Assembly (NCBI RefSeq): GCF_034424155.1 | Contig: NZ_CP139992.1 | Location: 674,012-698,011 of the forward strand | DNA: 24,000 nt | Origin: Hafnia alvei | Lineage (GTDB): Bacteria > Pseudomonadota > Gammaproteobacteria > Enterobacterales > Enterobacteriaceae | Direction of reading: 5' to 3' | Shown: in pieces, positions 1-24,000 of the stretch | How positions within the stretch are numbered: position 1 is the stretch's first letter | Layout: every line of letters starts with the position of its first letter | Position numbers and translations under genes: made by a program | The notes under the pieces: model-generated | What the model was told of the DNA's origin: nothing | Seen by the model: only the letters and a program-made list of their open reading frames with translations | Databases searched by the model: none

Positions 1-220
1 TGCTGCGTGTACGAGTAGATATCACGGTACGAATGGCATTAAGTTCGGCGGCAGCGGCGGCTGAATGCGCGCCCATCAGGAAAAAATGCAGACCAATAAT
101 GGCTGAATAAATAGAGAGTTGGTATTTGAAGCGCAGCTCATTGCGATTGAAAAAAGTGGTGATACCCACCAGAAAAGCAAAAAACCCTACGCCCTGCGCA
201 AACCACTCGTAGCTGTGCAT
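1..220 (-). CDS. ygjV: Inner-membrane protein, YgjV family; N-terminal part only, the gene runs off the left edge
   Basis: The reverse strand from the ATG (complement of 218-220) reads MHSYEWFAQGVGFFAFLVGITTFFNRNELRFKYQLSIYSAIIGLHFF. This closely parallels my recollection of the E. coli YgjV N-terminus (..AQGVGVIAFLIGITTFFNRDERRFK..). A GGAG Shine-Dalgarno lies 6 nt upstream. The position next to uxaA matches E. coli. Confidence 0.7.
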   Translation of the reverse strand, partial: MHSYEWFAQGVGFFAFLVGITTFFNRNELRFKYQLSIYSAIIGLHFFLMGAHSAAAAAELNAIRTVISTRTRS

Positions 221-262
221 CTCTAACTCCCTTTAATTCCTTCTTCATGCCGCTTCAGATAG

Positions 263-292
263 AAAAACGGCGCTCACACGAACGCCGTTTTT
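263..292 (-). terminator. Intrinsic terminator downstream of uxaA (usable in both directions)
   Basis: The stem AACGGCG/CGCCGTT has a 9-nt loop. It is flanked by an A-run on one side and a T-run on the other (aaaaacggcg ctcacacga acgccgttttt). Confidence 0.75.
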
Positions 293-313
293 GCGAGTGA
301 CGTGACTATGGCT

Positions 314-1813
314 TTACAGCGTTACACCGCTCTTAAAAATGGCCAGCTCACGGAAGTCATTAATTTCGTTACGCGTCTGATGACCATTGGCAATATTGAC
401 GATCATATCGATGAATGAAGCCAATAGCTGATCCATGGTTTTACCGTGCAACAACTGACCCGCATCGAAGTCGATCCAGTGCGGTTTTTTGGTGGCGATT
501 TCGGTATTGGTCGCCAGTTTCACGGTTGGAACGAAGCCGCCGTATGGCGTACCGCGACCGGTACTAAACAGCACCATATGGCATCCGGCTCCGGCCAGCG
601 CGCTGGTGGCAACCGCATCGTTGCCCGGTGCACTTAGCAGATTCAGCCCCGGCGTTTTTAACCTTTCGCCATAGCGCAGCACGTCGATAACCTGACTCTG
701 TCCTGCTTTTTGTGTACAGCCTAAGGATTTCTCTTCCAGCGTGGTGATACCGCCTGCTTTGTTGCCCGGAGACGGGTTTTCATAAATAGGCTGGTTGTGT
801 TCGATGAAGTATTGTTTGAAGTTATTAACCATGTCGACGGTCTTTTCGAACGTTGATTCATCGCGGCAACGGCTCATCAGAATACGCTCAGCGCCAAACA
901 TTTCAGGCACTTCGGTGAGAACGCTGGTGCCGCCGTTGGCGATCACATAATCGGAGAAACGGCCCAGCAGCGGATTAGCGGTAATGCCGGATAAGCCATC
1001 AGACCCCCCGCACTCTAAGCCAAATTTCAACTCGCTGAGTTTGCCCGCTTCACGGCGATCGTTGCGCATCACTTGATAAAGCTGATGCAGATGTTCGATG
1101 CCGGCTTCAACTTCGTCATCCTGTTGCTGACATACCATGAAATGCACGCGGCTGGCATCGTATTCACCCAGCGTGTCACGGAAAGCCGCAATTTGGTTAT
1201 TCTCACAGCCCAACCCAACCACCAGGACAGCTCCGGCGTTAGGGTGGCGCACCATGTTTTGTAGCATGGTGCGGGTATTGATGTGGTCGTCGCCCAACTG
1301 TGAGCAACCAAATGGATGAGTAAACAAATAAGCGCCGTCGATGCCTTCTGCATCGCCGGTTTCCTTCAAAAAACGGGTTAACATCTGACGAGCCATCCCG
1401 TTAACGCAGCCAACGGTAGGCAAGACCCAAAGTTCATTGCGGATCCCTACATCGCCGTTTTGACGGCGGTAGATCTGTACGTCACGATCGACCATCTGCG
1501 CGGGAAGATCGGCAAAATCTGGCTGGTATTGGTACTGATCCAGATCGTTGAGGTTGGTTTTCGCATTTTGCGAATGAATATGTTCACCCGCGGCAATCGC
1601 CGTTAAGGCATGGCCGATGGGCAAGCCATATTTCACAATCATCTCACCCGATGCTAACGGCGTGAGGGCAAATTTGTGCCCACGAGCAATGTCGCTCAGC
1701 AGATGGATGGGCTGTGATTCCACGCTAAGGGTTTCACCCGCGTTGAGATCGCGTAGGGCAACGGCGACATTATCCAGTGGATGAATTTTAATAACGCTTG
1801 GCATATTTTGCAT
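314..1813 (-). CDS. uxaA: Altronate dehydratase
   Basis: The 499-aa ORF is near-collinear with my recollection of E. coli UxaA. Shared segments include KIHxLDNVAVAL, the GLECGGSDGLSGITANP motif, and the identical C-terminus RELAIFKSGVTL. Confidence 0.95.
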   Translation of the reverse strand: MQNMPSVIKIHPLDNVAVALRDLNAGETLSVESQPIHLLSDIARGHKFALTPLASGEMIVKYGLPIGHALTAIAAGEHIHSQNAKTNLNDLDQYQYQPDFADLPAQMVDRDVQIYRRQNGDVGIRNELWVLPTVGCVNGMARQMLTRFLKETGDAEGIDGAYLFTHPFGCSQLGDDHINTRTMLQNMVRHPNAGAVLVVGLGCENNQIAAFRDTLGEYDASRVHFMVCQQQDDEVEAGIEHLHQLYQVMRNDRREAGKLSELKFGLECGGSDGLSGITANPLLGRFSDYVIANGGTSVLTEVPEMFGAERILMSRCRDESTFEKTVDMVNNFKQYFIEHNQPIYENPSPGNKAGGITTLEEKSLGCTQKAGQSQVIDVLRYGERLKTPGLNLLSAPGNDAVATSALAGAGCHMVLFSTGRGTPYGGFVPTVKLATNTEIATKKPHWIDFDAGQLLHGKTMDQLLASFIDMIVNIANGHQTRNEINDFRELAIFKSGVTL

Positions 1814-1826
1814 AATTCAATTCAGC

Positions 1827-3302
1827 TCAGGCAGTAACGGATAATGATGAAACGGCAGAACGCATACCGTGCTGTTCAATTTGCTGTAAGTATCCGGTGA
1901 TGGTTTGGGTCATTTCAGGGATCTGGTTAAGATCTTGTCCCCAGTGGTCGGCCTCGCTCAGGATTTTTTGCACGAAGCTTTCCAGACTTTCACCGCCTGC
2001 TTTTACTGCGCTCCAGCCAGAGTGATAACGCTCGAGCCAATGCGCATCATCTTGCAATGGATAGGTTTCGCCATCGCGCTCGCCACGGTAGAACGCGATC
2101 AACGCGGCAAGTGCAAAGCATAAACGCTGGGGCAGTGTGCCCGTTTGCTGCTGGTAAGCCAGCACCTGAGGCAGAATACGGGTGCGGTATTTCGTCATAC
2201 CGTTTAACGCAATGGATAACAACTGATGCTGAATGAACGGGTTACGGAAACGGCTTAGCACTGCGTCAGCAAATGATTTCAGTTCATTGGCAGGCAGATC
2301 GAGCACCGGTACGATCTCTTGGCTAATCGCTTTCTCGACGAACTCGGTTATCTGAGCGTCGTTCATGCTTTCGCCCACGGTGTTAAGTCCGGCTAAGAAT
2401 GCCACTGGAACCAATGCGGTGTGAGCGCCGTTCAGGATTGCTACTTTGCGCTCTTTATAGGGCTTGATGTCATCCACGATGCGAATGTTTAGCGGTTTAT
2501 GATCCTTGGCAAAGGCATCTAAACGAAGCTCTTGAGCCAGCGACTGTGGGCCTTGGATGACAAACAGATAAAAGTGCTCTGCGGTATCTAAAAATGCGTC
2601 TTGATAGCCCAGCTCTTTCGTCAATGCTTCGACTTCGTCGCGCGGATATCCGGTCACGATGCGGTCTACCAACGTTGAGCAGAACGTGTTGCTTTGCTCT
2701 AACCACTGAATGAATGCTGACGGTAAATCCCACTGCTGAGCGTAGCGCAACACCAGTTCGCGCAGCGCTTCACCGTTGTAGTCGATTAACTCGCATGGCA
2801 GCAATACCCAACCTTTATCGGCTGCGCCGTCGAAATGGCAAAAACGCTCGTACAGTAAGCGTGTCAGCTTGGCTGGGAAGCTGGCTGGTGGGGTATCGGT
2901 CAGCTTATCTTCGGCGACATAGCTGATGCCTGCTTCGGTGGTGTTCGAAAACACAAAGCGGATGTTGGCATCATGCGCCAGTGCCAAATAAGCATCAAAG
3001 TCCTGATACATATTGATTTCGCGGTTCACGCTGCGAATAATGCGAGACTCACGAACGGCTTCGCCTTGTTCGTTTAAACCACGAATAATGGTGGTAAACA
3101 AACCGTCCTGTGTGCTGAGTGACGGCGGGAAATCGCTGTTTAGTGGGCGAACAACCACCACGCCCGCATTCAAATCGGTATGCTCATTCAGCAGATCCAA
3201 CTGCCAGTCTACAAACGCACGTAGGAAATTGCCTTCACCAAACTGAATCACTTTGTCTGGGTGCTGGCGGCCGGGAAAATCACGACGATTAAGAGTTTGC
3301 AT
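1827..3302 (-). CDS. uxaB: Tagaturonate reductase (altronate oxidoreductase)
   Basis: The 491-aa ORF starts [27 protein letters not shown] and contains [15 protein letters not shown], matching my recollection of E. coli UxaB. Its stop lies 13 nt upstream of the uxaA start. Confidence 0.95.
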
Positions 3303-3367
3303 TCTGGATCTACCTCAGAGGGGCCGCGATTTGGCGGCCTTCAACATATAAAAGGAACAAGCGTTGG

Positions 3368-3498
3368 GTGTTATACCCTTCATACTTCAAGTTGCATGTG
3401 CGTTGGCTTTCCTCGCTCACCCTAGTCACTTACTCAAGTAAGCTCCTAGGGATTCACTGCGTTGCCGCCTTCCTGCAACTCGAATTATTGTGGGTATA
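3368..3498. repeat. ERIC (enterobacterial repetitive intergenic consensus / IRU) element, full length
   Basis: The element contains the ERIC hallmark core (cgctcaccctagtcacttactcaagtaagctcctagggattcac) and its flanks (acttcaagttgcatgtgcgttggc, gcgttgccgccttcctgcaac). The terminal inverted repeat is tataccc...gggtata. Confidence 0.8.
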
Positions 3499-3499
3499 G

Positions 3500-3527
3500 A
3501 AAAAAAGGGGCGGCTAAACCGCCCTAG
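3500..3527 (-). terminator. Terminator-like hairpin immediately after the uxaC stop, inside the uxaC-uxaB spacer
   Basis: The minus strand reads tagGGCGGtttagCCGCCccttttttt: a GC stem followed by a run of seven T. It lies 5 nt downstream of the uxaC stop. Confidence 0.55.
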
Positions 3528-3532
3528 GATAA

Positions 3533-4942
3533 TTACAACTCAATCGCAAAATAGTTTTTGGCATTATCGAAGCAGATGTTTTTCACCATATTACCCAGCA
3601 ATTCGATATCTGCCGGTGCTTCACCGTCGGCCACCCAACGTCCAATCATTTGGCACAGAATGCGACGGAAATATTCATGACGGGTGTAAGACAGGAAGCT
3701 GCGGCTATCGGTGAGCATGCCAACAAAGCGGCTCAGCAAACCCAACTGGGCGAGTTGAGTCATCTGGCGTTGCATACCGTCTTTCTGATCGTTGAACCAC
3801 CAGCCAGAACCGAACTGCATTTTCCCCGCCATGCCTTCGCCTTGGAAGTTACCAACCATGGTGCCGATGACTTCGTTATCGCGTGGATTCAGGCAATAGA
3901 TAATGGTTTTGGCTAGGCCACTAGAGCGGCTTTGCGCATCGAGCAAGCGAGAAAGAGCAAAGGCCACCGGCGCGTCATGGATAGAGTCAAAACCGATATC
4001 AGGGCCAACGGTTTCAAACATGCGAGAGTTGTTATTACGCAGTGCGCCAATGTGGTATTGCTGCACCCAACCGCGCTTATGGTATTCGGCACCCAAGAAC
4101 AGCAGTACGGCCGTTTTAAACTGGGCAACTTCTTGCTCAGTTGGCATTTTGCCTTCTAGGCGGCGGGTCAGAATACCGTTCAACGTGGTTTCGTCGGCTT
4201 CGCCGTACATAACCACATCAAGTGCGTGGTCAGACACCTTGCAGCCATGTGCGGCAAAGTGGTCCATCCGGATTTTAAGCGCATCGCAGACATCGCTGAA
4301 CTTACGGATATCAACGTCAGCCGCGGCGCTCAGTTTTTGCATATATTCTGGGAAGATCGCGGCATCAATGTTAAATGCTTTATCTGGACGCCAGCTCGGT
4401 AGCACTTTGACGTCAAAGCTGCTGTCTTCCGCGATGATTTTATGGTGGCTCAGATCGTCAATAGGATCGTCCGTCGTCCCAACCATTTTGACATTCATCT
4501 GCTTCATGATGCCGCGAGCGCTGAATTCTTCGCGCTCTAGCAGCGCATTACAGCGATTCCAAATGTCGTCTGCCGTTGCGCCAGAGAGCAGGGTGCCGGT
4601 AATGCCAAATGGGCGACGCAATTCTAGGTGTGTCCAGTGATAAAGCGGGTTACCAATGGTATGAGGAACGGTTTCAGCCCATGCTTGGAACTTCTCACGA
4701 TCGCTTGCGTCACCGGTGCACAGGCGTTCGGCAACGCCGTTGGTGCGCATCGCACGCCATTTGTAGTGGTCGCCTTTCAACCAGATGTCATACAGGTTTT
4801 TAAACCGATAATCCTGTGCAATTTGCTCAGGAGGGAGATGACAGTGATAGTCAAAAATTGGCTGTTCAGCCGCGTACCCGTGGTACAGGCGGCGCGCAAA
4901 CTCGGTATCAAGCAAGAAATCTTCGGTTAAAAACTGCGACAT
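3533..4942 (-). CDS. uxaC: Uronate (glucuronate/galacturonate) isomerase
   Basis: The 469-aa ORF begins [30 protein letters not shown]. This is the canonical UxaC N-terminus and length. Confidence 0.95.
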
Positions 4943-5174
4943 AATCGGGTTCCTCAGGAGCGTAACGCTTCGGTGAGCTATTCTTTTGCGGCTAAAGTTA
5001 TCACACCAATTGTGGCGCTCGTCCAGAACTTTTTCCGCGATTAGCCTAATGAAAGCGACAAAACAGAATAATTACTCAGCACTTTCGCTTATGAAGCCAC
5101 TTTTCTGCGTGGCTAAAGTGTGTGTTTATTATTCCTTAATCCAAAAATGGTTTTTGTGATGGCTCTCAACTTTT

Positions 5175-5192
5175 AAATCTGTATGACAAGTT
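5175..5192. promoter_or_regulatory. ExuR/UxuR-type (GntR family) operator candidate in the uxaC/exuT divergent region
   Basis: The site is AAATCTGTATGACAAGTT. Its reverse complement AACTTGT-CAT-ACAGATTT aligns with the sites upstream of exuR (AAGTGGT-ATA-ACAGATTT). It resembles the near-palindromic TGGT..ACCA type boxes known for ExuR/UxuR. Confidence 0.45.
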
Positions 5193-5239
5193 ATCTTAGC
5201 CACCGCTGCGAAATGAGTATTGCCCTAACCAATCATGAG

Positions 5240-5257
5240 AAGTGGTTTGACCAATAT
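5240..5257. promoter_or_regulatory. Second ExuR/UxuR-type operator candidate
   Basis: The site is AAGTGGT-TTG-ACCAATAT. It shares the AAGTGGT half-site with the exuR-proximal site and has GGT..ACC dyad symmetry. Confidence 0.4.
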
Positions 5258-5315
5258 CTATTTACCAAGCACCAGAAAACCAATTCAAAGTCGGAACAGG
5301 AACGTCCGAACTTTC

Positions 5316-5486
5316 CATCTAGAGCCGTAGTTTTAGAACCACAGCGCAGATGAATAAGGTAGATGCGTACCTCACACGTAACGCTATCACCGTTTCAATA
5401 TGGAGAGTTATTACGCGGCGCAGTCACAAGCGCGGTTCATTGCAGCCTTGCACACATCGCCAAAGGCGTTCCACAAGGCAGAGTTC
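5316..5486 (+). pseudogene. Decayed partial copy of the exuT 5' region (about codons 10-78), just upstream of intact exuT
   Basis: Four or five collinear nucleotide blocks match exuT. 5369-5395 (acctcacacgtaacgctatcaccgttt) matches 5639-5665. 5396-5425 (caatatggagagttattacgcggcgcagtc) matches 5707-5735. 5437-5455 (tcattgcagccttgcacac) matches 5749-5766. 5472-5486 matches 5790-5805. The copy carries frameshifts and internal deletions. The alignment was made by eye. Confidence 0.4.
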
Positions 5487-5571
5487 TAAGCCCAAACAAT
5501 TTCAAGGTGTCGGAAGTCGGCCAATGCTGATGTCGCTTGAAGGTTACGGGATATACTGGGAGAGAGTTTAA

Positions 5572-6867
5572 ATGCGTAAAATTAAAGGCTTACGCTGGTA
5601 CATGATAGCCTTGGTTACCGTGGGGACTGTATTAGGTTACTTAACTCGTAACGCCATTGCCGTTGCTGCGCCGACCTTACAAGACACCATGCATATCACC
5701 ACCCAGCAATACTCTTATATTATTGCTGCGTATTCTGCGTGTTATACCATCATGCAGCCTGTTGCGGGCTACGTGCTTGATGTGCTGGGAACGAAGGTGG
5801 GTTATGCACTGTTTGCCATCCTGTGGGCGGTATTCTGTATGGGGACCGCATTAGCCAGTAGCTGGGGTGGTTTGGCTATCGCACGTGGTGCGGTGGGTAT
5901 GGCTGAAGCCGCGATGATCCCTGCTGGGCTGAAAGCCTCTTCCGAATGGTTCCCGGCGAAAGAGCGTTCTATTGCCGTTGGCTACTTTAACGTAGGTTCA
6001 TCGATTGGTGGGATGATCGCGCCTCCATTAGTGGTATGGGCTATCGTGGCACACAGCTGGGAAATGGCCTTCATTATTACCGGTGCACTCAGCCTGATTT
6101 GGGCAATCTGCTGGTTAATCTTCTACAAACACCCGAAAGACCAGAAAAAACTGTCTGATGAAGAGCGTGATTACATCCTGAATGGTCAGGAAGCACATCA
6201 CCAAACCAACAACGCTAAGCGTATGTCTGCATGGGAAATTCTGCGTAACCGCCAGTTCTGGGGTATTGCCCTGCCACGTTTTCTGGCTGAGCCTGCGTGG
6301 GGGACTTTCAATGCCTGGATCCCTCTATTCATGTTTAAAGCTTACGGCTTCAACCTGAAAGAAATTGCGATGTTTGCTTGGATGCCAATGCTGTTTGCTG
6401 ACGTTGGTTGCGTGCTGGGCGGCTATTTGCCTCCGCTGTTCCAGAAATATTTCAAAGTAAACCTGATTGTTTCGCGTAAGTTAGTTGTCACCATGGGGGC
6501 GGTTCTGATGATTGGCCCAGGCATGATTGGCTTGTTCACCAGCCCTTATGCGGCAATCGCCCTGCTGTGTGTCGGTGGTTTTGCTCACCAGTCTCTGTCT
6601 GGCGCTTTGATCACGCTATCTTCCGACGTCTTTGGGCGTAATGAAGTGGCGACGGCCAACGGCTTGACCGGGATGGCCGCATGGACCGCGAGTACCATGT
6701 TTGCTCTAGTCGTCGGGGCATTGGCAGATACCATTGGCTTTAGCCCGCTGTTCGCAGCATTAGCGGTCTTCGACCTGCTGGGCGCACTAGTCATCTGGAC
6801 GGTGCTGCAAAACCGTACGGCGGAAGAAGTTGAGGCTGCATCGGGTCATCAGAAAGCAACGGTGTAA
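5572..6867 (+). CDS. exuT: Hexuronate:H+ symporter (MFS, ACS family)
   Basis: The 431-aa ORF begins MRKIKGLRWYMIALVT.GTVLGYLTRN and stays almost identical to my recollection of E. coli ExuT throughout. A GGGAGAGAG Shine-Dalgarno lies upstream. Confidence 0.95.
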   Translation: MRKIKGLRWYMIALVTVGTVLGYLTRNAIAVAAPTLQDTMHITTQQYSYIIAAYSACYTIMQPVAGYVLDVLGTKVGYALFAILWAVFCMGTALASSWGGLAIARGAVGMAEAAMIPAGLKASSEWFPAKERSIAVGYFNVGSSIGGMIAPPLVVWAIVAHSWEMAFIITGALSLIWAICWLIFYKHPKDQKKLSDEERDYILNGQEAHHQTNNAKRMSAWEILRNRQFWGIALPRFLAEPAWGTFNAWIPLFMFKAYGFNLKEIAMFAWMPMLFADVGCVLGGYLPPLFQKYFKVNLIVSRKLVVTMGAVLMIGPGMIGLFTSPYAAIALLCVGGFAHQSLSGALITLSSDVFGRNEVATANGLTGMAAWTASTMFALVVGALADTIGFSPLFAALAVFDLLGALVIWTVLQNRTAEEVEAASGHQKATV

Positions 6868-6910
6868 TTTATTTGATGTACTAACGGTTTAGCTTATCGA
6901 CCGTATCCTT

Positions 6911-6940
6911 AAAATCCGCCGTTTATCGGCGGATTTTTTT
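6911..6940 (+). terminator. Intrinsic terminator of exuT
   Basis: The sequence is aaaATCCGCCgtttatcGGCGGATttttttt: a perfect 7-bp GC-rich stem followed by a T-run. Confidence 0.8.
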
Positions 6941-6995
6941 ATCTGCATTTTTCCCTATCACCAGAGCGTTGGGCTCTCTGGTGCCCATATTGGAA

Positions 6996-7031
6996 AAGTG
7001 GTATAACAGATTTAAATCTGCATGTATCACA
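6996..7031. promoter_or_regulatory. Two abutting ExuR-type operator candidates upstream of exuR (autoregulation)
   Basis: AAGTGGTATAACAGATTT abuts AAATCTGCATGTATCACA, and the junction forms the palindrome CAGATTTAAATCTG. The sites lie 38-73 nt upstream of the exuR ATG. E. coli exuR is known to be autoregulated. Confidence 0.5.
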
Positions 7032-7068
7032 GCCTTTGCCCACTCTTAACCTTAATAGAGCACCATAA

Positions 7069-7842
7069 ATGGAATTCACAGAACCCAGAAGACTGTACCA
7101 ACAGTTAGCCGCAGAGCTGAAACAGCGCGTCGAATCAGGCGTTTACCCTGTGGGTGAGAAACTGCCAGCCGAGCGTTATATCGCCGAAGAGATGAACGTG
7201 AGCCGCACCGTGGTTCGCGAGGCTATCATCATGCTGGAGGTTGAGGGCTATGTTGAGGTGCGTAAAGGTTCGGGCATCCATGTCATCAGCAATCAGCCAA
7301 AAACGCTGGTTCAGCCTAATCGCAATATTCAGTTTGCGAGCGCAGGGCCGTTTGAACTGCTGCAAGCACGCCAGCTGATTGAAAGTAATATTGCCGAGTT
7401 TGCGGCAACTCAGGTCACCAAGCAGGATATTGTGGCGCTGATGGAAATTCAGGAACATGCGCGTCAGGAAGATCGTTTCCGTGATTCTGAATGGGATTTG
7501 AAATTTCACGTACAGGTCGCTTTGGCCACGCAAAACTCAGCCATGGCTACGATTGTGGAGCAGATGTGGAGCCAGCGTATTCATAATCCATATTGGCTAA
7601 AACTCCATGAACATATCGACGATGTGTCGATCGAAAGCTGGTGTGAAGACCACGACAAGATCCTCAAAGCGTTGATGCGTAAAGATCCCTACGGCGCGAA
7701 AGTGGCGATGTGGCAACATTTGGAAAATACGAAGCAAATGCTTTTCCAAGCGACCACCGATGACTTCGAGTTTAACGTCGATCGCTATCTGTTTGCCGAA
7801 AACCCCGTGGTGCATTTGGACGGCGTAACCAACGTCAAATAA
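7069..7842 (+). CDS. exuR: Hexuronate regulon transcriptional repressor, GntR/FadR family
   Basis: The 257-aa ORF begins [18 protein letters not shown]. It also contains [29 protein letters not shown] and [13 protein letters not shown], matching my recollection of E. coli ExuR. Confidence 0.95.
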
Positions 7843-7898
7843 TTTCACCTAAATGATTGTGCGTTGTAAAGAATCGTTGGCTTAATCTATAATTCAAT

Positions 7899-7986
7899 CG
7901 GTGATGGTGCTCCACCGTTGGTTGCTCAATTCTCGGCAACTAAAAACCGCCAAAAGAGTTTTCTCTTTTCGCTGATGACGCCTGGC
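7899..7986 (+). promoter_or_regulatory. Candidate fluoride riboswitch (crcB motif) in the crcB leader
   Basis: CGGUGAUGGUGCUCCACCG (7899-7917) matches the 5' hallmark GGCGAUGGUGUUCGCC, with P1 as CGGUG/CACCG. Hairpins follow (GUUGC..GCAAC and AAAAGAG..CUCUUUU). CUGAUGACGCCU (7972-7983) then matches the conserved 3' CUGAUGAnnCCU segment. CGCC can pseudoknot with GGUG in the P1 loop. The J-region does not match the consensus AUAAAC. Confidence 0.5.
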
Positions 7987-8128
7987 AGAAGTTTGAGTTT
8001 TATTTCTCTGTTTATTCAGAGCGATAGCGCTTGGCTGCCGGGCTGAAATCCTCTCCCTGTGGTTAATCAAATCGCCTCTGCTGACAGTCTTCATCTATAA
8101 CATGCTTGTTATTATCAAGGAGCACGCC

Positions 8129-8524
8129 ATGAGCTATGGCTTAACATTACTGATTGTTGCCTTTGGTGGCGCAGTGGGAGCTATTACCCGTTTTCAAATC
8201 ACCAACTGGTTCAACGGTTGGTTTGGGAATTCATTCCCTTACGCCACGCTGACGGTGAACGTTGTGGGGTGCTTTATCATGGGGTTATTGGTTGCGGCGC
8301 TAAATACTGGCACGCTAATTTCTCCTCATTGGCGTCCACTGATTGCGGTTGGTTTTCTGGGGGCGTTAACCACTTTTTCTACGTTCTCGTTTGATACCTT
8401 GGCGCTGTTTACTCAAGGATTCTGGCTGCGGGCAGCCATGAACGTTATTTTGAATCTGGTGCTGTGCATGATTGCGGTTGCTGCAGGCTATGCGCTGCTG
8501 AGCCGTGGCTCTATGCCGGGTTAA
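8129..8524 (+). CDS. crcB: Fluoride ion channel CrcB/FluC
   Basis: This is a 131-aa, four-TM protein with the family signatures GGxxGAxxRF and GFLGALTTFSTFS. I chose the ATG at 8129, which follows an AAGGAG Shine-Dalgarno, over the ORF-track start at 8102. Confidence 0.9.
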   Translation: MSYGLTLLIVAFGGAVGAITRFQITNWFNGWFGNSFPYATLTVNVVGCFIMGLLVAALNTGTLISPHWRPLIAVGFLGALTTFSTFSFDTLALFTQGFWLRAAMNVILNLVLCMIAVAAGYALLSRGSMPG

Positions 8525-8771
8525 TCAGTATCAGTCTGTCTAGCCGTGTTTATTGAGAACGTAGATTTATTGAGAACAAATAGGTAAACACGGCATAGTT
8601 CATTGATCATACTAATACCTACTTTTTTCCCTTCTGGTTTTCTTTTCTTGAACCTCGCGGAAACCAGAGGCAAATAAGCACCTATATCGCTCAATTCGTC
8701 GCGATAAATGCGTATTTTCTGCTGTTTCCTAGACGGTGATTTTGCTACAGTTAGCCGACTTTTTTCTGCAT

Positions 8772-9311
8772 ATGTCTGGAAGCAACAAAATATTGAAGCG
8801 TCTTTCGTCTGCCACCGTTATGTTACTGTTGTTATGCTGGGTCAGTGTGGCCTCTGGCAAGCAAACGGCTTGGCATTCGCACAATGCGAATCACTATGCT
8901 ATTCCAGCCTACGTTGTTAAAGCAGATAGCGATTTAGGCGAAATATTCACAGATAGTTTGTCCATGTCGGTCATGCAACCGTCAGATGAACCAGCGCAAT
9001 ATCTTTCTCGTAAATCGAATGCGCGGAAGCTGGCGGCGCTACTGCGCCTCCATATGCAAACAGGTTCAGAACAAGGGCGAATGCTGCCTAAGTTACCGGA
9101 TGCTCCTCTACCGCTGCGCGCGGAAATTCCCTATTTTGAAGCTTCTCGACAATATAGCGGCGAGAGCGTTTCTCTTGCTCTATTACGAACATTACAGCTT
9201 CCCCCGCATCAAAATCGGCTGGGTGGCTGGAAAGAGAGTAATATTCTATACAGAGGCAAGCTGACGTATGACCAACCGGATGCCAAGCGCACGTTGGTTA
9301 ACTTTAGCTAG
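8772..9311 (+). CDS. Hypothetical secreted protein (orphan; Sec-type signal peptide)
   Basis: From M13 of the 191-aa ORF the sequence is MSGSNKILKRLSSATVMLLLLCWVSVASG-KQ: a basic n-region, a hydrophobic core and an A-x-G/A cleavage context. I recognise no homologue. The Shine-Dalgarno is weak and the local sequence is more AT-rich than its neighbours. Both the start codon and the coding status are uncertain. Confidence 0.5.
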   Translation: MSGSNKILKRLSSATVMLLLLCWVSVASGKQTAWHSHNANHYAIPAYVVKADSDLGEIFTDSLSMSVMQPSDEPAQYLSRKSNARKLAALLRLHMQTGSEQGRMLPKLPDAPLPLRAEIPYFEASRQYSGESVSLALLRTLQLPPHQNRLGGWKESNILYRGKLTYDQPDAKRTLVNFS

Positions 9312-9393
9312 CTCCCTGACTCCATCGTCCTTTGTGACGTCCATGAGATGAGCTGGCGGATGGACCTTCCGAATTTTCAGTTAGGAATACTCG

Positions 9394-10071
9394 ATGGATA
9401 TGATTAACGAATTGATACATGCCCTGTGGCAACAGGACTATGAAACACTGGCGAACCCATCGCTGGTGTGGACGATTTACGGCATTTTGTTTGTGATTTT
9501 ATTTCTGGAAAATGGTTTGCTGCCGGCGGCCTTTTTACCGGGCGATAGTTTGCTGATCCTCGTCGGCGTGCTGATTGCTAAAGGCACCATGGGCTTTGGC
9601 ATGACCATCTGTGTTTTGACCACTGCGGCCAGCCTCGGCTGCTGGGTGGGATATATCCAAGGACGATGGTTGGGGAATACCAGACTGGTGCAAAAGTGGC
9701 TTTCTCATCTTCCTGCGCATTATCATCAGCGCTCGCATCATCTGTTCCATAAACACGGCCTTTCGGCGCTGCTGGTTGGGCGTTTTCTTGCTTTCGTGCG
9801 TACGCTGTTGCCGCTGATCGCGGGTCTTTCTGGTTTAAGCAGCACTCGCTTCCAGTTCTTTAACTGGATGAGCGGTTTCCTGTGGGTCATTATTTTGACA
9901 ACGCTAGGCTATGTGCTGGGCAAAACCCCGCTGTTCCTGCGTTACGAAGACCAGCTGATGTTCCTACTGATGATGCTTCCGCTGGTACTTCTGGTGGTGG
10001 GATTGGTGGGCTCATTGGTCGTGTTATGGCGTAAAAAACATACAACGACACAGCCTGAGCAAAGGAAATAA
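9394..10071 (+). CDS. yqjA: DedA-family inner-membrane protein
   Basis: The 225-aa ORF contains [32 protein letters not shown] and [10 protein letters not shown]. It is near-identical to my recollection of E. coli YqjA. Confidence 0.93.
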
Positions 10072-10072
10072 C

Positions 10073-10474
10073 GTGACTCTGCTACTTATTCAGCGGCTTG
10101 GATGGAAGCGTGCTTTACTGCTTTTTGTATTGATCGTCGCTGCATTTGCATGGTGGGTTGTGCCACATTTGGTGCACAAAGAAACCACGCTGCAAATCAG
10201 CGCGACGCAGTCTGGTTTAGCGACGCCCGATGGTTTTTTTGTCTATCAGAAACTCGATGAGCACGGCATCAGCATTAAAAGCATCACGCCAGATGGAAAC
10301 GGCTTGTTGGTTCATTTAGCTAAGCCTGAACAGCAGGATGAGGCAATGCACGTGTTGCAGACGGTGCTGCCGCGTGGCTATAGCATTGCGTCTAAAACGC
10401 ATCGGCGCACGCTATTCCAGTCAGCCGAAAGTGACGTCAAGGATCCTCCCAGGCAACCGAGACTTAGCAGCTAA
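10073..10474 (+). CDS. mzrA: Modulator of EnvZ/OmpR (MzrA/YqjB family)
   Basis: The GTG start lies 1 nt after the yqjA stop. The protein has an N-terminal TM segment. The segment ATPDGFFVYQKLDEHGISIKSITP parallels the E. coli MzrA segment [24 protein letters not shown]. Synteny with yqjA is conserved. Confidence 0.85.
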   Translation: MTLLLIQRLGWKRALLLFVLIVAAFAWWVVPHLVHKETTLQISATQSGLATPDGFFVYQKLDEHGISIKSITPDGNGLLVHLAKPEQQDEAMHVLQTVLPRGYSIASKTHRRTLFQSAESDVKDPPRQPRLSS

Positions 10475-10479
10475 ACATT

Positions 10480-10513
10480 AAAAACAGAGCCTTATGGCTC
10501 TGTTTTTGTTTTT
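10480..10513 (+). terminator. Intrinsic terminator after mzrA
   Basis: The sequence is aaaaACAGAGCCttatGGCTCTGTttttgttttt: a perfect 8-bp stem, a 4-nt loop and a long T-tract. Confidence 0.85.
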
Positions 10514-10736
10514 AAGGATTGTCTGATTTTTCGATTATCGGCTCCCATTTTTGACTGCAAAGCACCTATTATTTAATGATAGTGATAAGTAATCGTTAAT
10601 AATTGCAGGTTATAGTTATAACGGTCGGGCGCACTCCAGTGACGAGGTTATGCGTATCGAACCCTAGGCTTGTTTCGATGATACAAAGACATATGTCCCC
10701 GGAGTGGGGCACTTTTAAACTCAATAAGGACTTTTC

Positions 10737-11126
10737 ATGACATTCAAAAAAACCGTACTTTTAGCTGTGACCGTTGCTTCTTTGGGCATGATGAGCGCGG
10801 CCGCTAATGCGGCGGCGGTGACCTGCGCGAGCAAGCAGCAAAGCATTGAAGAGCAGATCCAATACGCCCAACAGCACAACAACACACATCGCGTTGCCGG
10901 TTTGCAGAAGGCGCTTAGTGAAGTGAAAAGCAACTGCACTGAAGCTGGGCTACGTGCCGATCTGCAAAAGGACGTAAAAGAAAAACAGCAGAAAGTTGCT
11001 GAACGTCAGCAAGAACTCAGCGAAGCTCAGCAAACCGGAAAAACTGACAAAATCAGTAAAAAAGAGAAAAAACTGGTCGAAGCTCAAGACGAGTTGAAAG
11101 AGGCGCAGCAGGCGTTAGGGCAGTAA
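10737..11126 (+). CDS. yqjC: Periplasmic DUF1090 protein
   Basis: The 129-aa ORF has a signal peptide (MTFKKTVLLAVTVASLGMMSAAANA). A Cys pair and a lysine/glutamate-rich coiled region (RADLQKDVKEKQQKVAERQQELSEAQ) match my recollection of E. coli YqjC. Confidence 0.85.
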   Translation: MTFKKTVLLAVTVASLGMMSAAANAAAVTCASKQQSIEEQIQYAQQHNNTHRVAGLQKALSEVKSNCTEAGLRADLQKDVKEKQQKVAERQQELSEAQQTGKTDKISKKEKKLVEAQDELKEAQQALGQ

Positions 11127-11262
11127 TTAACGTCAGTAAAATGCCGAGTTTTTTCATACCAAAAACGGCAGATACAGAAGGATATGTGGCAATTACCTTT
11201 GCGCTCATGGAAAAAGCTCGCTATGTTAAAAGACCATATCAGTAAAGTTAAGGAGTCTAGGA

Positions 11263-11568
11263 ATGGCTAACGATTCAACTTCCGAGCAATTACGTGCCGA
11301 ACTGAAGTCCCTCGCCGATACCTTAGAAGAGGTTCTGAATTCTTCTACCGACAAGCCGAAGGCCGAGCTGGAAAAAATCCGCGCGAAAGCTGAAAGCGCG
11401 TTGCAAGGTAGCCGTGCGCGCTTGAACGCGGCCGGTGAGAAAGTGGCTGCACAAACCAAAGAGATCGCAGATCGTGCAGATAGCTATGTTCATGACAATC
11501 CTTGGACTGGCGTTGGCATCGGCGCAGCGGTCGGTGTGGTGCTAGGCGTTCTATTGGCTCGCCGCTAA
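11263..11568 (+). CDS. yqjD: Ribosome-associated, C-tail-anchored membrane protein (ElaB/YqjD family)
   Basis: The 101-aa ORF contains EQLRAELKSLADTLEEVL and ENPWTGVGIGAAVGVVLGVLLARR, near-identical to E. coli YqjD. An AAGGAG Shine-Dalgarno lies upstream. Confidence 0.9.
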   Translation: MANDSTSEQLRAELKSLADTLEEVLNSSTDKPKAELEKIRAKAESALQGSRARLNAAGEKVAAQTKEIADRADSYVHDNPWTGVGIGAAVGVVLGVLLARR

Positions 11569-11969
11569 TGCCTGCTGATAACACCACTTCTCAGGGCCCC
11601 GCTCGCGGGGTTCTGAGTACCGCTCAGCGCATTGTCACCATTATTGTTGGCATGGTGGAAACTCGGCTGCGTTTGGCCGTGGTGGAGCTGGAAGAGGAAA
11701 AGGCTAACGTTATTCAATTGCTGATGATGGCAGGCATTACGCTGCTGTTTACGGCATTTGGTTTGATGACGTTGCTGGTTCTGCTTTTCTGGGCAATTGA
11801 TCCGGCCTATCGCTTGATGGCTTTGGGGATCACCACCGCAGTTTTACTGGGTCTAGCATTAATTGGGGCAATTTGGACTATCACCAAAGCTCGAAGATCA
11901 ACGTTGTTAGGAGCCACTCGGCACCAGCTAGAAATTGACCGAGAGTTACTGGAAGAGGATCGCAAGTGA
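11568..11969 (+). CDS. yqjE: Inner-membrane protein YqjE (phage-holin-3-like / DUF1469)
   Basis: The ATG overlaps the yqjD stop (TAATG). The sequence MPADNTTSQGPARGVL..MVETRLRLAVVELEEEKAN matches E. coli YqjE. I rejected the ORF-track start at 11502 because it lies inside yqjD. Confidence 0.85.
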   Translation: MPADNTTSQGPARGVLSTAQRIVTIIVGMVETRLRLAVVELEEEKANVIQLLMMAGITLLFTAFGLMTLLVLLFWAIDPAYRLMALGITTAVLLGLALIGAIWTITKARRSTLLGATRHQLEIDRELLEEDRK

Positions 11970-12259
11970 GCCGTAATCGTCAAGAACTCGCCTTAGAGAA
12001 AGCGCGTCTGCTGCGTCAGGTTCAGCAGCAACGTCTTGATTTAGCTGGTGAGCGTCGTGCATGGTTACAGCTCACGGCGAAATTCGACCACCGTATTTCG
12101 GCCGTGATGCGGTTACGCAAATTTATGCTGCTAGGCTCAAGCCTACTGGCGCTATATGGCGCTCGTCATCCGGCTAAAACCGCTCGCTGGACGCGTCGTG
12201 CATTCAGCGTATGGGGCGTTGTTAAAGTAGTACGCAAAGCGTTTTACTCAAAAGCCTAA
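11966..12259 (+). CDS. yqjK: YqjK-like protein
   Basis: The GTG start overlaps the yqjE stop (GTGA). The 97-aa ORF contains QQQRLDLAGERRAWLQ, paralleling E. coli YqjK QQQRLDLSASRREWLE. Gene order is conserved. Confidence 0.75.
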   Translation: MSRNRQELALEKARLLRQVQQQRLDLAGERRAWLQLTAKFDHRISAVMRLRKFMLLGSSLLALYGARHPAKTARWTRRAFSVWGVVKVVRKAFYSKA

Positions 12260-12579
12260 CTAAATTCCGCTCTCTTCAGACCTATAAAAATCCCACAAAA
12301 ATCCTGCGTATTTATCTAAATTAAAAGTAATAACTTGCGAAATCACTCGCGTGCTATCTTTTAACTTATTGTATTTGATTATTTTCTTATAACTTTTTGA
12401 CTTCAGTTTTTTTGAAGAATTCCAGCAATTTTACTCGCTAACACTCCTTCATGCTTTGTCCTAGTATTAGCCCATCGAGAGAAACGCGCTCCACAATATG
12501 GCTAACGCCACATGGATTGCACGCCTCACACCGAATAGCGCTGCATAAGCGGCAACATCAAATTGTCTGGAGCATGAAA

Positions 12580-12975
12580 ATGAGCAACAAATTAGAAAAT
12601 ATCGCACTGCTGGCCGCCCGTATCCTGATGCCAATCCTGTTTATTTCAGCGGGTTGGGGCAAAGTGACTGGCTACGCTGGCACACAGCAATACATGGAAG
12701 CCATGGGCGTTCCGGGCGCACTGTTGCCGCTGACGATTCTGTTGGAGCTGGGTGGTGGTTTAGCCGTTCTGTTCGGTTTACTGACTCGCACTACCGCACT
12801 GTTTACCGCAGGCTTCACGATTCTGACCGCGTTCCTGTTCCATTCGAACTTTGCAGATGGTGTTAACCAACTGATGTTCATGAAAAACCTGACTATCGCT
12901 GGTGGCTACTTGGTTCTGGCCGTTGCAGGCCCAGGCGCATTCAGCATCGACCGTTTACTGAACAAAAAATGGTAA
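12580..12975 (+). CDS. yqjF: DoxX-family inner-membrane protein
   Basis: From the ATG at 12580, 7 nt after GGAG, the sequence is MSNKLENIALLAARILMPILFISAGWGKVTGYAGTQQYMEAMGVPG...IDRLLNKKW. This is near-identical to E. coli YqjF (130 aa). The upstream 43 codons of the ORF track are not conserved. Confidence 0.9.
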   Translation: MSNKLENIALLAARILMPILFISAGWGKVTGYAGTQQYMEAMGVPGALLPLTILLELGGGLAVLFGLLTRTTALFTAGFTILTAFLFHSNFADGVNQLMFMKNLTIAGGYLVLAVAGPGAFSIDRLLNKKW

Positions 12976-13033
12976 TGACTTACCTTTCTACAGCTCGAAT
13001 GATTTAGAGTAAAAAGGGCTATAGTGAGATAGT

Positions 13034-13060
13034 AAAGGGGCGAACACGCCCCTTTATGCT
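13034..13060 (+). terminator. Probable intrinsic terminator after yqjF
   Basis: The sequence is AAAGGGGCGaacaCGCCCCTTTatgcttt: a 9-bp stem with an interrupted T-tract. Confidence 0.55.
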
Positions 13061-13110
13061 TTGGTATAAAGTCACTTCCCTGCAAATGATGGGCACAATC
13101 AGGAGGATTT

Positions 13111-14091
13111 ATGGGACAACTCGTTGACGGTATCTGGCAAGATATCTGGTATGACACCAAATCTACCGGTGGACGTTTTAAGCGTTCAAACGCGCAATTC
13201 CGTAACTGGGTCACTTCTGATGGATCTGCTGGCCCAAATAATGAACCGGGATTTAAGGCAGAAAAAGATCGCTACCATCTTTATGTCTCTTTGGCCTGTC
13301 CGTGGGCACATCGCACGTTGTTAGTCCGCAAGCTTAAGGGGCTGGAAACGCTGATACCTGTTTCCGTGGTCAGCCCGCTGATGCTGGAAAATGGTTGGAC
13401 GTTTGAGCGCTCCTTCGCTGCCGCGACCGGTGACGAACTCTATCACCATGATTTTCTCTACCAGCTCTATCTACAGGCCGACCCGCACTATACCGGACGC
13501 GTCACTGTCCCTGTACTGTGGGATAAACAAACTCAAACCATCGTCAGCAATGAATCTTCAGATATCATTCGTATGTTTAATACGGCGTTTGATGATTTGG
13601 GCGCAAAGCCGGGTGATTTTTATCCGTCGGAATTGCGTGCTGAGATTGATGAGCTCAATAGTTGGGTTTATGACACCGTTAATAATGGCGTCTATAAAGC
13701 AGGGTTTGCGACGTCGCAAGAGGCCTATGATGAAGCCGTTAGCGCGGTATTTGCCTCATTAGATAAGCTGGAAAACATTCTTGCCCGTCAGCGTTACTTA
13801 ACCGGTGAGCGTTTAACCGAGGCCGATCTTCGTTTGTGGACGACGTTAGTGCGTTTTGACCCAGTATACGTGACGCATTTTAAATGCGATTGGCAGCGGA
13901 TCAGTGACTATCCGAATCTGTATGGATTCCTGCGTGATATCTATCAGATGCCGGGTATTAAAGAGACGGTCAATTTGGAACACATCCGTAATCATTATTA
14001 TCGCAGCCATAAAACCATCAACCCAACGGGCATTATTTCGATCGGGCCAAGGCAAGATCTTGATGCTCCGCACGGCCGCGATAAGCGTTAA
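13111..14091 (+). CDS. yqjG: Glutathionyl-hydroquinone reductase (Xi-class GST)
   Basis: The 326-aa ORF contains MGQLVDGIWQDIWYDTKSTGG, YHLYVSLACPWAHRTL (the CPWA active site) and FDPVYVTHFKCD. It is near-identical to E. coli YqjG. An AGGAGG Shine-Dalgarno lies upstream. Confidence 0.95.
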   Translation: MGQLVDGIWQDIWYDTKSTGGRFKRSNAQFRNWVTSDGSAGPNNEPGFKAEKDRYHLYVSLACPWAHRTLLVRKLKGLETLIPVSVVSPLMLENGWTFERSFAAATGDELYHHDFLYQLYLQADPHYTGRVTVPVLWDKQTQTIVSNESSDIIRMFNTAFDDLGAKPGDFYPSELRAEIDELNSWVYDTVNNGVYKAGFATSQEAYDEAVSAVFASLDKLENILARQRYLTGERLTEADLRLWTTLVRFDPVYVTHFKCDWQRISDYPNLYGFLRDIYQMPGIKETVNLEHIRNHYYRSHKTINPTGIISIGPRQDLDAPHGRDKR

Positions 14092-14337
14092 AAAAAGCCC
14101 TGCAAAAGCAGTAACACCTTTCACTTAAGTGTGATTTTAGGGGAAGTACACCGATGGGGTCGTAGCAGCTTTAGCTGCCGACAACTTTGCTTGGAGCAAA
14201 GTTGAACAACGCTTTAGCGTTGGCCCTCTGGGAGGAACACAGGGATGTGTTCCTTAACCGCCCCGCGGTGTGCTAGCCCCGTGTATCTCGATCTCTTAAA
14301 CGAACGGCGTTATGCACAAGCAGGGCTTTTTGATTTC
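14092..14337 (+). repeat. Structured intergenic element 'copy B': outer inverted repeat plus a closed four-hairpin core (14140-14280) carrying GGA loops; candidate CsrA-binding RNA module
   Basis: The outer inverted repeat is aaaaagccctgc (14093-14104) and gcagggcttttt (14319-14330). A closing helix of about 16-18 bp pairs 14140-14162 with 14258-14280. Four hairpins sit inside it: 14165-14178, 14182-14204 (loop UUGGA), 14207-14222, and 14234-14253 (ggaACACAGGGAUGUguucc). Function is unknown. Confidence 0.6.
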
Positions 14338-15201
14338 TCATAAATACAGCGCAGGGCGGATAATTTGCTTTACGCCACGCTGGGCAAGCGCGGTGGCAAG
14401 CGTTTCAATATCTTCTTTTGTGGCACTTTGCCATGCTTGTGCATCACCGCGAACACCATGATGATGAAAGGCGTTGAGGCGTACAGGAATATCACCGAGC
14501 GTGGTAATAAACTGCGCTAATTCATCAACATGCTGCAGGTGATCGCTATGCTGTGGGATCACCAGCAGGCGCAGCTCGCTGAGCTTGTCATGTTTTGCCA
14601 ACCACTGAATGCTTTGTTTGACCCTTTGATTATCTCGCCCCGTCAATGCTATGTGGCATTCGCTGCCCCACGCTTTAAGATCAATCATGGCACCGTCCAT
14701 CCATGGTGCGATTTTCTCCCAGCCAGTCGTGGATAATTCACCGTTACTGTCGATTAGGCAGGTTAAATGCTTGAGCACTGGCGTGGATTTAATCGCGGTG
14801 AAGAAGTCACATAAAAACGGCAGTTGCAGCGTTGCCTCACCGCCGCTAACCGTGATGCCATTGATAAACAGCGCATTGCGTTTTACCTGTGCCAAAAGAG
14901 AATCTACGCTGTAGCGCTGCACCATTGGGCTGGATTGGCGTGTGCAGGTTTGCAGGCAGGTATCGCATTGCTGACAGGCTTTCTCATCCCAACGCACACG
15001 CCCATCTTCCAGACGTAATGCCTGATGAGGGCAGGTCTCTACACAGTCGCCGCAGTGGTCACAAAGACCAATCGTGTAAGGATTGTGGCAATTCTTACAG
15101 TTTAGATTGCACCCTTGCAGAAAAATGGCCAAGCGACTGCCTGGCCCATCGACGCAGGAGAATGGTAAGATCTTACTTACCGAAGCGCATCGATTGCTCA
15201 T
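14338..15201 (-). CDS. yjjW: Glycyl-radical enzyme activase, YjjW family (radical SAM)
   Basis: The 287-aa ORF carries a CxxxCxxC radical-SAM motif (CNLNCKNC) and two ferredoxin-like Cys clusters ([12 protein letters not shown] and [12 protein letters not shown]). The length and the ending (FPALYL-type, here RPALYL) match my recollection of E. coli YjjW. The start overlaps the yjjI 3' end by 29 nt. Confidence 0.9.
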
Positions 15202-16735
15202 GGCTAATCACTCGTGGCTGGCGTTGCATGATCCCGGTATTCTTGGCCGCTTCCTCTCCTAACCACGTGGTATTTAGTCGTGAGCCTTCCACATTGAATT
15301 TTTCAATATCAGACAGACGCACCATGTAGCCGGTGATACGAACCAAATCGTTACCGCAGACGTTGGCGGAAAACTCACGCATACCGGCGGCAAAACCACC
15401 GAGGCAAAGCTGCATCATGGCTTCAGGATTGCGCTTGATGGTTTCTTCCAGCGTTAAGATGTCGCTGATGCCCGATGTGTAATGCGCATGGTGAGGGGCC
15501 ACGGTCATCAAATGGGTAACGGGATCGGGTTCTGTGCCGTAAGGAATTCGAGCGCCCGGCGTGGTGCCAATGTCAGAGCTAATACCCGATTGGGCATGCA
15601 GCATGGCACGCTGTTTCCAGCCGTGTTTAACCGGCGTTTGTGCCACAAACTCGGCCAGTTGTTCACTGATACGATAGCCAAGCTGATTCGCCTGTTCGCT
15701 TTCGCCGTAAACACCCGGTAAACCGTCTTTCTCCTGCAAAATATTCACCGCTTCCGCTAACGCATAAATCCCAAACATAGGCACAAAGCGCTGAGGATCG
15801 ATTAAACCTTCTTTTACCAAGAAGCTTTGCTCAAAGAAATGCGATTGGTTGTAGAGGAAGTCGGTTCGAGCATCAATAATATTAATTTGCTGGCGACAAT
15901 AATACGGTAGCTGGCGGGTAAAGAAGTCCTGTGAAGACTCGCTGCGTAACGCAACCTGCTTCAAATTAATACGAACTAGCGTGTTTCCGCCGCCGGCAAG
16001 TGGCAGAGAATTGTAACAGCTGACGATACCGTAGCCGCCTTTTGTGAAAATATTATCATGCACAGGGCCGTTGGCGATGTGAGGCTTACTGCATTCACAA
16101 ATGTTTTTAGCGGCCTGAAGTAGCAAAGATTCAGGTGTGATTTGTGGATCGTAGATAAACGTGAGGTTAGGCGCAACCTGCTTTAGCTCGGCATCTACGC
16201 GTAAAATCAGGCGAGTCAGTAGGTTATCTTTCGGCCCAATGTTGGCATGCATAAAAGCATCTGGCAAAGTGCGATCCAGGTAACGCCAGAAACGTTTTAT
16301 GCGGATATATAATTCGTTTTCTGTTAGAATTCCAACATAAGGCAGCAGTAGGCTGTCTAAATGGCCGAGAAATACCGGCATAGAGGTAACGGAAGGGACA
16401 TGGTGGTACAGGATGCACAGCATATTGAGTGCGTCGTCAAAATCCTGCGCTGGTTCCAGTTCCAGATATTCGGAGCCCTGTGACAAAAACTTGACGTAAT
16501 CCGGCAGAACGTAGCGTGGTTTGTACGGCGCATGCCCTTCAAACATATCGCAAATGACGTTCTCATCCAGTGCCTGACGGGCTTCTGGTGGTAGATTGGG
16601 ATACGGTAGGGCGTTCTCGGCCTCTAGAGCCAAAAAGTGACGTTTTTGCTCTGGAGACAGCGTTTCGCTGGTCGCAATGTGCTGGCAGCGCTGTAGGAAT
16701 GCAGGTAGTACAGAAGTATCGGTGGAATTCGTCAT
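15173..16735 (-). CDS. yjjI: Glycine-radical enzyme, YjjI family (function unknown)
   Basis: I placed the start at MTNSTDTS (complement of 16733-16735), preceded by GGAGAGG. This gives 520 aa, against roughly 516 aa in E. coli. A C-terminal glycyl-radical-type motif ([10 protein letters not shown]) is present. The gene pairs with yjjW and is divergent from deoC, as in E. coli. Confidence 0.9.
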
Positions 16736-16860
16736 AACGCCTCTCCGCGGGCAATAGTGCTGTTTTATCGTCATTCTAAAGAGGATAAGCCAGCGATCTA
16801 TTGATCCTGATATAGGCCATGAGAAGGTAATGCGTTTTTCATCCATATAAGAGGTTATTT

Positions 16861-16876
16861 CGTGATGTTAATCACA
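16861..16876. promoter_or_regulatory. CRP-like dyad in the yjjI/deoC divergent region
   Basis: The site is cGTGAtgttaaTCACA (consensus TGTGA-N6-TCACA). It is immediately followed by a perfect TATAAT at 16877-16882. The role is unclear, and it could serve either divergent promoter. Confidence 0.3.
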
Positions 16877-16913
16877 TATAATCTCGAGTTGTTACAGTTG
16901 GTTTTTCATCTAC

Positions 16914-16929
16914 TGTGACGATGAGCACA
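16914..16929. promoter_or_regulatory. CRP-site candidate upstream of deoC
   Basis: The site is TGTGAcgatgaGCACA. E. coli deoP2 is CRP/CytR controlled. A second, weaker TGTGA half-site lies at 16932. Confidence 0.35.
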
Positions 16930-16947
16930 AATGTGACGGAGGGTTTG

Positions 16948-16963
16948 TGTTCAAATAGTAACA
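16948..16963. promoter_or_regulatory. DeoR-operator candidate
   Basis: TGTTCAAATAGTAACA matches 12/16 positions of the E. coli DeoR operator palindrome TGTTAGAATTCTAACA. It is followed by a TATGAT -10-like hexamer at 16964-16969. Confidence 0.35.
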
Positions 16964-17181
16964 TATGATGTTGACCATGAAGGGCCACATGCGGTGAGAT
17001 GGATCTCAGTTGCTTTCCGGTCAGAATGACGGAACAGAATCTTCAAGGAACCAAGTCCGCTCGCCAACGTATTGGGATACCTTCAAGGCTTTCGCGTTTA
17101 TCGTGAACTGTGAAGCCTCCGAGCCCTAAATCATTGTGTCTGAATCTAGGCAAAGCCAGTTCAGCCCAGTTGGAGAGTAAA

Positions 17182-17961
17182 ATGACTGATTTAAAAGTTG
17201 CTGCAAAACGTGCGTTACAGTTGATGGATTTGACCACCCTGAACGAAGACGACACCGACGAAAAAGTGATCGCTCTGTGCCATCAGGCAAAAAGCCCAGC
17301 TGGTAACACCGCAGCAGTTTGCATCTATCCACGTTTCATCCCAATTGCGCGTAAAACTTTGCGCGAGCAGGGCACTCCTGAAATTCATATCGCTACCGTG
17401 ACTAACTTCCCGCACGGTAATGATGATATCGCTATTGCACTGGCAGAAACCAAAGCGGCTATCGCTTACGGCGCCGACGAAGTTGACGTGGTATTCCCAT
17501 ACCGCGCGCTGATGGCGGGCAACGAGCAGGTTGGTTTCGACATGGTTAAAGTCTGCAAAGATGCCTGTAACGAAGCTGGCGTATTGCTGAAAGTGATCAT
17601 CGAAACCGGCGAGCTGAAAGACGCTGCGCTTATCCGTAAAGCATCTGAAATCTCTATCAAAGCGGGTGCTGACTTTATCAAAACCTCTACCGGTAAAGTA
17701 CCAGTTAACGCCACGCTGGAAAGCGCAGAGATTATGATGACCGTGATCCGTGATATGGGCGTAGCCAAAACCGTTGGCTTCAAGCCTGCTGGTGGCGTTC
17801 GTACCGCTGAAGATGCTGCAGAGTATCTGGCTCTGGCGGGTCGTTTGCTGGGTGATGACTGGGCTGATTCGCGTCACTTCCGTTTTGGTGCTTCCAGCCT
17901 GTTGGCAAGCCTGCTGAAAACGCTGGGCTACGATGCTAAAGGCACCGGCAGCGCTTACTAA
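17182..17961 (+). CDS. deoC: Deoxyribose-phosphate aldolase
   Basis: From the ATG at 17182, after GGAGAG, the sequence is [37 protein letters not shown]...[14 protein letters not shown]. This is near-identical to E. coli DeoC (259 aa). The ORF-track start at 17110 is an upstream extension. Confidence 0.95.
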
Positions 17962-18040
17962 TTCAGTTTTTGTCTAACTGTTTTTCGCCGCGGCGGTTTC
18001 GTCGCGGTGATACTTATTGTTTTATTTAAATTATTTGTTC

Positions 18041-18120
18041 GATACCCAAAATGATTGACGTTGCATCAAGGCGGCAAACATAGCCAACGTAGCGGCAACT
18101 TCAAGCAGGAAGGGGCGGGG
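18041..18120. repeat. Short (internally deleted) ERIC-like element in the deoC-deoA spacer
   Basis: gatacccaaaatgattgacgttgcatcaaggcggcaa matches the reverse complement of the right end of the ERIC at 3368-3498 (tatacccacaataattcgagttgcaggaaggcggcaa). agccaacgtagcggcaacttcaagcaggaagg matches the other end (agccaacgcacatgcaacttgaagtatgaagg). The central core is missing. Confidence 0.5.
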
Positions 18121-18217
18121 CGTTCCGCAGAACATACCTCTTTAACCTACACACATATCCAATGTCTTGAGCATGCGCTCTAAGTTCTAAGGATATAATC
18201 AGCAGGGGGATACAACC

Positions 18218-19540
18218 TTGTTCCTAGCACAAGAAATTATTCGTAAAAAACGTGATGGCCACGCGCTCAGCGAGGAAGAAATTCGTTTTTTCATCAACGG
18301 TATTCGTGACAATACCGTCTCTGAAGGTCAGATTGCCGCATTGGCGATGACCATCTTTTTCCACGATATGATCATGCCTGAACGCGTTGCCCTCACCATG
18401 GCAATGCGAGATTCCGGTACGGTTCTGGACTGGAAATCATTGAATCTAAACGGCCCGATTGTGGATAAACACTCCACCGGCGGCGTGGGTGACGTGACTT
18501 CATTGATGCTTGGCCCAATGGTGGCGGCATGCGGTGGTTATGTTCCGATGATTTCTGGCCGTGGTTTAGGCCATACCGGCGGTACGCTGGATAAGCTGGA
18601 AGCGATCCCAGGATTTGACATTTTCCCTGACGATGCGCGTTTCCGTAAAATTATTTCTGAAGTGGGTGTGGCTATTATCGGCCAGACCAACTCTTTGGCG
18701 CCGGCAGATAAACGTTTCTACGCGACGCGTGACATTACCGCGACCGTTGACTCCATTCCGCTGATCACCGCGTCTATTTTAGCCAAGAAATTGGCAGAAG
18801 GACTGGATGCACTTGTGATGGACGTAAAAGTCGGCTCCGGTGCCTTCATGCCTACTTTCGAGCTCTCCGAAGCGCTGGCGCAGTCTATCGTTGGCGTGGC
18901 TAACGGCGCAGGCTGCAAAACAACCGCGTTACTGACTGATATGAATCAGGTTCTGGCGTCAAGCGCCGGTAACGCCGTTGAAGTTCGTGAGTCCGTGCAG
19001 TTCCTGACGGGTGAATACCGCAACCCGCGCCTGTTTGAAGTGACGATGGCTTTATGCGCCGAGATGTTGATTTCTGGTAATTTGGCCGCAGATCCACAGG
19101 ACGCACGCAATAAACTGCAGGCGGTATTGGATAACGGTAAAGCTGCAGAGATCTTTGGCCGCATGGTGGCAGCACAAGGCGGCCCAGCTGATTTTGTTGA
19201 GCGCTACGATAGCTACTTACCGCAAGCCACATTAAGCAAGCCGGTCTTTGCTGAACACAGTGGTATTATTACTGCTATGGATACCCGCGAACTGGGTATG
19301 TCAGTGGTTGGACTGGGCGGCGGGCGTCGCCGTGCGACAGACAGCATCGATTACAGCGTCGGTTTAACTGATATGGTTCGTTTGGGCGACAGCGTGGATG
19401 CGCAGCGTCCATTGGCGATTGTGCATGCGTCCAATGAAGAAGATTGGCAACAGGCTGCTCGTGCAGTACGCAGCGCAATTGTGTTGGGTGACAAAGCTCC
19501 GGCAGAAAATCCGGTAGTTTATCGCCGTATCACTGAGTAA
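18218..19540 (+). CDS. deoA: Thymidine phosphorylase
   Basis: The gene uses a TTG start, as in E. coli. The sequence [33 protein letters not shown]...VYRRITE is 440 aa and near-identical to E. coli DeoA. Confidence 0.95.
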
Positions 19541-19648
19541 ACGCCATACTTAACGGGTGTTGGTTAAACCAGCCTTAGGATTAAAACCAGAGAGTCGCCA
19601 AGTTTGCATCGGCTCTTTGGTCACAGCGCTGAAGCGCAGGAGAGTAAG

Positions 19649-20872
19649 ATGAAACGTACATTTATCATGGTATTAGACTCATTTGGTATCGGTGCGAGTG
19701 AAGATGCTGAACGCTTTGGCGATGTGGGTTCCGATACGCTAGGTCATATTGCTGACGCCTGCGCGCGCGGCGAAGCAGATATTGGTCGCAAAGGCCCGCT
19801 GACCCTGCCTAACCTGAGCCGTTTAGGTTTAGGTAAAGCGGCTGAAGAATCAACCGGCCGTTTTCCACAGGGCTTGGATAAAAACGCTGAGATCATCGGC
19901 GCGTATGGCTATGCGAGCGAGCTCTCTTCCGGTAAAGATACGCCGTCTGGTCACTGGGAAATTGCGGGTGTTCCTGTTCTGTTCGATTGGGGCTATTTCT
20001 CCGAGCATGAAAACAGCTTCCCACAGGAACTGTTAGATATTCTGGTTAAGCGCGGCAACCTGCCGGGCTATCTGGGCAACTGCCACTCTTCTGGTACTGT
20101 GATTTTGGATCAGTTGGGCGAAGAGCACATGAAAACCGGCAAACCGATTTTCTATACCTCTGCTGACTCTGTATTCCAGATTGCTTGCCATGAAGAAACC
20201 TTCGGGCTGGATCGTCTGTATGAGCTGTGTGAAATCGCACGTGAAGAGCTGACTAAAGGTGGTTACAACATTGGCCGTGTGATTGCACGTCCATTCGTGG
20301 GTGACAAACCTGGCGAGTTCAAACGTACCGGCAACCGTCATGACTTAGCGGTTGAGCCACCGGCACCAACCATGCTGAAAAAGTTGGTTGATGAGAAGGG
20401 CGGTGAAGTGGTTTCTATCGGTAAAATTGCTGATATCTACGCTAACGTCGGGATTACGCAGAAAGTGAAAGCGACCGGTATTGATGCGCTGTTTGATGCA
20501 ACGCTTATCGAGATGGAAAAAGCGGGCAATAACACCATTGTGTTTACCAACTTTGTTGATTTCGACTCCTCTTACGGCCACCGTCGTGACGTCGCAGGTT
20601 ATGCCGCTGCGCTTGAGCTGTTTGACCGCCGTCTGCCAGAAATGCTGAAATTAGTGAAAGATGACGATATCATTATCTTCACCGCTGACCACGGCTGTGA
20701 CCCAACATGGGAAGGCTCCGACCATACCCGTGAACACATCCCTGTTCTGGTTTACGGACCTAAAGTGAAACCGGGCTCGTTGGGCCATCGTGAAACCTTC
20801 GCAGATATTGGCCAAACCGTAGCAAACTACTTTGGTCTGTCTCCGATGGATTACGGTAAAGTGATGTTTTAA
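19649..20872 (+). CDS. deoB: Phosphopentomutase
   Basis: From the ATG at 19649, after AGGAGAG, the sequence is [27 protein letters not shown]...DYGKVMF. It is 407 aa and near-identical to E. coli DeoB. Confidence 0.95.
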
Positions 20873-20880
20873 TTTCTGAG

Positions 20881-20920
20881 CGCCACCCGGCTTTGATGAG
20901 TCGGGTGGCGTTTCATTTCA
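20881..20920 (+). terminator. Hairpin/attenuator between deoB and deoD
   Basis: The stem is CGCCACCCG(g ctttgatgagt)CGGGTGGCG (9 bp), followed by tttcatttca. The T-tract is imperfect, so this is probably a partial terminator or a stabilising hairpin within the operon. Confidence 0.4.
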
Positions 20921-20965
20921 TAGTTAGCTTGATATTTAGACTTACATACCAAAAGGATACGAATT

Positions 20966-21700
20966 ATGGCTACGCCGCATATTAATGCCGAGATGGGTGA
21001 TTTTGCAGACGTTGTGTTGATGCCGGGCGATCCGCTGCGTGCAAAACACATTGCTGAAACTTTCCTGCAAGACGTCCGTCAGGTAAACAGCGTGCGCGGC
21101 ATGCTGGGCTTCACCGGTACTTATAAGGGGCGTAAGATCTCCGTTATGGGTCACGGTATGGGTATCCCATCATGTTCTATCTATGCGAAAGAGCTGATCA
21201 CTGATTTTGGCGTGAAAAAAATCATCCGCGTGGGTTCATGTGGCGCAGTGCGCATGGACGTTAAACTGCGTGACGTGGTTATTGGCATGGGGGCATGTAC
21301 TGACTCTAAAGTTAACCGTCTGCGCTTCAAAGACCACGACTATGCAGCGATTGCAGACTTCGACATGGTGCGTAACGCATCTGACGCAGCGAAAGCCAAA
21401 GGTATCAATGCACGCGTAGGTAACATCTTCTCTGCTGACCTGTTCTACACGCCAGACCCGTCTATGTTTGACGTGATGGATAAGTACGGCATTCTGGGTG
21501 TGGAAATGGAAGCTGCGGGTATCTACGGCGTTGCCGCTGAATTTGGTGCGAAAGCGCTGACTATCTGCACCGTGTCTGACCACATTCGTACCCACGAGCA
21601 GACCACTGCTGAAGAACGCCAGACCACGTTCAACGACATGATTGAAATCGCGCTGGAATCCGTTCTGCTGGGCGATGCGGAAGAAGCTGCTGCTAAGTAA
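20966..21700 (+). CDS. deoD: Purine nucleoside phosphorylase
   Basis: [27 protein letters not shown]...[16 protein letters not shown] is near-identical to E. coli DeoD. The C-terminus carries a short Ala/Glu extension. Confidence 0.95.
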
Positions 21701-21723
21701 TAGCGGATAGCTGGAATACGTTT

Positions 21724-21750
21724 AAAGGCTCCTGAATAGGGGCCTTTTTT
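21724..21750 (+). terminator. Intrinsic terminator of the deo operon
   Basis: The sequence is aaAGGCTCCtgaataGGGGCCTttttt: a 7-bp stem with one G-U pair, followed by a T-run. Confidence 0.8.
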
Positions 21751-21755
21751 GTATT

Positions 21756-22005
21756 CGGTGATGGTGTAAGGTTTTGTTCGCCTCTCGTTTATGTGGCGAT
21801 GGTGATAGGTTTCGTTCGCCTATCCGCTGCTGTATTCACATACAAACTGGGTAGAAGGCGACCGATGAGGGGCGCCAGCGCGCGCCCCTTCAATCCTCGC
21901 GCTTTTATCCGAGACGCCATCTCCGCTACGGTTTGGTATCGCCCATCCAGGGCGCCCCAAACTCCGCCGGTACATCCCTGTACCGGCGGCTCTCCCAACC
22001 AAGAC
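21756..22005 (-). repeat. Structured GC-rich element 'arm L'; GGA-loop hairpins read on the minus strand; candidate CsrA-binding sRNA module
   Basis: Arm L is collinear with the reverse complement of arm R (22099-22292). Shared blocks are aggtttcgt.cgcc, gccagcgcgc, ctcgcgctttt, cggttt and atccctg..ggcggctc. On the minus strand the hairpins are ccgccgGUACAGGGAUGUaccggcgg (21989-21964) and CGCCCuGGAuGGGCG (21954-21940). Arm L also contains a 38/39-bp tandem duplication at 21757-21833. Confidence 0.6.
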
Positions 22006-22050
22006 TTAAACAATTAAAAGAAAAATAGAGAGATAAAATAAAAAGATAAG

Positions 22051-22077
22051 AAGACAAAAATGTCTTTTGTCTTTTTT
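22051..22077 (+). terminator. Small AT-rich hairpin plus T-run in the core between the two arms
   Basis: The sequence is AAGACAaaaaTGTCTTttgtctttttt. The stem is weak at 6 bp. It could insulate the two arms or act as a terminator, and the reverse strand forms a similar hairpin. Confidence 0.35.
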
Positions 22078-22098
22078 ATGTTTAAAGAGTGCATTTTA

Positions 22099-22292
22099 GA
22101 GCCGCCAGCAGGGATGCTGGTGGCAGGTTGAGGGCGTACAGGATGTGCGCTCCGAAACCGGTCGGGCAAACGACTCGGTAAAAAGCGCGAGAGTGAAGAG
22201 GTTGCGCGCTGGCAACCTCTTCTCGGACGCCTACATCAGCGGTTTCATGGAAACATAAAAGCTAACCGGCGTACGAAACCTTTCACTGTTCT
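22099..22292 (+). repeat. Structured GC-rich element 'arm R'; GGA-loop hairpins read on the plus strand; candidate CsrA-binding sRNA module
   Basis: The plus-strand hairpins are GCCGCCAGCagggatGCTGGTGGC (22101-22124, one G-U pair), GCGUACaggauGUGCGC (22134-22150, one G-U pair) and GAAGAGGTTGCgcgctgGCAACCTCTTC (22195-22222). The arm is followed by the bidirectional terminator at about 22306-22340. Confidence 0.6.
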
Positions 22293-22295
22293 AAT

Positions 22296-22340
22296 ATAAA
22301 TACGAACAAGGCGACACACTGGCCGCCTTGTTTGTATTTG
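22296..22340 (-). terminator. Bidirectional intrinsic terminator downstream of galP
   Basis: The stem is ACAAGGCG (22306-22313) with CGCCTTGT (22324-22331). T-rich tracts follow on both strands: tttgtatttg on plus and ttcgtatttatatt on minus. Confidence 0.7.
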
Positions 22341-22357
22341 TGTTACATCAATTTAAA

Positions 22358-23764
22358 TTACTTAGACCCAATCTTACGTAGTGGTTTGCCCTGCATCAGA
22401 TTACGTTCAATGTGTTCCAGAGAGATATTCTTAGTCTCAGGGATCAGCGCTAACGTAATGAAGATGAAGATAACGTTCAGACCGGCATAGACCCAGAAGG
22501 TATGTGCGCTACCCAGAGAGTTCAGCATGGTCAGGAAGGTTGCCCCGACGATCATGTTGGCAATCCAGTTGGTGGCGGTTGAACAGGTGATACCAAAATC
22601 ACGGCCTTTCAGCGGCTGAATTTCAGAACACAGCACCCAAATCAGTGGACCGGCGCTCATGGCAAAACCGACGATGAAGATTAGCAGCATGATAACGGCA
22701 AAGTACTGAGCAAACACGGAGCTGATACCGATGTTCATCATGGTACCTAAGGTGCCCATACCTAAAGCCATCACGATAAAACCGAGAATCAAGGTTGGCT
22801 TACGACCCCAGCGGTCAACTAAACCGATGGCGATAAAGGTGGCTAATACGTTCACCAGACCCACGATAACCGTGCCCCACATCTGCTGTGAGGTGCTGGC
22901 AAAGCCCGCTAAGTCGAAGATTTTTGGTGCGTAATACATAATGACGTTCATGCCGGTGAACTGCTGCATCACCTGTAACAACACGCCAAGATAAACGGCA
23001 CGGCGGAAGTTTTTATTGTTAATAAACAATGCCCAGCCGCTTTGTTTCACTTTCAGACTTTCACGAATTTCATCCAGTTCACTTTTGGCTTGTTCACTGG
23101 TATCACGCAGTTTTTCTAATACACGGCGGGCTTTTTCATCACTGCCGCGTGCGGCTAACCAGCGTGGGCTATCTGGCAGGAAGAACACACCTATCAATAG
23201 CAGAATAGCTGGAATAGTGATGACACCCAGCATCCAGCGCCATGCGCCGGTGTAGCTGAAAGCGGTGTCAGAAAGATAAGCGGCCAAAATACCGATGGTG
23301 ATCATCAACTGGTACATTGAAATCATACTGCCGCGAATCTTTTCTGGTGCAATTTCAGAAAGATAAATCGGAGCCGTATAAGATGCGATACCTACCGCTA
23401 ATCCCAGCAGTACGCGAGAAAGGATCAGAATTTCAACATCAGGTGCGAAGGCAGAAAACAGGGAGCCAACCACAAACAGGATTGCGCCAATCATCAAGCT
23501 GTATTTACGGCCAATGCGGAAGTTCAACCAGCCGCTACCCACTGCGCCGACTGCCGCACCAAACATCATAGAGCTCACAACCCATTCTTGTTGAGAGCTG
23601 GTGATTTGAAACGTCTCGCTGATAAATGGCAAAGCACCAGCGATAACACCAATATCCAGCCCGAACAGTAAGCCTGCCAGCGCAGCTAAAAAGCAGACAA
23701 AGAACGTTAGACTGGCATTTGAACGGGTCTTGCGAACCGATTGTGTACTCACGGTAGTACTCAT
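22358..23764 (-). CDS. galP: Galactose:H+ symporter (MFS sugar porter)
   Basis: The 468-aa ORF contains [29 protein letters not shown] and PESPRW-type motifs (LPDSPRW), and ends [20 protein letters not shown]. It is collinear and highly similar to my recollection of E. coli GalP. Confidence 0.93.
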
Positions 23765-23827
23765 ACTGCCTCCGAAAAGAAACTCGTTTGTATGCTTATC
23801 ATGTTAAGAATCTATGGCGCTAATGTA

Positions 23828-23843
23828 AGTGCTCTCGATCACA
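23828..23843. promoter_or_regulatory. CRP-site candidate in the galP promoter region
   Basis: The site is aGTGCtctcgaTCACA, with one good and one degenerate half-site. It lies about 65-80 nt upstream of the galP ATG. E. coli galP is cAMP-CRP dependent. Confidence 0.3.
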
Positions 23844-23846
23844 TAA

Positions 23847-23862
23847 ATGTAATCGTTTACAC
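23847..23862 (-). promoter_or_regulatory. GalR/GalS operator upstream of galP
   Basis: The minus strand reads GTGTAAACGATTACAT, which matches 14/16 positions of the E. coli gal operator OE, GTGTAAACGATTCCAC. galP belongs to the GalR/GalS regulon in E. coli. Confidence 0.6.
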
Positions 23863-24000
23863 TAATGTGGCATTCATACGGAAAGCGAGTAGTCACAAGG
23901 TTATGGATTTACTTACAGTGTTGCGTGGCTAATTTATTGGTTTTAAAACAATTTAATCCATAAAGCAGAGTGGTACTATATTGGTTTATATGGGTATTTT

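What the first reader, a model, noticed from the sequence alone, without database searches (positions are those of the whole stretch)
14092..14337. A compact, closed four-hairpin domain with CsrA-type GGA loops, nested in the loop of the yqjG/yjjW bidirectional terminator
The 246-bp gap between convergent yqjG and yjjW is bounded by aaaaaGCCCTGC (14093-14104) and GCAGGGCttttt (14319-14330). This is a terminator-like stem with U-tracts on both strands whose loop is about 210 nt. Inside, 14140-14280 folds into a closed domain. An interrupted closing helix of about 16-18 bp (GGGG/CCCC, GUACACCG/CGGUGUGC, GGGGU/GCCCC) encloses four clean hairpins. These are GCAGC-uuua-GCUGC, CAACUUUGC-uugga-GCAAAGUUG, CAACGC-uuua-GCGUUG and GGAACAC-agggau-GUGUUCC. 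The last hairpin reads ACACAGGGAUGU, which matches 11/12 positions of the SELEX-derived CsrA ligand consensus RUACARGGAUGU with GGA in the loop. The second hairpin also exposes GGA, about 48 nt away, a distance a CsrA dimer can bridge. Two closing-helix pairs are G-U on the plus strand (T14147-G14272 and T14160-G14260) and would be A-C mismatches on the minus strand. This argues for an RNA read in the yqjG direction, either a 3' UTR or a 3'-UTR-derived sRNA. I know of no described element with this architecture.
Basis: partly seen in the sequence, partly recalled or inferred. Interest (0 to 1): 0.7.

Follow-up and report, generated by a model that had tools for sequence, protein, structure and literature searches.

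The report
Mobile mini-transposon inside a terminator
The four-hairpin "domain" between yqjG and yjjW of Hafnia alvei is real and its fold is conserved, but it is one copy of a small non-coding transposon (a MITE) that jumped into the genes' shared terminator, not an RNA gene special to this locus.

Summary
The fold is real: MFE -113.9 kcal/mol, z -8.6. It is not locus-specific. Window 14112-14312 is a 201-bp MITE. Its terminal inverted repeats are of the IS4 type. It is flanked by an 11-bp target-site duplication, TGCAAAAGCAG / TGCACAAGCAG, which splits an older bidirectional terminator, AAAAAGCCCTGC-aaaa-GCAGGGCTTTTT.

More than 100 related copies were recovered from enterobacterial contigs, in short (126 bp) and long (201 bp) forms. 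Other H. alvei and Obesumbacterium strains carry the short form at this same site, without hairpins 2-4. A Hafnia lineage whose YqjG is 91% identical has either an empty site or an independent insertion in the opposite orientation with a perfect 11-bp duplication.

Hairpins 2-4 form a separate 75-nt module. The same module sits inside long ERIC elements (E. coli, Yersinia) and inside repeats with YPAL-type ends.

Compensatory changes support the stems. The plus strand folds better in 83 of 86 copies. GGA is kept in the loops of hairpins 2 and 4 in 29 of 31 copies.

Against an RNA gene: the element has no promoter of its own, and its orientation relative to neighbouring genes is unbiased.

CsrA binding remains an untested idea.

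The parts
13111..14091 (+). yqjG (glutathionyl-hydroquinone reductase), the upstream convergent gene
   Evidence: ORF. The exact protein is named YqjG / GST family of Hafnia alvei.
14090..14103 (.). Left half of the pre-insertion bidirectional terminator: A-tract plus stem GCCCTGC
   Evidence: It pairs with 14320-14326 in the MFE fold.
14101..14111 (.). Left copy of the 11-bp target-site duplication, TGCAAAAGCAG
   Evidence: In Obesumbacterium proteus both copies are identical (TGCAAAAGCAG).
14112..14312 (+). 201-bp MITE, long form of subfamily A
   Evidence: Boundaries come from the drop in conservation across 55 A-type copies and from the flanking duplications.
14112..14131 (+). Left terminal inverted repeat, TAACACCTTTCACTTAAGTG (family consensus TAATGCYGGTCACTTAAGCG)
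   Evidence: The family consensus matches both ends of E. coli IS4 within 3 mismatches.
14293..14312 (-). Right terminal inverted repeat (reverse complement TAACGCCGTTCGTTTAAGAG)
14140..14164 (+). 5' side of the interrupted closing helix, plus the invariant GGGGTCGTAGC box (14156-14166)
14165..14178 (+). Hairpin 1, GCAGC-uuua-GCUGC. It is present in both short and long forms.
   Evidence: One pair covaries (G-C in 21 copies, A-U in 9).
14180..14259 (+). 75-80-nt module: hairpin 2 (14182-14204), hairpin 3 (14207-14222), CCC/GGG mini-hairpin (14224-14232) and hairpin 4 (14234-14253). The short form has GAGC in its place.
   Evidence: CM hit of 90.1 bits. Present or absent at this very locus. Covariation. 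The same module sits inside ERIC elements.
14260..14280 (+). 3' side of the closing helix (GCCCC, CGGUGUGC, CCCC)
14313..14323 (.). Right copy of the target-site duplication, TGCACAAGCAG (10 of 11 identical to the left copy)
14320..14331 (.). Right half of the old terminator: stem GCAGGGC plus T-tract
14338..15201 (-). yjjW-like radical-SAM activase gene, convergent, followed by a YjjI-like gene

Best explanation
Window 14112-14312 is a non-autonomous transposon (MITE) of 201 bp. It inserted into the bidirectional intrinsic terminator shared by yqjG and yjjW in an ancestor of Hafnia alvei and Obesumbacterium.

Shown:
- Its ends are IS4-type inverted repeats.
- Insertion duplicated 11 bp (TGCAAAAGCAG) at the top of the terminator hairpin. 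The old stem halves and their A and T tracts therefore now bracket the element.
- The family is dispersed in many copies.
- It targets AAA-N~20-TTT sites, that is terminators, mostly between convergent genes.
- It shows filled, empty and re-filled states at the same intergenic region.
- The element is composite. IS4-type ends enclose a conserved core (closing helix, GGGGTCGTAGC box, hairpin 1). In the long form the core encloses a 75-nt three-hairpin module.
- That module also occurs inside long ERIC elements and inside elements with YPAL-type ends. It is swapped in and out at orthologous sites.

Inferred:
- It is mobilised in trans by an IS4-subgroup DDE transposase.
- Long and short forms interconvert by gene conversion between dispersed copies.
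- Because the element is a long imperfect palindrome, the transcript of either gene can still close the old stem next to its U-tract. Termination is therefore probably kept, and the mRNA gains a bulky, stable 3' structure.
- The conservation of the plus-strand fold and of the GGA loops shows some constraint on a single-stranded form. The most likely agent is a protein that reads the hairpin loops, and its identity is unknown.
For: Fold.

Family:
- A Serratia copy at 74% identity shows compensatory changes.
- The metagenome scan gave 120 loci, most of them real copies and several per contig.
- Unique full copies number A-short 35, A-long 20, B-short 33 and B-long 10.

Target duplication:
- 26 of 46 A copies have a 9-13-bp flanking direct repeat (mode 11), against about 2% in shuffled-flank controls.
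- The target arms are A-rich on the left and T-rich on the right.

IS4 link:
- E. coli K-12 IS4 has ends TAATGCCAGTCAGTTAAGC and TAATGCCGATCAGTTAAGG, a 12-bp duplication, and an AAA-N20-TTT target.
- The A consensus end hits both IS4 ends within 3 mismatches.
- Published IS4-subgroup hallmarks are ends -AATR--------WTW---- and direct repeats of 10-13 bp (PMC2266710).

Context: 42 of 75 copies lie between convergent genes and only 1 between divergent genes.

Mobility:
- L254 has a 49-bp empty spacer.
- L252 has an independent A-long copy in the opposite orientation with a perfect 11-bp duplication, GGGGGAGTGCG.

Module polymorphism:
- At this locus, the window and L257 are long; L258, L259 and L255 are short.
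- Three more orthologous long/short pairs show the same swap.

Module in other carriers.
Against: - No autonomous IS4-like partner with matching ends was found in the 1.08 Mb of fetched sequence. Hafnia genomes could not be scanned whole.
- The window copy's own ends (TAACACC.. and TAACGCC..) depart from the AATR signature at two positions.
- A cut-and-paste DDE mechanism acts on double-stranded ends, so it does not explain the internal strand-specific fold or the conserved GGA loops.
- No exactly empty version of the window's own terminator was recovered. The original terminator is reconstructed from the duplication.
- Retention of terminator function is inference only. The simple terminator scan finds nothing here, because its loop limit is 8 nt.
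Confidence: 0.87

Rival explanations
1. The domain is a functional RNA of this locus: a yqjG 3' UTR element or a 3'-UTR-derived sRNA that binds or sponges CsrA through the GGA loops of hairpins 2 and 4.
For: - The plus strand folds better than the minus strand in 83 of 86 copies.
- G:U cells outnumber A:C cells 89 to 6.
- GGA is kept in the loops of hairpins 2 and 4 in 29 of 31 copies each, while the other loop bases and the loops of hairpins 1 and 3 vary.
- Hairpin 4 reads C-A(N)GGAU-G in Hafnia, Serratia, Yersinia and E. coli versions whose stems are completely different.
- GGA outnumbers UCC on the plus strand by 2.0 to 0.1 per short A-type copy and 4.4 to 1.1 per long A-type copy.
Against: - The element is not locus-specific. 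It is a mobile repeat.
- Hairpins 2-4 are absent from other H. alvei strains at this site.
- The whole element is absent from a sister lineage.
- The sister lineage's independent copy faces the other way.
- There is no orientation bias relative to flanking genes, 15 against 12.
- No promoter-like site lies inside the element.
- No Rfam family matches, CsrB, CsrC and Rsm RNAs included.
- Inside the module nearly all stem changes are full Watson-Crick swaps with about 1% G:U. That fits a DNA-level or two-strand constraint as well as an RNA one.
- No paper in the library links CsrA to MITEs or ERIC.
Confidence: 0.12
2. The conserved interior (core and/or the 75-nt module) is a single-strand DNA hairpin element. 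An HUH/Y1 enzyme (IS200/IS605 TnpA or a RAYT) would move it, reading hairpin loops on one strand. The IS4-type ends would be only the outer carrier.
For: - The fold constraint is strand-specific even though insertion orientation is random.
- The invariant GTAG tetranucleotide lies immediately 5' of hairpin 1 (GGGGTCGTAGC), as in GTAG-tagged REPs (PMC3733652).
- The module appears in unrelated carriers (ERIC, IS4-type, YPAL-type, Proteus intergenic DNA) without an obvious duplication and always in one relative orientation.
Against: - No conserved target tetranucleotide is seen at the module junctions. The 5' flanks end CCG, GAG, ACG, GTG and AAG.
- Long/short swaps at orthologous sites replace the module by GAGC, with extra substitutions clustered just 3' of it. 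That fits gene conversion better than excision.
- No TnpA or RAYT gene was seen next to any copy, though this was not searched for systematically.
- Hairpins 2 and 4 do not resemble each other as IS200/IS605 left-end and right-end hairpins do.
Confidence: 0.1
3. The structure is incidental. An imperfect palindrome derived from IS ends folds by construction, and the conserved features reflect only recent common ancestry of the copies.
For: - Both strands fold strongly.
- Many copies are closely related, so counts of cells overstate independent events (note).
Against: - The stems differ completely between carriers while pairing is kept. For hairpins 2-4, 17 of 25 pairs carry double changes and 95.9% of cells pair, against 31-42% in slid controls.
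- The GGA loops stay fixed while adjacent loop positions show 4-6 variants.
- The four internal hairpins are not the two arms of one palindrome.
Confidence: 0.05

Closest known systems
IS4 (E. coli) and the IS4 subgroup of the IS4 family, as the likely source of the ends and the mobilising enzyme
   Same: - The terminal repeat consensus TAATGCYGGTCACTTAAGC compares with IS4's TAATGCCAGTCAGTTAAGC and TAATGCCGATCAGTTAAGG.
- Duplications are 10-13 bp, mode 11 (PMC2266710).
- The target is AAA-N~20-TTT.
   Different: - The element is 126 or 201 bp with no transposase gene.
- Its interior is unrelated to IS4.
- The window copy's ends are a diverged variant (TAACACC and TAACGCC).
- No cognate full-length IS was found in Hafnia.
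YPAL / RU-2 and its 130-bp variant YPAL* of Yersinia (De Gregorio et al. 2006; Delihas 2007)
   Same: - Subfamilies B and C carry the same conserved core as the window element, but between YPAL-type ends (TTCAGACTGCTGACAAA ... CTTTGTCA.CAA.CTCA).
- They sit at dyad symmetries with long duplications of 16-25 bp. YPAL duplications are reported as 3-26 bp (PMC2229807).
- A B-short-like consensus is in the published Yersinia repeat library as kristensenii2 (50 copies) and aldovae13 (26 copies).
- The 168-bp YPAL itself has two C-A(N)GGAU-G hairpins.
   Different: - The window copy has IS4-type ends, not YPAL-type ends, and an 11-bp rather than roughly 20-bp duplication.
- The interior of the 168-bp YPAL is otherwise unrelated.
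- The identification of B-short with 'YPAL*' rests on size and copy number in PMC2267715. The original paper is not held.
Long ERIC elements (ERIC with an internal insertion of about 70 bp)
   Same: - The insert is the same 75-nt module as window 14180-14259. It has three hairpins plus the CCC/GGG mini-hairpin, loops nnGGA and A(N)GGAU, and the GAAC junction.
- It was seen in the Y. kristensenii consensus, in metagenome ERICs L167 and L216, and between panC and rpnC in E. coli O55:H7.
- 565 of 5426 E. coli genomes have a place covering at least 80% of the long-ERIC query.
   Different: - The carrier is different. ERIC has TATACCC...GGGTATA ends and its own central palindrome.
- The window element has no ERIC sequence outside the module.
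- That such ~70-bp insertions at specific internal sites are already described (Wilson and Sharp 2006) is from memory, not from a held paper.
CsrB/CsrC/RsmZ-type CsrA-sequestering sRNAs
   Same: GGA sits in hairpin loops. Hairpin 4 matches the CsrA SELEX hairpin (loop ARGGAU closed by C-G), and a second GGA loop lies about 48 nt away.
   Different: - There are only two loop GGAs.
- It has no promoter of its own.
- No Rfam match was found.
- It is mobile and polymorphic.
- Binding is untested.

Membership tests
MITE (non-autonomous DDE transposon) | Terminal inverted repeats | tested here: met
   14112-14131 against the reverse complement of 14293-14312 matches at 15 of 20 positions. The ends are conserved across 55 A-type copies.
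MITE (non-autonomous DDE transposon) | Flanking target-site duplication | tested here: met
   The window copy has 11 bp at 10 of 11 identity, and the duplication is perfect in O. proteus. Of 46 A copies, 26 have 9-13 bp, against about 2% in controls.
MITE (non-autonomous DDE transposon) | Many dispersed copies, small size, no coding capacity | tested here: met
Sizes are 126 and 201 bp. No ORF of 40 aa or more lies within the element; only ORFs that clip its ends are listed.
MITE (non-autonomous DDE transposon) | Filled and empty sites in related genomes | tested here: met
   L254 is empty with a 49-bp spacer. L252 holds an independent insertion with a perfect 11-bp duplication.
MITE (non-autonomous DDE transposon) | Cognate autonomous IS with the same ends in the host | not tested
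   Only E. coli IS4 could be compared.
IS4 subgroup of the IS4 family (as the source of the ends) | End signature -AATR--------WTW---- (PMC2266710) | tested here: inconclusive
   The family consensus TAATGCCGGTCACTTAAGC fits. The window copy reads TAACACCTTTCACTTAAG: AACA instead of AATR, with WTW kept.
IS4 subgroup of the IS4 family (as the source of the ends) | Direct repeats of 10-13 bp, with specificity in the target arms | tested here: met
   The mode is 11 bp. An A-tract lies 4-9 nt left of the duplication and a T-tract 4-8 nt right of it. The IS4 copy of K-12 sits in AAA-N20-TTT with a 12-bp duplication.
YPAL / RU-2 | Ends TTCAGACTGCTGACAAA ... CTTTGTCAAYAACCTCA | tested here: not met
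   The window copy has IS4-type ends. Subfamilies B and C meet this feature.
ERIC | Ends TATACCC/GGGTATA and the central GAGCTTAC..AAGTAAGTGA palindrome | tested here: not met
   Both are absent from 14092-14337. There was no E. coli match to the whole region. Only the 75-nt insert is shared.
CsrB/Rsm-type CsrA sponge RNA | Match to a curated family model | tested here: not met
   No Rfam hit at the gathering threshold or at E up to 10.
CsrB/Rsm-type CsrA sponge RNA | Own promoter giving a discrete transcript | tested here: not met
   No sigma-70-like site lies inside the element. Transcript data are not available.
CsrB/Rsm-type CsrA sponge RNA | CsrA binding to GGA hairpins | not testable with these tools
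   Only the motif could be checked. GGA is kept in the loops of hairpins 2 and 4 in 29 of 31 copies each.
REP/BIME (RAYT-associated) | GTAG tetranucleotide next to a short GC-rich palindrome | tested here: met
   GTAG is invariant directly 5' of hairpin 1.
REP/BIME (RAYT-associated) | No terminal inverted repeats or target duplication; clustered in alternating orientation | tested here: not met
   The element has inverted repeats and an 11-bp duplication, and it occurs singly.

The most novel reading that the evidence does not exclude
The 75-nt module (hairpins 2-4) would be a portable protein-binding cassette. It has invariant nnGGA and A(N)GGAU loops, fully covarying stems, and occurs inside ERIC, IS4-type and YPAL-type MITEs from E. 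coli to Proteus. The likeliest partner is CsrA acting on RNA. MITEs would then spread the cassette into the 3' ends of dozens of unrelated genes. The result would be either a dispersed CsrA sponge or many mRNAs placed under CsrA control.
Probability: 0.12. Interest if true: 0.75.

Novelty: new member of a known kind. Interest (0 to 1): 0.35.

Why it matters
The result turns an apparent orphan structured RNA into a dated, mobile event. Anyone annotating the Hafnia, Serratia or Yersinia 3' UTR "sRNAs" that overlap these repeats should treat them as MITE copies first.

It also links three repeat families that are usually treated separately: elements with IS4-type ends, elements with YPAL-type ends, and long ERICs. 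They share a common core or a common 75-nt module.

One concrete question remains open. A hairpin module whose stems have turned over completely keeps the same GGA loops across Enterobacterales, and something must select for that. Natural long, short and empty alleles of the yqjG-yjjW spacer in Hafnia provide a ready-made isogenic series to test it.

Tried and rejected
- The first genome scan used a pattern that was too loose (GGGGTCGTAGCN{7,12}CCGAC). Of the 120 loci, 118 were chance hits in GC-rich genomes. One cause is an MFS-transporter coding motif of the ..DRWGRK.. type; the window's own example, at 22801-22820, matched the core box by chance.
- The viral scan gave one chance hit.
- Rfam gave nothing at either threshold.
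- The whole 246-nt region has no E. coli match. The module was found in E. coli only when an ERIC-borne version was used as the query.
- An 11-codon mini-ORF starts at the ATG of the hairpin 4 loop (MDVFHNRPAVC in A-long copies). It was rejected because the window copy and others have AGGGAT there and lose the ATG.
- A promoter within the element was not found.
- An autonomous partner was looked for in the fetched loci. None was found; only E. coli IS4 itself and a pair of inverted MITE copies in L213 matched.
- The original YPAL and Yersinia ERIC papers (PMC1636318, PMC1291288) are not held.

Full report
**1. Observation**

The window comes from Hafnia alvei. The exact YqjG protein is recorded under that name and occurs in H. 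alvei assemblies.

The ORFs at 13111-14091 (+) and 14338-15201 (-) leave a 246-bp gap. An outer stem, GCCCUGC/GCAGGGC, is flanked by A and U tracts. Inside it lie an interrupted closing helix, four hairpins and a small CCC/GGG hairpin.

The plus strand gives MFE -113.9 kcal/mol and z = -8.6. The minus strand gives -109.7 kcal/mol and z = -8.4. The outer-stem coordinates are one base off, and everything else is as described. No Rfam family matches at any threshold.

**2. It is a repeat**

A copy at 74% identity lies in a Serratia proteamaculans replicon, with compensatory changes in every helix. Two more lie in one S. marcescens assembly.

Most of these were real copies, often several per contig.

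The copies sort into subfamilies by their ends:

| Subfamily | Left end | Right end |
|---|---|---|
| A (the window's type) | TAATGCYGGTCACTTAAGCG.. | ..CTTAAACGATCAGCATTA |
| B | CAGACTGCTGACAAAGCCCG.. | ..CTTTGTCATCAAACTCA |
| C (found in S. marcescens) | similar to B | similar to B |

Each subfamily has a short form of about 126-131 bp, which carries hairpin 1 only. Each also has a long form of about 200 bp, which adds hairpins 2-4. Unique full copies number A-short 35, A-long 20, B-short 33 and B-long 10.

**3. Transposon features**

The window element spans 14112-14312. It is flanked by TGCAAAAGCAG (14101-14111) and TGCACAAGCAG (14313-14323). Removing the element and one repeat restores AAAAAGCCCTGC-aaaa-GCAGGGCTTTTT, an ordinary bidirectional terminator.

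- Across the family, 26 of 46 A copies have a 9-13-bp flanking direct repeat (mode 11), against about 2% when flanks of different copies are paired.
- The duplicated bases are the top of a hairpin. A-tracts lie 4-9 nt to the left and T-tracts 4-8 nt to the right.
- Of 75 copies with readable flanks, 42 lie between convergent genes and only one between divergent genes.

**4. Whose ends**

E. coli K-12 IS4 ends in TAATGCCAGTCAGTTAAGC and TAATGCCGATCAGTTAAGG. It is flanked by a 12-bp duplication and sits in AAA-N20-TTT. The A-type consensus end finds both IS4 ends within three mismatches.

The published hallmarks of the IS4 subgroup fit the family (PMC2266710):
- ends -AATR--------WTW----
- direct repeats of 10-13 bp
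- marked specificity in the target arms for some members

The window copy's own ends (TAACACC.. and TAACGCC..) are a diverged variant. No autonomous partner was found in the 1.08 Mb of sequence fetched.

**5. Mobility at this very locus**

Other H. alvei strains and Obesumbacterium proteus carry the short form at the same site. Apart from the module they differ from the window at only a few scattered positions, and the 75-nt module is replaced by GAGC. In O. proteus the two 11-bp repeats are identical.

A lineage whose YqjG is 91% identical is probably H. paralvei, judging by its 328-aa YqjG variant, but this is not certain. There, one contig has only a 49-bp spacer with a different terminator hairpin (L254). 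Another has an independent A-long copy in the opposite orientation, flanked by a perfect 11-bp duplication, GGGGGAGTGCG (L252).

**6. The element is composite**

Three further orthologous pairs differ only by the module-for-GAGC swap. Extra substitutions cluster just 3' of the module, which points to gene conversion between copies.

A covariance model of the module finds it in several other contexts:
- inside ERIC elements (L167 and L216)
- twice in Proteus mirabilis, upstream of Rhs-type fragments
- in the ERIC consensus 'kristensenii1' of the published Yersinia repeat library (PMC2847712 supplement)
- in E. coli, in the ERIC between panC and rpnC of O55:H7; 565 of 5426 genomes have a place covering at least 80% of the long-ERIC query

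The same Yersinia library holds B-short-like consensuses, kristensenii2 with 50 copies and aldovae13 with 26.

The B ends equal those of YPAL/RU-2 (PMC2759123). YPAL duplications of 3-26 bp at dyad symmetries are on record (PMC2229807). A 130-bp 'YPAL*' with a complex fold is listed for Y. pestis (PMC2267715).

**7.

- *Covariation is strong.* In 31 long copies, 96.5% of cells pair, against 40-45% in slid controls, and 16 pairs change on both sides. For the module across five carrier contexts, 95.9% of cells pair, against 31-42%, and 17 of 25 pairs change on both sides.
- *The plus strand is favoured.* There are 89 G:U cells at 18 pair positions against 6 A:C cells. The plus strand is 4.8-13.3 kcal/mol more stable on average in all four classes, and in 83 of 86 copies.
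- *GGA is kept in the loops.* It is present in hairpins 2 and 4 in 29 of 31 copies each, although the neighbouring loop bases take 4-6 different states and the loops of hairpins 1 and 3 vary freely. The ERIC-borne and Proteus versions, whose stems are entirely different, keep the same loops.

Against an RNA gene:
- No promoter-like site lies inside the element.
- Tandem-gene contexts show 15 sense against 12 antisense copies.
- The module's stems change almost only by full Watson-Crick swaps.
- The element is dispensable at this locus.
- No paper in the library connects CsrA with MITEs or ERIC.

**8. Verdict**

The finding is a MITE copy, a known kind of element, in a family that seems not to have been named for Hafnia.

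Shown: the structure, the repeat family, the duplication, the IS4-type ends, the terminator targeting, the filled, short and empty alleles, and the shared module.

Inferred: mobilisation by an IS4-subgroup transposase, long/short interconversion by gene conversion, and retained termination through the re-closed outer stem.

Unexplained: the strand-specific fold and the invariant GGA loops. CsrA binding is one candidate explanation and a single-strand DNA enzyme is another.

Noticed in passing
Loci L250, L246, L224, L179, L167, L182 and others (subfamily B): Copies with YPAL-type ends duplicate about 19-21 bp, that is the whole terminator hairpin. AAA lies immediately to the left and TTT immediately to the right. 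A and B therefore use the same AAA-N~20-TTT target but different staggers, 11 bp against about 20 bp.
   Followed up: partly
L129:1490-1560 (E. coli plasmid NZ_CP107722) against L005:7250-7480 (S. marcescens): The same flanking genes are present in both. The plasmid has only a minimal element of about 70 bp (TGATGACAA...TTGTCAGC). The Serratia site has the whole core plus module, between 5-bp direct repeats GTGAT. The core therefore looks like an insert in a still smaller hairpin element.
   Followed up: partly
L127:1501-1577 and 2980-3044 (Proteus mirabilis chromosome, filed in PLSDB as a plasmid): The 75-nt module occurs without any MITE carrier. The first copy (1501-1577) lies just upstream of an Rhs-type C-terminal coding fragment (..RYYAPDLGRF..DPWGL). 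The same flanking sequence recurs upstream of the second copy (2980-3044), where the locus ends before any downstream coding could be read. The record has 4 matching places.
   Followed up: partly
L260:601-798 (E. coli O55:H7 RM12579, panC-rpnC spacer): This is a long ERIC carrying the module, with hairpins CAAATTCGT/ACGAATTTG, CCAGCC/GGCTGG and GAGAGAC/GTCTCTC and loops CAGGA and ATGGAT. A place covering at least 80% of the long-ERIC query exists in 565 of 5426 complete E. coli genomes.
   Followed up: partly
L213:3971 and 7118: Two B-short copies lie in inverted orientation 3.1 kb apart. This is the arrangement of a possible composite transposon.
   Followed up: no
L001:2497-2879 and 2990-3150 (Serratia proteamaculans NZ_MT039221): A B-long copy sits just downstream of a tRNA-Val x3 / tRNA-Lys operon and its terminator, on a 276-kb 'plasmid' that also carries gltX.
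   Followed up: no
window 22801-22820: A 20-nt stretch, 85% complementary to the core box, lies inside a 468-aa transporter ORF and encodes [10 protein letters not shown]. It is a chance resemblance. Coding motifs of this type probably account for many of the false hits of the first genome scan.
   Followed up: yes
window 10471-10516: A 21-nt inverted repeat with a 4-nt spacer, CTAAACATTAAAAACAGAGCC / GGCTCTGTTTTTGTTTTTAAG, looks like an ordinary bidirectional terminator. It would be a potential empty target of the kind this MITE uses.
   Followed up: no

What the first reader, a model, noticed from the sequence alone, without database searches (positions are those of the whole stretch)
21756..22292. 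Inverted pair of ~190-250-bp GC-rich structured elements around an AT-rich core, each backed by a terminator: a possible divergent sRNA gene pair
The deoD|galP convergent gap is about 657 bp, far longer than two terminators require. It contains arm L (21756-22005), an AT-rich core of about 93 bp (22006-22098), and arm R (22099-22292). Arm L and the reverse complement of arm R are collinear over their whole length at roughly two-thirds identity by eye. Shared blocks are AGGTTTCGT.CGCC, GCCAGCGCGC, CTCGCGCTTTT, CGGTTT and ATCCCTG...GGCGGCTC. When each arm is read outward from the core, it begins with two GGA-loop hairpins and runs into an intrinsic terminator. Arm R on the plus strand reaches the bidirectional galP terminator at about 22306-22340. 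Arm L on the minus strand reaches the deoD terminator stem at 21724-21750, whose minus-strand U-tract is poor. The core has its own small hairpin with a T-run (22051-22077). This symmetry is what two back-to-back sRNA genes of about 240-280 nt sharing a divergent promoter region would look like. One caveat: I could not identify convincing sigma-70 -35/-10 pairs in the core. The best -10-like hexamers are TATGTT (22077-22082, plus strand) and TATTTT (22027-22022, minus strand). I also saw no UvrY/GacA-type TGTAAG-N6-CTTACA box.
Basis: partly seen in the sequence, partly recalled or inferred. Interest (0 to 1): 0.8.

Follow-up and report, generated by a model that had tools for sequence, protein, structure and literature searches.

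The report
Dispersed inverted-pair GGA-hairpin repeat in Hafnia
The two mirrored GC-rich elements between deoD and galP are real, but they are one copy of a roughly 500-bp palindromic repeat found at two dozen or more sites in Hafnia genomes, and each arm carries two hairpins that look like binding sites for the global RNA-binding regulator CsrA.

Summary
Window 21790-22024 (minus strand) and 22067-22298 (plus strand) are two homologous ~230-nt arms, head to head around a 42-nt AT-rich dyad.

This is not a locus-specific sRNA gene pair. The same pair occurs at 27 or more distinct Hafnia loci. It is always head to head and never tail to tail. It lies mostly just downstream of convergent genes.

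Each arm has three hairpins that stay 98-99% paired across 12-18 different stem sequences. The loops of the first two are nearly invariant: ACAGGGAUGU and CAGGAUG, which match CsrA/CsrB-type sites.

The arms are divergent relatives of the Rfam TwoAYGGAY motif (RF01731). Sister arms at other loci pass its threshold; the window arms do not.

G·U pairs persist in up to 32 arms, while A·C mismatches are only singletons.

No conserved promoter, UvrY/GacA box or arm-owned terminator exists. At this locus the arms change faster than neighbouring synonymous sites, which suggests exchange between copies.

The best reading is a dispersed repeat of TwoAYGGAY-like RNA modules, probably CsrA-binding. How it is transcribed and whether it is mobile are unresolved.

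The parts
21724..21747 (+). deoD intrinsic terminator. It is outside the repeat and belongs to the flanking gene.
   Evidence: Terminator scan.
21752..21789 (-). Extra copy of the ~38-nt terminal module (GGCGAACAAAACCTTACAC...AATA) stacked outside arm L.
   Evidence: Direct repeat D1 21742-21779/21780-21817. Pattern match at 21764-21782. Such stacked modules are common at other loci.
21790..22024 (-). Arm L, subtype B. The sense strand is the minus strand.
   Evidence: nhmmer 204 bits, profile positions 2-233. Alignment A3.
21964..21989 (-). Arm L hairpin P1: 11-bp stem, loop GGGA. It reads GUACAGGGAUGU.
   Evidence: Sequence, fold, covariation.
21940..21954 (-). Arm L hairpin P2: CGCCC-UGGAU-GGGCG.
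21868..21889 (-). Arm L hairpin P3: 8-bp GC stem, loop GCGCUG.
22025..22066 (.). AT-rich core between the arms. Its small dyad AAGAAGACAAAA/TTTTGTCTTTTT (22048-22059/22065-22076) runs into the lead of arm R.
   Evidence: I4, I8. Comparison of 45 cores.
22067..22298 (+). Arm R, subtype A. The sense strand is the plus strand.
   Evidence: nhmmer 231 bits, profile positions 2-233. TwoAYGGAY subthreshold match at 22055-22201, 31.7 bits.
22101..22124 (+). Arm R hairpin P1: 10-bp stem containing one G·U pair, loop GGGA (CAGGGAUG).
22132..22153 (+). Arm R hairpin P2: loop GGA. It reads GUACAGGAUGU and contains a U·G pair.
22195..22222 (+). Arm R hairpin P3: 11-bp stem, loop GCGCUG. It is preceded by the invariant block AAAAGCGCGAG (22181-22191).
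22305..22332 (-). galP terminator hairpin. Its stem AAGGCG/CGCCTT is the same as a hairpin found just outside type-A arm ends at other loci.
   Evidence: Terminator scan. Regex census.

Best explanation
**What it is.** The feature is one copy of a multi-copy palindromic repeat that, as far as could be searched, is restricted to Hafnia. The propagated unit is the whole ~490-510-bp pair: a type-B arm, a short AT-rich dyad core of variable length, and a type-A arm (or, at some other loci, a type-C arm). The two arms always lie head to head.

**What each arm contains.** Each ~230-nt arm is a divergent TwoAYGGAY-type structured module. It starts with two adjacent hairpins whose loops carry GGA in a CsrA/CsrB-like context. 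A third GC-rich hairpin and a 3' domain ending ...CAC-N9-CATA follow.

**What is shown.**
- The family is repeated and dispersed.
- The architecture is fixed.
- The three hairpins covary.
- Selection acts on the outward (GGA-loop) single strand.
- The arms are related to RF01731.

**What is inferred.** The arms act as RNA, each folding on its own. The two GGA hairpins lie about 29 nt apart, a spacing I recall as falling within the range a CsrA dimer can bridge. Together they could give the dimer a two-site platform. The copies would then either titrate CsrA or bring neighbouring transcripts under CsrA control.

**What is unresolved.** It is not known where the outward transcripts start. They could come from a non-canonical promoter in the core, or from read-through across the core from the gene on the far side. 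It is also not known whether the element is still mobile.
For: **Repeat family**
- The three-block pattern gives 75 metagenome stretches, several on single large contigs.
- Hafnia paralvei ATCC 29927 carries the element at two further loci, L019 and L048, with unrelated flanks.
- The arm profile finds 185 hits in 88 loci. These reduce to 27 or more distinct loci.

**Architecture**
- 61 adjacent arm pairs are head to head, 0 are tail to tail, and 33 are tandem.
- Arms that looked single have a diverged type-C partner, also head to head.

**Structure**
- P1, P2 and P3 are 98-99% paired with their own halves, against 54-62% when halves are swapped between copies. They have 18, 12 and 14 distinct 5' stems.
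- Loops are nearly invariant.

**Strand**
- G·U events occur in up to 32 arms, while all 7 A·C events are singletons.
- The sense-strand minimum free energy is lower in 101 of 111 arms.

**Relation to a known motif**
- TwoAYGGAY scores 47.3 and 46.4 bits in sister arms, above the gathering score of 43. The window arms score 31.7 and 23.9 bits, both on the outward strands.
- TwoAYGGAY has been predicted to bind CsrA (PMC4333381).
- It is multi-copy in Psychromonas ingrahamii (supplement of PMC2864571).

- GUACAGGGAUGU matches the CsrA SELEX consensus RUACARGGAUGU (as I recall, Dubey et al. 2005).
- CAGGAUG is the CsrB repeat.
Against: - No conserved sigma-70 promoter sits at a fixed position, and no GacA/UvrY box is present.
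- The arms have no terminator of their own.
- At the window locus both flanking genes have terminators before the element, so read-through should be low.
- If the whole pair were one transcript, the minimum-energy fold would be mostly arm-to-arm duplex (59% of pairs on average, 82% for the window plus strand). That would bury the GGA loops.
- Each arm has only two GGA sites. From memory, CsrB/CsrC carry roughly nine to twenty-odd.
- No expression or binding data could be obtained.
- G·T is also the mildest mismatch in single-stranded DNA, so the strand asymmetry does not by itself prove an RNA.
- Arms at one locus differ between strains more than synonymous sites do. That pattern fits repeat dynamics better than a conserved gene.
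Confidence: 0.5

Rival explanations
1. The element is a selfish or commensal foldback element, like a MITE or a giant REPIN/BIME. On this view the hairpins are kept because a transposase or recombinase recognises them in single-stranded DNA. The GGA loops would then have nothing to do with CsrA, and the host gains nothing.
For: - The element is multi-copy, dispersed and non-coding, with long inverted arms.
- Both ends finish ...CAC-N9-CATA. This is compatible with a CA terminus and a TA target, as in IS630/Tc1-type MITEs.
- Terminal modules are stacked in tandem.
- Two arm subtypes are always paired in inverted orientation. From my own knowledge, this resembles the Y and Z REPs of E. coli BIMEs.
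- Copies are depleted from divergent-promoter gaps: 2 of 27 loci.
- Copies exchange sequence faster than the synonymous rate.
- Assembly contigs break inside the arms.
Against: - No empty site or insertion polymorphism was seen. All 15 Hafnia strains examined carry the element at this locus.
- No clear target-site duplication beyond the shared TA was found.
- No partner transposase was found, although none was searched for systematically.
- The invariant parts are internal hairpin loops that match a known RNA motif, not the termini.
- Both arms show selection on their own outward strand. A single-strand DNA mechanism tied to one replication strand would favour one arm only.
Confidence: 0.25
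2. The element is a 3'-end or insulator element comparable to ERIC or BIME. On this view it is co-transcribed with the convergent genes on either side and acts through its stable hairpins or its central AT-rich dyad. Possible roles are protection of mRNA 3' ends, two-way termination, or binding of a nucleoid protein or gyrase. CsrA is not involved.
For: - Of 27 loci, 15 lie between convergent genes, 10 between tandem genes and 2 between divergent genes. Copies are often only 6-90 nt from stop codons, which leaves no room for separate terminators.
- The core holds a small dyad followed by T-runs in both directions.
- The arms are very stable structures.
Against: - Transcripts entering from the flanks would carry the proximal arm in antisense. 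The strand that tolerates wobble pairs is the other one.
- No canonical terminator is predicted inside the arms.
- None of 45 cores has an IHF consensus site, against 0.6 expected from shuffles.
- This view does not explain the invariant GGA loops.
Confidence: 0.2
3. This is the first reader's reading in its strict form: two dedicated sRNA genes at this locus, transcribed divergently from promoters in the core and each ending at the neighbouring gene's terminator, possibly under UvrY/BarA control.
For: - The outward strand is the one under structural selection.
- Arm R is followed on the plus strand by a GC hairpin and a T-rich tract.
Against: - The same unit is present at 27 or more loci.
- No promoter and no UvrY box is present, here or in 45 other cores.
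- The minus-strand tail after arm L is poor.
- Other copies lack flanking terminators.
Confidence: 0.05

Closest known systems
TwoAYGGAY RNA motif (Rfam RF01731, clan CL00106; Weinberg et al. 2010, PMC2864571)
   Same: - Both have two adjacent hairpins with GGA-containing terminal loops, about 30 nt apart, on the same strand that Rfam models.
- A weak A/U-rich outer pairing is present.
- The motif is multi-copy within a genome; several copies are listed for Psychromonas ingrahamii.
- Sister arms in the same Hafnia family pass the gathering score, at 47.3 and 46.4 bits against 43.
- The function of the motif is unknown. It has been predicted to bind CsrA (PMC4333381).
   Different: - The window arms score only 31.7 and 23.9 bits.
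- Their loops read CAGGGAUG and ACAGGAUG rather than CAUGGAUG.
- The strong outer P1 stem described for the motif is not evident.
- The Hafnia module is about 230 nt long, with a third hairpin and a 3' domain.
- It always comes as a head-to-head pair around an AT-rich core. I did not see that arrangement mentioned in the TwoAYGGAY passages I read.
CsrB/CsrC/RsmX-Z CsrA-sequestering sRNAs
   Same: GGA lies in hairpin loops with CAGGAUG/CAGGGAUG contexts. The spacing between the two sites would suit a CsrA dimer.
   Different: - Each arm has only two GGA hairpins.
- No GacA/UvrY upstream box is present.
- The arms have no terminator of their own.
- There are dozens of genomic copies rather than one to three genes.
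- No Rfam match to CsrB, CsrC or the Rsm families was found.
Bacterial interspersed mosaic elements, REPINs, ERIC and other MITE-like intergenic repeats
   Same: - All are dispersed, non-coding and palindromic.
- Two unit subtypes are paired in inverted orientation around a linker.
- They sit in 3' intergenic regions, especially between convergent genes.
- Accessory modules are stacked, giving a mosaic make-up.
- Sequence is exchanged between copies.
   Different: - The units are about ten times longer than REPs.
- They have no GTAG/CGTC head.
- The element found no DNA match in any complete E. coli genome or in the plasmid collection.
- The internal loops, not the ends, are the most conserved parts.
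- No transposition footprint was demonstrated.

Membership tests
TwoAYGGAY RNA (RF01731) | Covariance-model score at or above the gathering threshold of 43 bits. | tested here: not met
   The window arms score 31.7 bits (22055-22201, +) and 23.9 bits (21931-21988, -). Arms of the same repeat family at other loci score 47.3 bits (L136) and 46.4 bits (L192) and pass. The type-B arm of L136 scores 37.8 bits.
TwoAYGGAY RNA (RF01731) | Two adjacent hairpins whose terminal loops contain AYGGAY. | tested here: inconclusive
   Two adjacent GGA-loop hairpins are present in both arms. However, the loops read AGGGAU and CAGGAU (arm R) and AGGGAU and CUGGAU (arm L), not AYGGAY.
TwoAYGGAY RNA (RF01731) | A closing outer stem P1, which is often large (supplement of PMC2864571). 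| tested here: inconclusive
   In the window, cmscan aligns an outer stem but with many non-canonical pairs. Only a U-run/A-run pairing is plausible. The type-C arm of L136 has a short closing stem.
CsrB/Rsm-type CsrA sponge sRNA | Many GGA motifs (from memory, roughly five to more than twenty) in loops and single-stranded stretches. | tested here: not met
   Each arm has two GGA hairpin loops.
CsrB/Rsm-type CsrA sponge sRNA | A promoter dependent on GacA/UvrY, with the upstream box TGTAAG-N6-CTTACA. | tested here: not met
   None of 45 distinct cores has an exact box. No sigma-70 promoter is found in the window region or at a fixed position in 106 arms.
CsrB/Rsm-type CsrA sponge sRNA | Binding of CsrA. 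| not testable with these tools
   This needs a gel shift or CLIP. So far only the sequence resemblance to the SELEX consensus and the CsrB repeat is available.
MITE (miniature inverted-repeat transposable element) | Terminal inverted repeats, small size, no coding capacity and many copies. | tested here: met
   - The inverted arms are 75% identical.
- The unit is 477-533 bp.
- Open frames are not conserved in strand or frame. Their only homologues are 5 'hypothetical proteins'; the four that carry a species name are from Hafnia alvei.
- The family occupies 27 or more loci.
MITE (miniature inverted-repeat transposable element) | Target-site duplication and presence/absence polymorphism. | tested here: inconclusive
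   - Both ends finish in CATA, so a TA duplication is possible. No longer duplication was seen.
- All 15 strains carry the element at this locus.
- Edwardsiella and Enterobacillus lack the deoD|galP adjacency, so no empty site could be examined.
REP/BIME | GC-rich palindromes of 20-40 nt with a GTAG or CGTC head, linked to a RAYT transposase. | tested here: not met
   The units are about 230 nt long and contain three separate hairpins, with no GTAG/CGTC head. No search for a RAYT was made.

The most novel reading that the evidence does not exclude
A dispersed repeat has spread a high-affinity, two-hairpin CsrA docking module to dozens of 3' intergenic sites in Hafnia. The copies together would act as a distributed CsrA sponge, or would wire neighbouring operons into the Csr regulon. 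This would also give the orphan TwoAYGGAY motif a function in a culturable enterobacterium.
Probability: 0.2. Interest if true: 0.8.

Novelty: new variant of a known kind. Interest (0 to 1): 0.6.

Why it matters
TwoAYGGAY has been an orphan RNA motif since 2010. As far as the papers searched here show, its link to CsrA rests only on a computational prediction.

Hafnia alvei is easy to culture. The motif occurs there in a strict and unusual layout: head-to-head pairs at two dozen or more fixed loci, with clear strand-specific structural selection. That makes the open question directly testable.

If the arms bind CsrA, this would be an example of a repeat family distributing binding sites for a global post-transcriptional regulator. 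If they do not, the family is still, as far as I could find, an undescribed enterobacterial mosaic repeat. It breaks assemblies, it gets miscalled as 'hypothetical proteins', and it evolves by exchange between copies.

Tried and rejected
- **Other collections.** A distant BLAST of the element against all complete E. coli genomes and against PLSDB plasmids found nothing.
- **Rfam on the window.** At gathering thresholds, Rfam found nothing in the whole window.
- **First genome scan.** The first genome contigs pattern (20 specified bases) was too loose. Distribution outside Hafnia is therefore not settled.
- **Consensus folding.** RNAalifold on the 111-arm MAFFT alignment missed P1-P3, because stem lengths differ between subtypes. 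Per-hairpin counts were used instead.
- **Promoters.** Searches for sigma-70 promoters gave only weak (8 of 12) matches in a minority of cores and nothing at a fixed position. By eye I also found no convincing sigma-54, sigma-32 or extended -10 match in the conserved lead.
- **Core motifs.** No IHF consensus and no GacA/UvrY box was found in the cores.
- **Empty site.** An empty-site search through galP orthologues failed. Edwardsiella and Enterobacillus have galP next to other genes, and every Hafnia locus is occupied.
- **Coding reading.** A coding interpretation of the arm ORFs (74 aa on each strand) was rejected. Frames are not conserved, and the only homologues are five unannotated Hafnia ORFs.
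- **Internal terminator.** The invariant AAAAGCGCG block reads CGCGCUUUU on the antisense strand, so an intrinsic terminator inside the arms was considered. The only partner is a 5-6-bp stem with a 15-nt loop, and it competes with the much stronger P3 hairpin. This idea was not adopted.

Full report
**1.

The deoD stop is at 21700 and the galP-like MFS transporter gene ends at 22358 on the minus strand, so the gap is 657 bp. The reverse complement of the right arm aligns with the left arm at 75% column identity. Read outward from the core, each arm starts with two hairpins that have GGGA or GGA loops. The arms fold much better than shuffled sequence, with z-scores of -7.2 and -4.2. The flanking terminators are at 21724-21747 (+) and 22332-22305 (-), and no sigma-70-type promoter is detected.

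**2. It is one copy of a dispersed family.**

The element has no match in E. coli genomes or in plasmids. A pattern built from blocks shared by the two arms found the same inverted pair twice in Hafnia paralvei ATCC 29927 (L019, L048). Those copies are 77-80% identical to the window over about 500 bp and have unrelated flanks.

The galP-like protein is identical in many Hafnia alvei genomes, so the window is H. alvei. A stricter three-block pattern found 75 metagenome stretches. Of these, 23 come from one sample (Ga0308156) and 14 from another (Ga0308172), often several on one large contig. Some share flanks with the Hafnia loci.

A profile of seven arms finds 185 matches in 88 loci, most of them full length. 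Clustering by flanks gives at least 27 distinct genomic sites. A spurious 74-aa ORF across arm L has five database homologues, all unannotated ORFs; the four that carry a species name are from Hafnia alvei.

**3. The architecture is strict.**

Adjacent arms are head to head 61 times, tail to tail never, and tandem 33 times. The tandem cases are mostly 3'-end fragments stacked on the outside. The window's extra module at 21752-21789 is one of these.

There are arm subtypes. Type A is represented by the window's right arm and type B by its left arm. The sampled B+A pairs measure 477-533 bp. Arms that looked single have a more diverged type-C partner in the same head-to-head position. The unit that has spread is therefore the whole pair, not a single arm.

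The core varies in length and contains a small AT-rich dyad and short GACAAA-type tandem repeats. Both outer ends finish ...CAC-N9-CATA.

Of the 27 sites, 15 lie between convergent genes, 10 between tandem genes and 2 between divergent genes. Many lie within 6-90 nt of stop codons.

**4. Structure is under selection, on one strand.**

Across 111 distinct arms (alignment A3), the three hairpins P1, P2 and P3 have 18, 12 and 14 different 5' stem sequences. They are still 98-99% paired with their own 3' halves. Pairing drops to 54-62% when halves are swapped between copies. The loops hardly vary: GGGA or GGA closed by ACA/UGU in P1, and GGA variants in P2.

Wobble pairs show which strand matters. 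G·U pairs on the outward strand include variants carried by 32, 29, 15, 12, 6 and 4 arms. All seven A·C mismatches, which would be G·U on the other strand, are singletons. The outward strand also has the lower folding energy in 101 of 111 arms.

Local hairpins are kept, but complementarity between the two arms is only about 75%. Selection therefore acts on each arm folding alone, not on a long foldback. Nevertheless, a transcript spanning the whole pair would, at equilibrium, fold mainly arm to arm.

**5. The arms are related to a known motif.**

In the window, Rfam gives only subthreshold matches to TwoAYGGAY (RF01731), at 31.7 and 23.9 bits against a gathering score of 43. Both matches are on the outward strands. 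In other copies of the same family, the type-C arms pass the threshold at 47.3 and 46.4 bits, and a type-B arm reaches 37.8 bits.

TwoAYGGAY was found in 2010 in human gut metagenomes, Clostridiales and gamma-proteobacteria. Its function is unknown and it has several copies in Psychromonas ingrahamii. It was later predicted to bind CsrA.

CAGGAUG is the repeat of CsrB. The 29-nt spacing of the two GGA motifs lies within the range a CsrA dimer can bridge.

**6. Some evidence argues against a simple sRNA gene.**

- No promoter-like site sits at a fixed position in 106 arms.
- None of 45 cores has a GacA/UvrY box or an IHF site.
- The arms contain no canonical terminator, and most copies have no room for one outside.
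- In 15 Hafnia strains the locus is always occupied, but the arms are only 79-96% identical where third codon positions of deoD and galP are 95-99% identical. Whole hairpins are swapped for variants seen at other loci. This points to exchange between copies rather than to purifying selection on one gene.

**7. Verdict.**

The outward-strand reading is supported by independent evidence. The object, however, is a member of a dispersed inverted-pair repeat family built from TwoAYGGAY-like modules, not a dedicated gene pair of this locus.

I consider RNA-level action with CsrA-type binding the most likely function. A selfish foldback or REPIN-like element and an ERIC/BIME-like 3'-end element remain serious rivals. 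Transcript mapping and CsrA binding assays in Hafnia alvei would decide between them.

Noticed in passing
window 22305-22332, compared with L138 4224-4245, L143 46-67, L177 913-937 and L179 8372-8396: The galP terminator hairpin has the stem AAGGCG/CGCCTT. The same stem occurs in a hairpin just outside type-A arm ends at other loci. There it is followed by GCTCGGACGCC, the start of a partial arm, rather than by a T-tract. The galP terminator may therefore derive from the repeat.
   Followed up: partly
L127, L128 and L130, outer end of the arm corresponding to window 21752-21800: In some Hafnia strains the outer end of arm L is replaced by 7-8-nt microsatellites (CACCATT, GAACCATT, GCACCATT) with different copy numbers. 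The gap length consequently varies from 629 to 716 bp between strains.
   Followed up: partly
window 22181-22191 and 22205-22209; alignment A3 columns 115-119 and 135-139: The invariant GCGCG in AAAAGCGCGAG can pair with CGCGC at the top and loop of P3. Two independent double changes keep this pairing: GAGCG:CGCTC in L131/L135 and GCGCA:TGCGC in L202. This pairing competes with P3 or forms a pseudoknot with it. It is unexplained.
   Followed up: partly
L212 (Logan ERR163851 contig); also L152, L154, L171, L183 and L200: Short-read contigs often end inside the arms or right beside them. Several break at profile position 66-67. The repeat therefore fragments Hafnia assemblies.
   Followed up: no
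L130 4633-4899; proteins P0121-P0125: Gene callers have annotated 'hypothetical proteins' of 73-114 aa across the arms and core in some Hafnia genomes (the ORF called in L130 is 88 aa). These are most likely miscalls.
   Followed up: partly
L121-L130, about 400-1470 in locus coordinates (speA-metK gap, outside the window): A ~1-kb divergent intergenic region between speA and metK carries called ORFs of 59-100 aa with no Pfam match. It contains no arm of this family. It was not examined further.
   Followed up: no

Follow-up and report, generated by a model that had tools for sequence, protein, structure and literature searches.

Between the terminators of deoD and of a sugar-porter gene, the 24,000-nucleotide stretch of Hafnia alvei DNA analysed here (the window) contains one complete copy of a composite repeat, of which arms L and R are the two halves (Table 1). 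The arms are units of ~195 nt that stand head-to-head about a T-rich centre, with ~70% identity to each other (local alignment score of 84), and in both the GGA of HP2 starts 29 nt beyond the GGA of HP1. Comparison of strains shows that the arms are near-invariant and that the centre and flanks vary. The centre differs in length among strains and has grown to (TTTTGTC)n and (TGGGTTT)n at other loci; the 38-nt terminal tandem unit has one further copy in strains L001 and L006 and 3.5 copies at locus L086. The core of the L-type leader, GTTTAAGT.TTGG.AG, shows conservation of at least 90% in 41 L-type units. The closing helix is 99.6% paired yet almost invariant, and therefore yields no covariation evidence.

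Table 1 Positions in the window of the parts of the composite repeat, its flanking terminators and copy B
Feature	Position	Strand	Details
deoD terminator	21724–21747		Flanks the composite
Composite repeat, complete	21756–22300	.	Inverted repeat I2; left terminal blocks, arm L, T-rich centre, arm R
Additional copy of terminal block	21763–21782	-	Degenerate copy of the 38-nt tandem unit
Terminal block	21801–21820, within 21763–21820	-	GGCGAACGAAACCUAUCACC
Arm L	21800–21997	-	L-type unit; cmsearch 92.8 bits (model R1), 175.4 bits (R2); 8 GGA, 0 UCC
Arm L HP4	21869–21888	-	GGGGCGC-GCGCUG-GCGCCCC; across the family, loop kept and stem covarying
Arm L HP2	21931–21960	-	Inner stem CGCCC-UGGAU-GGGCG (21940–21954); outer stem GUUUGG/CCAAAC around it
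Arm L HP1	21964–21989	-	CCGCCGGUAC-AGGGAU-GUACCGGCGG; contains GUACAGGGAUGU
L-type 5′ leader, conserved	21990–22011	-	GUUUAAGUCUUGGUUGGGAGAG
AT/T-rich centre	21998–22093	.	Palindrome AAGACAAAAATGTCTT (22051–22066), then TTGTCTTTTTT; short tandem repeats
Arm R	22094–22288	+	R-type unit; cmsearch 234.9 and 211.3 bits; 4 GGA, 1 UCC
Arm R HP1	22101–22124	+	GCCGCCAGC-AGGGAU-GCUGGUGGC; one G–U pair
Arm R HP2	22132–22152	+	GGGCGUAC(A)-GGA-(U)GUGCGCUC; G–U and U–G pairs; CsrB-type CAGGAUG motif inside
Conserved single strand and HP4	22181–22222	+	AAAAGCGCGAG, then GAAGAGGUUGC-GCGCUG-GCAACCUCUUC
Closing helix and terminal block	22223–22288	+	UCGGACGCC / GGCGUACGA enclosing variable HP5, then GGCGUACGAAACCUUUCACUG
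Sugar-porter terminator	22305–22332		Flanks the composite
Copy B, separate MITE-like element	14112–14312	+	
Copy B terminal inverted repeats	14112–14129, 14295–14312		TAACACCTTTCACTTAAG, CTTAAACGAACGGCGTTA
Copy B internal hairpins	14182–14204, 14234–14253		CAACUUUGC-UUGGA-GCAAAGUUG; GGAACAC-AGGGAU-GUGUUCC

Four hairpins in the window combine a GGA loop with a stem of 9 pairs or more, compared with 0.58 expected, and none of 200 shuffles reaches this number. All four fall inside the two regions named by a first-pass annotation of this DNA, and both arms fold better than their shuffles (z = −4.9 for arm R and −3.7 for arm L). The results confirm that the GGA-loop hairpins of the window are real and beyond chance. 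The hairpin sequences and positions in that annotation (21964–21989, 22101–22124, 22134–22150, 21940–21954 and 14234–14253) are all correct, as are the 12/12 match of GUACAGGGAUGU in HP1 of arm L to the SELEX consensus RUACARGGAUGU and the G–U pairs reported in HP1 and HP2 of arm R. Its GGA tallies were right in part: the four of arm R agree, whereas arm L has eight rather than about six and copy B five rather than three or four. Base composition predicts 5.3 GGA for arm L and 4.7 for arm R. Copy B had also been taken for a third copy of the arms. However, the highest local-alignment score between it and an arm is 20, compared with 17 ± 2 for shuffles, and the only common ground, with one sister arm, is the GGA-hairpin module. 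Copy B is a different, MITE-like element that is not homologous to the arms.

Copy number, arrangement and structure of the units

A covariance-model search recovered ~200 units from Hafnia isolates and metagenome contigs, with at least 31 in one assembly and at least 12 distinct loci bearing the repeat among the isolates; the proposal that the window holds a small Rsm- or McaS-like sRNA locus gives way to one copy among many. Covariance-model alignments were used in place of MAFFT alignment A3, in which the 3′ side of HP1 was misaligned in L-type units. The first genome scan used a GC-rich pattern; of its 73 stretches, ~65 arose by chance in unrelated genomes of high GC content, and Hafnia paralvei was the only genuine hit. 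We distinguish L-type, R-type and X-type units, the X-type arms sharing the 3′ domain and the position in the composite. Head-to-head order holds in every one of the 59 clusters with units on both strands: 53 are simple pairs, 6 have an additional unit, and the gaps between the head-to-head units are all 65–198 nt. The outer ends of the composites are inverted terminal blocks, GGCG-N-ACGAAACC-N-TTCAC, as in the terminal inverted repeats of a MITE. No similar sequence was found in E. coli genomes. The family is best read as a Hafnia-specific composite with paralogous units of the L and R types.

Across 147 distinct units, 89.7% of cells are paired, compared with 34–45% when the partners are slid, and the covariation score is 0.435, compared with 0.116 in shuffles. 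HP1 (96.6% paired) and HP4 (95.7% paired, with 11 of 11 pairs covarying) show covariation at nearly every pair. GGA is retained in 128 of 129 HP1 loops, on 21 different 5′ stems, and in 125 of 127 HP2 loops, on 14. The loop-closing C–G of HP1 is kept in 128 of 129 units with the other eight pairs varying, giving C[ANGGAN]G. These counts bear out two further proposals of the first-pass annotation, namely constant loops on variable stems and selection on the strand that displays GGA. For the second, G–U pairs outnumber A–C by 60:5 in the four best-supported helices (HP1, P2o, HP2 and HP4), and GGA exceeds TCC in every unit (4–13 against 0–3). In 13 of 15 units the GGA strand is also the better folded one, and the mean difference is 3.7 kcal/mol. 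L-type units have 8–10 GGA and X-type units 12–13; the 4–5 of R-type units represent no excess over the ~5 expected from base composition. Sequence conservation peaks in AAAAGCGCGAG, the GCGCUG loop of HP4 and the UCGGNCGCC/GGCGNACGA helix. Compensatory changes maintain the local hairpins and not any pairing of L arms with R arms. Together, the analyses establish the structure of the units and its strand bias, the invariance of the loops, and the copy number and arrangement.

With at least 30 copies per genome, tandem partial duplications, a strain-specific deletion (L091) and arm replacement, the family resembles a selfish repeat more than a regulator gene. The family could alternatively be a selfish DNA repeat that recombines, akin to foldback, BIME or REPIN elements. 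Its hairpins would matter as single-stranded DNA, in replication or in mobilisation by an enzyme, and the likeness of their loops to CsrA sites would be incidental. This reading fits the high copy number and the strict head-to-head arrangement with inverted terminal blocks. It also fits the tandem duplication of the 38-nt terminal block and of 3′ domains, and contig breaks that fall within units. In the glpK–glpX spacer the composite is present in all Hafnia examined and missing from Edwardsiella, and at one locus arm subtypes have been exchanged between strains, one arm has a deletion and one flank is rearranged. The 3′ end of the arm points to that of a gene in 74 of 102 cases, a pattern shared with REP and ERIC-type repeats, no promoter or terminator was found, and single-stranded DNA tolerates G–T wobble pairs as well. 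However, the flanks of 53 composites share a longest word of 6.8 nt on average, compared with 6.7 nt in mismatched controls (2–4 bp duplications being below resolution), which gives no sign of a target-site duplication. No head-to-head pair enclosed a gene, as an autonomous version would, and no homologues were found in plasmids, phages or viral contigs. A selfish repeat would also leave unaccounted for both the extra GGA hairpins of sister arms and the two loops and closing C–G that sit at the CsrA/RsmE consensus in more than 98% of copies. We regard it as unlikely.

Relation to TwoAYGGAY and candidate CsrA binding

No known RNA family was found in the window at curated cut-offs. The Rfam models of CsrB and CsrC and of RsmX, RsmY and RsmZ gave no match at the gathering cut-off in the window and 22 Hafnia loci, and none of the sub-threshold Rfam matches over the window arms is to a CsrB, CsrC or Rsm model. 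The TwoAYGGAY model scores arm R at 31.7 bits (E = 0.006) and arm L at 23.9 bits; the window arms thus fall under the Rfam gathering cut-off of 43 bits for this family, and nine X-type sister arms at other Hafnia loci, which are longer, lie above it (44.7–47.7 bits). TwoAYGGAY is listed by Rfam under clan CL00106. This is the clan of the Csr/Rsm RNAs. Its two characteristic loops are present in arm R (AGGGAU and AGGAU) and in arm L (AGGGAU and UGGAU). Position 2 of the HP1 loop is G, not Y, as in one Psychromonas sequence of the original TwoAYGGAY alignment. In arm R, only a 5-pair helix, UUAGA/UCUAA, closes the unit in the minimum-free-energy fold, and in the Rfam alignment the P1 columns hold mainly non-canonical pairs; the family description has a P1 stem that is often very large and at times very small. 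The motif was reported by Weinberg et al. (2010, PMC2864571) and has been in Rfam (RF01731) since 2010. The loops fit CsrA/RsmE-type sites, as first suggested, and CsrA binding by TwoAYGGAY, the nearest Rfam family, is an existing proposal (PMC4333381); in the literature searched, this role is predicted only, with no test found.

We consider it an even call that the units are RNA modules that bind CsrA and lie on a recombining repeat, as a variant of TwoAYGGAY. The GGA-bearing strand of each unit folds into hairpins, with HP1 presenting C[A-N-GGA-N]G and HP2 presenting C[A/U-GGA-U]G. The 29-nt spacing of their GGA motifs lies within the range reportedly bridged by a CsrA dimer. Downstream lies the conserved 3′ domain, with single-stranded AAAAGCGCGAG, the GCGCUG loop of HP4 and the near-invariant closing helix. 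The units would act as RNA, made by transcription that starts in the centre and runs outward or that reads through from the neighbouring gene. A transcribed unit may bind CsrA at high affinity through HP1 and HP2, and the 30 or more units per genome may jointly act like the CsrB/CsrC/Rsm decoys, through titration of CsrA or its local recruitment. Recombination between copies would keep the family members alike. Set against this reading are the position of the most conserved sequence, which lies in the 3′ domain outside the reach of the CsrA model, the GGA density of R-type units, which is not above composition, and the signals for transcription, of which no promoter, UvrY box or own terminator was found.

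In detail, no sigma-70 promoter was found in the window copy or at a fixed position across the loci scanned, and by-eye matches to sigma-54, sigma-32 and sigma-28 consensus sequences in the conserved leaders were unconvincing. No UvrY/GacA box (TGTAAG-N6-CTTACA) with three or fewer mismatches was found at six loci, and no intrinsic terminator of their own within the units. Arm R lies 17 nt upstream of the bidirectional terminator of the sugar-porter gene, and the centre hairpin is AU-rich with no terminator call. Transcription of the window copy is not assured, because it lies between two convergent terminators. The reading of the arms as one dedicated pair of sRNA genes of the CsrB/CsrC kind, with copy B as a third paralogue, would agree with arms that diverge from an AT-rich centre and display two GGA sites each in loops. 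It would not agree with a window pair that is one of dozens of copies, and no Rfam CsrB/CsrC match, UvrY box or own terminator was found; contradicted by the copy number and by the non-homology of copy B, this reading is highly improbable. Among other candidates, genes for small proteins or type I toxins were rejected (the lengths of the indels between the arms are not divisible by three, and the only ORFs, which overlap one another on the two strands, are spurious), and no tRNA or tmRNA was found. The rrn-operon sRNAs RrA/B/F, suggested by contig breaks at units, were also rejected: the breaks lie inside repeats, and by eye there is no likeness to the E. coli rrnB T1–T2 spacer.

A structured RNA with a role other than CsrA binding was also considered, as a 3′-UTR or inter-operon read-through element that would block exonucleases, be cut by RNase III or insulate genes, with the 3′ domain as its working part. 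The conservation maximum in AAAAGCGCGAG, the GCGCUG loop and the UCGGNCGCC/GGCGNACGA helix would fit such a role, as would a composite that in Hafnia stands where Edwardsiella carries the glpK terminator. L arms point to the gene 3′ end in 35 of 42 cases, so that read-through would yield antisense L followed by sense R or X. The transcript could form a long imperfect hairpin, which accounts for a sub-threshold Rfam match to a plant microRNA precursor. However, compensatory changes maintain the local hairpins rather than L–R pairing, the centre hairpin gives no terminator call, and the near-invariance of GGA would go unexplained. We judge this role unlikely.

If the units do bind CsrA, the decoy capacity would be distributed over dozens of repeat copies, an unusual organisation for a Csr system. 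An extension of this idea that we hold to be quite unlikely is that the repeat has spread CsrA decoy modules genome-wide, 15 or more loci providing no fewer than 60 high-affinity sites. CsrA's global, post-transcriptional control in Hafnia would then be set partly by repeat copy number and local transcription, and the hypervariable heptamer microsatellites of the centre could switch divergent pairs on and off; or the repeat may exploit CsrA for the stability of its own RNA. If CsrA is not bound, the family shows that sites which look perfect for CsrA can be kept for a different reason, which bears on every motif-based prediction of CsrA targets. The family offers a tractable enterobacterial test case: its ~200 sequences covary very strongly, its CsrA-type loops are near-invariant and its divergent architecture is fixed.

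Comparison with known systems

Like REP/BIME, REPIN and ERIC-type MITEs, the Hafnia repeat is intergenic and multi-copy and favours gene 3′ ends. It further shares with them two unit types, in inverted pairs or tandem arrays, and concerted evolution of copies. In contrast to these 35-nt palindromes or single long hairpins, its units are ~195 nt long with five helices and sequence-specific loops; they are not the short palindromic units (about 20–40 nt) of REP, BIME and REPIN elements, which are linked to a RAYT transposase, although inverted pairing is present. The composites further differ from enterobacterial REP and ERIC repeats in having no detected target-site duplication and no similarity to E. 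coli sequences.

CsrB, CsrC and RsmX/Y/Z likewise display GGA in the loops of short hairpins whose stems are arbitrary, and CAGGAUG and ACAGGGAUGU of the Hafnia units fit the CsrB repeat and the SELEX/RsmE consensus. L-type and X-type units reach 8–13 GGA; R-type units have the two loop sites and only 2–3 more GGA. Unlike the Csr/Rsm genes, of which there are one to a few, the Hafnia repeat has dozens of copies per genome, and its units were found without a UvrY/GacA box or an intrinsic terminator of their own.

TwoAYGGAY has the same two adjacent hairpins with terminal loops A-Y/N-GGA-Y, is also multi-copy, intergenic and reported from gamma-proteobacteria, and its Psychromonas copies in the original alignment likewise sit within larger repeats. 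In the Hafnia units, the large closing P1 appears to be missing or reduced to ~5 pairs. Absent from the description of that family are three additions: ~110 nt of conserved 3′ domain, a terminal block frequently present in tandem, and an obligatory head-to-head arrangement of L and R round a T-rich microsatellite centre. The Hafnia family is a divergent and extended variant of TwoAYGGAY, not a single new sRNA gene.

A dispersed family of head-to-head hairpin units

The first-pass annotation described conserved-loop, variable-stem hairpins in the window that match the consensus of the global regulator CsrA, and all of its quoted sequences and coordinates proved correct on re-extraction. Arm L (minus strand) and arm R (plus strand) can be aligned across ~195 nt (local alignment score 84), and the arms fold better than shuffled sequence (z = -4.9 for arm R and -3.7 for arm L). 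Four GGA-loop hairpins with stems of at least 9 pairs occur in the 24-kb window, compared with 0.58 expected; none of 200 shuffles contained four, and all four fall in the two regions originally named. In this enterobacterial window, yjjI-yjjW and deoC-deoA-deoB-deoD precede an oppositely oriented MFS sugar-porter gene, and the entire composite (arm L, T-rich centre and arm R) is situated beyond the terminators of both neighbouring genes.

Features of the composite, its surroundings and copy B
Feature	Position in window	Strand	Remark
deoD to sugar-porter spacer	657 bp; deoD end 21700, sugar-porter gene 22358-23764 (minus)		houses both arms
deoD terminator-like hairpin	21724-21747	plus	left bracket of composite
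Arm L	21800-21997	minus	L-type unit
Arm R	22094-22288	plus	R-type unit
Sugar-porter terminator-like hairpin	22332-22305	minus	right bracket of composite
Copy B	14112-14312	plus	separate MITE-like element, ~201 bp; 18-bp terminal inverted repeats

When one genome per species was scanned with an exact pattern, Hafnia paralvei ATCC 29927 alone gave true matches: six stretches with head-to-head pairs, tandem arrays and copies truncated at contig ends. Another ~65 stretches, in high-GC genomes, matched by chance. Translations of spurious open reading frames in arm L matched Hafnia proteins only and thereby led to further loci. A stricter 3'-domain pattern identified 84 stretches in metagenome contigs and zero in viral contigs. 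A covariance model, based first on R-type units and in its second version on every type, matched 42 units among isolate loci and a further 162 in 80 metagenome stretches, with at least 31 units across 16 stretches of one assembly. Similar sequence was absent from 5,426 Escherichia coli genomes, 72,556 plasmids and 50,697 phage records. The arms are one copy of a repeat family, which contradicts the earlier picture of a single sRNA-like locus.

Units are of L-type (for example, arm L), R-type (for example, arm R) or X-type, a longer kind in which GGA occurs 12-13 times. A common plan underlies all three: a conserved leader, hairpin HP1, HP2 inside an outer stem, and HP3; single-stranded AAAAGCGCGAG, then HP4 with loop GCGCUG; a nearly invariant helix UCGGNCGCC/GGCGNACGA enclosing the variable HP5; and a terminal block GGCG-N-ACGAAACC-N-TTCAC with ~14 semi-conserved bases after it. 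Tandem repetition of the last 38 nt is frequent (2 copies on the left of the window composite, 3 in strains L001 and L006, and 3.5 in L086). The metagenome-locus clusters include 53 head-to-head pairs with 5' ends 65-198 nt apart, 6 more with one extra tandem unit and none that are tail-to-tail; the head-to-head arrangement is strikingly fixed. Composite centres are T-rich, with a small AU-rich palindrome (AGACAAAA...TTTTGTCT) and microsatellites, which are strain-dependent at one locus and in L086 extend to (TTTTGTC)x9.7 + (TGGGTTT)x16. Hypervariable heptamers occupy L086 3165-3349, window 22012-22075 and the L001 and L006 centres, and AGACAAAG repeats differ from strain to strain at the deoD locus. 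Such microsatellites could give rise to length or phase variation.

Copy B, annotated as a third copy, carries the same kind of hairpin but is not homologous to the arms, as its local alignment score against either is at most 20, the level of shuffles (17 +/- 2). Its interior (~14180-14226) shares 87% identity with a 47-nt module in the X-type arm of L086 (3442-3486), which contains a GGA-loop hairpin (GAACAACGC..GCGUUGGCCC); the hairpins on both sides covary between the two. Matches of the module to Rfam are weak and sub-threshold (AaHKsRNA22, Aggregatibacter sRNA 22, 28.5 bits, cut-off 39.8; RtT, 13.1 bits). GGA-loop hairpin modules thus reside on at least two unrelated Hafnia repeat backbones. 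A shorter relative of copy B (locus L004, 3777-3892) lies inside the deoD terminator loop of one Hafnia strain, between the copies of an imperfect ~12-bp direct repeat (TCCAGATTGGAG / TCCTGATGGGAG); eight other strains with the same locus arrangement have an empty site.

Structure conserved on one strand

Across 147 distinct units, loops are fixed and stems drift in compensation, as was proposed from the window; with related sequences, the original observation becomes much stronger. Standard pairs fill 89.7% of cells, compared with 34-45% when partners are slid by 1-3 columns, although the alignments were fitted to the covariance model and mix paralogues with orthologues, so that cells are not independent events. 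Both sides change at 37 of 50 pairs, and the covariation score of 0.435 (0.116 in column shuffles) was reached by 0 of 500 shuffles. Pairing is 96.6% in HP1, where 8 of 9 pairs show 3-5 pair types, and 95.7% in HP4, where all 11 covary. Homologues keep GGA in 128 of 129 HP1 loops and 125 of 127 HP2 loops, and the closing C-G of HP1 in 128 of 129 units. A further caveat is concerted evolution among the copies of a genome: window-like genomes have GCCGCCAGC as their R-type HP1 stem and H. paralvei has ACCGCCATC, even at the glpK-glpX locus common to both.

Across HP1, HP2 with its outer stem, and HP4, G-U outnumbers A-C by 60:5; the ratio is 21:30 in HP3 and the HP5-flanking helices, which are less certain. 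Each unit has 4-13 GGA and only 0-3 TCC, and folding of the GGA strand is on average 3.7 kcal/mol more favourable than that of the other. These biases establish selection on a single strand, the one named in the first-pass annotation; they reveal a single-stranded nucleic acid and do not by themselves separate the RNA proposed there from single-stranded DNA.

Turnover at shared loci

The glpK-glpX spacer is 160 bp with a normal terminator in Edwardsiella piscicida, and 590-730 bp with an L|R composite in all Hafnia examined. At this locus L subtypes differ among H. paralvei strains; most of the R arm has been lost in one strain, and the left-hand neighbour gene is a different one in another. 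No target-site duplication was found in 53 composites. Head-to-head metagenome clusters included no version with a gene between the arms, and in 74 of 102 cases the 3' end of an arm points towards that of a gene, a rough count that includes orthologous loci. The family therefore behaves as a homogenised repeat that recombines and turns over. A selfish repeat acting at the DNA level would be compatible with this turnover and with selection on single-stranded DNA; we consider it rather unlikely, given loops held near-invariant at a protein-binding consensus.

Individual loci add detail. In one H. paralvei-like strain (L091, 2192-2352) the R arm has an internal deletion from the HP1 loop to HP4, so that copy is dispensable. 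One metagenome contig (L092, 1-2500) has an aminotransferase gene instead of the glpK of L089 left of the glpX-linked composite, which suggests a rearrangement with a breakpoint at the repeat. At the deoD locus, 9 of 12 other retrieved sequences encoding an identical DeoD protein (L002-L010, 3736-6400) have two genes, LprI-domain and DUF1176, in the deoD to sugar-porter spacer where the window has the composite (21701-22357), and the intergenic DNA of the two arrangements is unrelated. The window also holds a 44-nt inverted repeat (3462-3505 and 18034-18077; 80% complementary, arms 14.5 kb apart), with one arm in the gap separating two minus-strand genes and the second in the deoC-deoA gap.

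Transcription signals, CsrA sites and TwoAYGGAY

No sigma-70-like promoter occurs at a constant position: zero were found in the window, L085 and the L018 centre, and the only site lies in an L030 tandem spacer. A 16-base leader, GTTTAAGT-N-TTGG-N-AG, is at least 90% conserved upstream of L-type units and is not convincing as a promoter. Neither a UvrY/GacA box (six loci) nor a terminator belonging to the units (window and sister loci) was found. These findings do not fit an sRNA gene. In L068, a 7.9-kb H. paralvei contig with flgK-flgL and fliR to fliL, L-type units form both ends (1-117 and 7608-7804), and each precedes a flagellar operon (flgK, fliL) in the same orientation.

The RsmE/CsrA hairpin consensus is C[ANGGAN]G, the CsrB repeat CAGGAUG and the SELEX consensus RUACARGGAUGU, and HP1 and HP2 fit these closely. 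Two loops near-invariant at the exact CsrA consensus, on the structure-bearing strand, are very hard to explain otherwise. We therefore give about even weight to the reading that the units are CsrA-binding RNA modules carried by a repeat, with binding and transcription both predicted; to this extent the first-pass interpretation is supported in part. An RNA element with another role would leave the near-invariance of GGA to be explained, and we regard it as unlikely. The CsrA-module reading also agrees with what had been predicted independently in the literature for the parent motif, TwoAYGGAY (RF01731, clan CL00106), which was proposed as a CsrA-binding RNA in 2014 by motif matching alone (PMC4333381); our literature search found no experimental follow-up of that proposal.

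No Rfam family reached its curated cut-off in the window. Arm R (31.7 bits, E = 0.006) and arm L (23.9 bits) are sub-threshold to TwoAYGGAY (cut-off 43), and nine X-type arms exceed it (44.7-47.7 bits); these occupy the position of arm R and have its 3' domain and terminal block at their ends. The 2010 description of TwoAYGGAY drew on human gut metagenomes, Clostridiales and gamma-proteobacteria and noted an often very large P1 stem (PMC2864571). The Psychromonas copies of the motif are, like the Hafnia units, embedded in larger repeats. The Hafnia family is a TwoAYGGAY variant, distinguished by its extra 3' domain and by the fixed divergent architecture.
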